From Squalus acanthias (taxonomy: Eukaryota), in assembly GCA_030390025.1 (NCBI GenBank), contig CM059431.1:101372001-101436000 (forward strand): a DNA stretch of 64,000 nt. The letters are read 5' to 3'. How positions within the stretch are numbered: the stretch's first letter is position 1; each line of letters starts with the position of its first letter. This document shows, piece after piece, positions 1 through 64,000 of the stretch. The notes under the pieces were generated by a model that saw only the letters and a list, made by a program, of their open reading frames with translations, was not told the DNA's origin and did not search any database. The translations under genes and the position numbers were made by a program.

Positions 1-59
1 AACAACAGAGCAGTCTTCCATCTCATCAGTCTAGACAAACCTTTGACTCCAGTCCAGAC

Positions 60-1060
60 TGAGGAGGAACATTTAGGGAACAGTGATCATAGTATCATAA
101 GGTTTAGATTAGTTATGGAAAAGGACAGGGAGCAATCTAGAAATGGGAGGAAGGTAAATTTCAGTGGATTGAGAACGGATCTGGCCCGGGTAAATTGGAA
201 TCAAAGATTGGCAGGCAAAACTGTAATCGAACAATGGGCTGGCTTTAAAGAGGAGATGGTTCGGGTACAGTCGAAGTACATTCCCACGAGGGGGAAAGGT
301 AGGGCAACTAAAAGCCAGAGCTCCCTGGATGATGAAAGAGATGCAGAGTTTGATGAAGCAGAAAAAGGGCACATATGACAGATGTCAGGATGTGAATACA
401 AGCGAGAATCAGGCTGAATATAGAAAGTTCAGAGGGGAAGTGAAAAAGAAAATAAGAGGGGCAAAGAGAGAGTATGAGAATAGATTGGCAGCTAACATAA
501 ATGAGAATTCAAAAGTCTTCTATCAGCATATAAATAATAAACGGGTAGCCTGTGCCAGCTCTTTGAAAGAGCTCTCCAATTAGTCCCACTCCCCTGCTCT
601 TTCCCCACAGCCCTGAAAATGTTCCCCTTCAAATATTTATCCAATTCCCTTTTGAAAGTGACTATTGAATTTGCTTCCACCGCCCTTTCAGGCAGCGCAT
701 TCCAGATCACAACAACTCGCTGCGTAAAAAAAATTCTCCTCATCTCCCCTCTGGTTCTTTTGCCAATGACCTCAAATCTGTGCCCTCTAGTTACCAACTG
801 CTCTGCCAGTGGAAACAGTCTCTCCTTATTTACTCTATCAAAACCCTTCATGATTTTGAACACCTCTATTAAATCTCCCCTTAATCTTCTCTGCTCTAAA
901 GAAAACAACCCCAGCTTCTCCAGTCTCTCCACATAACTGAAGTCCCTCATCCCTGGTACCTTTCTAGTAAATCTCCTCTGCACCCTCTCCAAAGCCTTGA
1001 CATCCTTCCTAAAGTGCGGTGCCCAGAATTGGACACAATACTCCAGCTGAGGCCTAACCC
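60..1060. mobile_element. CR1 fragments (plus-strand ORF2 middle 60-545; minus-strand 3' end 549-1060)
   Basis: LGNSDHSIIRF and ERVQRRFT...RRLRGDLIEVFK...FFTQRVV peptides. Confidence 0.85.
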
Positions 1061-2259
1061 AGTGAATTTATTAAGGTTGGCTGGCCAAATCTTGGCAGAT
1101 GCGGCAAATCAGGCTTTGCTGGTTCTATATAATGTATTATATCACTGTTAGATAACTTGCTTGTTCATTATTTAACACTTCATATTTTCAAGATGAGATC
1201 TAATGCTCTCTGCTTTCAAACAGGGAAGTTTAAATCTTATGGAGACATAAATTAATCCAGCACCTAATAGCAGATACAATAACAGAGTTTACTGTTCACT
1301 TGCTGGGCACGATACCAACAGTTTATCTGGAGCACAAGGCAAGGACAGACATTTTCAATTGTTTGGGGATTTGGGACTCACCCAGGAGAGTAATCCAAAA
1401 TGAAAGAACTGAAATTATCTAGGATAAGATGGTTTCAAAAGTCCCAGATAAAGCAACAGCCTCCTTGGGGAAATCGCAATATCTGCATGCAGAATCTCTC
1501 AGACATATTAAGGTACAATTGCCTTGGCAAGCACGCATGGGTTGCTGCATAAAGGCAGCTCTTTCCTGAGCGTCTAAGGCGCAGATCCACCTGCCTTGCA
1601 TGACTCCTCCAGAAGTCAAAGTGAATCTTTATCAGGCAATCAAGCCAGCAGATATCAATGAATATTCGCTAGACACTCAAATCCCTCCATGGCCTCGCTC
1701 CTTCCCATCCTTGCAACCTCCGCCAGCCTCACAACCCCCCGGTATCTCCACACCCACCCCCCCCCCCCACCCCCACCCACAACTCATGAGCCCTAACAGC
1801 TCGCAGCGTGTTTAATTGCCATTTAAAATCCATTAAGTTGTTAAAAATAACGGGAGGCTAAGGGCGAGGTGCCGTTTGGGCAAGGTAAACAGCGGAGTGG
1901 CGTAAATCGACCAGAATTTGAATAAATGCATCCACTTTATGGGCACTTTAGGAAAGATAACACCACGAAAGATGATGAGAGGCTTAAATCAGAAGTAGAA
2001 ATTTGAGGCTCTTTTCATTAGAACAGAAAGCTTATCAGGAGATCTGATGGAGATGTTCAAAATTAAGGTATGGAGAAAGGGCAGGGGAATGGGGCTAAAT
2101 GGGAGAGCTCTTTCAGAAAGCTGGCACAGGCCCCGATGAGCTGAATGGGCTCCGAATAACACGTTTTAAAACTTGAAACAGTGGCACATGCTTCTTTGTG
2201 GAATTCCCTTTCAAATAACATCATAAAGTGAGAGAGTTTTAATGTTGTTGATCTTACAG

Positions 2260-2730
2260 TCATAGAGTTATACAGCACAGATAGAGGCCCTTCGGCCCAT
2301 CGTGTCCGCGCCGGCCATCAAGCCCTGTCTAATCTAATCCCATATTCCAGCATTTGGTCCGTAGCCTTGTATGCTATGGCATTTCAAGTGCTCATCCAAA
2401 TGCTTCTTGAATGTTGTGAGGGTTCCTGCCTCCACAACCCTTTCAGGCAGTGAGTTCCAGACTCCAACCACCCTCTGGGTGAAAAAGTTCTTTCTCAAAT
2501 CCCTTCTAAACCTCCCGCCCTTTACCTTGAATCTATGCCCCCTTGTTATAGACCCCTCTACTAAGGGAAAAAGCTCCTTAGTATCCATCCTATCTATGCC
2601 CCTCATAATTTTGTACACCTCAATCATGTCCCCCCCTCAGCCTCCTCTGCTCCAAGGAAAACAAACCCAATCTGCCCAGTCTCTCTTCATAGCTGAAGCG
2701 CTCCAGCCCAGGTAACATGCTGGTGAATCT
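2260..2730 (-). mobile_element. CR1 3' fragment
   Basis: IEVYKIMRG...TRGH...FFTQRVVGVWNSLP; same subfamily as 6960-10634. Confidence 0.85.
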
Positions 2731-2834
2731 CCTTTTCATGGAAGAATTTGGGATGAATGGTTTGCTGCACACGTGGGCATAAATCGGATGATGAGGCAGC
2801 AGCTGTTGAAACTAAATACTTTTTGGGTCCTGAT

Positions 2835-2974
2835 CAATGTTCCCTTCAAGCTGCGTGGCCACGCTCTGCAGCCCTCCGCGCAACCAGCTCACCGGCTTTT
2901 AAACAGGAAAAACCGAGCATGCGCGGTATTTTGAATGGGCCACGCACCCCAAAATAAAATTCAAGGGAACACTG
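2835..2974. mobile_element. hAT-type MITE (140 bp)
   Basis: Ends CAATGTTCCCTT / AAGGGAACACTG; perfect 8-bp TSD gtcctgat. Confidence 0.85.
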
Positions 2975-3094
2975 GTCCTGATACTAGCAAGGGTACAGGT
3001 AAGTCATTTAGTATCACATGGCAGCTATCACACTTCCCCTTTGAACAAGGGAAACCTTGAGGAATACATCTGGGAAAATTCTGAACAGGCTTAG

Positions 3095-3490
3095 GAACAG
3101 GAGAAGACCCATTCAGCCACTCGAGTCTGTTCCGCCATTCTATTAGATCATGGTTGATTTGTACCTCAGCTCCATTTACCCTCCTTTGCTCCATATCCCT
3201 TGATACCCTTACCCAACGAAGCTCAGTCTTGAAAATGTCAATTGACCCTCAGCATCCACACCCCTTTTTTGGGGAGAGAGTTCCAGATTTCCACTACCCT
3301 TTGTGTGAAGAAGTGTTTCCTGACATCACCCTTCAACGGCCTGGCTCTAATTGTAAGGTTATACCCCTTGAACTGGACTCCCCCCACCAGAGGAAATAGT
3401 TTCTCTCTATCCGCCCTATCAACTCCTTTAATCATCTTAAACACCTCAATTAGATCACCCCTTAATCTTCTATACTCGAGGGACTACAAG
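3095..3490 (-). mobile_element. CR1 3' fragment
   Basis: FKMIKG...FFTQRVVEIWNSLP. Confidence 0.8.
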
Positions 3491-6262
3491 CCTACATACA
3501 AGGTACAATATATCTACCTTAGAAGCATAGCATTAGATTTTCAAGCTCTACAATACTTTACTGAGTGACACTGAAATAGCTGGAGACAACAAAAAATGTT
3601 GGCTCACAAATTAGGATAAAACTAATCACAAATACTTCAGTAGAGACAATTGTAACTCTATAACACTGCGGTCCTTGAAAAAGGCTAAATTCATTGCAAC
3701 AGTGGATAATGGTCAGCTCTTTGTCATTTTTTCCACACACAATTCCCCCTGAGCCAAATAATTCCCACAATCCGATCATCAGCTCGAACAGTAGGAAAAG
3801 TTAAAATGATGTAAAATGAACAAAGGGGAAAATTCAGTCAGCCACGACACCCTCCTAGTGAAATAGTGAAGTATTAACTGGGGAAATAAGAGTAAATTAC
3901 ACAACATGAAGAATTTTCCACTTGTGGAACTTCAGTTTTTTAGCGATGTTGGTTGAGGGATAATTATTGCTCAGGACACCAGGGATAACTCCCCTGCTCT
4001 TCTTCGAAACAGTGCCGTGGGATCTTTTACGTCCACCTGAGAGGGCAGACGGGGCCTCGGTTTAACGCCTCATCTGAAAGACGGTGCAGCCGTGTCATCC
4101 TAGATTTTGTGCTCAAGTCTCTGGAGTGGGACTTGAACCCACAACCTTCTAACCCACAGCTGGCACAGTACAAAAAAAGGACAGCACAGTGTTGTCGTGC
4201 AATGAGCTACCCATGCCATTAACTGCTCGCTCCAGATTCACAACTAACTTCTCTCTAAGGAAAGTTACTGATCTCAAGTTGTGCTGTACTGGAGGCGTGT
4301 GCGCACACTAACCCATAGAGAGAGAGATGGGAACAATAAGATCAGATGGTAAGTTACCCAGGACTATAGTAGCTTTTAGAGAGATTGGCTCAAATTAGTT
4401 TTCACATTTTATTTTTAGGTATCTGCCAAAGTGAGGATAAAGAGTAGGCCGGTAAGAACAAAAACTATTGTTTAGTTGAAGAAACTGAATAACTTCATTC
4501 AGGACAAACGGGCATGTATGTATGCTAACCTTTTCGAACCTTCCAAAAATTTCCCATCTATGTCACAAAGAGAAAGGTTATACCAAAAAAATTCGAGGGG
4601 ATTACCGAGATTTTGCTAGTTTGCAACATTCAGAGTCTGTCAGCTTAACCACCAATCCCCCTGCAATCCCCCACCCCCACACACACACATATCAAGCAAC
4701 CAGAAACAGCAGTTGGTCATTTTCCACTGAATAATAAGGAAGTTCCTTATAGACCTGGGAAATAACTAAAGGGCGAAAAATAAGTTGAAGAGTTAAAAAA
4801 ATATATTATTGCAGTTGACACCATAGATGACTCAAAGAACATTACTGACAGCATATCTGATCAACAGGAAATCAGATGATACTTCAGTATTATAAGTTTT
4901 TTTTAAACTAGTTGATGTCATAATGCACACCAGCAGTTATAAGTGCAGCATTCAGTTCAACAACATGCATATATATATATAGTACGTTTAATGTAGTAAC
5001 ATAGAACAGGCGAGAGGTTGGTTTTAAGGAGCGTCTTAAAGGAGGAGAGAGAGGTAGAGAGGCAGAGAGGGAATTCCAGAGCTTAGGGACAGGCAGCTGA
5101 AAGCGCAGCCGCCAATGGTGCGGCGATAAAAATCGGGGATGCACAAAAGGGCAGAATTGGAGGAGCGCAGAGATCTCAGATTCGAGCAGGAGGGAGGGGG
5201 GTGGGGAGAGAGCAGGTGGGAAAGGAGAGGGGAGCAGGGGGCAGAGAGAGATTATGGGATCAAGTTTTTGGAGTGGGGCTTGAACCCACAACCTGCTTCA
5301 GATAATGCTACCCACTGAGCCACAGCTGACACCTTGAAGAGTTGAATTCAGCAGCTGAATGTATATACGTATCTTGAAGCTGATAACAAGTAATAAATTG
5401 GAAAAAAGTGGATTTCAAGGGGATGAGAATAGAACTAGGGAAAATAAACTGGAAAAATTATTGAAAAACAAATAGAACAGCAGTAGGAAACATTTTAAAC
5501 AGTGATCAATAGAGCCCAGGGAGTAGTTGAGGTGAATAGCAGAGATGCAATTCAAGGGGAAGCTAAACAAACACAAGGGAGAAAGGAATAGGTTATGTTG
5601 ATGGGGTTCCGTGAAGAGGGGTGGGAGGAGGCTCATGTGGAGAATAAACACCGACATAGACCTGTTGGGCCGAAAGGCCTGTTTCTGTGCTGTCAATACT
5701 TTGTAACTTCGTAACTGTCTTTTGTGGGTGGAAACTTTTGTGCTATTCAAGGCGAGGGATGTTAATATTGAATGTCACTTTGGATCCCCATTATATTATC
5801 AGGCACTTTCAGGTCAGCTTTAGCAGAGCGAGCTGAAGAATAATACTCCTTCAACACCTGCCCAAAAGCAAGCCTTAGCCCAGAACAGAACTAGAGCCAT
5901 AACTGCCTCAGATCAGAATTGTAACTGCACCCATCTCCAATTTTCCATTTCCCACATTAGCCATCCTTGGGGTGAAATTGTGAATTTAGCTCCGAATTGC
6001 AGGCGGTTTTGTGCCGTGTTTCCGTGCCCAGCATTAACAGGGTTGAGAATTACAGGAAGCAGAGAAAGGATCTCTTCATTCAATTAGTCTGGCCTGGATT
6101 CACACCCAATGTTTACGAAACCAGTATGGCCTGGATTCAAACCCAAGTTGTGCAAACCCAGTATGGCCTGGATTCTAACTCAAAACGAAACCCAATGTCT
6201 TCGGAGGTTATGGTTAACACATGCATGAGCATACTTGAAAATGAAACACCCTAAACTAAGTT

Positions 6263-6895
6263 GATAGTCCAACAGTTTTATTTGAAATCACAAGCTTTCG
6301 GAGCTGCTGCCCCTTCGTCAGGTGAAGTGAAGGAATACGAATCGGCAAAGCATATATAGACAGAGAACAATGCCTGTGTAGCGTACAATGTCAGACGACT
6401 ACAGTTAATCTTTCTGACTGCCTTTTATCACACCTCGGCAGAGAAACAATCAGGTCAGGAAGGCATTATATCAAAGACATAGCAAGATACAGCTAAGACA
6501 ATGAGGTGGGGTCACAGGGGGTCTAGTGTGTCAAATGCAGTCTGTATAAACTTTAAAATTTTTACTTTTTAAAAAAAATGGAAATCACATCTGTGAACAA
6601 GCCAACAACGACTCGAGTCTGGATGACTCTACGTCATGTAGCGTGACATGAACCCAAGATCCCGGTTGAGGCCGTCCTCATGGGTGCGTAACTTGGCTAT
6701 CAGTTTCTGCTCGATGATTTTGCGTTGTCGTGTGTCTCGAAGGCCGCCTTGGAGAACGCTTACCCGCAGATCCGAGGCTGAATGTCCTTGACTGCTCAAG
6801 TGTTCCCCGACTGGGAGGTAACAATCCTGCCTGGCGATTGTTGCGCGACTTCTCACTTTTGTCCACCCCAGTCCAACACCGGCATCTCCGCATCA
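6263..6895 (-). mobile_element. Penelope-like fragment (GIY-YIG C-terminus + pLTR with hammerhead) with an inverted tail
   Basis: LPVGEHLSSQGH...EQKLIAKLRTHEDGLNRD; 12-bp TSD ctaaactaagtt (6251-62, 6896-6907); same family as 30934-31780. Confidence 0.88.
6288..6326 (-). ncRNA. Minimal type I hammerhead ribozyme motif
   Basis: Reverse complement UUCAC-CUGACGA-A-GGGGC-agca-GCUCC-GAAA-GCUU^GUGA. Confidence 0.75.
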
Positions 6896-6959
6896 CTAAA
6901 CTAAGTTAGCAGGGGGATGGGATACGGAGTGGAGCTATAGTAGGGGGCGATGCACAGAG

Positions 6960-9900
6960 TAAAAGAACTAGGAAGGTAGTGCAGGAGGCCCCTGGGTCCA
7001 TCTACCTCTCCAACAGATTTTCCGTTTTGGATACTGATGGGGGAGAAGGTTTCTCAGGGGAATGCAGCAAGAGCCAAGTCCGTGGCACTACGAGTGGCTC
7101 AGCTGCACAGGAGGGGAGGAAAAAGAGTGGGAGAGCAATAGTGATAGGGGATTCTATCGTAAGGGGAACAGATAGACATTTCTGTGGCTGCAGACGTGAC
7201 TCCAGGATGGTATGTTGCCTCCCTAGTGCCAGGGTCAAGGATGTCACTGAACGGCTGCAGGGCATTCTGAAGGGGGAGGGCGAACAGTCAGAGGTCGTGG
7301 TTCACATTGGTACCAACGACATAGGTAGAAAGAGGGATGAGGTCCTGCAACAAGAATTTAGGGAGCTTGGTGGCAGATTAAAAAGCAGGACCTCAAAGTT
7401 TGTAATCTCTGGATTACTCCCGGTGCCACGTGCTAGTGAGTATAGGAATAGAAGGATAGAGCAGATGAATGCGTGGCTAAAGAGTTGGTGCAGGAGGGAG
7501 GGCTTTAGTTTCCTGGATCACTGGGTCTGCTTCTGGGGAAGGTGGGATCTGTAAAAGTCAGACGGGTTGCACCTGAACTGGAACAGGACCAACATCCTTG
7601 CGGGGAGGTTTGCTAGGACTGTTGGAGGGGGTTTAAACTAACTTGGCAGGGGGATGGGATACAGAGTGGAGCTATAGTAGGTGGTGATGCACAGCCAAAT
7701 ATAGAGGAAAAAACAAGTCAGCCTGGAAGGCAGAACAAATATGTAATGGCACAAGGGAGTATGGCAAGGCTGGATGGCATTTATTTTAATGCAAGGAGTC
7801 TTGCGAGTAAGGCAGATGAATTGAAGGTGTTGATGAACACATGGGAGTATGATATTGTTGCTATCGCAGAGACATGGTTGAGGGAGGGGAAGGACTGGCA
7901 GCTCAATATTCCGGGGTCTAGAATCTTCAGGCGAGACAGAGGGGGATGTAAAAGAGGAGGGGGTGTCGCAATATTAATCAAGGAGTCAATTACTGCTGTA
8001 AGGAGGGATGATCTCTTAGCAGGTTCCTCTAATGAGGCCATATAGGTAGAACTTAAAAACAAAAAGGGGGCAAGCACTTTGCTGGGAGTGTACTATAGGC
8101 CCCCAAACAGTCAGGGGGAGATAGAGGAACAGATATGTAGGCAAATCTCAGAGAGTGTAGAAATAATAGGGTAATAATAGTAGGGGATTTCAACTTCCCC
8201 AATATTAACTGGGATAGTCAGAGTGTGAAAGGCTTAGAGGGTGCGGAATTCTTAAAGTGCATCCAGGAGAGCTTTTTGAGCCAGCATGTAGAAAGTCCTA
8301 CAAGAGAGGGGGCGGTACTGGACCTAATTCTAGGGAATGTAGCCGGGCAAGTGGTAGAAGTGTCAGTAGGAGAGCATTTTGGTGATAATGACCATAATTC
8401 GGTGAGATTTAAGGTAGTCATGGAAAAGGACAAAGATGGACCGGAAATAAAGGTTCTAAATTGGGGGAAGGCCGATTTTAATATGATAAGGCAGGATCTG
8501 GCCAAAGTGGACTGGGATCAGCTACTTGTAGGAAAATCCACATCAGAGCAGTGGGAGTCATTCAGAAAGGAAATAGAGAGAGTACAGCGCCAACATGTTC
8601 CCGTAAAGGTCAAGGGTGGGACCAACAAGTCCAGGGAACTGTGGATGTCAAGGGATATACAAGAATGGATTAGGAAAAAAAGGGAGGCTTTTGGCAGATA
8701 CAAAGGACTAAAAACAGTGGAAGCCCTAGAGGAGTATAGAAAGTGCAGGGGGGTATTTAAAAAAGAAATTAGGAGAGCGAAGAGGGGGCATGACAAAACA
8801 CTGGCGGGCAAAATAAAGGAAAATCCCAAGATGTTTTATAAGTATATTAAGGGCAAGTTGATAACCAGGGAAAGAGTAGGGCCCATTAGGGACCAAAGTG
8901 GCAATCTGTGTGTAGAGCCGGAAGATGTAGGTGAGGTTTTAAATAAATATTTTGCATCTGTGTTCACTATGGAGAAGGACGATGTAGGCATAGAAATCAG
9001 GCAGTGGGATTGTGATATACTTGAACAAATTAGTATTGAGAGGGAGGAGGTACTAGCGGTTTTAGCGGGCTTAAAAGTGGATAAATCCCCAGGCCTAGAC
9101 GAGATGTATCCCAGGCTGCTGTGTGAGGCAAGGGAGGAGATTGCAGGAGCTCTGACACAAATTTTCAGAACCTCTCTGGCCACAGGGGAGGTGCCAGAGG
9201 ACTGGAGGACAGCTAACGTAGTACCATTATTCAAGAAGGGTAGCAGGGATTTACAGGCCAGTGAGCCTAACATCAGTGGTAGGGAAATTATTGGAAAAAT
9301 TTCTGAGGGACAGAAATAGTCTCCACTTGGAGAGGCAAGGATTAATCAAGGATAGTCAGCATGGCTTTGTCAGGGGGAGATCATGTCTAACCAATTTGAT
9401 TGAATTTTTCGAGGAGATGACTAGGGTGTGTGGATGAAGGTAGTGCAGTTGATGTAGTCTACATGGAGTTCAGTAAGGCTTTTGACAAAGTCCCGCATGG
9501 GAGACTGGTCAAGAAGGTAAGAGCCCATGGGATCCTGGGCAATTTGGCACATTGGATCCAAAATTGGCTTAGTGGCAGGAGGCAGAGGGTGATGGTCGAA
9601 GGTTGTTTTTTTGACTGGAAGCCTGTGTCCAGTGGTGTACCGCAGGGATCGGTGCTGGGTCCCTTGCTGTCTGTAGTGTACATTAATGATTTAGATATGA
9701 ATGTAGGAGGTATGATCAGTAAGTTCGCAGATGACACGAAAATTGGTGGGGTGGTAAATAGCGAGGAGGGAAGCCTCAGGCTACAGGACAATATAGACGG
9801 GTTGGGCAGATGGGCAGAACAGTGGCAAATGGAATTTAACCCTGAAAAGTGTGAGGTGATGCATTTTGGGAGGACTAACAAGGCAAGGGAATACACAATT

Positions 9901-10634
9901 AATGGTAGGACCCTAGGAAGGACAGAGGATCAGAGGGACCTTGGTGTGCATGTACATAGATCCCTGAAGGCAGCAGGACAGGTAGATAAGGTGGTTAAGA
10001 AGGCATATGGGATACTTGCCTTCATTAGCCGAGGCATAGAATATAAGAGCAAGGAGGTTATGATGGAGCTGTACAAAACGCTAGTTAGGCCACAGCTGGA
10101 ATACTGTGTGCAGTTCTGGACGCCACACTATAGGAAGGATGTGATTGCATTGGAGAGGGTGCAGAGGAGATTCACCAGGATGTTACCTGGGCTGGAGCGT
10201 TTCAGCTATGAAGAGAGGCTGGACAGGCTGGGGTTGTTTTCTTTAGAGCAGAGAAGGCTGAGGGGGGACCTGATTGAGGTGTACAAAATTATGAGGGGCA
10301 TAGATAGGGTAGATAGAAAGGAACTTCTCCCCTTAGTAGAGGGGTCAATAACCAGGGGGCATAGTTTCAAGGTAAGCGCCAGGAGGTTTAGAGGGGGTTT
10401 GAGGAAAAACTTTTTCACCCAGAGGGTGGTTGGAATCTGGAACTCACTGCCTGAAAGGGTGGTAGAGGCAGGAACCCTCACAACATTCAAGAAACATTTA
10501 GATGAGCACTTGAATTCCATAGCATATAAGGCTACGGACCAAGTGCTGGAAAATGGGATTAGAATAGACAGGGCTTGAGGGCTGGCGCAGACACGATGGG
10601 CCGAAGGTCCTCTTTCTGTGCTATAAAACTCTAT
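6960..10634 (+). mobile_element. Long CR1 LINE: ORF1 SGNH-esterase domain, ORF2 APE endonuclease + reverse transcriptase, with stops and frameshifts
   Basis: ORF1 IVIGDSIVR, HIGTND, DGLH. ORF2 [57 protein letters not shown]. 3' ctatgact-type tail. Confidence 0.93.
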
Positions 10635-11524
10635 GGGGAAGAAATTCAGTATCGCTCCATTTGGGGCGTAATTATCGGCCGGGCGCAAAGATTAGCACCT
10701 GGCGCTAATTATCGCCACCGACTGCAAACTTGACTTTTATCGCCCCTGGAGGTGATTGGAGCGCTAAATCAGGCGCTTCACACCTGTCTTAAGGCGCAAG
10801 GCCGAGGAGAGAGGCACTACCTCAGAGCGCTGGCGAAGCTCATGTGATGTCAGTCAGCAATGGAACACACACACAATGGCACGGGCCAGTTCTTAAAGGG
10901 GATGGTTGATCTTGTTTTCCATCCACATCCTGCTCATTGCAGCCTTGAATCTCGGCCTGGAGAGACCTGCACATCAAATCTGCTGGAAAGAACAATGGAG
11001 AGTACCAGGCAAAGAGCTCAGAGTGCAGCCCCCACAGTCTCTTCTAAATCGATACAAGGAATGGCAAATCAAAATGAACCTGCAAAGTGCTGCTCAGTAC
11101 CCAAAACTCCTTCACACAGCGTTGAATCTCTCCAGAAGTCTCTCTCTCTCTCTCTCAGAATGCGTGGTTCAAAAATGGCACCAACAATAAAGGCAGGAAG
11201 CGGTCGCCTTTAAATAGCGCTCCCCCAGTCCCTTCATGACTACAAAACGCTCCCCTCAACCTGTCGTTGCTAGCGTCAGGCGGTAAGGCAGGCAGCGCCA
11301 CTCAATATCCGCTCCGGGACGATACCGGGGCGTTGCGCACTCGACTGACGTCACGATCTGCCGGCGCAGGAGATCGTGGCGGTAGTGTTTAGCGCCGCCG
11401 CAAAATGTCTCGTTAATTTCGCGAGCGGCGCAAACATCGCCGCGCCAGGCGCTAGATGCTTTGCGCCCCATTAGCACCCTCTTAAGGCACCAACGGGAGG
11501 CGCAACCAACTGAATTTTTCCCCC
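10635..11524. mobile_element. Non-autonomous Harbinger (internal-deletion type), 890 bp
   Basis: TIRs GGGGAAGAAATTCAG / CTGAATTTTTCCCCC; TSD TAT; ends homologous to 26293-30442; inserted in the 3' tail of the upstream CR1. Confidence 0.9.
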
Positions 11525-12072
11525 TATGACTCTATGTACTTTTTAACGTGGTTGTGTTATTATTAGCTCGGTAGAATTGACCTCAGTGAGGAAGGAAAAA
11601 AGAAACTGTCCACAAGCAGCTTGAAGAAAAAAAGTGATTTCACTGATTCAGTGTGTGGTCATGACTGTGCTGAGACTGCAGCATATCAAAGAAAGTTGGT
11701 GCGATTTAATTGAGCAGCTTTGTAGCAATTGCTCATTAGCAGCTTTCCCTACTAGTCGAGTAAATGGAGGCTTTTTTGCATTTGCTCTCAATAAAATATT
11801 CAAGCCAATCAGCAAGACTAACGCAACATGTACTGCCTATTTCAGCCAATCAAGATTATTCACCCATGGAAGCATGACTCCTTTGAGGTGCAGCACTTTT
11901 TCATCACATATAAGTACATAGGCCCGGATTGTGCGGTCAGCGACGAACAACCAGCCCTCGCCATTCAATGCACTTTCTGTGGATTTTTACACTGCGATTT
12001 GCTGTAATCAGAGAGCCAAAACAAGGGATCAAGGACCTGTGTGAACAGGGCAGGCAACAGCATTTCTCCTCA

Positions 12073-12780
12073 TACGATAGCAAAATACTGCGGATGCTGG
12101 AAAATTGAAACAACAACAGAAAACGCTGGAAAAACTCAGCAGGCCAGGCAACATCCATGGAGAGAGAAACAGAGTTAACGTTTCAGGTCGAAACCCTTCG
12201 TCAGAACTGAGAAAAAAGCAGGAAATGAAACAGATAAAAAAGCAAGGGGGAGGCTGGGGGGAGGAATAAAAGAACAAAAGGGGTGGTTTATGGTAAGTAG
12301 AGACATTAAGAGATGCTCAAGGCGAGACGAGATGGTAATGGGACAGGTTAAGAAACAAAGGGTGGCTAGAAGTGTGAAGTGTGAAATGCCGGCAGAATGA
12401 GAGACAGCTGCCGTAGGGGGAGAGAGAGAAAAAAAAGGGGAAAAGGCACAAACCAAAAGGGTGGATAAAATGTATATATATATATGTGGTAGGGGCCGAG
12501 GTTATGATCTGAAATTGTTGAACTCTATGTTGAGTCCAGAAGGCTGTAAAGTGCCTAATCGAAAGATGAGGTGCTGTTCCTCGAGCTTACGCTGAGCTTC
12601 CGTGGAACAATGCACGAGGCCGAGGACGGTGAGGTCTGAGTGGGCGTGGAGAGGTGAATTAAAATGACAAGCGACCGGAAGCTCGGGGTCACCCTTACGG
12701 ACTGAACGGAGGTGTTCCGCAATCTCTCCACGGATGTTGCCTGGCCTGCTGAGTTTTTCCAGCGTTTTCTGTTGTTGTTT
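12073..12780 (-). mobile_element. Second Penelope-like family: GIY-YIG C-terminus + pLTR, with a short inverted end segment
   Basis: AEHLRSV...PVACHFN...RKLEEQHLIFRLGTLQPSGLNIEF; 15-bp TSD cagcatttctcctca / cagcatatctcctca. Confidence 0.85.
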
Positions 12781-12906
12781 CAGCATATCTCCTCAACCAA
12801 TCAGATTGTAGAATGCTTACCGAGACACGCAGAGTCTAAACCAGGAAGTCTAAGTTAGAATATTTCATTCAATGTAAAATCAAGTTTAACATAATTTCTC
12901 TGCTTT

Positions 12907-13196
12907 ACTTGTCCCATTACCACCTCCTTTCACCTTGCACCATCATCCCTTTTGTCATTTAATCTCTCCTGCCTTCCACCCTATCACAGACCTTCCCTTT
13001 TGTTCTTTCCTCCCCTCCCCGCTTTCCCTGCCTCTGTTCTTTCTTAAAACCTGTTACAACTCTAACTTTTTCCAGTTCTGACGAAAGGTCATTGACCTGA
13101 AACGTTAACTCTGTTTCTCTCTCCACAGATGCTGAGTATTTCCAGCATTTTCTGTTTTTATTTCAGATTTCCAGCATCTGCAGTATTTTGCTTTTG
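12907..13196 (+). mobile_element. Solo Penelope pLTR (second family)
   Basis: Homologous to 12080-12350 inverted; 11-bp TSD ttctctgcttt; hammerhead motif at 13073-13111. Confidence 0.75.
13073..13111 (+). ncRNA. Minimal type I hammerhead ribozyme motif (second Penelope family)
   Basis: CAGUU-CUGACGA-A-AGGUC-auu-GACCU-GAAA-CGUUA^ACU with palindromic AACGUU; related minus-strand copy at 12171-12209. Confidence 0.75.
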
Positions 13197-13712
13197 TTCT
13201 CTGCTTTTCAATTCTATTCCTCAAGAAATGATCCCCAATGCTTTGTATTTTTTCATAGCCTTGTGAACCTGCGTTGTTACTTTTAATGATTTATGAATCT
13301 GTACCCCTCGATCCCTTTTCTCTTCTTATTTTCCAAGGAGTATGTGACTTCCTTATTCCTCCTACCAAAATGCACCACCTCACACTTCCCTATATTGAAA
13401 TTCATTTGCCATTTACATGCCCATTCTGCAAGTTTATTCTTATTGTATTTTGTCGCAGTCTTCCACAGTATTAACTACACCCCCCAATTTGGTGTCATCC
13501 GCAAATTTTGAAATTGTACTTCTGATTCCCGAGTTCAAATCGTTTATGTAAATAGTGAACAACAGTGGTCCCACCACCAATCCCTATGAAAGTTTTCAAG
13601 ATACTAAGGGGAACTGATAAGGTAGATAGAGAGAAACTATTTCCGCTGGTTGGGGAGTCGAGGACTAAGGGGACATTGCCTAAAAGTTAGAGCCAAGGCT
13701 TTCAGGAGTGTC

Positions 13713-14472
13713 TGAGGCTGAACCACACTGTTCGCAACCTTGGTGTCATATGTGAGCCTGAAATGAGCTTCCGACCACATATCCGCGGCATAACTAAGAC
13801 CGCCTATTTCCACCTCCATAACATCGCTCGTCTCCGCCCTTGCCTCAGCTCATCCGCTGCTGAAACCCTCATCCATGCCTTTGTTACCTCTAGACTTGAC
13901 TATTCCAATGCACTTATGGCTAGCCGCCCACATTCTACCCTACGTAAACTTGAGATCATCCAAAACTCGGCTGCCCGTGTCCTAACTCGCACCAAGTCCC
14001 GTTTACCCATCATCCCTGTGCTCGCTGACCTACATTGGCTCCCGATTAAGCAACACCTCGATTTCAAAATTCTCATCCTTGTTTTCAAATCCCTCCTTGG
14101 CCTCGCCCCTCCCTATCTCTGTAATCTCCTCCAGCCCCACAACCCCCTCCCCACCCCCACCCCACCCCCGAGATATCTGCGCTCCTCTAATTCTGCCCTC
14201 TTGAGCATCCCTGATTATAATCGCTCAATCATTGGTGGCCGTGCCTTCTATTGCCTAGGCCCTAAGCTCTGGAATTCCCTGCCTAAACCTCTCTTTCCTC
14301 CTTTAAGACACTCCTTAAAACCTACCTCTTTGACCAACTCTTTTGGTTATCTCCCCTAATTCCTCCTTATATGGCTCGGTGTCAAACATTTTGTCTTATA
14401 ATTCTCCTGTGAAGCGCCTTGGGACGTTTTACTACGTTAAAGGTGCTATATAAATAAAAGTTGTTGTTGTTG
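13713..14472 (+). mobile_element. L2 LINE 3' fragment, inserted within a CR1 3' fragment
   Basis: TLIHAFVTSRLDYSNAL, IQNSAARVL, LHWLP, GGRAF..GPKLWNSLP; (ttg)n tail. Similar L2 pieces at ~5006-5180, 16115-16485, 23883-24400, 63105-63545. Confidence 0.88.
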
Positions 14473-14950
14473 AGTGACGTTCGGAAACACTTCTACACGC
14501 AAAGGGTGGTAGAAGTTTGGAACTCTCTTCCGCAAACAGCGGTTGATGCTAGATCAATTGTTAATTTTAATTCTGAGATTGATAAATGATTTCTGTTAAC
14601 CAAAGGTATTGAGGGATATGGGAAAAAGGCGGGTATATGGTGCTCGGTTACAGATCAGCCATAATCTCACTGAATGGCGGAAGAGACTCGAGCTGTTCAA
14701 TGGCCTCCTCCTGTTGCTATGAAAACCACTTCCCACTCACTGCCAGACTGAGTAACTACCCTTACCCCGACTCTCTTTGAACTGCAACACCTCTGAGGTA
14801 TAACATGTGCGAGACAAAACTTTTCATTACATACATATTTCATCTCAGTGAATGAATTTTACTGTTTATGGACACCACACCAGCAATCCATGTATTTCAC
14901 CCTCTCTGATTCTGCTCAGTCTCCCATTCTCAGTGCCCCCCTCTTACAGT

Positions 14951-15626
14951 AGGGGAATAGATGTCGACTCACAGCACCATGCTGAGAGGGGGAATAGCTG
15001 TCGACTCACAGCACCATGCTGAGAGGGGAATAGCTGTCGACTCACAGCACCATGCTGAGAGGGGGAATAGCTGTCGACTCACAGCACCATGCTGTGAGGG
15101 GAATAGCTGTCGACTCACAGCACCATGCTGAGAGGGGGAATAGCTGTCGACTCACAGCACCATGCTGAGAGGGGGAATAGCTGTCGACTCATAGCACCAT
15201 GCTGAGAGGGGAATAGCTGTCGACTCATAGCACCATGCTGAGAGGGGAATAGCTGTCGACTCATAGCACCATGCTGAGAGGGGAATAGCTGTCGACTCAC
15301 AGCACCATGCTGAGAGGGGAATAGCTGTCGACTCACAGCACCATGCTGAGAGGGGGAATAGCTGTCGACTCATAGCACCATGCTGAGAGGGGAATAGCTG
15401 TCGACTCACAGCACCATGCTGAGAGGGGGAATAGCTGTCGACTCACAGCACCATGCTGAGAGGGGAATAGCTGTCGACTCATAGCACCATGCTGAGAGGG
15501 GAATAGCTGTCGACTCACAGCACCATGCTGTGAGGGGAATAGCTGTCGACTCATAGCACCATGCTGTGAGGGGGAATAGCTGTCGACTCACAGCACCGTG
15601 CTGTGAGGGGGAATAGCTGTCGACTC
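14951..15626. repeat. Minisatellite, ~18 copies of a 36/37-bp unit
   Basis: Unit ggggaatagctgtcgactcacagcaccatgctgaga, head-to-tail, with variants only in G-run length, cac/cat and gag/gtg. Confidence 0.95.
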
Positions 15627-16511
15627 TACCCAGTTTCTTCCATGGCTACTTTCTATAGCCCCAGTGGGCCTCACGCTCCCCCTTCAAACAGCTCCTTAAC
15701 TCTACTGCCACTCACAACTGCCAACCCCAAGACTACACCCTCAATCCGGCAAAACCCCAGCCTAGCACTGCCCATTACCAAATCCCATCCCCAGTGCTAC
15801 CGAACCCGGTGAATCCCAGACTGTTTGCTCCCCCCATTGCATCCAGATCCTATCCCACTCCCAAGTACTCAGTAAGAGGCTAAAAGGGTTCAATTATGAG
15901 GGCAGGTTGCATAGAATAGGCTTGTATTCCCTTGAATGTAGAAGATTAAGGGTGATCTAATTGAGATGTTTAAGATGATTAAAAGATTTAATCGGGTAAA
16001 TAGAGAGAAACCATTTCCTCTGGTGGGGGAGAGCAGGGGGCAGAACCTTAAAATTAGAGCTAGGCCGTTCAGGGGTGATGTCAGGAAGCACTTCTTCACA
16101 CAAAGGGAAATTTGGTTCAAATCACTCCATGGTCTTGCCACTCCCTATCTCTGTAACTTCCTCAAGCCTTAAAGCCCTCTGAGAACACTGCGCTCCTCCA
16201 ATTCTGGTCTCTTGAACATCCCCAAATTTCATCACTCCACCATTGGTGGCTGTACCTTCAGCTGCCTGGGCCCCAAGCTCTGGAATTCCCTACCTAAACC
16301 TCTCCACCTCTCCTCCTTTAAGCTGTTCCTTAAAACCTGCATCTTTCACCAAGCTTTTGGTCATCAGTCCTGAGATCTCCTTATATGGCTCTGTGTCAAA
16401 TTCTGTTTGATAACGCTCCTGTGAAGTACCTTGCGAGATTTTACTATGTTAAAGGCACTATATAAATGCAAGTTGTTGTTGTCGTTGACTCATCATGAGC
16501 AATGTCACAGG

Positions 16512-18960
16512 AATCATAGAGTGGTTACAGCACAGGAGGCCATGTGGCCTGTCGAGCCCGTGCCAGCTCGCTGCAAGAGCACTTCAGCTAGTCCCACTCC
16601 CCCGCCCTTTCCCCGTAGCCCTGCAAATTTTTTTCCTTCAGGTACTTATCCAATTCCCTTTTGAAATCACGATTGAATCTGCCTCCACCACCCTTTCAGG
16701 CAGTGCATTCCAGATCCTAACCACTCGCTGCATAAATTTTTTTCCTTGTGTCGCCTTTGGTTCTTTTGCCTTAAATCTGTGTCCTCTGGTTCTCGACCCT
16801 TCTGCCAATGGGAACAGTTTCTCTCTATCTACTCTGTCCAGATCCCTCATGATTTTGAACACCTCTATCAAATCTCCTCTCAATCTTCTCTGCTCTAAGG
16901 AGAATAACCCCAGCTTCTCTAGTCTATCAATGTAACTGAAGTCCCTCATCCCTGGCATCATTCTTGTAAATCTTCTCTGCACCCTCTCTAAGGCCTTATT
17001 GGACACAATACTCCATATAGGCCGAACCAGTGTTTTATAAAAGTTCATCATAACTTCCTTGCTTTTGTATTCTATGGGCTGGATTTTCTCAATGGGAAGC
17101 TTTTTGGAGGCGGGACTGCTGCTTGCCAGCTTTCAATCCCGCCTCCATCAGCTTCTGGCCAACCAGCGGGATTTTCCCGATTGACCTTGTTAAGCCCGCC
17201 CAGCGGCCAATTAGGGGGAAGTCAGTGACAGAGCACGTAAACGTATGATGTGCCATCTGTCAAGAACTTTTGAAAGAAGAAATGTCATCGTTTGACAGCT
17301 CTTTGAAGCTGTCAAACACTGATATTCTGTGTAGTTTGATGAGTCCATGTGTTCAGGACTCATCAAACCTTTCAACTTTGCAGAAATCACCTGGCTGTTG
17401 GTTCAGAGGATCCAACAGCCAGTCTGTGATATCTACAATGGAGATGTCGGGACTCCGGCTCCACAGCGGCTGAAGGCTGTAGGCAGAAACAAAGGTAAGT
17501 GAACATTTTCTAACACTTTACACTCACCTTACATACTTACCACTCCACACTTGCACCGATCACTCACCTCTATATCGGACTTTCAGACCCCTCTGACCCC
17601 CGCAGACCTCCTACACCCTGGCGGGGTTCCCCGAGGTCGGGAAGCCTGCACTTTGGAACGAAAAATGGGGATAATCCTATTTTCTGCCTGTTAACTACCT
17701 GTTAACAGGCAGTTAATAGGCTTTAAACCCATTTCCCGCCTCAAGGAGACGGGACTCGGGGCAGGACAGCTTCCCGCCTCCTGGCAAGAGGGCACGGAGG
17801 TGGGTTGGGGGCGGGTTTGCCACCCGCCCCCAAATTCTGCAACTTTACCGGCAGTCCCGCCTCCATACCTGTCTCCTCGGGGCTGACAAAATCCAGCCCT
17901 ATGCTTCTATTTATGAAGCCCAGTACCCCGTCTGCTTTTTTAACCGCTTTCTCAACCTGCCCTGCCACCTTCAACAATTTGTGCACATATACCCCCAGGT
18001 CTCTCTGTTTATGCACCCATTTTAGGATTGTACTCTTTAGTTTATATTGCCTCTGCTCGTTCTTGCTACCAAAATGTATCACTTCGCACTTTTCTGCGTT
18101 AAATTTCATCTGCCGTGTGTCCGCCCATTTCACCAGCCTCTCTATGTCTTCTTGAAGTCTGTCACTATCTTCCTCACTGTTCACTATACTTCCAAGTTTT
18201 GTGTCATCTGCAAATTTTGAAATGGCACCCTGTACACCCAAGTTCAAGTCATTAATATATATCAAGAAAAGCAGTGGTCTTAGTACCGACCCCTGGGGAA
18301 CACCACTGTATACCTTCCTCCAGTCCAAAAAACAACCGTTCACTACTACTCTCTGTTTCCTGTCACTTAGCTAATTTTGTATCCATGCTGCCACTGTCCC
18401 TTTTATTCCATGAGCTTCAACTTTGCTGGCAAGCCTATTATGTGGCGCTTTATCAAACGTCTTTTGGAAGTCCATGTACACCACATCAACCGCATTACCC
18501 TCATCAACCCTCTCTGTTACCTCATCAAAGAACTCGATCAAGTTAGTTAAACACGATTTGCCTTTAATAAATCCGTGCTGGCTTTCCTTAATGAATCCAC
18601 ACTTGTCCAAGTGACTGTTAACTTTGTCCCTGATTATCGTTTCTAAAAGCTTCCCCACTACCGAGGTTAAACTGACTGGCCTGCAATTGCTGGGTTTATC
18701 CTTACACCCTTTTTTGAACAAGGGTGTAACATTTGCAATTTTCCAGTCCTCTGGCACCACCCTCCGTATCCAAGGAGGATTGGAAGATTATGGCCAGTAC
18801 CTTAGCGATTTCCTCCTTAACTTCCCTCAGCATCCTAGGATGCATCCCATCCGGTCCTGGTGACTTATCAACTTTAAGTACAGATAGCTTTTCTAGTACC
18901 TGCTCTGTATCAATTTTTATCTCATCCCGTATTTCCACTACCTTCTCTTTCACTATGACT
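16512..18960 (-). mobile_element. CR1 ORF2 (RT) with deletions, interrupted by MITE 17076-17899
   Basis: [44 protein letters not shown] and C-terminal CR1 motifs. Confidence 0.9.
17076..17899. mobile_element. Harbinger-type MITE (824 bp) inserted in a CR1
   Basis: Perfect TIR GGGCTGGATTTT / AAAATCCAGCCC; TSD TAT; CR1 RT sequence continues on both sides; GGAGGCGGG subterminal motifs. Confidence 0.88.
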
Positions 18961-19278
18961 AGGAGATCCGCTAATATACTACAATAATAGGTAAATACCA
19001 GGGGTGGGAGTAAAATAATAAAATAAGCACTGAAAACACTGAAGAATTTTCAATGAGCCCTGCAAAATAAAATTGTCAAGACCTTGTATTGTTCTGCACT
19101 TCACATTTACAAGAAGTCCACTGGGGCTTACCACAATTTAAAAATTATACTTGATGTATCGTGGTCCCTCTGAAACTCGCGTAGACCTGTTCGGGCTTCT
19201 GCAGTTTGCACATTTTCAAAATTAGAAAATATTCTAGAAACAAGTCGGGAGGTGTCATCGCTTCTTCAACAACACCTT

Positions 19279-20385
19279 TCAAACCCGTAGCCTCCACCAC
19301 ATCCTCTTGGGCAGTCTCTCAGAACCGAGGATGACTTGCTTCCACACTAACAATGAGTTCTCAGGTGACTGATGAGTCCAATGTGGGACCCTACAGTCTC
19401 TGTCACAGGTGGGGCAGACGGTGGTTGAAGGGGCGGGTGGGTGGGGTGCTTGGGTTGACGTGCGCTCCTTCTGCTCCTTGCTCCCGGCGAAGAGACTCGA
19501 GGTGTTCGGTACCTTCCCGGATGCTTCTCCTCCACTTTGGTCTTGGGCCAGGGATTCCCAGGTGTCGGTGGGGATGTTGCACTTTTTCAAGGAGGCTTTG
19601 AGGGTGTCCTTGAAGCGTTTCCTCTGCCCACCTGGGGCACTCTTGCCGCGTCGGAGCTCCGAGTAGAGCGCTTGGTTTGGGAGTCTCGTATCGGGCATGC
19701 GGACGATGTGACCCGTCCATCGGAGCTGATCGAGCATGGTCAAAGCTTCGATGCTGGGGATGTTGGCCTGAGCGAGAACACTGACGTTGGTGTGCCTATC
19801 CTGCCAATGGATTTGCAGGATCTTGCGGAGGCAGCGTTGGTGGTACCTCTCCAGTGCTTTGAGGTGCCTGCTGTACATGGTCCATGTCTCTGAGGCATAC
19901 AGGAGGGCGGGTATCACTGCTGCTCTGTAGACCATGAGCTTGGTGCCGGGTTTGAGGTCCTGGTCTTCAAACACTCTCTTCCTTAGGCGACCGAAGGCTG
20001 CACTGGCACACTGAAGGCGGTGTTGGACTTCATCATCGATGTCTGCCCTTGTTGACAATAGACTCCCGAGGTATGGAAAGCGGTTCACGTTGTCCAAGGC
20101 CTTGTCATGGATTTTGATAATCGGGGGGCAGTACTGTGTGGCGGGGGAGGGTTGGTAGAGGACCTTTGTCTTACGGATGTTTAGTGTAAGGCCCACGCTC
20201 TAGTACGCTTCAGTGAAGGTGTAGATGATGGTTTGGAGTTCGACCTCAAAGTGTGTGCAGACGCAAGCGTCGTCTGCATACTGTAATTCGACGACAGAGG
20301 ATGGGACGACCTTGGATCTGGACTGGAGGCAACGGAGGTTGAACAGTTTCCCATTTGTTCTGTAAATCAGCTCCACTCCAGCGGG
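19279..20385 (-). mobile_element. RTE-clade LINE, 3' part of ORF
   Basis: ELQYADDAC, GLTLNIRKTKV, FPYLGSLLS, ASAAFGRLRKRVF, LLYASETWT, QLRWTGHIVRM, GGQRKRFKDTLK, CxxC tail. Confidence 0.88.
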
Positions 20386-21103
20386 GTGTTCTGTAAATCA
20401 TCGACAAGATGCACTGCAGCAACTCGCCAAGGCTTCTTCGGCAGCACCTCCCAAACCCGCGACCTCTTCCACCTAGAAGGACAAGGGCAGCAGGCACATG
20501 GGAACACCACCACCTCCAAGGTCCCCTCCAAGTCACACACCATCCTGACTTAGAAGTATATCGCCGATCCTTCATCGTCGCTGGGTCAAAATCCTGAAAC
20601 TCCCTACCTAACAGCACTGTGGGAGTACCATCACCACACGGACTGCAGCGGTTCAAGAAGGCGGCTCACCACCACCTTCTCAAGGGCAATTAGGGATGGG
20701 CAATAAATGCTGGCATTGCCAGCGACGCCCTGATCCCATAAACGAATTTTTAAAAAATCAGCTCCACTCCACCATATAGAAGGACAAGGGCAGCAGGCAC
20801 ATGGGAAGACCACCACCTCCAAGGTCCCCTCCAAGTCACACACCATCCTGACTTAGAAGTATATCGCCGATCCTCCATTGTCGCTGGGTCAAAATCCTGG
20901 AACTCCCTACCTAACAGCACTGTGGGAGCACCTTCACCACACGGACTGCAGCGGTTCAAGGCGGCGGCTCACCACCACCTTCTCAAGGGGCAACTCGGGA
21001 TGGGCAATAAATGGCAGCCTTGCCAGCGACGCCCGTATCCAAAGAATGAATATAAAATAAAACATTATAATGAAATCGGGACTGCAATATTATAAAACAC
21101 AAG

Positions 21104-21999
21104 GGGGTAAAAATTTGGTCGCGCCCCATTTGGGGCGCAAATATCGTCTGGACGCAAATATTAGCGCCTGGCGCTAATTATCGGCACTGACTGGAAACTT
21201 CACTTTTACCGCCCCGGGAGGTGAGTGGAGCGCTAAATCAGGCGCTGCACACCTGTCTTAAGGCGCAAAGGCCAAGGAGTGAGGCGCTAACTCAGAGCGC
21301 TGGCGAAGCTCATGTAATGTCAGTCAGCAATGGAACACACACACAATGGCACGGGCCAGTTCTTAAAGGGGATGGTTAATCTTGCTTTCCATCCACATCC
21401 TGTTCATTGCAGCCTTGAATCTCGGCCTGGAGAGACTTGCATATCAAATGTGCTGGAAAGAACAGTGGAGAGTACCAGGCAAAGAGCTCAGAGTGCAGCT
21501 CCCACAGTCTCTGCTAAATCGATACAAGGAATGGCAAATCAAAATGAACCTGCAAAGTGCTGCTCACTACCCAAAACTCCTTCACACAACGTTGAATCTC
21601 TCCAGAAGTCTCTCCCCCTCTCTCTCTCAATGCGTAGTTCAAAAATGCCACCAACAATAAAAGACAGGAAGAGGCCCCCTTTAAATAGCGCCCCCCCCCC
21701 CAGCCCCACAGCGATTGATAGCGTTCCAGTCTTCTGGTCGTTGGATGCGCCAGGCGGTAAGGCAGGGGGCGCCACTCAATTTCAGCTCTGGGGCGCCACA
21801 AGGGCGTTGCACCATGGAATGACGTCACAAACTGCGCGCGCAGGTGGTCGCAGCGGTAAAGTTTAGCGCCGCCGCACAATCTCTAGTTAAGTTCCCGAGC
21901 GGCGCAAACATCGCTGCGCCCGGGCGTTAGCGGCTTTGCGCCCCATTAGCGCCCTCTTAAGGCGCTAACGGGAGGCGCAACCAACTGAATTTTTACCCC
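21104..21999. mobile_element. Non-autonomous Harbinger (internal-deletion type), 896 bp
   Basis: TIRs GGGGTAAAAATT / AATTTTTACCCC; TSD AAG; terminal ~200-300 bp very similar to 26293-30442; interior very similar to 10635-11524. Confidence 0.92.
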
Positions 22000-23189
22000 A
22001 AGAAGTTTTAGCAACAAGGAAAGGCCATTAAATCCATTAAGCCAGTTATTTTTTGAAAAAGTTCATTTCTACCTAACTGCCCTCTCGCGCTATCCCTAAA
22101 CACTACTCTCTCTTCAGAAATCCATCCAAGCGTCTTTTGAATGTTATATTGCACGGTTTAGTGGCCTTTACTGATAATGTATTTCATTCCCCCCCCACCC
22201 TCCTTTTACAGAGGGTTGGAGTGTTGGGGAAGGTAATGAATCAAGTCTGGTTTGCCCTTACACTGAAGTAATCGCCGTGCCCTCCCTAAACCTCTCCGCC
22301 TCTCTCGCCCTTTAAGACGCTCCTTAAAACCGACCTCTTTCCTGTCCTAATATCCCCTTATGTGAATCGGTGTCAAATTTTGTCTGATAATCGCTCCTGT
22401 GAAGCACTTTGGGGAAGTTTGACTACATTTAAGACACTGTATAAATGCAAATTGTCGCTGTTGGGAGTATCAGGAGAATTTGGCCACGGAGAGCGGGACA
22501 CGGTATTGCGCAAGATATTCGAGCCAAATCTGTTGGTGAAGGGCCACCCCAGTCACTGGCCAGGTGCGTTCGAGTCCAAGGCCCTCAGACTGGACGGTGC
22601 AGAGGTGGGAAGAGGGACCATGAGTGACGTGTTGATTCACAGGGCGTTAAACATTAATTTAGTTCCCTCTGTATGTAAACATATTATGGCATTTTTTTCT
22701 TATACCATGCATTAACTGCAAAGTGAGAAGCATATTTGGTCTTTATCAGCAGATAAACCTAGTAAGTTAGAATGAATTTAGATTTATCCCACAGAAAAAG
22801 TCTAAATGCGTTCGCTACATTAACAGTTTATCACAAAATCGTACAAGTAATACTGGCTGCACCTAACAGAAAATTGCACAGTTCAGTTGTAATTCACAGG
22901 CCTATACAAGGATTTACTTCTTTAACCGCTCACTATTACATAAGCTTGAAAATGACTATGGTTTTTGAAGAGTATTTATTTATTAACGTGTATTTGTGCT
23001 TAACACAACACAAAACCACAAACCTTTCCTGCCACCTACTGGAACATTCTATATCTTTCATGTTAGTGCAAGAGACAGCTTGGTACACCACTGTATGTTG
23101 GGGAAGGAGGTTCTTTAAGAAACAAACACAGAGATAAGGCCTAAACTATCAAGTCGCTCATAAGCAAGTTAGCTCTTGTGGTACTTCTA

Positions 23190-23885
23190 CATGAAACACA
23201 AAAAGTTAGCATGTAGGTACAGCAAGTAATTAGGAAGGCAAATGGAATTTTGGCCTTTATTGCAAGGGGGATGGAATATAAAAGTAGGGAAGTCTTGCTA
23301 CAACTGTACAGGGCATTGGTGAGGCCACACCTGGAGTACTGCGTACAGTTTTGGTCACCTTATTTAAGGAAGGATATACTTGCATTGGAGGCAGTTCAGA
23401 GAAGGTTCGCTAGGTTGATTCCTGAGTTGAAGGGGTTGTCTTATGAGGAAAGGTTGAGCCTATACCCATTGGAGTTTAGAAGAATGAGAGGTGATCTTAT
23501 TGAAGCATATAAGATTCTGAGGGGGCGTGACAGGGTAGATGCTGAGAGGATGTTTCCCCTCGTGGGGGAATCTAGAACAAGGGGGCAAAGTTTCAGAATA
23601 AGTGGTCACCCATTTAAAACGGCGATGAGGAGGAATTTCTTCTCTCAGAGGGTCATGAATCTTTGGAATTCTCTACCCCAGAGAGCTGTGGAGGCTGAGT
23701 CACTGAATATATTCAAGGTGGAGATAGACAGATTTTTGAAAAACAGGGGAATCAAGGGTTATGGGGAGCGGGCCGGAAAGTGGAGTTGAGGCCAAGATCA
23801 GATCAGCCATGATCTAAATTGAATGGCAGAGCAGGCTCGAGGGGTCGAATGGCCTACTCCTGCTCCTATTTCTTATGTTCTTATG
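23190..23885 (+). mobile_element. CR1 3' fragment
   Basis: LVRPHLEYCVQFWSP...RRMRGDLIE; ttcttatg tail. Confidence 0.88.
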
Positions 23886-26651
23886 TTACCTCCAGACTTG
23901 ACTATTCCAATGCTCTCCTGGCCAGCCTTCCAGCTTCCACCCACCGTAAACTTCAGTTCATCCAAAGCACTGCCGCCCGTATCCTAACTCGCACCAAGTC
24001 CTTTTCACCCATCACCCCCTGTGCTCGCTGACCTACCTTGGCTCCCAGTCCGGCAACACCTCGATTTCAAAATTCTCATCCTTGTTTTCAAATCTCTCCA
24101 TATCTCTGTAAACTCCTCCAGCCCTACAATCCTCTGAGATCTCTGCGCTCCTCCAATTCTGGCCTCTTGTGCTTCCCCGATTTCCTTCGCCCCACTATTG
24201 GCGGCCGTGCCTTCAGTTGCCTGGGCCCTAAGCGTTGGAATTTCTTCCCTAAACCTCTCTTTCCTCCATTAAGACGCCCTTTAAAATCAACCACCTGTCA
24301 CACTATCTCCTTATGTGGCTTGGTGTCAAATTTTCTCTGATAACTCTCCTGTGAAACGCCTTGGGACATTTTACTACGTTAAAGGCACTATATAAATGCC
24401 TAGCTTTAAGAAAGAGCAGATACAACTGTGGGAAATATACACCAGTTAGCAAGACAAATAGCTGTAAAACTATTTGAGAGTATTATGAAGCACACAATTC
24501 AAGATCCTTGGTCGTAAATGAATGCGATAAATAAAAGCCAGCATGGATTAATGAATGGCAGTTCATGCCTTCAATATGTATCTGACGTTGTCGACCATGG
24601 TTCAGTGGGTCGCACTCTCGCCTCTGAGTCTGAAGGTTGTGGGATCGAGTCCCATTCCAGAGACTTGAGCACAAAATCCAGGCCGACACTCCTAGAGCAG
24701 TGCTGAAGGAGTGCTGCACTGTCAGAGGTGCCGTCTTTCGGATGAGACGTTAAACAGAGGGCTCGTCTACACTCTCAGGTGGGCGTAAAAGATCGCATGC
24801 CACTATATTGAAGAGCAGGGAGTTCTCTCCAGTATCCTGGGCCAATATTTATCCTTCAACCATTAATCAGGAAAAACAGATGATCTGGTCATTATCACGT
24901 TGGACTTTACTGATTATCTTTGCTTTTTGTTAAATCATCATGTTTTGGGGGAAAACAAAATCATTAAATTTAAACGGTTGCAGCTCATAAAATTATATAA
25001 TCTAAACAATAACATTTATATAGTGCCTTTAACGTAGTAAAATCATCCCAAGAACTAAAGGGGAAATGAGGACAATTTTTTTCACACAGAGGGTTGTTAT
25101 GATCTGGAACGCACTACTTGAAAGGGTGGTGGAATCAGATTCCATAGGAACTTTCAAAAGTCAACTGGACATGTACTTGAAGAGGATGAATTTGCAGGGT
25201 TATGGGGAAAGAGCAGGGGGGAGTGGGACTAAATTGGAGAGTTCTTTCAAAGAGCCGGCACAGGCACGACGGGCCGAATGGCCTCCTTCTGGTCTATAAG
25301 ATTCAATGATTCTAAGAAGGAGGCCATCGTGTCTCTTTGAAAGAGCTCTCCAATTAGTGCCACTGTCCTACCCTTTCCCCATCGCCATGCAGTTTTATCC
25401 ACTTCAAGTATTCATCCAATTCCCTTTTGAAAGTCACTATTGAATCTGCTTCCACCACCCTTTCAGTGCTCTTCGTGTTTCATAAATGTCTTTAATTTCT
25501 TTATATTTCTCTCGTCATGCCTCCTATTGTCTCATGCAAATATCACTTTAACCTTCTCCTGTTTTCCACTTCAGCGCTTTGCAGGTCATTCTATTTCTTT
25601 GCGCGCACGTGTGCGTGTGTCTGTGTGTCTCCTCCTCTCCTTTCTTTGGTCTAGTCCTTTTTAAATTCAAGTAGCGATGCTGGTCTGCATGGGGAACAAG
25701 CTTAGTAATGTCATATTAACCTACACAACTGAAATAAGCACCTAAAACACAACTTTTATCATCAAAAGTGAGAATTATCAGAGATGGACTAAGTATTTCC
25801 TATTTGTAATATGCAGTGTTCCTATCAAGCAATCCAAGATCAGTTGCAGCAAGACTCAGATGCAGAGCAAAAGACCCATTTTCTCTGCTCAAACAAAACC
25901 GCAACCTCAGAATAGCATCCCCAACTGAATCAGTGAGATATTTCCCACACTAGTTACATTTGGGGCTACCTTGATTGCGAATCAGTCTTGAATTATTTAT
26001 CTGTGGTATACTCTAGATAAGTACCAGCAGGTAATACCTTCAGTGTCTTATCACCCTTACAGCTCACCGTAGAAGAGACTTTCATTATTTCAGTCTGGGC
26101 TAAATTCAAACCAGGTAGCAGAGGTTAAGTGTGCTAACTCATTAGGGTTGCAAAGGGGTGGAAAGTTTCCGGTAAATTTCCAGAAATTTTCCACGGGAAG
26201 TTTAGCTTGGGAATTTTGCCCAAAAAAGCACATTCTAGCATAATATTGTTTTTTTTTTTCCACAGGTCCTCTTAAAATTACTAACAGAGATGGGGGTAGA
26301 AATTAGGTCGCGCCCCATTTGGGGCGCAAATATCGTCCGGACGCAAATATTAGCGCCTGGCGCTAATTATTGGCACTGACAGGAAACTTCACTTTTACCG
26401 CCCCGGGAGGTGAGTGGAGCGTTAAAGCAGGCGCTGCACACCTGTCTTAAGGCGCAAAGGCCAAGGAGTGAGGCGCTAACTCAGCGCGCGAGCGCAGCGC
26501 AGCTGCTGCCAGTTAGCGAGGGAACACAGACACACTGGCGCCGGACACTTCTTAAAGCGGGGGGGGGCCACTTGCTCCCCAGCCACACCCTGCTCATTGC
26601 AGCCTTGAATCTCAGCCTGGAGAGACCTGTGAATCCATTTTGCTGCCAAGC

Positions 26652-28529
26652 ATGGAGAGGGTGAGAGAACGCGCTCATCGCTTCACCGAGCGGGCCTTGG
26701 ATGCTCTGGTTGACGCAGTGGAGCGCAGACGATGTATGCTGTTCCCTGAGAGTGGCAGGAGGCCTTTGCCACGCGAGTTCAGAAGAGTGTGGAGGGAGGT
26801 GGCTCAGAGCGTCTCCTCCAGGAGCATGGTGCCCAGGACCCATACTCAATGCCGCAAAAAGTTCAACGACCTCACTCGGGTCGTCAGGGTGAGTGGCTTT
26901 TTCTCAATACCTCTCCATCCCTCCATCTCAACCTCACTCTATGGCCAGAGGGTCTTAAAACCCCAATGCACAACACTCATCCAACACCTATGGCCCTTTC
27001 ATCAAACACACACACACATTCCACACTTTGCATACAGTAAGGGCTATTCACCTATGGGAGGCACATCAGGCAAGACCATGGCTGTATACAGTAAGGGCTA
27101 TTCATCAATGGGAGGCACATCAGGCAAGACCATGGCTGCATACAGTAAGGGCTATTCACCTATGGGAGGCACATCAGGCAAGACCATGGCTGTATATTTA
27201 CTCAGATGCTGTCCTTTTTCTTGCAGGCTAAGCTGGCTCATAATAGGAGACAGCAGCAACGGACAGGTGGAGGGCGGCTTCAGCTGCAACCCCTCAGCGA
27301 TCTGGAGGAGCGCGTCCACAGGATTGTGGCAAGCCGGGTGATCGGTCCCGTCGCCACTGGAGACGCCGACCCCGTTCTGGACAGCAATGGTAAGGTCATC
27401 ACCTTTTTGTCCTCTGTCCTTCCACTTGTCCCTCACAACACCAGCCTTTGACACTTTCAATCCAACTTGCTAACTCGCTGCACTTATTCCTCCCTTACTG
27501 CCACCCTGTCCTCACGCTAAAGCCACTCTTGTACCTCCCTGCTTTCAGATGGTGATTCACCAGCTGAGGAGACGGGCCCTGAAGCTGCCACTGGGAGTGA
27601 TGCTGCAGCTGAGGAGGAAGAGGAAGCCAGAGCATCAGTGCCACCCTCTCCCGAGGAAGCCCATGCCCACACTGGGAACACGCCTTCCCCGGAGGGGAGC
27701 AGGGGGGAAGGGGCTGATGATGGTGAAGCTCCAGGACCCAGCGGGCTGCAGCAACGCCATGGGGGGGGGTAGGGAAGAACGGGGGCCTTCTCCCCAGAGG
27801 GAGAGTATGCCAGACACTCCTACTGCAATGGACGCAGAGGAGGAGCGGCTGATTGCAGAAATGAACAGCCAGGCGGTGGGCATGCACACTGAGCTCATGG
27901 GTGCAGTGGGAAGGGTGCCCGAATGCATTGAGTCACTGGCAAGGAATGTGGAGCACTTCGCTGTAGCACAGGCGGATGCCACACTAACGCTTAGTGCTGC
28001 AATTCAGTCACTGGCTGCCGTGATCCCACCTCTGACTGCTCTCATACAGACTCAGATGGAGGCCACGCGAGCACAGACTGCTGCCAACCTCGATGGTTCG
28101 TGCACATGTCCCCGGGGCTGTCACCGCGCCGCAGCAGGCCAGCAATCTGTTCTCCGGCAGATTGCTCCGGATGCTGAAGTGCTGCCCCGTGGGAGTGCCA
28201 GTGTGTCGGGCGAGCAGGGAGTTGCTGGCCTCTCTCACGATGACAGCATTCCTGCTGCCAACACTGTCACTTCTCCACTGCACTTGCCACCGCCTGTAGG
28301 ACAGACTGCTGCTGCCCATGCAGAGTTGGTGCAGTCTGCAGCCGGGCCCTCCAGGCCCAGAAGTGGTCGAGGCCGTCCTTCAGGGGCATCTGCAGTGTCA
28401 GGGTCTGACGAGCAGCAGCCTTCCACCAGCCTTGCTGCAGCCACTGAGGTCCCATTACGGAGGAGCAGTAGGGTTAGAAGGGGGGAAGTGCGCAAGGGAA
28501 GGAGATCACCCTCGAAGGGCAAAAAGTAG
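26652..28529 (+). CDS. Harbinger Myb/SANT(MADF/trihelix)-like DNA-binding protein; exons 26652-26888, 27227-27389, 27549-28529; one apparent +1 frameshift in the G9 run 27761-27769
   Basis: Exon 1 encodes RAHRFTERALDALVDAVERRRCMLF...WREVAQSVSSRSMVPRTHTQCRKKFNDL. GT-AG sites AGG|gtgagt, ttgcag|GCT, G|gtaagg, tttcag|AT have compatible phases. Exon 2 encodes AKLAHNRRQQQRTGGG. Acidic low-complexity region, then an Ala/Gln-rich helical segment and a basic C-terminus. Confidence 0.8.
27030..27195 (+). repeat. Three tandem copies of a 54-bp unit inside intron 1 of the Harbinger Myb-like gene
   Basis: Unit gcatacagtaagggctattcacctatgggaggcacatcaggcaagaccatggct repeated three times. Confidence 0.9.
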
Positions 28530-28823
28530 GAGGTGTGACAAAATGCTGGTCATTCTTTTATTAAAGGCCGAGGTTCGTGGTCCAACTTTTGTTTAGTGTT
28601 TTGGACATTATCTCCAGGTTGTGAGAACCAGTTATGTTATTGACTGTTTTTTTGTGTTTATTTCTATGAGTTTGTCATGAGGAATTGACACACACAGAGT
28701 TTGTAAAATAAATAAGTTTCTGTATTCAAAATATACATGGCTGGTGGTTGGAATTATTGGTGCCTTGGCCGGCTTAGGGGTTGCGTGCTGGGTTGATTAG
28801 TGTTTGTAGCAATGGCAGGGGCC

Positions 28824-29975
28824 CTAGAAGCGGCTTGCTATTAGTCGTTGACGGACGGCCCTTGCAGTTTGACCATTGTGGGCCGCCCTCCTGCCTTGGT
28901 GCTGCTGATGATCATCGTCCTCGTCCTCTTCCTCCTCCTCCTCTGGTGGTGCTACAAGGCCTGGTGGCATTGGCTGGGTCCTGAGGATTGCCATGTTGTG
29001 CAACATGCAGCACACGACTACGAAGTTCGAAACTTGCTCAGGCGAGTACTGCAGGGCTCCTCCGGAATGGTCCAGACAGCGGAACCGTTGTTTCAGCACG
29101 CCGATTGTGCGCTCAATAATGTTCCTGGTTGCTTGATGGCTTTCATTGTACCGCAGCTCAGCAGGGGTGTTTGGCGTACGGAGCGGTGTCATCAGCCAGG
29201 TGCTCAATGCGTACCCCTTGTCCCCGAGAAGCCAACCAACTGGCTGATGCGGTGCCTCGAAAACTTCTGCCACAGTAGTCTGGCGCAGGATGAAAGCATC
29301 GTGGCAGCTGCCCGGATAGAGGGCATTGACAGCGAGTATCACCTGTCTGTGGTCACAGACCAACTGCACATTCAAGGAATGGAACCCCTTTCTGTTCCTG
29401 AATTCCTCTGCATTCTCTCGCGGAGCACGCAAAGCCACATGCGTGCAGTCAATGGCGCCCTGCACCATGGGGAAGCCCGCTACCCTCGCAAAGCCCAGAG
29501 CACGGTCACGCTGCTTGTCTGGGGTCATAGGGAAAGAGATGAAGTCTCGTCTCCTTCTGAAGAGGGCATTGGTGACCTGCCGGATGCAGCGATGCACCGC
29601 AAACTGGGAGATATTGGCGAGGTCCCCAACAGCAGCTTGGAATGAGCCAGTGGCGTAGAAGTTCAAAGCCACTGTGACCTTCACTGCCACCGACAGAGAC
29701 GTCCTGGACCTCAGCTGAGGCTGCAGATCTGGCTGCAGCAGGTGGCAGAGCTCAGTGACCACCTCCTTGCTGAATCGCAGCCTTCGCAAACACAGCTCCT
29801 CGGACATATGGATGTAGGAGAGCTGTTCACGATATACCCTGGGAGGGTAAGCTCTCCTGTACATGCGCCTGATGGCCCTCCTCCGTCTGGCCATCATTGC
29901 CACTCTCTCTCTGCGTCTCGGTATCCTCCGATTCACCTGGAGCAGGACGACGCCCCCAATCAGTGCAGCCCCCAT
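28824..29975 (-). CDS. Harbinger DDE transposase (HARBI1-like), 383 aa from ATG 29975, intact ORF
   Basis: Motifs [94 protein letters not shown] box upstream on the minus strand (~30148-30155). Confidence 0.93.
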   Translation of the reverse strand: MGAALIGGVVLLQVNRRIPRRRERVAMMARRRRAIRRMYRRAYPPRVYREQLSYIHMSEELCLRRLRFSKEVVTELCHLLQPDLQPQLRSRTSLSVAVKVTVALNFYATGSFQAAVGDLANISQFAVHRCIRQVTNALFRRRRDFISFPMTPDKQRDRALGFARVAGFPMVQGAIDCTHVALRAPRENAEEFRNRKGFHSLNVQLVCDHRQVILAVNALYPGSCHDAFILRQTTVAEVFEAPHQPVGWLLGDKGYALSTWLMTPLRTPNTPAELRYNESHQATRNIIERTIGVLKQRFRCLDHSGGALQYSPEQVSNFVVVCCMLHNMAILRTQPMPPGLVAPPEEEEEEDEDDDHQQHQGRRAAHNGQTARAVRQRLIASRF

Positions 29976-30738
29976 ATTCTCTTTGCCAGAAAAGTAATGA
30001 GGTACAGCAACTGAAGTAGCAACAAAGTTAGGATGAATAGGCAAAACTACCTCACAAAGCGTTGAGTCAATGTAGAAGTCTCTCTCTCTCTCTCAGAACG
30101 AGTGGTGCATAAATGTCGACCACAGAAAAAGACAGGAAGAGGCCCCCTTTAAATAGCGCCCCCCCCAGCCCCACACCGATTGATAGCGTTCCAGTCTTCC
30201 GGTCGTTGGAAGCGCCACTCAATTTCCGCTCCGGGGCGCCCCAAGGGCGTTGCACCATGGAATGACGTCATAATCTGCGCGCGCAGGTGGTCGCAGCGGT
30301 AAGTTTTAGCGCCGCCGCACAATCTCAAGTTAAGTTCTTGAGCGGCGCAAACATCGCTGCGCCCGGGCGTTAACGGCTTAACGTCCCTTTAGCGCCCTCT
30401 TAAGGCGCTAACGGGAGGCGCAACCAAGTGAATTTTTACCCCATGGAATCTTAATTATTAAGGAATTTCTTAATCAATATATGTTTATCTTCTTACTTGG
30501 CTTGTTTTAATAATTACAAGTTTTGTGTGTGACTATGAACAAATGTGTCCTGATTGGTTGGATGAGTGGATGAGCGATTAGCTCCCTCTATTGGTGATGT
30601 AGCGTCGTGCGTGCACAGGTCATGCTTCCATCACATGGAGCATCAGGAAAAATTTACTCACCCTGGCCTGTTGCAATCGTGCTGATCGACCGCAGTTCGA
30701 CACAGAGACGAATGCCCTTTATTTCTCTGCATAGAACA

Positions 30739-33409
30739 ATGCCACGTTTACCGTCGGATGTGTGTAAGCATTTTACCCCAGGCATTAAAGATGGAAAGAC
30801 TGTGTACATGTGCAAACACTATACAAAGCCATATGTAAAGAATGCCACAAAGATGCAGCAGCATTTATCCAAATGCAACAACTTCACTCAAAGCTCACAG
30901 CAGTCAGCCCAGAGTTTCTCTGCTTCCATTCAACACGACTCGCCTTCAAGCAGCCGTCTAACCTCAAAAGTACCATCGTTCGCAGCAGATTACCCATCTT
31001 TCAGGAGAACAGCAACCACGACACCACACAACCCTGCCACGGCAACCTTTGCAAGACATGCCAGATCATGGACACAGATACCATCATCACACGTGAGGAC
31101 ACTACCCACCAGGTACATGGTACATACTCATGTGACTCGGCCAACGTTGTCTACCTGATACGTTGCAGTAAAGGATGCCCCGGAGCATGGTACATCGGCG
31201 AGACCATGCAGACACTGAGACAACGTATGAACGGACACCGCGCAACAATCGCCAGGCAGGAGGGTTGCCTCCCAGTCGGGGAACACTTCAGCAGTCAGGG
31301 GCATTCAACCTCGGATCTGCGGGTTAGCGTTCTCCAAGGCGGCCTTCGGGATACACGACAGCGCAAAATCATAGAGCAGAAACTGATAGCCAAGTTCCGC
31401 ACTCATGAGGATGGCCTCAATCGCGATATCGGGTTCATGTCACGGTACAGAACGTGACTTGACATCATGGCCGGTCTTTCCAGCCTTTTTTAAAAAAAAA
31501 ACTAACACAAGAACCAAACTCAATTGCAGAGGATATGCAGCCAGCAGGTGTTTTGACACGTTGGACCCCCTGGGGCACATCTCATTGTCTTGGCTGTGCT
31601 CTTAGTGTGTCTTTGATGTAGGGAAAGATTTGAATACATTTTTTCTGTGTTTATATTGTGAATTCTGGGAGATTCTCTCACAGCTACTCTACCTGAGGAA
31701 GGGGCGACAGCTCCAAAAGCTTGTAATTTTAAATAAATCTGTTGGACTAGAACCTGGTGTTGTGCGACTTCTCATTTTTGTCCATTCAAGAAGATGATGG
31801 TTCACATTCAGCATCAGGCTCCTTATCATCAGCAACTCCTGGCCCACTTGGAAGGTTCTTTGATACAATGGATAACCATAGCCAGAAGAATGCAGATGAG
31901 TGCCTTGCTCGAGCTGTATATGCGACAGGCTCACCCCTCATGCTCACAGCCAATGTGTACTGGAAGAGATTTTTCAATGTTATTCGCCCTGCATACTGTC
32001 CTCCCACCAGACATGCTTTGTCTACCTATTTGCTGGAGGCTGAGTATAACAGAGTCCAAGGAAAGCTCAGAGAAACAATAGAGATGGCAGACTGTGTTGC
32101 AGTTATCTCAGATGGGTGGTCAAATGTACGAGGGGAGGGCATCATAAACTACATCGTCTCCACTCCTCTCCCAGTGTTCTTCAAGAGCACAGACACGAAG
32201 GACAACAGACACACAGGCACATACATTGCTGATGAGCTGAAAGCGGTCATCAACGATCTTGGATCACAAAAGGTCTTTGCAGTAGTTACTGACAATGCTG
32301 CGAATATGAAGGCTGCTTGGGCTCAAGTGGAGGAGGCCTACCCTCATATTACGTCTATTGGGTGCGCAGCTCATGGGCTCAACCTGCTCCTCAAGGACAT
32401 CATGGGTTTGAGAACCATGGAAACACTGTACAAGAGAGCCAAGCAAGTTGTTCAGTATGTCAGGGGAAAACAGGTAGTTGCAGCAACCTACAACTCCAAG
32501 CAAACAACAAAGAACAAGAACACCACACTGAAGCTGCCCAGCAACACTAGATGGGGTGGCGTTGTCATAATGTACAACAGCCTTCTGGAGGGTAAGGAGT
32601 CGCTGCAAGAAATGGCAATATCCCAGTCTGGGGATATGGAAACCACCATCAAGAAAATACTGCTGGATGATGTGTTTTGGGAGAGAGTGGTTAGCAGCCT
32701 TAAACTACTCTCACCAGTAGCATCTGCAATTGCTCAGATTGAAGGAGAGGACGCTGTCTTGTCAGATGTTCTCAGGCTTTTTGCTGATTTAAAAGAACAA
32801 ATCAGCATTGCCCTACCCACATCCCTGCTGCTCAAAGCAGAGGAGAAGGCAATTGTTCAATTCATACAGATGCGTCAAGAATTTTGTGTCAAGCCGATTC
32901 ATGCTGCAGCATACATGCTGGACCCAAAGCATGTTGGGAGACCAATACTTTCTGGAGAACAGATCAACAGCGCTTACAGTGTGATTTCTACCCTCTCACG
33001 CCACCTCAATCTGGACATGGGCAAAGTTCTGGGAAGTCTGGCAAAGTTCTCTACCAAGCAAGGTCTTTGGAATGGGGACGGGATATGGGAATCATGCAAG
33101 CATATCAGTGCACATACCTGGTGGAAGGGACTTTGTGCATCTGAGGCCCTGTCACCCATTGCATCAGTGATACTCCAAATCCCACCTTCATCAGCGGCCT
33201 CTGAACGAAACTGGTCACTTTTTGGGAATACGCATACAAAGGTGCGGAACAGGTTGACTAACAAGAGAGTGGAGAAACTGGTGGCTATCCGGGCGAACCT
33301 ACAACTTATTGAGCCAGATACAGAAGTGTCCACCACACAGCTAGACAGTGACACAGAGGAGGAAATGGACACGTCAAAGCCAGAGTCAGAGAATCAGGAG
33401 GAGCAATGA
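30739..33409 (+). pseudogene. hAT transposase (BED finger + DDE core + C-terminal dimerisation domain), split by the Penelope insertion; join 30739..30933 + 31790..33409 = 604 aa
   Basis: N-terminus MPRLPSDVCKHF...MCKHY...HLSKC (BED-like). Core motifs SDGWSN, VTDNAANM, CAAHGLNL, TRW, LDP, WW, PPSSAASERNWS, RNRL. In-frame after removing the insert and one TSD copy (…ASIQ|EDDG…). Confidence 0.9.
30934..31780 (+). mobile_element. 5'-truncated Penelope-like element (GIY-YIG endonuclease + 3' pseudo-LTR)
   Basis: ORF with CDSANVVYLIRC...WYIGETMQTLRQRMNGH...HF...GLN; 9-bp TSD tccattcaa (30925-33, 31781-89); degenerate hammerhead motif at ~31690-31725. Confidence 0.9.
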
Positions 33410-36400
33410 TGAGTAGAAGACTCAGAAGACTCATGAGTAGAAGACTCAAAGGGACAAAATAAGAACAAATTACAGGCTAAATAAGCTGACGCTCTTTTTA
33501 TTTTATTTTAGATGGGTCTTTTTTGTGGGGGTTCAATAAAGTTCAAAATTATAACCTAAATAAAGTTTTGAAAGCCTGTTTTTATTTGTATGGAACAGTA
33601 TGTCTATTTTGATGACAAAGATAATATAAGGGTCAGAGACAAAAACCATCAGTGTGTAAAAAAACTCAAAATTCCCATAAATTCCCCAAATTCCCATAAA
33701 TTCCCGAAAATTCCCATGGAAAGTTTCCTCTTTTAAAAATTCCCGGAATTTTGCAACCCTGTAACTCACTGTGCCAAACATTTAATCATTTTTCAACCTT
33801 CACATCCGTTCATTCATACAGTTCAGCTGATTTTTGGTCTTCTATAGGAGTCAGGTATGAAACTGAACAATTTAACTGATACTTGAACACATACTTGTGT
33901 CCAACTTTGGTACATTTTTATATTCATTCTCGGGGTGTGGGCGTCGCTGGCAAGGCCAGCATTTATTGCCCAAACCTAATTGCCCTCGAGAAGGCACATA
34001 CATTGCTGATGAGCTGAAAGCGGTCATCAACGATCTTGGATCACAAAAGGTCTTTGCAGTAGTTACTGACAATGCTGCGAATATGAAGGCTGCTTGGGCT
34101 CAAGTGGAGGAGGCCTACCCTCATATTACGTCTATTGGGTGCGCAGCTCATGGGCTCAACCTGCTCCTCAAGGACATCATGGGTTTGAGAAAGTGGTGGT
34201 GAGCCGCCTTCTTGAATCGCTGCAGTCTGTGTGGTGAAGGTACTCCCACAGTGCTGTCAGGGAGAGAGTTCCAGGGTTTTGACCCAGCGACGATGAAGGA
34301 ACGGCGATATATTTCCAAGTCAGGATGGTGTGCGACTTGGAGGTGGTGGTATTCCCATGCACCTGCTGCCCTTGTCCTTCTAGGTGGTAGAGGTCGCGGG
34401 TTTGGGAGGTGCTGCCGAAGAAGCCTTGGCGAGTTGCTGCAGTGCATCTTGTAGATGGTGCACACTGCAGCCACGGTACGCCGGTGGTGGAGACAGTGAA
34501 TATTTAAGGTGGTGGATGGGGTGCCAATCAAGCGGGCTGCTGTGTCTTGGATGGTGTTGAGCTTCTTGAGTGTTGTTGGAGCGGCACTCATCCAGGCAAG
34601 TGGAGAGTATTCCATCACACTCCTGACTTGTGCCTTGTAGATGGTGGAAAGGCTTTAGGGAGTCAGGAGGTGAGACACTCGCTGCAGAATACCCAGCCTC
34701 TGACCTGCTCTTGTTGCCACAGTATTTATGTGACTGGTCCAGTTAAGTTTCTGGTCAATGGTGACCCTCAGGATGTTGATGGTGGGGGATTCGGCAATGG
34801 TCAAGGGGGGCGGGAGTTGGTTGGACTCACTAACTCTATTAATTTTGTTCTCTACTCTACCGACACATCCTAGATAAGCGGTTGAAAAGCAGGATATCTA
34901 TGTGGATGGCGCAAAATGTGTGGCAGAGGGTGATATTTTTCAGTAAGATCTGGAATTACTCAGCAAGTAGGCTAAGAATTGGTATTGATGGGCAGATAAA
35001 AAGCTCACAGAGATGATAAAATGAACAGTCATGCATTGCTCATGCTGGAGGAGAGAAGTAAAGATTTGGGAGTACTTCTTCAAAGATGTCTCTGCTGTGG
35101 AAAATGATGCTTAATAAGGCTAACAAAACACACAGATGCAGTGCCCGAAGCATTGAGTACAAGTCCGAGAATGTCATATTAGCTCTCACCAATAAAGCTG
35201 AGATTATGGGGAAGAGAGCATTCAGGGATTTTTTAAATAATGAAGGGAGTAAATAAAGTAGATGTCATTAAAATTTGGGAATTCAGTCAAGATTGTAACA
35301 CAAGAACGTACTTTCAAAATACGAAGTCAATTCCTGAGCAAAAGGCTCACCCATCTTGACTGTGAGATCGTAGAATGAGCTATCAAGGAGTGGTCAAGGC
35401 GAATAGCACAGATGCATTTAAGGGCAAGCTAGATAAACACATGAGGGAGAAAAGAATAGAAGGCTATGCTGATGGGGTGAGATGAAGAGGAGTGGGAGGA
35501 GGCTGGTGTGAAGCATAAACACCGGCACCGACCAGTTGGGCCGAATGGTCTGTTTCTGTGGTGTAAATTCTGTGCAACTTAACCGACAGACTTATATACT
35601 CTGCACTGCACCACTTTAAAAGGGAACTGGACTTGAATCACGTTGCAGGAGGATGTGGAAAGAGTACTTGATGAAATTTAGGACAAGGTAATAATAGATG
35701 TCTTTGTGGTTTGAAGAGCTTCCTGCAGCACTTTCTCTCACTCAACAGGCTCTTGCATTTGAACAACAACTTTGGCCTTCTTTTACAAGAAAGTAGCTAT
35801 CTAATATCGTCTCCCTCCGACCTTTGCCTCCATTGGCACGGGTAAGTCGTCTCCTTCATTTCCCCATTATGAATTATGCTACTCTCAGGATGGAATTTAC
35901 TTCAAAAAAAGGTCCCAAGACTATTACAGAACTTTGAAAATCAACACAACATATACATATGCTGCAGTGTGTGCTATTTACAAGATGCACTGCAGCAACT
36001 CGCCAAAGCTCCTTCGGCAGCACCTCCCAAACCCGCGGCCTCTACCACCTAGAAGGACAAGGGCAGCAGGCGCATGGGAACACCACCAACTCCAAGTTCC
36101 CCTCCCAGTCACACACACCATCCTGACTTAGAAATATATTGGCCGTTCCTTCATCGTCGCTGGGTCAAAATCCTGGAACTCCCTCCCTAACAGCGCTGTG
36201 GGAGCACCATCACCACACGGACTGCAGCGGTTCAAGAAGGCGGCTCACCACCACCTTCTCGAAGGCAGTTAGGGATGGGCAATAAATGCTGGCCTTGCCA
36301 GCAACGCCCACATCCCATGAATGAATAAATTAAAAAAATACTTGCTTAATATTTACATATTTGCTTAAATTTGACATTATTGAGGCTCTGCAACTAATTT

Positions 36401-36421
36401 AGAGTCACATTTTAATTCACA

Positions 36422-37162
36422 GGGCCGGAATTTGCGGTGGGTAATAACTGTGAACTAGCTGCGTTCGCTGTTTTTACTCCTTTGAAACTGACCGCTACTT
36501 CAGGACATAGCGCATGCACATCTAATCGCAGAAATCCTGAAGTTGCGGTCAGTCATTCACTGCTCCGACACTGGCTGCGCTGTGGCTCCCCCCAGAGCCG
36601 GCAATCAGTGGAACTGACGAAAACTTGGGCTTTTCCGTGGTAATATCGCTGTTAAATACCCCATTAAATGTTAGACCTTGTTGTAATAGGTGCAACTGGG
36701 GTTTTAACAGCGTATTGACTGCTAGACAAACGTTCTGGCCCTGAAAAACTAATTATTATATTTGTGGAGTGTCAAATTTCTCCATTATAATAAAAATTAA
36801 AATTTTTTAAAAACTTTTAAAAAAAAGTTTTAAACTTTGTTCATGATATTTCAGCTTCTACCTTATTCCCATGTGAGAGTCCCAATCTTTGATTCGCTTT
36901 CTGTAACATTTTTAAAAAGTCCGGATAAAAGCAGGTTCTCACTTTCTGTCTGTGAGAATTCTGCAATGTGATTGGCTGCTCAGACAGCTTGTTGACGTCA
37001 CTGCAGCATCGCACTAGGAATTTCCACTGCAGAGCGCTGCAATCACTTGCGCATCAACAAAGGCAAACTTCTCACAACAGAGATTGCGAGATCTTAGGGG
37101 CAGCTTTCTGCGGGGCCAGCGGCGAACACCTTTGCTTCGCCGCTGACCGCAAATTACGGGCC
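36422..37162. mobile_element. MITE (probably Harbinger-type), copy A
   Basis: Imperfect TIR GGGCCGGAATTTGCGGT / ACCGCAAATTACGGGCC; 3-bp flanks aca/act; homologous to 37592-38347 in the opposite orientation. Confidence 0.75.
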
Positions 37163-37221
37163 ACTATCTTCAAAACTGGTCACTTCCATCATTATATTTT
37201 GACTTTAATGGAATGAAAGTA

Positions 37222-37547
37222 TTCACAGAATCACAGAATCCCCACAGTGCAGATAGAGGCCATTTCGGCCCATCGAGCCTGCACCGACACATATCCCACC
37301 CTATCCCCGTAACCCCACGTATTTAATCCCCCTAATCCCCCTAACACTAAGGGTCAATTTATCATAGCCAAATCAACCTAACCCGCACATCTTTGGACTG
37401 TGGGAGGAAACCGGACACCCGGAGGAAACCCACGCAGACACGGGGAGAATGTGCAAACTCCACACAGACAGTCACCTGGGGCCGGATTCGAACCCGGGTC
37501 CCTGGCGCTGTGAGGCAACAGTGCTAACCACTATGCCACCGTGTCGC
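37222..37547 (-). mobile_element. V-SINE (HE1-like) tRNA-derived SINE
   Basis: Head ggtggcatagtggttagcactg...ggttcgaatcc; V-domain gtggagtttgcacattctccccgtgtctgcgtgggtttcctccggg; CR1-type 3' tail (attctgtg)n. Confidence 0.82.
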
Positions 37548-37591
37548 CTTAATATCCTTTGGAACTAAGGCTTCCACAGCCTGGAAACACT

Positions 37592-38347
37592 GGCCCGGAA
37601 TTTGCAGTCAGCGGCGAAGCAAAGGCGCTCGCCACCGGCCCCGAAGACAGCTTCCCAGAAAGATCTCGCGATCTCTCTGTGGCGAGAAGTTTGGGTTTCC
37701 CGACGTTCAGTTGAGATCAGTGTATGCTAATGGGGAATCCCTAACGCTAGCTGCTGCGACGTCAACAAGCTGTCTAAGCAGCCAATCACACTGCAGAATT
37801 CTCATAGACTGAGAACGAGGAAGTGAGCGAGCTCCTTTTAATTCTAACTTTTGAAAAATGTTGGAGAGAGCAAAACAAAGATTGGGGCTCTCACAGGGTG
37901 TAAAGGTAAACCTGAAATAAATATGAACAATTAAAAAAATGTTGTTAAAGTTTCTTAAAAAATTGTAATTTTTATTAAAATGTATAAATTTGACACTCCA
38001 CAAAATTAAAATTAGTCTTTCGAGGGCCATAACGTTTGTTTAGCCATCAATACGCTGTTAAAACCCCAGTTACACCTATTCCAACAAGGTCTAACTTTTA
38101 ATGGGGTATTTCACAGCGATACTAGCGTGGAAAAGCTCAAGTCTTCATCAGTTTCACTGATTGCTGGCTATTGGTGGGGGAAGGGGGGGGGGGCGCGGCA
38201 CGACGCAGCTAGTGTCAGAGCAGGGAACGACTGACCGCAACATTAGGATGTGCGTGCACAAAACCCTGACGTTGCGATCAGTTTCAAAGTTGTAATAACA
38301 GGGAACGCTGTTCGGTCGCTGTTATTACCCACCGCAAATTCCAGGCC
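37592..38347. mobile_element. MITE (probably Harbinger-type), copy B, inverted relative to copy A
   Basis: TIR GGCCCGGAATTTGC / GCAAATTCCAGGCC; flanks act/att. Confidence 0.75.
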
Positions 38348-39022
38348 ATTGTGCTCAGTGGTTTTAGTGACCTGTCCCCGAACACCCTAAAGATCTCTCT
38401 GCTGCAAGGAACTCTCAAGTACCTTCCTACTCACCACATAATCCACATCAATCTTCCTTCTGCCAAACCTCATCATTTATATTTCCTTGTATTAAACTGC
38501 TTTTGCACATGCATGAACAACACCTTGCATTGACACAGCGCCTTTAACGTAGTAAAACGTCCCAAGGCGCTTCACAGGAGCGTTAACAGACAAAATTTGT
38601 CACTGAGCCACATAAGGAGATATGAGGACAGGTGACTAAAAGCTTGGTCAAAGAGGGAGGTTTTAAGGAGCGTTTTAAAGGAGGAGAGAGGTAGCAAGGC
38701 AGAGAGGATATGGGGTCAGAAGCTCAGCTCAGGGTCAAAGAGGACGGCAAGTTTGCAAACGGTCTGGTTCAGCCTCAGACAGTGGCCAGAACAAGTGCAG
38801 TAAACGATCAGAATTAAACAGGACAGAGCTTCCCCCAGTGTGTCAGCAAGCTTATCAACTGAGTAGCTGAGCCATACATCAGAGGACAGATTCTGCACCG
38901 AGATTGCTGGCCTCATCCAGCGCACTGTTGCAGAGACTAAAATTGGCTTGTCAGAGTTAAGAGAAAAAAAAGATATAAATCAGCCACGATTTCCAGTCCT
39001 GATTGCTGTCCAATGACTCAAT

Positions 39023-39763
39023 GGCCCAGAAATTGATCTCGTTCTGTTCCCGCGGGGGTAAGGCTTCCCCGCGATCTCTCACTCCGCTTGTGCTTTTTCA
39101 GATCCAGCTCGCACGAACTTGATGTTCCAGACATCAGCTGGGCAGTGCTTGCGTATCCCACCGGCGTAGTGAATTCGTGCGAGCTGTGGGATCACGTGAC
39201 TCAGTTAGAGCCAATGGCAGCACACCATCTTCCATTCATAAGTTTCACATACGTGCTGTGAAATCTATGAATCTTACACCCCCCCAAAATAACAGCTAAA
39301 CCTCGATTAAATAAAAAAAAACCATCACATTAATAAAATAAGTATAGTTAAATAAATTAACCATTTTAAATAAAAAATTAAATTTTTGAAAAAATTTAAA
39401 ATCTTTTAAAAAGTTATAAAAATAAACTTACCTGTCTTTAAAGTCTCTAAAAAAGATATACCTGTTAAAAAAAATTCAAAAAAATACTTAATTCACTACT
39501 TACCTTGTTAAAAGTGGGTCTTACTCCTCCTTTTTCCATTTCTAAAATCTTCCGTACTTACCTGCGCGTCCAAAGCATGAAGTGCACAGCGTGCGCGCAG
39601 CCTGTAGCGCGCACGCGATGCACCGAGGAACCGCCCCCTTTTCAAAAGACCAAGTGCCGGTTTTCAGCGCATGCGCAGGGCATGCAGAAAACCGGCAATT
39701 GGAGTGGGAATACGCGAGAGTACGCAGTACGTACTCTCGCGTCGCGGGATGAATTTTTGGCCC
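39023..39763. mobile_element. Older MITE-like element
   Basis: Imperfect TIR GGCCCAGAAATT / AATTTTTGGCCC; CpG-rich ends with an AT-rich core; flanks aat/att. Confidence 0.55.
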
Positions 39764-42700
39764 ATTGACTCTGTGCTCGAAGTCCACATCAGTCCATTAG
39801 GCAAGGACAGAATTGCTCTCAGCTGTAATTGATCTCCCATTGTTGATTGGTTTGCTGACATTTACTGTCTCATCCTCTCCGCCTCTTCACCTCTCTCTCT
39901 TCCTTTAAGACGCTCATTAAAACCTACCTCTTTGGCCAAACATTTGGCCACCTGTCCTAATATCTCATGTGGCTCCGTCTCAAATTTTGCCTGATAATCG
40001 CTCCTGTGAAGCACCTTGGGACGTTTTACCACGTTAAAGGCGCTATACAAATGCAAGTGGTTGATGTTGCTTTGTCAAAGGATTCATTCAACTACTGGGA
40101 AACAACCTGCCGCAAATTTGCAATCCTTTCCGCAACACGTATGGTCAGTTCTCGATCAAGCGAGATCAATCCTGTAAACAGAGAAACCTGTGTGGCTTGG
40201 CAATTAGCCTTTGACTGGATAGCAAGAATACAGTAACTTTTCAGGTGAGCTTGACCAAACCATTCAATCCAATGGTCAGTCATCATCATTCAATCAGTCC
40301 TTCGTTGAGGCAAAGAAGATTTCACAACACAAGGGTGGCAATGGAAGGAAACTGAATAACGCAATTCCAGGGAAGATTCACAGGTAAGGCAAGCGAGTTT
40401 GCACAACACAATATGCCATGGCAAATCTTGCAAATTTCTATGCGTACCCCAAGTAGTGCAATTTGCTGTCCGAGCATGGTCATTTTGCATAAAATGTCCC
40501 AAAGTCAGTACAAATTCCATTTCCAGAATATACTGAGTGATAACAATTCGCCTGCACTGCTCAATGTACAGACCTATGAAAAATTCTGAAATTACACCAA
40601 TTCATAATTAATAACTCAACCAAGGTGATTATTTTGTTACTCAACCATTACATTGATTATGGTTAAGTCTATGAAACTATTCAGACACATAAAACACCGT
40701 AAACGTATTATCCTTTCCTAGTTAAATAAGAACATAAGAAATAGGAGCCCTTTGAGCCTGCTCCGCCATTCAATAAAATCATGGCTGATCTTATACCTCA
40801 ACTCCACATTCCCGCACTATCCCCATATCCCTTGAGTCTCTCAGAAGCCAAAACTCTATCGATCTTGAATATACTGCCTTGAGCATCCACAGCCCTCTGG
40901 GGTAGAAAATTCCAAAGATTCACAACCCTCTGAGTGAAGAAATTCCTCCTCATCTCAGTCCTAAATGGCCGACCCCTTATCCTGAGACTATGACCCCTAG
41001 TTTAGTATTTTACATAGTAATGTGTTAATGTCATGCTGAATAAAATCCACTTTATTTGGATAAAATTTTTCTGATAATACGCATAGTTGTAATCCACTTT
41101 CCCGAGCAAGCTACAAAAAAAATGAAAATCTATTTCAGTACCTGTTTTTTCTGAGTCCATATAAATCACTAAGTTACTTTCATTTTTGAACCTTACTGCA
41201 ATTGCAAACCTTTACAACATTGCTGGACCACTGAAAATAAGCAAATGCAACAGAGTGCCCGAATACTTACAAGTTCTGTAGTTTAATAAGCAGGCATGTA
41301 CAATTAGTAATGGAATTACATAGAATTTTACAGCACAGAAACAGGCATTTGGCCCAAAAGATCTATGCCAGTGTTTATGCTCCTCACGAGCCTCCTGTCA
41401 CCCCTCTTCAACTCACCCTATCAGCATATCCTTCTATTCCTTTCTCCCTCATGTGTTTATCCAGCTTCCCCTTAAATCCATCGACGCTATTCACCTCAAC
41501 CACTCCCTGTGGTAGCGAGTTCCACATTCTCACCACTCTCTGGGTGAAGATGTTTCTCCTGAATTCCTTGTTGGGATTTATTAGTGACTGTCTTATATTT
41601 ATGGCCCCTAGTTTTGGACTCTCCCACAAGTGGAAACATCTCCACATCTACCCCATCAATCCCTTTCATAATCTTAAAGACCTCTATCAGGTAAGTAATT
41701 ACTTAAAAAAATTTAAACCAACAGCTTAATTTCTTTTTATATAACAACTTGCATTTATATAGCGCCTTTAACGTAGTAAAACGTCCCAAGGCGCTTCACA
41801 GGAGCATTAGCAGAAAAAATGAGTTACATAAGGAGATATTCGGACAGGTGACCAAAAGGTATTTAGTCAGCAAGCTAAAAGGTTTCCAACGGTTTCACGG
41901 CCAATATAAAATCATCTCATCAATAAAAATTAAAGCTTACTCGACTGAAGATGTCTTCTTGTAGTTTGTAGTTCAATTAAGAAAACTAACTTTATTCACA
42001 AAAAAAAAATAAAAGTTTATAGCCCAAATTCCTGTGGATTGCCAATATTGCAGGAAAATACCTCGAAGTGAAAGACACCTTGTATAACTAATATTAAATC
42101 AAATTTATTTTCGGTACGATATATGCAAGCCTTCGCATTTAAAAAAAAAGTCAGTGACTTTTTAACGTAATTATGATCTTCTACGCTCATCAATGCGTTG
42201 ATTCTGGCTGTAATTTAGTTGCAGGGTTGCTGACGCTCCTCTTTTACTTCACACAAAGAGCCACTCCAGTGTAAGCTTTGATAGTCAATGTCAGCAAGCT
42301 GTATAGTCCGTGCGTATCCATGTATTAGCAACAAGCAGAGCTGTTAGTATAAGATGACTGATGTGTACCATATAAACATGTCTTTACACAGACCACTGCC
42401 AATCACGTATTTCAAATCCAGCAGGGGGCGCTCTTGGATTTCTCAGTGAACAATAGTTATGCATCATTAACAATGCATAATATCTCTGAAGACAAGAATT
42501 TTGAAGGAAATAGTTAAACCACGTTAAAATGTGAATAATATTTTGCGTGCAGAACACACTTGATAATGTCTGGTATGAACTGGAAGGAATACGAAACCCA
42601 CAGAAATGTATAAATATCTTCCGACAGTCTACCCCTTCCATTGGCACAGGTCTGCTCCTATTCATTCAAAGTCAATTTTTGCTCAAAATGTTTTTGAATC

Positions 42701-44021
42701 ATCCAGTTATTCAAATTAAGCAATTTAAATAAAACAGCACAGGAGGCTTAATTAACAGATCATTCAAACTACACAACAATTAAGAGTAGACTGTACACAC
42801 TATCTTCAGGAGCGTTGACACCCTCCTACTCAAACGCATATATCTCTCAGATTACTGAAGGATTTCTCTAGGGACATACTCGATCCAAAATTTCCACTGC
42901 AAAGTTCCTGACCAAATCCATGTTATACCTTGATTTAGAAAATCCTGGCTTTAGCTGAAAAACAGCACAGTTCGTCTTTAAAAGTTCAATTGATTGGTTT
43001 AGTCAAAATTATTCACCAACAGAACTGAAAAGGAGAGAGAAAAAAGAGAAAAGAGAGATGAGATGAGATGAAGGGAGGAAGAAAAGGAAAGACAGAAAGG
43101 CTTGCAATTATACAGCGCCTTTCACGACCTCAGGACATCCCAAAGCGCTTTGCAGCCAATGAAGTCTCTGGAGTGGGACTTGAATACTTGCATTGATACT
43201 ATAAGTGGCATATTTCTGAGCTTAGGTAATTGCTAAAGTTTAAGCTAAGTAAGCTCTACCCTATTTCTGTCCTTGCTATACCTGCTCTGGGAATATGCTT
43301 GACGTTGACAATAGACAGTGGTTCAAAAAAGATAAAAACTTACATTTAGATAGCGGCTTCCATGACCACCAGACGTCTCAAGGCGCTTTACAGCCAATGA
43401 AGTACTTTTGAAGTGCAGTCACTGTTGTAATGTAGGAAACGCGGCAGCCAATATGCACACAGCAAGCTCTCAGAAACAGCAATGTGATGATGACCACATA
43501 ACCTGTTTTTGTTATGTTGATTGAGGGATAAATATTGGCCCAGGACACCAGGGATAACTCCCCTGCTCTTCTTCGAAATAGTGGCCGTGGGATCTTTTAC
43601 GTCCACCTGAGAGAGCAGACGGGCCCTCGGTTTAATGTCTCATCTGAAAGACGGCACCTCCGACAGTGCAGCACTGCCTCAGCACTGCACTGGAGCGTCA
43701 GATTATATTTTTGTGCTCAAGTCTCTGGAGTGGGACTTGAACCCACAACCTTCTGACTCGAGGCGAGTGTGCTGCCCACTGAGCCACGGCTGACATCTTA
43801 AAGTTAAACACCTCCATTATCATTCACAAAAATATGCAAACACTAAGTCATAGATATTATTAGAAAAATTAACCCTATATCCTTAACTGCAAAAACAATT
43901 ACAATTGCATAATTGAGAGTCAAGCATGGGCAGAACAAGGGATTGTTGACTAGTACAATATGATGGTCATATGGGAAAGCAAACAAGCTGCAGAGCTCAG
44001 TGTTTCCCAAGGTGAGAAGGT

Positions 44022-44520
44022 CAGTGCTGAGGGAGCGCTGCAATGTCGGAGGGGCAGTACTGAGGGAGCGCTGCAATGTCGGCGGGGCAGTACTGAGGGA
44101 GCGCTGCAATGTCGGAGGGGCAGTACTGAGGGAGCGCTGCAATGTCGGAGGGGCAGTACTGAGGGAGCGCTGCACTGTCGGAGGGGCAGTACTGAGGGAG
44201 CGCTGCACTGTCGGAGGGGCTGTACTGAGGGAGCGCTGCACTGTCGGAAGGGCAGTACTGAGGGAGCGCTGCAATGTCAGCGGGGCAGTACTGAGGGAGC
44301 GCTGTGCTGTCAGAGGGGCAGTACTGATGGAGCACGGCACTGTCGGAGGGGCAGTACTGAGGGAGCGCTGCACTGTCGGAGGGGCAGGACTGAGGGAGCG
44401 CTGCAATGTCGACGGGGCAGTACTGAGGGAGCGCTGCACTGTCGGAGGGGCAGTATTGAGGGAGCGCTGCACTGTCGGAGGGGCAGTATTGAGGGAGCGC
44501 CGCACTGTCAGAGGGGCCGT
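44022..44520. repeat. Minisatellite, ~15 copies of a 33-bp unit derived from the Deu-SINE core
   Basis: Unit gggagcgctgcactgtcggaggggcagtactga; runs directly into SINE sequence gccgtctttcggatgagac. Confidence 0.92.
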
Positions 44521-44536
44521 CTTTCGGATGAGACAT

Positions 44537-45123
44537 TGTAAGCAAAGTGGTTTCGCATTTTTCCTTTTAGAATAAAGCTTTCTATATAAATATTGCAGTT
44601 TAATTAAGCAACCAAATGATTGGAACCTTGTGTAGTCAAGCATGTCCTTGGAGCATTCGAAGTAAAGGAGACATTCTGGTTATCTTATGGTATTAGGGAG
44701 GCTCGACAGACTGTGTGTGTTGGCTCGGATAAGGTAATAGTACAGATGGTTGCTAGGCGAAAGATAAAGAATATTATGAATGGGAGGCCTCCCAGGGCAC
44801 AAGGATCATTAGGACGAAGGGTGTGTTTTAATGTATATAAGCCTGGACTTGAAGCACAGATGTGAAAACGTTCTCGGAGCAAACCTGGACATGCTCAAGT
44901 GCTAGCAAGGCCATTCGAGATCGATCATCTCGAAACCTTGTAGATATTAACCAGTTGTATCTTTCTATAACTGACAATGCTATAAGTATAACTGTTGCAT
45001 TTTAACTTCTTTATTTCTTGAATTGTAGCTTCTTTTGTAGCTGTAATAAACACAGATACTTTGGAACAAGGGCCCCTCTAGTCTCAGAGTATCACAGACC
45101 AAATCTAATATCACTCACTTACA
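44537..45123 (+). mobile_element. Solo LTR (587 bp) inserted in a Deu-SINE
   Basis: TGTAAG...CTTACA termini; TATATAA at 44834; AATAAA at 45045; 5-bp flanks gacat/gatgt, both derivable from the SINE's GACGT. Confidence 0.75.
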
Positions 45124-45196
45124 GATGTTTAACTGTCTGCCTTCTCAGGTGGAGATGAAAGATCCCATGGCACTACTTCGAAGAAGAGCAGGGGAA

Positions 45197-46265
45197 TATA
45201 TATTAATGACCTAGACTTGGGCATAGGGGGCATAATTTCAAAGTTTGCAGATGAAACAAAGCTTGGAAATGTAGTGAACAGTGAGGAGAATAGCAGCAGA
45301 CTGCAGGAGGACATAGACAGACTGCTGAAATGGGCAGACACACGGCAGATGAAATTTAATGCCGAGATGTGTGAAGTGTCACATTTTGGAAGGAAGAATG
45401 AGGAGAGGCAATCTGAACACTAAATGGTACAATTTTAAAGGGGGTGCAGGAAGAGAGACCTGGGGGTTCACATACACAAATCTTTGAAGGTGGCAGGACA
45501 TGTTGAGAAGGCTGTTAAAACAAGCATATGGGATATCCTTGGCTTTGTAAAGAGACCATGATGTGGAGATGCCGGTGTTGGACTGGGGTGGACAAAAGTG
45601 AGAAGTCGCACAACACCAGGTTATAGTCCAACAGTTTTATTTGAAATCACAAGCTTTCGGAGCTGCTGCCCCTTCGTCAGGTGACCTGACGAAGGAGCAG
45701 CCGCTCCGAAAGCTCGTGATTTCAAATAAAACTGTTGGACTATAACCTGGTGTTGTGCGACTTCTCACTTTTGTAAAGAGAAGCAGAGAGTACAAAAGCA
45801 AGGGAGTTATGCTGAACCTTTACAAATCACTGGTTATGCCTGAGCTGGAGTATTGTGTCCAATTCTGGGCACCGCACTTTAGGAAGGCCTTGGCGAGGCT
45901 GCAGAGGAGATTTACTACACTGATACCAGGGACTTCAGTTATGTGGAGCGATTAGAGAAGCTGGGATTGTTCTCCTTAGCGCAGAGAAGTTTAAGGGAAA
46001 ACTGGCAAAAAAGCCAGGGGGCGGGTGAGGAGAACATTTTTTATGCAGCGAGTTGTTGTGATCTGGAACGCGCTGCCTGAAAGGGCGGTGGAAGCAGATT
46101 CAATAGTAACTTTCAAAAGGGAATTGGATAAATACTTGAAAAGGAAATATTTGCATGACTGTGGGGAAAGAGCGGACGGAGTGGGACTAATTGGATAGCA
46201 CATTCAAAGAGCTGGCACAGGCACGATGGGCAGAATGGTCTCCTTCTGTGCTGTATGATTCTATA
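45197..46265 (+). mobile_element. Degraded CR1 3' part interrupted by a Penelope palindrome
   Basis: ISKFADETKLG, ELEYCVQFWAP peptides. Confidence 0.8.
45556..45769. mobile_element. Palindromic Penelope pLTR insertion
   Basis: Inverted arms centred on 45683; 12-bp TSD tttgtaaagaga (45544-55, 45770-81). Confidence 0.88.
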
Positions 46266-46284
46266 ATGTTCACCCCTCCCAAAG

Positions 46285-47940
46285 ATGTCACAAAACACCT
46301 TCAGCCAGAAGTGCCGAGTGGATGATCCATCTCAGCCTACTCCTGAGGTCCCCACCATCACAGAAGCCAGTCTTCAGCAAATTCGATTCACTCCACGTCA
46401 TATCAAGAAATGGTTGATCGCACTGGATGCAGCAAAGGCTATGGCCCCTGACAACATCCTGGCTGTAGTGCTGAAGACTTGTGCTCCAGAACTAGCCGCA
46501 CCTCTAGCCAAGCTGTTCCAGTACAGCTATAACACTGGCATCTACCCGACAAAGTGCAAAATTGCCCAGGTATGTCCTGTCCATAAAAAGCAGAACAAAT
46601 CCAACTTGGCTAATTACCATCTTATCAGCCTACTACTCTCAATCATCAGCAAAGTAATGGAAGGTGTCATCAACAGTGCTATCAAGCGGCACTTACTCAC
46701 CAATAACCTGCTCACTGATGCTCAGTTTGGGTTCCGCCAGGACCACTCGGCTCCAGAACTCATTAGAGCCTTGGTCCAAGCATGGACAAAAGAGCTGAAT
46801 TCCAGAGGTGAGGTGAGAGTGACTGCCCTTGACATCAAGGCAGCATTTGACCGAGTGTGGCATCAAGGAGCCCCAGCAAAATTGAAGTCAATGGCAATCG
46901 GGGGAAATCTCTCCACTGGCTGGAGTCATACCCAGCACAAAGGAAGATGGTTGTGGTTGTTTGAGGTCAATCATCTCAGCCCAGGACATCGCTGCAGGAG
47001 TTCCTCAGGGCAGTATCCTAGGTCCAACCGTCTTCAGCTGCTTCATCAATGACCTTCCCTCCATCATAAGGTCAGTAGTGGGGATATTCGCTAATGATTG
47101 CACAGTGTTCAGTTCCATTTGCAACTCCTCAGATAATGAAGCAGTCCATGCCCGCATGCAGCAAGACCTGGACAACATCCAGGCTTGGATTGATAAGTGG
47201 CAAGTAACATTCACACCACACAAGTGCCAGGCAATGACCAATTTCAACAAGGGAAAGTCTAACCACTGCCCCATGACATTCAATGGCATTGCCATCTTCG
47301 AATCCCCCACCATCAACATCCTGGTCATCATTGACCAGAAACTTAACTGGACCAGCCACATAAATACTGTGGCTAAAACAAGTCAGAGGCTTGGTATTCT
47401 GTGGCAAGTGACTCACTTCCTGACTCCACAAGGCCTTTCCACCATCTACAGGCACAAGTAAGGAGTGTGATGGAATACTCTCCACTTGCCTGGATGAGTG
47501 CAGCTCCAACAACACTCAAGAAGCTCGACACCATCCAGGACAAAGCAGCCCACTCGATCAGCACCCCATCCACCACCTTAAACATTCACTCCCTTCACCA
47601 CCGGCCCACCATGGCTGCAGTGTGTACCATCTACAAGATGCACTGCAGCAACTCGCCAAGGCTTCTTCGACAGCACCTCCCAAACCCGCAGCCTCTACCA
47701 CCTAGAAGGACAAGGGCAGCAGACGCATGGGAACACCACCACCTCCAAGTCACACACCATCCTGACTTGGAAATATATCGGCCGTTTCTTCATCGTCGCT
47801 GGGTCAAAATCCTGGAACTCCCTCCCTAACAGCACTGTAGGAGCACCTTCACCACACGGACTGCAGCGGTTCAAGAAGGCAGCTCACCACCACCTTCTCA
47901 AGGGCAATTAGGGATGGGCAATAAATGCTGGCCTTGCCCA
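46285..47940 (+). mobile_element. Non-LTR retrotransposon RT + 3' end (CR1/Jockey-group family distinct from canonical CR1)
   Basis: APELAAPLAKLFQ, QFGFRQ, ALDIKAAFDRVWH, GVPQGSILGP, FAND, MEYSPLAW. Its 3' end recurs at 20405-20750, 20779-21060, 33920-34800(-), 35960-36330, 56485-56765(-), 62040-62400. Confidence 0.85.
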
Positions 47941-49079
47941 AGGATAAAGAAAGAAAGAAACTGAACTTGTACCCTATCAATTCATCCCGCATTAATCTGG
48001 GAATCCAGCATGCTGCATCTCCTGTCATAGTAATTACAACGCGAACAACATTTATTTAATAGTGTTTTACAGTTTCAAAGTAAATACATAATTCCTTCTT
48101 TTTGGATATCAGTGTCACAGATGAAGAAACCAGAATTGAAAGAAACACTTCCGTCTTTAATACTTATGCTGCTGCACAAACCCCAAGAAGTCAAAGTTCC
48201 TGCACCAGGCTTCAATAACCACTGAAGCTTCATAACGAGTTACCTCGCCTGCGAACATTAATTCTGAAACCCTAACAATCTAGTCTCAATGGCCAAAGTT
48301 AAACACAACAGAAGTGAACAGAACTCCCAGAACGTGACTAATGTTCGGGTGGGATTCATTAACTTGTCACCTAATAAATAGCGATGGGAAAATTTTAGTT
48401 TTGTAAGCTTTTATGTAGTCGTATCTATTTAAATTATTCTAACACGGCCTGTGGTAGAAAATTACCTAAATGTCTCAAGAGTTATCGGCTATTGTGTCTG
48501 TGTGGAAATTGAAATGCAGTATGTTCCTATTAAGCACATTTCCTGTTGACACTTGACAGTCTGTGGTTTTTTAACCTGCCATTGAAGAATCTTATCTGTA
48601 CGTGTAATCAAGATTTTAACATTTTGAAATAGTATTTTTTTTTCTCTTTTAATTTCCTACCACTTATCACAGAGGAAAACTTCAGTAAGTACATTTCTCC
48701 GATAAATCCTCTGCAATTCAAATTAATATTTCAAAGTTATTATTTCATTGATTCCTTGGGTTGGCGATTACTTTACCTGAAACAAGAAGCAAAACTTTCC
48801 TAAACCAAGCTTGTCTCGCAAGCTCGGCACTTTGATATCATTACAATAACAGCACAAAACAGATACTAAAAACTAAGAGGCGCGCCTGACAAGTGAAAGA
48901 CCTTCGTCAAGCCTAACGTGAGGAGGGCAGTCTGGGCAACTAATTGTGAAAGAAGTTACGCAGGCTCTTAACACGACTGGTGACGAGCTTAATTTAACCA
49001 GTGGTAACACTGCTTCCGCCCCTAACAAATTAATCAATCTGCAAACAGTTGACCGCTATTTTAGAACCCTGTCAAACAG

Positions 49080-49171
49080 CAACGAAAAAAAGGGGAAACA
49101 CATATTTCCTCTACTTGTTCAATCCGACTTCTTCACATTTTGCTGTCTGAAGCAGTCCACTTAAGGTAAGA
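49080..49171 (+). promoter_or_regulatory. Candidate GPR18 promoter / non-coding first exon ending at donor AAG|GTAAGA (49165/49166)
   Basis: Strong donor consensus in a largely repeat-free island (~47960-49550) with ETS-like (aaaaggggaa, atttcctct), RUNX (tgtggttt) and GATA (cttatc) motifs, upstream of the 54655 acceptor. Inference only. Confidence 0.4.
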
Positions 49172-49943
49172 ATATGTCTGAAACATTGCTGTATTTTTTT
49201 TGCGTTGAATCATTTGTTTAGAGATACCCCAAACTGCAGCAATTAGTCAACCCCGGCTTGGGGAACAGAAAATGGTAAGTCGAAAAGATACGGGTTAACA
49301 TTGTGCCTTACTGTAAGGGCCTCAAGTCCCAGAACATCGATTTTCACGAAGTTTTCACTGTGCTATAATAAAGTCCTGGTTTTTAAATCAGACTTTCAAG
49401 AAGCAAATGCCGCATGCTGTAATAGTCAGTTGGAGATAGGCCAATTCGTAAAATGAGCATAAAAGTTAAATATAATCAGTTTACAGTCACTGTTAAGTCT
49501 GTGGTTTGGTCTCTCCCCTGAAATTTCACTTCATCAATTATCCATGCCTCACCAATTAGATTCTAAGAAGAATTGGATAGCTCTTGCAAAGAGCCCGCAC
49601 AGGCACGATGGGCCGAACGGGGCTCCTTCTGTGCTGTATGATTCTATGAAGAACAATGCAGCACTCAAGTTATCTGTGGAAGAGTTTTCATTCTTGCCAG
49701 TGAATGGACTTTCATTTCTTTACTTAGTCTAATCAACAGAACAGCATTGGTATACTGAAGCGGATTGCATACGTGTTAGTGGAACCCAGTGACCAGGCAC
49801 CTCACTGTATTGATCAAGTAACACTACAGAGAATGAATATATATATCTTAAACCAATCTGGTTTACTTGTGGTTGTATTCTTTCAAACATAAAGATTTAT
49901 TTTTTTAAAAACAGGAATACTGTCACACTCTCTAGTTGATTAG

Positions 49944-50410
49944 TGTCAGCTGTGGCTCAATGGGTAGCACACTCGCCTCTGAGCCAGGTTGTGAGTTCAA
50001 GTCCCACTCCCGGGACTTGAGCACATAAAAAGTTAGGCTGACACTCCAGTGCAGTGCTTGAGGGAGTGCTGCACTGTTGAAGGTGCCGTCTTTCAGATGA
50101 GACGTTAAACCGAGGCCCCGTCTGCTCTCTCAAGTGGAAGTAAAAGATCCTATGGCCACTATTTCGAAGAAGAATAGGGGAGTTCTCCCCGGTGTCCTGG
50201 CCAATATTTATCACTCAACCAACATAACAACAACAGATTATCTGGTCATTATCACACTGCTGTTTGTGGGAGCTTGCTGTGCACAAATTGGCTGTCATGT
50301 TTCCCACATTACAACAGTGACTCCACTCCAAAAGTACTTCATTGACTGTAAAGCACTTTGAGACATCCGGTGGTCGTGAAAGGCGCTATATAAATGCAAG
50401 TCTTTCTTTT
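49944..50410 (+). mobile_element. tRNA-derived Deu-domain SINE (SacSINE1-like)
   Basis: A/B-box head (gtggctcaatgg...gttcaagtccc); Deu core gtgctgcactgt..gaggtgccgtctttcagatgagacgttaaaccgagg; L2-like 3' tail. Other copies at ~3945-4165(-), 24595-24900(+), 43340-43795(-), 58515-58900(-), 60110-60545(-), 61199-61625(+). Confidence 0.8.
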
Positions 50411-52734
50411 TCTTTATAAGATTAGAATTAGAATTATATCGATGTATTATTGCTTTGTTTGGGTCAAGCTTGAGCAAAGTGCTGACTTCCTGTAAGTTAG
50501 TTGAATGAACATAACCAGGTTGATATTGAACCAGAGCTAGGTTCACAACTCTTATCTCTTCTAATGTTAACTCAACTCCCTCACAGAGTCGCACTCAACA
50601 GGGATCAATTCTGCAGCAGTGGGTGCGTGTCGGAAAATTGGCCGACCAATTCACGAGGGATCAAATTTTCCAATGGGCGATTTGGAGCCTAAAATGGAAT
50701 CAAGCGCACGCCCCCCCTTCCAAATATTTAAACGGCACGGACAAGGTCCCACACTGAATTTTATGTCAAGCTGAATTTTCAAGTCTCTGTCCACAGCACA
50801 AATCTTGCCTGTGAAAACAGCTGCATAGAGTGACGTCACTGTTCCCAGCCAGAATGGAGATGATTGGGTAATTCCCCCATCAATCACGCCTGGAGACCGC
50901 ACTGCTGTGAGTGACTGGAATTGCTTTGAGGCACATAATTTGTATTATGTACTATCCTCCACTCACTGCATTTTGCTGGAGAATTAATCCTGCTTTTATC
51001 CGGAGAGTTTGCTGCAGTTTCGGTCAGGAGTTCTGTTTGCTGCAGACTCTTTTTAAATAGACCCTGTCAATAGACTGTGTTCGCTTTAAAATAGAGTGTT
51101 TGCTGTGTGTCCTGCCCCGCCTCCAACTCATTGGCTGACACAGTGGGGGCGATTTTCTGCCATCGGAGGAGGCGGGTTTGGAGACGGGAAAGGCGGGAAA
51201 ATCAGATTCAAAGAGCTCGGGTTCGGAACCCGCCTCCGCGGGATTTTGCCGGTGCCGGTTTTGGAGGTCGGGAAACGGTCCCGCCTCCAGCTGGCCGTAG
51301 CGATACTTGTCATAATTAAATGCTCGTTAAGGGCCTCTCTCAGTCTATTTTGAGAGGCCCTCGTGATTTTTCGATGATTTCGGCGTGCTCCACGCACCTC
51401 CTGAACCACACACCTGGTGGGTTGACTCATGAGTGGCCTCCTCACAGCTGCAGGTCTAACGAGACATCGTTTATTGCAGCAAGGATTACTTGCAGGTGCC
51501 AGACCCTGGCTTTAAAAGGTCTCTGAGCACTTTTAGAAGGCCTTCCGAAGTCGGAGGTGCTGCAGCTTGAATCAATCAACTGTGGGACCTCCTTGGAAGA
51601 CCCTCTCCCCGTTTGCAATGAGCGCTTCCCCAAAGGAGGCATCTGCAAGCAGCATGGGAACCATTCGTTTTCTTTCTGCATGGACCTCAGATGAGGATGA
51701 GAAGCATCCACGGCAGCAGCAGAACCAGGCAGCTCAGGAGCAACACCAGCAGGAGCCCCAACCTCCTGCTCAGCCACCTGATGCTGCACAGGGCAGAAGG
51801 CACCAGCGCATCGAGGCACCTCGCCGCAGGAGATACCCCCCACAGAGGGTTTACAGACAAAGGATGAGCTACCTCAACATGAGTGAGCAGCAGTGCCAAT
51901 GGAGGCTGAGACTTTCACGAGATTGTCCGAGAGATCTGCGGCCTGCTGCAGCAAGACTTGGTGCCCAGAGGAACGGGTGGACACCCCTTACCAGTGGCTG
52001 TCAAAGTCACCACCGCACTCAACTTCTTTGCCTCAGGCTCCTTCCAGGGATCATCAGCAGATATCAGCAGCATCTCCCAGTCGGCCGCCCACAGTTGCAT
52101 CACGCAGGTTACCGATGCCCTTTTTGCTAAGGCCCACAATTACATCCAGTTCACAAGGGATTAAGCAAGTATACCCGCCCGTTCGGTTGGATTTGCAAAT
52201 ATGGCAGGCATGCCAATGGTGCAGGGTGTCACAGACTGCACACATGTGGCCCTTAGGGCACCCTATCACAACCCAGCTATCTTTGTCAACTGAAAGGGCT
52301 TCCACTCCCTCAACGTTCAGCTGGTGTGTAACCACAAGAAGGAGTTCTTGCATGTTTGCGCCAAGTTCTGTGGAAGTTGCCATGACTCTTTCATCCTGCG
52401 GCACTCTAGTGTTCCTCTGCTTTTCAATCCACCAAATCAACTTAACGGATGGCTCCTTGATGACAAAGGCTACCCCCTGAAGAAGTGGCTAATGACGCCG
52501 ATCAGGAGACCAGCTAACAAGGCTGAAGAGCGCTACAACACCAGCCACACTTCGACCAGGTCCATCATAGAGCAAATCATTGGGTTGTTGAAGATGCGCT
52601 TCCATTGCCTTGACCAATCAGGTGGAGCCCTGCAGAATGGTCGTGGTCTGCTGTACACTGCACAACATCGCAGAGCGTCGTGGCTTGCAGCTTCCTGATG
52701 AGCAAGCGGCTCAGTTCCAGCCCTCCTCAGATGA

Positions 52735-52957
52735 ATGTGAGAAGTCGCACAACACCAGGTTATAGTCCAACAGCTTTATTTGAAATCACAAGCTTTCGGA
52801 GCGCTGCTCCTTCGTCAGGTGAAGTCACTTCACCTGATGAAGGAGCAGCGCTCCGAAAGCTTGTGATTTCAAATAAAGCTGTTGGACTATAACCTGGTGT
52901 TGTGCGACTTCTCACATTTGTCCACCCCAGTCCAACACCGGCATCTCCACATCATAG
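52735..52957. mobile_element. Palindromic Penelope pLTR insertion in the decayed Harbinger transposase
   Basis: 92-bp inverted arms centred on 52826; 12-bp TSD ctcctcagatga (52723-34, 52958-69). Confidence 0.9.
52829..52866 (+). ncRNA. Minimal type I hammerhead ribozyme motif (Penelope-associated)
   Basis: UCAC-CUGAUGA-A-GGAGC-agc-GCUCC-GAAA-GCUU^GUGA: conserved core, stem II, stem I UCAC/GUGA, palindromic AAGCUU stem III. Mirror copy on the minus strand at ~52786-52823. Confidence 0.8.
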
Positions 52958-54169
52958 CTCCTCAGATGAGGCGGAGGAGGAGGAGCAGGAGGAGGTCAGA
53001 GCGCCGGTGTATTGACCAGCGGCAGCACGCAAGCACATGACTGCCCGGGATGCAAGGGATGAACTTATCCTGGCCAGATTTGCATAGGTTGCCCAAGTTG
53101 GCACATGTCCTTGACTCCATCCTAGGACATCATTGATAATGGACATGACTCTCTGGCCTCCTTTCACTCAGGCCACCAACCTGACAACGCAAATGTGGCG
53201 GACGCCGCAACGTGAAGTTGCCTAAGGCGAAAGAACAGATGCCATAACGCCAACATTTTGGCTTGAAATCATTTTAATGCTTTCCAACAGGGATGGCATT
53301 TCATCAATACACATAAACATTCTCCCAATCTGCGCACAGATCTGGAGCTTATATCCCTTGCCAGCTGTACCCACAGAGGTTTCTTTGGCAGGCCTCTTCC
53401 TCCCAGATGAGTGGAAGAGCACCTCCATGCTAGCTGTCACCCCCTCAAACAACTTTTGCAGCGCCTCATCCGAGAGCCTCGGGGAGGCCCTTGCCTGAAA
53501 TGGACATAGTGGTTTCTCAAAATATGTTGCAGGTGGTGCAGCATAGGCAGAAATGCTGTGGAATGAGCCAAGGGAGCAAGAAGCCATAAAATCAGACTGG
53601 AAAAGTGCTGTCAACAGAGGCGAGTTTCAGTCCCAAAACACTAATTGACCAAGGGCATCCCACACCTCTGAAATCAAACGGCCAATCATGGGAAAAATTG
53701 CAATTTTTTGAAAGCTATCAGTGGAGGCGGGTTTCAAACCCACCCAAACCGAAACCCGCCTCCATCTCGCCTCCAGTGAGAAAATCGCCCCCAGTGGTGT
53801 CAATGGACACTCCGCATAAAAACTGGGTTACCGAGAGCAGGCTTTTAAAGAGGGAGGGTTTTCATGCATCCTCTTCCATTTTGGTGGAGGCACAAGTTGG
53901 TTTTGCTTAGATCGCCCTCTATTTTTGCAACCTTTGGACTTTTTTTCACTGCCAACAGTTGCTTTATTATTCGAGGTTGCTGCCGTGGCAAATCTGGCAT
54001 CAAACTGGCGGTTGCAGTTGCCGACACAACAACAGTGACCGCACTTCAAAAGTAATTCATTTGTTGTGAAATTCTTCGGGGTGTACTTCGGACATGCTGA
54101 AGTGCGATATGAATGGAAGGTTTTTCTGACCTTATGCAGTTTCTCAGATTTAAAAACATAATTTCATTC

Positions 54170-54608
54170 AGACTGAACAGGCTGGGGGTCTTTTCCCTCA
54201 AAAAGAGAAGGCTGACGGGTGACCTGATTGAGGTCTTTAAGATTATGAAAGGGTTTGATAGGGTAGAGGTTGAGAAGATGTTTCCATTTGTTGGGGGGTG
54301 GCGGGGAAGACCAAAACTAGGGGCTATAAATATAAGATAGTCACTAATAAATCCAATAGGGAATTCAGGAGAAACTTCTTCACCCAGAGAGTGGGGAGAA
54401 TGTGGAACTCGCTAACACATGGAGTGGTTGAGGCGAATAGCATAGATGCATTTAAGGGAAAGCTAGATAAACACATGAGGGAGAAAGGAATGGAAAGTTA
54501 TGCTGATGGGGTGAGATGAAGAGGGGTGGGAGGAGGCTCATGTGGAGCATAAACACCGGCACGGACCAGTTGGGCCGAATGGCCTGTGTCTGCGCTGTAC
54601 ATTCTATG
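54170..54608 (+). mobile_element. CR1 3' fragment just upstream of the GPR18 splice acceptor
   Basis: RRLTGDLIEVFK...FFTQRVGRMWNSL. Confidence 0.85.
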
Positions 54609-54687
54609 AAAAAAATGTTTATTTATCCAATATTAATTTATTCTTTTTGTTCCAGGGTTATGAAAGTCTCAAACCCGCATTTTAAAA

Positions 54688-55668
54688 ATGCAAATACCGA
54701 ACAGCAGCCTCTCGGAACAGCAGCCCACAGAGTTCAGAGTCGGTGCAATTATCTTTTACAGCATTGTTTTCCTAATTGGGCTGGTTGTTAATGTGACCGC
54801 AATCTGGGTCTTCAGCTGCACCACCAAAAAAGGCACATCTGTGAACATATATATGACGAATGTTGCTCTGCTGGACCTCATTTTCATAATCCTGCTGCCT
54901 TTCCGCATGATCTACTTCGGGAAGAACTACTGGCCCTTTGGTGATGTCTTCTGCCGCATCAACGCCGCCCTCACCATATTTTACCCCAGCATTGCCCTGT
55001 GGCTCTTAGCTTTCATCAGTGTCGACCGTTACATGGCAGTGGTCCAACCCAAACACAACAAGGAGCTTCGCAACATCGGCAAAGCTGTGGCAAGCTGCAT
55101 TGGGATCTGGATAATGACCATTGCGTCTGTTCTGCCATTTATGTTTTCAAAGAACGACCCCGACAAGGTCTCGAACTTCACGACCTGCTTGAAAATGCTC
55201 GACATCATTCACTTGAAGGAAGCCAACAGTGTGAACTTCATCCGAGTGATTTTCTTTTTCCTGCTGCCTCTATTCATTATGATAGGATGCTACTGCACCA
55301 TCATCAAGAGTCTTCTAAAAGGAAAAACATCAAAACTGAAGCCAAAAACGAAAGAAAAATCCATTAAAATAATTGTGACGCTCATTATTCAGGTGCTGGT
55401 TTGTTTTGTTCCGTATCACATCTGTTTCGCTTTCTTACTTTTGCAAAGTGGCCATCGTGACTTCAACGCCTGGGCTGCCTTTACTACATTCTTGATGAAC
55501 CTCAGCACGTGTCTTGACATCATCCTGTATTATATCGTGTCAAAGCACTTTCAGGCAAGAGTCATCAGTGTGATCTACTATCGGAACTACCTGAGGAGCG
55601 TGCGAAGGAAAAGCTTCAGAACTGGCAGCTTCCGCTCACTCAGCAACGTCAACATCAGCGACATGTAA
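54688..55668 (+). CDS. GPR18: G protein-coupled receptor 18 (class A GPCR), 326 aa, single coding exon
   Basis: Seven hydrophobic segments; YPSIALWLLAFISVDRY (TM3), CFVPYHICFAFL (TM6), MNLSTCLDIILYYIVSKHFQARVISV (TM7/H8) and RKSFRTGSFRSLSN tail, all typical of GPR18. Splice acceptor ttctttttgttccag ends at 54655; AATAAA at 55962. Lies antisense inside a UBAC2 intron, as in mammals. Confidence 0.97.
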   Translation: MQIPNSSLSEQQPTEFRVGAIIFYSIVFLIGLVVNVTAIWVFSCTTKKGTSVNIYMTNVALLDLIFIILLPFRMIYFGKNYWPFGDVFCRINAALTIFYPSIALWLLAFISVDRYMAVVQPKHNKELRNIGKAVASCIGIWIMTIASVLPFMFSKNDPDKVSNFTTCLKMLDIIHLKEANSVNFIRVIFFFLLPLFIMIGCYCTIIKSLLKGKTSKLKPKTKEKSIKIIVTLIIQVLVCFVPYHICFAFLLLQSGHRDFNAWAAFTTFLMNLSTCLDIILYYIVSKHFQARVISVIYYRNYLRSVRRKSFRTGSFRSLSNVNISDM

Positions 55669-56914
55669 AAGAATGAAAGCCAACGAGACACGACTTTCGA
55701 AAAAGGAAAATGACAAATGTTCGGATTTATATACTGCCCCGTCGCGCTCAGATGTCTCAAAGTACGCTGCACCATGAAATGCTTTTGAAGAGGGGCGACT
55801 CTTGTTTCATATGTAAACGCAGTAGCCGCGTTGGTACCACGAGAATGACCAATTCATCTGTTTTTGATGGTGTTCTTGGAGGACAGAATGTTGGTCAGGG
55901 CACCAGGCGAATGTAATTCTATATAATGCTGTGTAAAACTGCTCACATCAGGTTTAGTCGGAATAAATGCTTTTACATCACTTGAATATTTGCTAATGGA
56001 ATGATGCCTCTTTGTAATTTCACAACTTTGCCATTGTGTTACTAGATCAAGTCAGAAGAAGTTATATTTAAGCTGCACGCTGCTGTGTTCAGTTCACACC
56101 TTGAATAAATGGGCTAGATATCTTGCTGGAGTGGGGCATCTTAGTGGGGCGTCTCCAGTTAGTTAGACTTTTTCCCTCAACCTTCAGCTCGAAAAAAAAT
56201 TCCATGCCGTAACTCGCTGGAAGTGCGAGCTGATAACGGCGCAGCGATGGCAACAGGGCATCTGGGACCTCGGTGAACGACGGGACCAACAGTCTCCTTC
56301 ACCATTGAGATTAAAGGATTGAGAAAAAACAGAAGAACGACTGAGAAGGAAATAAGGTGAATTAGAGTCAAATTAGGTACAGAAAGAGAAATAAAGAGAG
56401 GGAAAGAAAGATTGGATTAAGAGAGAGAAGAAAAAAAGAAACATTTAACATTTTTTAAATCTCTCAGAAGAATTTACTTTTTTTATATTTGTTCCTGGGA
56501 TGTGGGTGTCGCTGGCAAGGCCAGCTTTTATTGCCCATCCCTAATTGCCCTTCAGGTGAGCCGCCTTCTTGAACCGCTGCAGTCCGTCCTCCCACAGTGC
56601 TGTTAAGGAGGGAGTTTTGATTTTGACCCAGCGATGATGAAGGAATGGCGATATATTTCCAAGTCAGGATGGTGTGTGACTTGGAGAGGAACTTGCAGGT
56701 GATGCTGTTCCCATGCGCCTACTGCCCTTGTCCTTCTAGGTGGTAGAGGTCGCGGGTTTGGGAGTTGCAGGAATGAGACTCCACAGTTTAAATTGTTCAA
56801 TTTCTGGGCCAGAGAGGTTGATTGTCATTACATTAACAATTATCATGTCGTTAAAAAGGTGCTTGCGCTATTAATTACCAGCCCTAACTTTTTGTGGCGA
56901 GATGAATGAGCAAT

Positions 56915-58335
56915 TGTAACCCCACTGTTTAAGAAAGGAGGGAGAGAGAAAACGGGGAACTACGGACCAGTTAGCCTGACATCAGTAGTCGGGAAAATGC
57001 TAGAATCTAGGGCACTGAGAAAATAATAATAGGATTGAGCAGAGTCAACACGGATTTATGAAAGGGAAATCATGTTTGACGAATCTGTTTTTTGAGATTG
57101 TAACGAGCAGAATAGATAAGGGGGAACCAGTGGATGTGGTGTATTTGGATTTTCAGAAGATATTCGATAAGGTGCCACACAAGAGGTTATTAAACAAAAT
57201 TAGAGCTCATGGGATTGGGGGTAATATACTACCATGGATTGAGGATTGGTTAACAGACAGAAAACAGAGAGTAGGAATAAACGGGTCATTTTCGGGTTGG
57301 CAGACTGTAACTAGTGGGGTACCGCAAGGATCAGTGCTTGGACCTCAGCGATGCACAATCTACATCAATGATTTGGATGAGGGACCAAATGTAATATATC
57401 CAAGTTTGCTGATGATACAAAGCTGGGTGGGAATGTAAGTTGTGAGGAGGATGCAAAGAGGCTTCAAGGGGATATAGACAGGCTAAGTGAGTGGGCAAGA
57501 ACATGGCAAATGGAATATAATGTGGAGAAATGTGAAGTTATCCACCTTGGTAGGAAAAATAGAAAAGCAGAGTATTTTTTAAATGGTGAGAGATTGGGAA
57601 ATGTTGGTGTTCAGAGGGACCTGGGTGTCCTTGTACACGAATCACTGAAAGTTAATATGCAGGTACAGCAAGCAATTAAGAAAGTAAATGGTATGTTGGC
57701 CTTTATTTCAAGAGGATTTGAGTGTCAGAGTAAAGATGTCTTACTGCAGTTATATAGGGCAATGGTGAGACCACACCTGGAGTATTGTGGACAGTTTTGG
57801 TCTCCTTACCTAAGGAAGGATATACTTGCCCTAAGGGAGTGCAACGAAGATTCACCAGACTGATTCCTGGGATGGGGGGATTGTCCGATGAGGAGAGATT
57901 GAGTAGACTAGGCCTATATTCTCTAGAGTTTAGAAGAATGAGAGGTGATCTCATTGAAACATATAAAATTCTTACAGGGCTTGACAGGGTAGATGCAGGG
58001 AGGATGTTTCCCCTGGCTGGGGAGTCTAGAACCAGGGGTCACAGTCTCAGAATAAGGGGTCGGCCATTTAGGACTGAAATGAGGAGAAATTTCATCACTC
58101 AGAGGGTGGTGAATCTTTGGAATTCTCTACCCCAGAGGGCTGTGGAGGCTCAGTCATTGAGTATATTCAAGACAGAGATCGATAGGCTTTTGGATATTAA
58201 GGGAATCGAGGAATATGGGGATAGTGTAGGAAAGCGGAGTTGAGGTGGAAGATTAGCCATGATCTTATTGAATGATGTAGTAGGCTCGAGGGGCTGAATG
58301 ACCTACTACTGCTCCTATTTCTTATGTTCTTCTGT
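56915..58335 (+). mobile_element. CR1 RT + 3' end
   Basis: [32 protein letters not shown]; ttcttatg tail. Confidence 0.9.
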
Positions 58336-59701
58336 TCAATTAATGTGCATATATAGCAAGTTCTTAAAAATAACAAGGAGGTTGAGAAGCCATCTGTGCG
58401 AAGCAAACGGTGCAGCAGCATAAATTGACCTGCAAGTTCTGCAGATTCACAACTCACGACTTATCTCCTCATTCCCTGAACTTGCTGGCCGATTTGCGGA
58501 TTAATAGAAAGAAAGAAAGGCTTACATTTCTATAGCGCCTTTCACGACCACCAGACATCCCAAAGCGCTTTACAGCCAATGAAGTACTTTTGGAGTGCAG
58601 TCACTGTTGTAATGTGGGAAACGCAGCAGCCAATTTGCGCACAGCAAGCTCCCACAAACAGCAATGTGATAATGACCTGATAATCTGTTTTTGTTATGTT
58701 GGTTGAGGGATAAATATTGGCCCCGGGACACCATGGAGAACTTCCCTGCTCTTCTTCGAAACAGTGGCCGTGGGATCTTTTATGTCCGCCTGAGAGAGCA
58801 GACGGGGCCTCGGTTTAACGTCTCATCCAAAAGACGGCACCTCCGACAGTGCAGCGCTCCCTCAGTACTGCACTGGGAGCGTCAGTCTGGATTATGGGCT
58901 CAATTTAGATTAGCAATGCAGCATAATAAGTTCTCTCATCAATTCCACACAAAGCAATGAGCAATTTTGCCCATCACTATCTTTACCACCTCAGAGCCCT
59001 TCTACTGTGTAATGATGTAATCCAAATCACCGAGCAAAAATCGAAAGAAAAAAAATGATTGGCCATATTCACCAACCAACATGTCCATAAAATGGGAAGC
59101 AAGGCAATAGCTGGAGAGGTCAAGAGAAAATATGGAAACAAACTGCTATAAACACTGCAATTTGAAATTCATACAGAATCTTACAGCATAGATTCGGCCC
59201 ATCGTGCCTGTGCCGGCTCTGTGAAAGAGCTCTCCAATTAGTCCCACTCCCCCTGCTCTTTCCCCGTAGCCCTGCAATTTTCTCCCCTTCAAGTATTTAT
59301 CCAATTCCCTTCTGAAAGTTATTATTGAATCTGCTTCCACCGCCCTTTACATAGGATTTACGGCATAGAAACAGGCCATTCGGTCCAACCAGGCCCTACC
59401 GCCCACTTTCAGGCAGTGCGTCCCAGATCACAACAACTCGCTGCGTATAAAAAAATTCTCTTCATCTCACCTCTGGCTCTTTTGCCAACTACCCTTAATC
59501 GTCTCCAGCCTGAATTAAAATGAAAGGTGAACCATTCCCACACCTAATTTAGCTGTTAAAAGGCATCATCAAAAAAACGTTTGGTTACCGCCCTTAGATG
59601 CTGAATATTACTGAAAGTCTACAGATCAAGCTGCTTCATGGTATTAAGGATAATAAAGGACTTCATGATATTTTTCGGCAACAGAGTGTTTGAAATATTG
59701 A

Positions 59702-59887
59702 GGGGGTGAAATTGGTCTTTGGTGGTGGCGGGATACGGACGATAGCGAATCGGCCGCCCGCTTTACACTGCGCTGGATTTTCTGTTGCGTTCATTTCAAT
59801 GGGAAAGTAAATCGGGCACGATGTAAAACAGGCGGACAATTCGCGAGCAGCCATTTCCCGCTACCGATGAAGACCAATTTCACCACC
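59702..59887. mobile_element. Short MITE (~186 bp)
   Basis: TIR GGGGGTGAAATTGGTCTT / AAGACCAATTTCACCACC; no clear TSD. Confidence 0.65.
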
Positions 59888-60702
59888 GTAGTATTTTTCG
59901 GATCCTCAGTATTTTTCTCCCCCTCCAAAGTACTTTCGAATTAAAAAAAAGACTATTATCTGTTTATTCAGGTCGTAGTGAGCAGCTCTGTCAGATCACA
60001 TATCATCAAATCCAAAAAGAGATCAACTTCTGTCCAATAAAGGGAAAGAAAGTCTTGGAGAATATTGTTTTCCAACCATGACGTCCAACTGATCTGACAG
60101 AAAAATGGAAGAACTTGCATTTTATATAGCACGTTTCACGACTTCAGGACATTTACAGCCACTTTTGAAGTGTAGTCACTGTTGTAATGTAGGAAACGTG
60201 GCAGCCAATTTGCACACAGCAAGCTCCCACAAACAGCAATGTGATAATGACCAGATCATCCGTTTTAGGGATGTTCGTTGAGGGATAAATATTGGCCCCA
60301 GGACACCGGGATAACTCACCTGCTCATCATCAAAATAGTGCCATGGGATCTTTTACGTCCACCTGAGAGAGCAGACGGCGCCTCGGTTTAACGTCTCATC
60401 CGAAAGACGGCACCTCCGACTGCAGCACCTCGCTCAGTACTGCACTGGAGTGTCAGCATTGAATTTTGTGCTCAAGTCTCTGGAGTGGGACTTGACCCAC
60501 AACCTTCTGACTCAGAGGCGAGAGTGCTGCCCACTGAGCCACGTCTGATAGCCACATCATAGTTTATTCTACCGCAGTGTAGAATGAGGAAATCATCAGT
60601 GATTAAATTAGAACTGCATTAACTAATATTTTATGCAGTATTGCCACATTTTCCATTTGATTCATTAAATTGTCAAAGGACGAACCAAGATTACGTTGTG
60701 AG

Positions 60703-60861
60703 CAATGTTCCCTCTAAGCTGCGTGGCCGCGTAATGGGAAAGGTCCTGCGCAGGCCGCTCACTGGCTTCTCCATTGTAAATACAAATGCTGAAATGTAAA
60801 GGGACCGTGCACTAAAAGAAACAGGCTGCGGAGAACAAAGCACAGCTTACAGGGAACAGTG
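60703..60861. mobile_element. hAT-type MITE (159 bp), same family as 2835-2974
   Basis: Ends CAATGTTCCCTCTAAGCTG / CAGCTTACAGGGAACAGTG; perfect 8-bp TSD gttgtgag. Confidence 0.88.
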
Positions 60862-61807
60862 GTTGTGAGGTTTAAAATGAACATAGAACCATTGCAATGT
60901 GACCAGATACACAGTGATTCCAGCCTTCAGTCCACTTCCCCTGTTCCATCTGATGGTCTGTATCTCTTACATCAATGGGTTTATTTTTAGCTGATGACAA
61001 TAGTACTTCATCACTTCTCAGAAATATCCCAAAGTGCTTCACAGGGTCACACAAACAGCAAATGGCAGGAATGACCAGTTAATCTGTTTTTCATGGTGTT
61101 TGGTTTGACAGAACTGTGGGCCTTTTATCAAAAATTGCGGCGAGTTCTTTAACGTCCACCTGAACAACAGAAAGGGCCTTGGCTTAACATTCAAAGTATC
61201 CGTTGTGGCTCAGTGGGCAGCACCCTCGCCTCTAAGTCAGAAGGTTGTGGGTTCGAGTCCCACTCCAGGGACTTGAGCACGAAAATCTAGGCTGACTGTT
61301 GAAGGTGTCGTCTTTCGGATGAGACGTTAAGCCCTGTCTGCTCTCTCAGGTGGACATAAACGATCCTATGGCATATTTCGATGATGAGCAGGGAGGTCTC
61401 CCCAGTGTCCTGGCCAATATTTATCTCTAAACCAACATCATTGAAACAGATGATCTGGTCGTTATCACATTGCTGTTTGTGGGAGCTTGCTGTGCGCAAA
61501 TTAGCTGCCGCGTTTCCTACATTACAACAGTGACTACACTTCAAAAAGTACCTCATTGGCTGAAAAGTGCTTTGGGACATCCTGAGGCCATGAAAGGCGC
61601 TGTAGAAATGCAAGTTCTTTCTTTCTTTAACATCTCATCCAATACACAGCACCTCCAACAATTCAGCGCTCCCTCATTACTGCACTGAAGTGTCACCTTA
61701 GATTATATGCTTAAATCCTGAAGTGGGAGGGTGGGGCAGAAAACAAGACCTAAGTAACTTGTCATTTGTCTGCAATAAAACAAAACAAGAAATGAATATT
61801 AACTTAC

Positions 61808-61914
61808 AAACCGGATGGCAAGATGCTCACAGACATGTCAAGTGTATGGTGCAGGGTTTCCACCAGCAGTAAGTCCATAAATGCAGACAGAACCCAAGAA
61901 CCTAGAAGGAAAGA
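61808..61914 (-). CDS. UBAC2: UBAC2 internal coding exon (107 nt; equivalent of human exon 4); not in the ORF track
   Basis: ctgtag|TCT acceptor and TT|gtaagt donor. Encodes SFLLGSWVLSAFMDLLLVETLHHTLDMSVSILPSG(F/L), continuing the previous exon in phase 0 and matching recalled human SFLLGSWVLSALFDFLLIE...LPSGF. Confidence 0.93.
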
Positions 61915-63669
61915 CTACAGAAAAGAGATAACAACTTTCAATGTAGCCAACCGCATATATTAATATTTAATACATACAATTAATTAGTCAGAAGTGTGTA
62001 ACCTTTATCATGCTTGACTGTAGCACCTCCCAAACTCGTACCGTGGCTGCAGTGTGTACCATCTACAAGATGCACTGCAGCAACTCGCCAAGGCTTCTTC
62101 GGCAGCACCTCCCAAACCCGCGACCTCTACCACCTAGAAGGACAAGGGCAGCAGGCGCATGGGAACGCCACCACCTCCAAGTCACACACCATCCTGACTT
62201 GGAAATATATCGGCCGTTCCTTCATCGTCTCTGGGTCAAAATCCTGGAACTTCCTCCCCAACAGCACTGTGGAAGTACCTTCACCACGCGGACTGCAGTG
62301 GTTCAAGAAGGCAGCTCACCACCACCTTCTCAAGGGCAATTAGGGATGGTCAATAAATGCTGACCTTGCCAGAGACACCCACCTTCCAAGCCCAAGAATG
62401 ATTTTTTTTGAAATAGTAAGTGTCAAATTTCCCCCCACACTTTAGCTATTTCAACAAATCATCATTATGGATTATGCACAGAACACAATTTATGTGAAAG
62501 GAAATTTGAAAAAAAACGATATTTTTACTGATACATTTACCTACTTTTCACTTATGTGCAATAAACCAAGAAATCTGAATTCGGGAGAGGGGAGATGTGC
62601 AAAGGATATTTTTTTAGTGAAATAACATAAGCTAACTGACTCAACAGGTGAGTAATCAGGGTCAGTTTGCTGCTAAATGTTTTTGATCTGTTTCCTGTTT
62701 TAACATTTCCAATACGAAGCTTCGGGGTCACTGTTTCCTCTTGTAACTATTTTTGATGTTTTACAGTTTTCATATATTCTTCACATCTCGTTAAAAGTCT
62801 GTTCGAATGTCTTTTGAGCATGAAACATTATAATGTTTTCAGAAACATAATCAGCGCACTGTTTGTCATAAAGCCCGAGGCATTTATTTTCAGCAACTTA
62901 AAGTGATGTAGTGTGAGGCAATGGAACATTTTCTTTTTTTACGCCTTGTGTTGCCATTAAGCTCTCTCTGGTCATGAACAACTCTCTCCATTCCATTCCA
63001 CCCCAACAATGTACCCTAACCCCAACCTCAGAACACCTCCTACAGTATGACATTTCCAGTCAGTGGCTAACAACATCTCCGAGCTTCAGTGAATCATAAA
63101 TAACAACAACTTGCATTTACATAGCGCTTTGAACGTAAGGAGATATTAGGACAGATGACCAAAAGCTTGGTCAAAGAGGTCAGTTTTAAGGAGTGTCTTT
63201 CAGGAGGAAAGAGCGGTAGAGAGGTTTAAAGGAAGGCAAGTCCAGGGCATAGGGCCTTGGCAGCTGAAGGCGCGGCCGCCAATAGCGGAGCGATTAAAAT
63301 CAGCAGTGGTCAAGAGGCCAGAATTGGAGGAGCGCAGAGATCTCGAAGGGTTGTAGGGTGGAGGAGGTTACAGAGATAGGGAGGGGCGAGGCCATGGAGG
63401 GATTTGAAAACAAGGATGAGGATTTTAAAATCGAGGCGTTGCCGGACCGGGAGCCAATGTAGGTCAGCGAGCACAGGGGTGATGGGTGAACGGGACTTGG
63501 TGCGAGTTAGGATACGGGCAGCAGAGTTTTGGATGCACTGAAGTTTGCAGAGGGTGCAATTCTATCAAAGTTTCAGAATGAGGAAGCAAGACAAGATACA
63601 AATCATTCTAGTTTATGCTGAAGACACAAATATAACTGAAGGGTAAAATGTTCAATAAATGATACATAC

Positions 63670-63789
63670 TGCAAATTTTCGGCTGCCGTATCTTCTTTCA
63701 AAAATTCTAAAATTGTAGATAAGAAGGCAACTGCAGAATAAGTCTTTCAGGTCGAGGCAAATAATCCGAGAAGAGATCATTCTCCATAT
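63670..63789 (-). CDS. UBAC2: UBAC2 internal coding exon (120 nt; equivalent of human exon 3)
   Basis: tttcag|ATATGG acceptor and GCA|gtatgt donor. Encodes IWRMISSRIICLDLKDLFCSCLLIYNFRIFERRYGSRKFA, close to recalled human UBAC2 IWRLICGRIICLDLKDTFCSSLLIYNFRIFERRYGSRKFA. Confidence 0.95.
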
Positions 63790-64000
63790 CTGAAAGAGAT
63801 CAAAAATCACAAATTCAAAACGGTAACTGTATAAGAATAGGAGCACAGACAGAGTGTCTGTACAGATAACACCTGCTCCGTGTGATCATCTGCACTGGTT
63901 TCAATCGTCTGAGGGGGTCGGAGAGCAATTTTCCAAAATAATTGTTCCCTTATTGGCTCAATGGGGGCGGGGGGGGAGGGAGGGAGGGAGGGGGAAGGGG

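Follow-up and report, generated by a model that had tools for sequence, protein, structure and literature searches.

The window analysed here, 64,000 nucleotides of shark DNA, contains a two-gene Harbinger element seated inside an hAT transposon, together with two shorter relatives of the same element. The features are given below in order of position.

10635-11524 (+): shorter non-autonomous relative (890 bp) flanked by duplicated TAT; its two ends resemble those of the full element at 84% and 77.5%
21104-21999 (+): shorter non-autonomous relative (896 bp) flanked by duplicated AAG; its two ends resemble those of the full element at 95% and 93.5%
26143-33761 (+): host hAT transposon holding the Harbinger; ends (T/C)AGGGTTGCAAA; 8-bp duplication agreeing at 7/8 positions
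26290-26292 (+): left target-site duplication, ATG
26293-30442: two-gene Harbinger element, 4150 bp
26293-26305 (+): left terminal inverted repeat, 13 bp, starting GGGG; 12/13 bases pair with the right end
26323-26479 (no strand): left subterminal cluster of five GGCGC(T/A)AA motifs, candidate Myb-binding sites
26652-26888 (+): first exon of the Myb gene; its 79 codons include a Myb/SANT domain (Myb_DNA-bind_5, PF13873, E 1.6e-9; 78 homologues)
26889-27226 (+): Myb gene intron 1, 338 bp, GT..AG, phase 0; homologue P0008 crosses the junction
27032-27196: 54-bp array, 3.1 copies, in Myb intron 1
27227-27389 (+): Myb gene exon 2 (23 domain matches in the set of 78 homologues)
27390-27548 (+): Myb gene intron 2, 159 bp, GT..AG, phase 1
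27549-28529 (+): Myb gene exon 3, with acidic linker, helical region and basic C-terminus; the G run shifts its frame
27761-27772 (+): run of nine G (27761-27769), then premature TAG (27770-27772); related copies are four letters shorter
28557-28712: candidate polyA signals (AATAAA) of the convergent 3' ends, minus strand at 28557 and 28657, plus strand at 28707
28824-29975 (-): transposase, 383 aa, stop-free; D176 at 29448-29450, D252 at 29220-29222, E288 at 29112-29114
30148-30155 (-): putative TATA-like box upstream of the transposase
30306-30411 (no strand): right subterminal cluster of four GGCGC(T/A)AA motifs
30430-30442 (-): right terminal inverted repeat
30443-30445 (+): right target-site duplication, ATG
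31751-33406: hAT open reading frame, 552 aa, DUF659 and hAT dimerisation domains, inside the host hAT transposon

The element at 26293-30442 is a real, structurally complete cut-and-paste transposon of the PIF/Harbinger superfamily. Inverted ends and an ATG duplication were rejected as sole proof of this, since about six such pairs are expected by chance when all position pairs up to 10 kb apart in the window are considered. What establishes the ends as real is their recurrence in the two shorter relatives, each with a duplication of its own; a 3-bp duplication thus accompanies all three insertions in the window. The boundaries are likewise marked by a sharp jump at both ends in the depth of contigs, which were assembled from coded public runs (X1, X8, X15 and others) and aligned to the window, and by the interruption of the hAT transposon, into which the Harbinger was inserted as the later arrival. 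Both terminal repeats and the exact ATG duplication described in an earlier note on this DNA are thus genuine. The intact duplication is no sign of youth, however, because the diverged copy at 10635-11524 keeps one too. That copy had escaped the earlier note. At 13 bp the terminal repeat lies below the usual 25-50 bp of PIF/Harbinger but inside the 5-1042 bp range given in PMC4482050, and the element carries four hallmarks of the superfamily in its broad sense (PMC9179366), namely a DDE transposase, a Myb/SANT open reading frame, terminal inverted repeats and a 3-bp target-site duplication. Transposition in this superfamily takes both proteins, the Myb-like one binding the element ends as well as the transposase (PMC9179366).

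The transposase matches the Pfam family DDE_Tnp_4 (E 3e-39), its D/D/E triad is whole, and it deviates nowhere from the residues kept by at least 80% of its homologues, in full agreement with the uninterrupted 383-aa protein first described. In its structure model (pLDDT 83) strands carry the two Asp and a helix carries the Glu, which is the arrangement reported for the superfamily. No relative of solved structure was found by sequence search, and Foldseek with the model returned nothing at E 0.001 or better, the top six rows being DDE transposases or integrases. Shark or ray names are borne by 110 of the 120 homologues listed, all of the best 63 included. Homologues at 56-66% identity point to a shark as the source. 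The closest database relatives listed come from Pristiophorus japonicus and Heptranchias perlo; they are automatic models, annotated 'Putative nuclease HARBI1' or Myb-related and not described as transposons, and for the transposase they reach 66% identity, with no annotated protein above that value. In a tree (13-row set), the transposase falls among sawshark proteins with support 97/84, within a clade of sharks and rays.

The Myb gene starts with the ATG at 26652 and runs convergently with the minus-strand transposase. Its homologues (n=78), obtained by an unindexed protein search starting from exon 1, are predicted gene models rather than cDNA, and those from sharks support the exon model, in which GT..AG introns have phases 0 and 1; this bears out the convergent three-exon gene with canonical, phase-compatible splicing proposed earlier. 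One relative (P0124) aligns collinearly from exon 1 through to the C-terminus, and on either side of the G run P0124 and P0125 both match exon 3 in the frames of the model. The post-run frame is matched by 7/78 homologues and the other two frames by 0/78. GC3 (0.59/0.55/0.67) fails to single out the post-run frame. A word-index search with the post-run frame gave no match among 7935 candidates, an Atlas search gave leads below 0.9 only, and P0121 showed no significant match to the Myb tail. Taken as protein comparisons, the homologue matches support the exon model and the predicted reading frame beyond the run. Contigs of run X15, guessed to be RNA, read unspliced across the first donor, and no joint at a modelled junction appears among the 15 of 42 joints listed. 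A raw RNA run under another organism label (X21) yielded no reads aligned to the element and is uninformative; neither it nor the X15 contigs and the listed joints speak for or against expression.

As assembled, the Myb product ends after 207 aa at the TAG that follows the nine G, exactly as first reported. The contigs of related copies show a four-letter gap at this run (10 in X1, one in X15 and one in X8, the last at depth 24/26.2), and no one-letter gap was seen among the variant places listed (40/195). The spacing in three homologues is also that of the shorter run, and judged by these alignments this copy holds four extra G relative to the family. Because the gap accounts for 11% of the summed contig depth in X1, and for 21% in X15, other copies may have longer runs as well; we do not accept summed depth as a measure of copy number. 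The earlier note had proposed a single extra G, eight G reading through to 28529 as a protein of ~459 aa; the frame stands, but the contigs differ by four letters and their removal gives 458 aa, not 459. Four extra G make a simple homopolymer miscall a less fitting explanation and, by truncating the partner, leave the copy without self-sufficiency as assembled, since an autonomous element has two intact open reading frames in one copy.

The flanks of the three family insertions agree with those of the zebrafish Harbinger3_DR at 25/36 positions (P 5e-7; 1e-6 against AT-matched sites), and this palindromic bias resembles the target of that element, AAACAC..GTCTTT. Harbinger3_DR was reconstructed by Sinzelle et al. 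2008 and its activity shown experimentally, according to PMC3016246 and PMC9392472. Likened on structure and flanks rather than on protein sequence, the two systems share a DDE transposase, a Myb-like gene and a 3-bp duplication, but the central triplet is CWG in Harbinger3_DR, whereas the triplets duplicated here (ATG, AAG and TAT) include no CWG in either orientation (0/3). Nor do they include TWA (0/3), the duplication of PIF/Harbinger in the narrow sense, as defined in PMC4482050. As characterised in that same paper, NuwaI of the PHIS superfamily is similar in ends that begin with GGG, a terminal repeat of 13 bp (range 12-61), a Myb/SANT second open reading frame, an animal host and size (mean 4.46 kb against ~4.2 kb for the shark element). 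Its defining CWG duplication is lacking in the shark family (0/3), and with three sites only we do not file the element under NuwaI.

Words of the family are present under eight organism labels at shares of 0.48-0.88; these labels are coded and may stand for close relatives or for samples with host DNA. The contigs of X1 that align to the element number 29,973, of which 13,500 are less than 95% alike and 6,228 at least 99% alike. This copy differs from the family majority contigs by about 1.1-1.2%, from X8 pieces (label C) at 28/2335 bases (98.8% alike, introns included) and from deep X15 pieces at 16/1488 bases, so low divergence had been rightly expected. The G run is not the only lesion, as had been thought, for at least nine of 35 listed substitutions in the element are near-private; none of these falls on a strongly conserved transposase residue. 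Amino-acid changes make up 16 of the 23 coding differences listed, which is a roughly neutral pattern. The mutation rate measured in the epaulette shark is very low, and at that rate 0.4% corresponds to 2.8-29 million generations, provided that the changes postdate insertion. The family is young by sequence, which on a slow shark clock may mean millions of generations. Hence of the claim of a recently active family the ~1% divergence stands, but activity does not follow, given the eight labels, the large share of X1 contigs below 95% and the slow rate. The further premise that intact vertebrate Harbingers are uncommon does not hold everywhere, with 269 in one sea krait according to PMC8437027.

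We consider it highly probable (about 85%) that the locus holds a PIF/Harbinger copy of full length, from an abundant two-gene family in a cartilaginous fish, and that this copy lies inside an older hAT transposon and is lightly decayed with its helper frameshifted. A whole-looking transposase beside a frameshifted helper makes this an ordinary, lightly decayed copy. By analogy with Harbinger3_DR (PMC3016246, PMC9392472), a promoter in each end would drive convergent transcripts, and the Myb/SANT protein would bind the ends, probably at the clustered GGCGC(T/A)AA motifs, which were picked post hoc from sequence already inspected. The same protein would bind the transposase and carry it into the nucleus, and the DDE transposase would excise the element and reinsert it into AT-rich DNA of loosely palindromic sequence, the central 3 bp being duplicated. 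The anatomy, the abundance of the family, the four-letter difference, the ~1% divergence, the nesting order and the flank bias are observed; in this scheme we infer expression, splicing, import, excision and motif binding, and likewise any date. The four extra G in exon 3 would yield a 207-aa partner without the helical region and basic tail, and the copy may still supply transposase or be mobilised in trans.

One possible explanation for the near identity across labels, compatible with the reading just given, is a recent horizontal spread between species. The many labels that carry the words, the similarity of the X8 introns and the lack of annotated proteins above 66% identity among the matches listed would all fit, as would the sea krait precedent (PMC8437027), but the position of the transposase among sawshark proteins within the shark-and-ray clade, the coded labels and the slow shark clock make such a spread improbable.

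We regard it as quite improbable that the nine G are an assembly error in a fully autonomous copy of a currently active family. Homopolymer miscalls are mostly single-letter, and the family contigs differ by four letters here, even though the lesion does sit in a homopolymer. Intact ends, introns and transposase, the thousands of X1 contigs at least 99% alike and an insertion later than an hAT copy whose 3' open reading frame stays open for 552 aa would suit this explanation, whereas the near-private substitutions, the 12% of sampled words still missing from the best run and the generations implied by 0.4% (if the changes postdate insertion) speak against it. Domestication of the transposase/Myb pair for a host function is hardly credible, for although a domesticated look is common among the close homologues and both genes remain largely intact, the ends and duplication are kept, the seat is inside another transposon, the family is very abundant, the helper is frameshifted and the coding differences are roughly neutral, quite unlike the single copy without ends or duplication of HARBI1/NAIF1-type domestication.

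The shark element, taken as a lightly decayed family copy, is a further member of a known superfamily. The PHIS superfamily has been reported absent from sharks (PMC4482050), Harbinger was not found in the elephant shark, with a recommendation that other cartilaginous fishes be checked (PMC9179366), and Harbinger is among the repeat classes of two later shark genome papers (PMC8455134, PMC12498223). Our search of the literature outside Repbase, Dfam and supplements found no published full-length two-gene shark Harbinger family. The copy provides such a description, with a Harbinger3_DR-like target bias, and its significance is modest. Harbinger-Snek of sea kraits (PMC8437027) is likewise a vertebrate Harbinger of high copy number that occurs both at full length and as short non-autonomous elements, but it has a horizontal arrival, counted intact copies and RNA support, whereas the nearest relatives of the shark element are from sharks.

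A bolder proposal, which we hold to be rather doubtful, is that the family is still moving by means of intact sister copies in which the run is shorter. In that case the family would be a native vertebrate Harbinger that needs no reconstruction and targets palindromic flanks with a free triplet, and its clade may have seeded several catalytically dead, conserved shark and ray genes. Should such intact sisters be active, they would provide a sequence-selective vertebrate transposon, and if the whole proposal is true, wild and domesticated forms would occur together in a lineage once said to be Harbinger-free.

The D/D/E triad is kept in 53 of the 110 homologues that span all three columns, and conserved groups without the Glu include P0011, P0024, P0039, P0007 and relatives. 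Sharks and rays thus have relatives that are conserved but catalytically dead; these look domesticated and offer a stronger lead, as a side observation.

The element at 26293-30442 is a real, ordinary, lightly decayed copy from an abundant shark Harbinger family. It, its parts and the related structures in the window are:

26143-33761, host hAT transposon; its ends match, with a 7/8 duplication and an ORF with DUF659 and hAT-dimerisation matches (552 aa)
26293-30442, Harbinger element; inverted ends alike at 12 of 13 bases, ATG on each side
21104-21999, shorter element with common ends and its own duplication, AAG
10635-11524, shorter element with common ends and its own duplication, TAT; unnamed in the earlier note
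29975-28824, minus strand, transposase ORF of 383 aa; DDE_Tnp_4 match, E 3e-39
27032-27196, array of 3.1 units of 54 bp in Myb intron 1
28557-28712, candidate polyadenylation signals of both convergent genes, overlapping by 50-150 bases

Inverted ends with a duplication of this kind are expected about six times by chance in the window, and the boundaries therefore rest on other evidence. The inverted ends and ATG duplication described in the earlier note are real, being backed by the two shorter relatives, by a step in contig depth (summed over contigs from sequencing run X1, it is 240,000-1,290,000 within the element but less than 15,000 in the outer bins of the flanks) and by the hAT transposon, which is split by the Harbinger element and by a second insertion. 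A hAT contig from run X15 fits the window from exactly 30443 on, with variants of equal depth on the left flank of the Harbinger element, and would represent a sister hAT copy without the Harbinger interruption. The hAT has a BED-finger-like start near 30708; inside its gene lies a fragment with a GIY-YIG-like motif (about 30870-31790) that gave no match in Pfam and is presumably Penelope-like.

The uninterrupted transposase with D/D/E motifs was borne out, with D176, D252 and E288 all present. In an AlphaFold model (pLDDT 83) the two Asp residues fall on strands and the Glu falls within a helix; PDB searches returned no significant relative. The best 120 of 431 homologues comprise 110 with shark or ray names, six from other vertebrates and four unnamed, the best 63 being sharks or rays throughout; identity to these 120 does not exceed 66%. 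A cartilaginous fish is thus the probable source of the window. The protein departs from the prevailing residue at seven positions conserved in at least 65% of homologues, at each of which some homologues share its residue, and at none conserved in at least 80%. A tree built from 59 rows, after 62 of the 121 had been excluded for shortness, groups it within the sawshark proteins. The leader (minus strand, 30110-29975) contains a short upstream ORF, whose ATG at 30110 is changed in many other copies, as well as an intron-like set of signals.

The proposed three-exon Myb-like gene, with canonical splice sites and compatible phases, also held up, on the evidence of gene models rather than cDNAs (from Pristiophorus, Heptranchias and rays, among the six looked up). 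P0008 crosses junction 1 in register. In a set of 78 Myb-like homologues, exon 2 is covered by 23 domain matches, and the part of exon 3 upstream of the run of nine G at 27761-27769 is matched by two proteins. Beyond the run, the frame favoured earlier is matched by seven of the 78 (best E 2e-19, small search set) and the other two frames by none. P0008, a sawshark gene model, has a start like Myb exons 1 and 2 fused to a transposase; either both genes lie on the same strand there or the fusion is an annotation artefact. At 27107, within the intron 1 array, X1 depth drops to just 577, and the number of 54-bp units may thus be lower in many copies. The overlapping 3' ends of the convergent genes could yield double-stranded RNA.

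As assembled, the Myb product ends at 207 aa, keeping the Myb domain and losing a helical region and a basic tail. The single extra G suspected as the cause does not agree with related contigs, which lack four letters at the run in all three runs covering the site: ten contigs in X1 (depth 127,879 of 1,148,286), one in X15 (220.5 of 1029.8) and one in X8 (24 of 26.2). No one-letter gap exceeded the listing threshold in these contigs. Since the homologues P0122, P0124 and P0125 likewise have eight residues over this stretch, the spacing of a shorter run, and not nine, the family frame, judged from sequence, is open (458 aa) and the present copy, as assembled, four letters longer, although in X1 and X15 the contigs with the gap account for less than half of the depth.

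The motif GGCGC(T/A)AA, picked after the fact, occurs 26 times in the window, 24 of them within the three family members; in the full element nine copies lie in the ends and none in the 3.6-kb interior. These are likely Myb sites. By analogy with the zebrafish Harbinger3_DR, in the scheme found in the accessible parts of PMC9179366 and PMC9392472, the Myb protein would bind the ends and the transposase and import the latter, and the DDE enzyme would then cut and paste the element; the present copy could supply transposase and ends at most. The flanks of the three insertions agree at 25 of 36 positions with the Harbinger3_DR flanks available from PMC3016246 (P 5e-7, or 1e-6 when AT-matched, taking the best of two orientations in data and null).

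The element is young in sequence terms, as had been supposed: eight long X8 pieces listed differ from it at 28 of 2335 bases (1.2%) and five deep X15 pieces at 16 of 1488 (1.1%; 2.7% for all seven). Among 29,973 X1 contigs, 6,228 are at least 99% alike, 10,245 are 95-99%, 11,357 are 90-95% and 2,143 lower. Of 35 listed substitutions within the element (155 further places lie beyond the listing), 16 are opposed by at least 75% of X1 depth and nine by at least 95%. Interior depth is 0.33-0.54 of that of the ends, so long copies make up a large part of the family. Twenty runs, together carrying eight organism labels and including one without a label, each contain 0.48-0.88 of the element's words. 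With the rate of 7e-10 per generation given for the epaulette shark in the accessible part of PMC10587355, 0.4% corresponds to 5.7 million generations (interval 2.8-29 million) and 1.2% to 17 million. Both figures are rough ceilings, since the runs may come from other species and subfamily structure accounts for some of the divergence. X8 contigs show no differences in 495 bases over the introns (26850-27058, 27305-27590), whereas their other 1840 bases contain 28 (P about 0.001); X1 and X15 do differ at intron position 27003; differences also bunch at 26713-26741, 27690-27721 and 29920-29936. This pattern is consistent with a mosaic copy. Both shorter elements are MITEs; the one at 21104-21999 is mosaic, its ends 93.5-95% like the full element and its core 94% like the one at 10635-11524, to which its ends are only 80-87% alike, which suggests exchange between subfamilies.

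The element shows every testable feature of the broad PIF/Harbinger superfamily. Its family is filed under neither NuwaI nor the narrow PIF group, which according to the accessible part of PMC4482050 require CWG and TWA duplications, respectively, since none of the three duplicated triplets is of either form; despite this mismatch it would, in our view, work like Harbinger3_DR. The same part of PMC4482050 calls PHIS elements absent in sharks, and that of PMC9179366 reports none in elephant shark, while Harbinger appears among the repeats of whale shark and grey reef shark in the portions available of PMC8455134 and PMC12498223. A full-length shark Harbinger family was not found described in the literature as far as accessible, and Repbase, Dfam and supplements may already contain such families. 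Intact vertebrate copies, earlier called uncommon, can reach hundreds according to the available text of PMC8437027.

Only 53 of the 110 transposase homologues spanning all three catalytic columns keep D/D/E. Four pairs (P0004/P0005, P0011/P0012, P0024/P0026 and P0039/P0040) are 83-89% identical, in the first two and the last between distant species, and a group of six (P0007, P0015, P0016, P0021, P0023 and P0027) is 69-83% identical; the Glu is absent from all of these except P0024. Clusters at 90% of transposase-derived homologues unite whale, bamboo, epaulette and white sharks, across shark orders, and one six-member clade splits rays from sharks in the way expected from the species phylogeny. 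Conservation across rays is also seen in P0128, a Myb-derived cluster. The Glu-less conserved groups look, from their sequences, like domesticated shark and ray genes beyond HARBI1, and are candidates as such, along with P0024/P0026 and the Myb-derived cluster. Elsewhere in the window lie tandem arrays of 33-bp units (43909-44619) and of 36/37-bp units (14916-15683).
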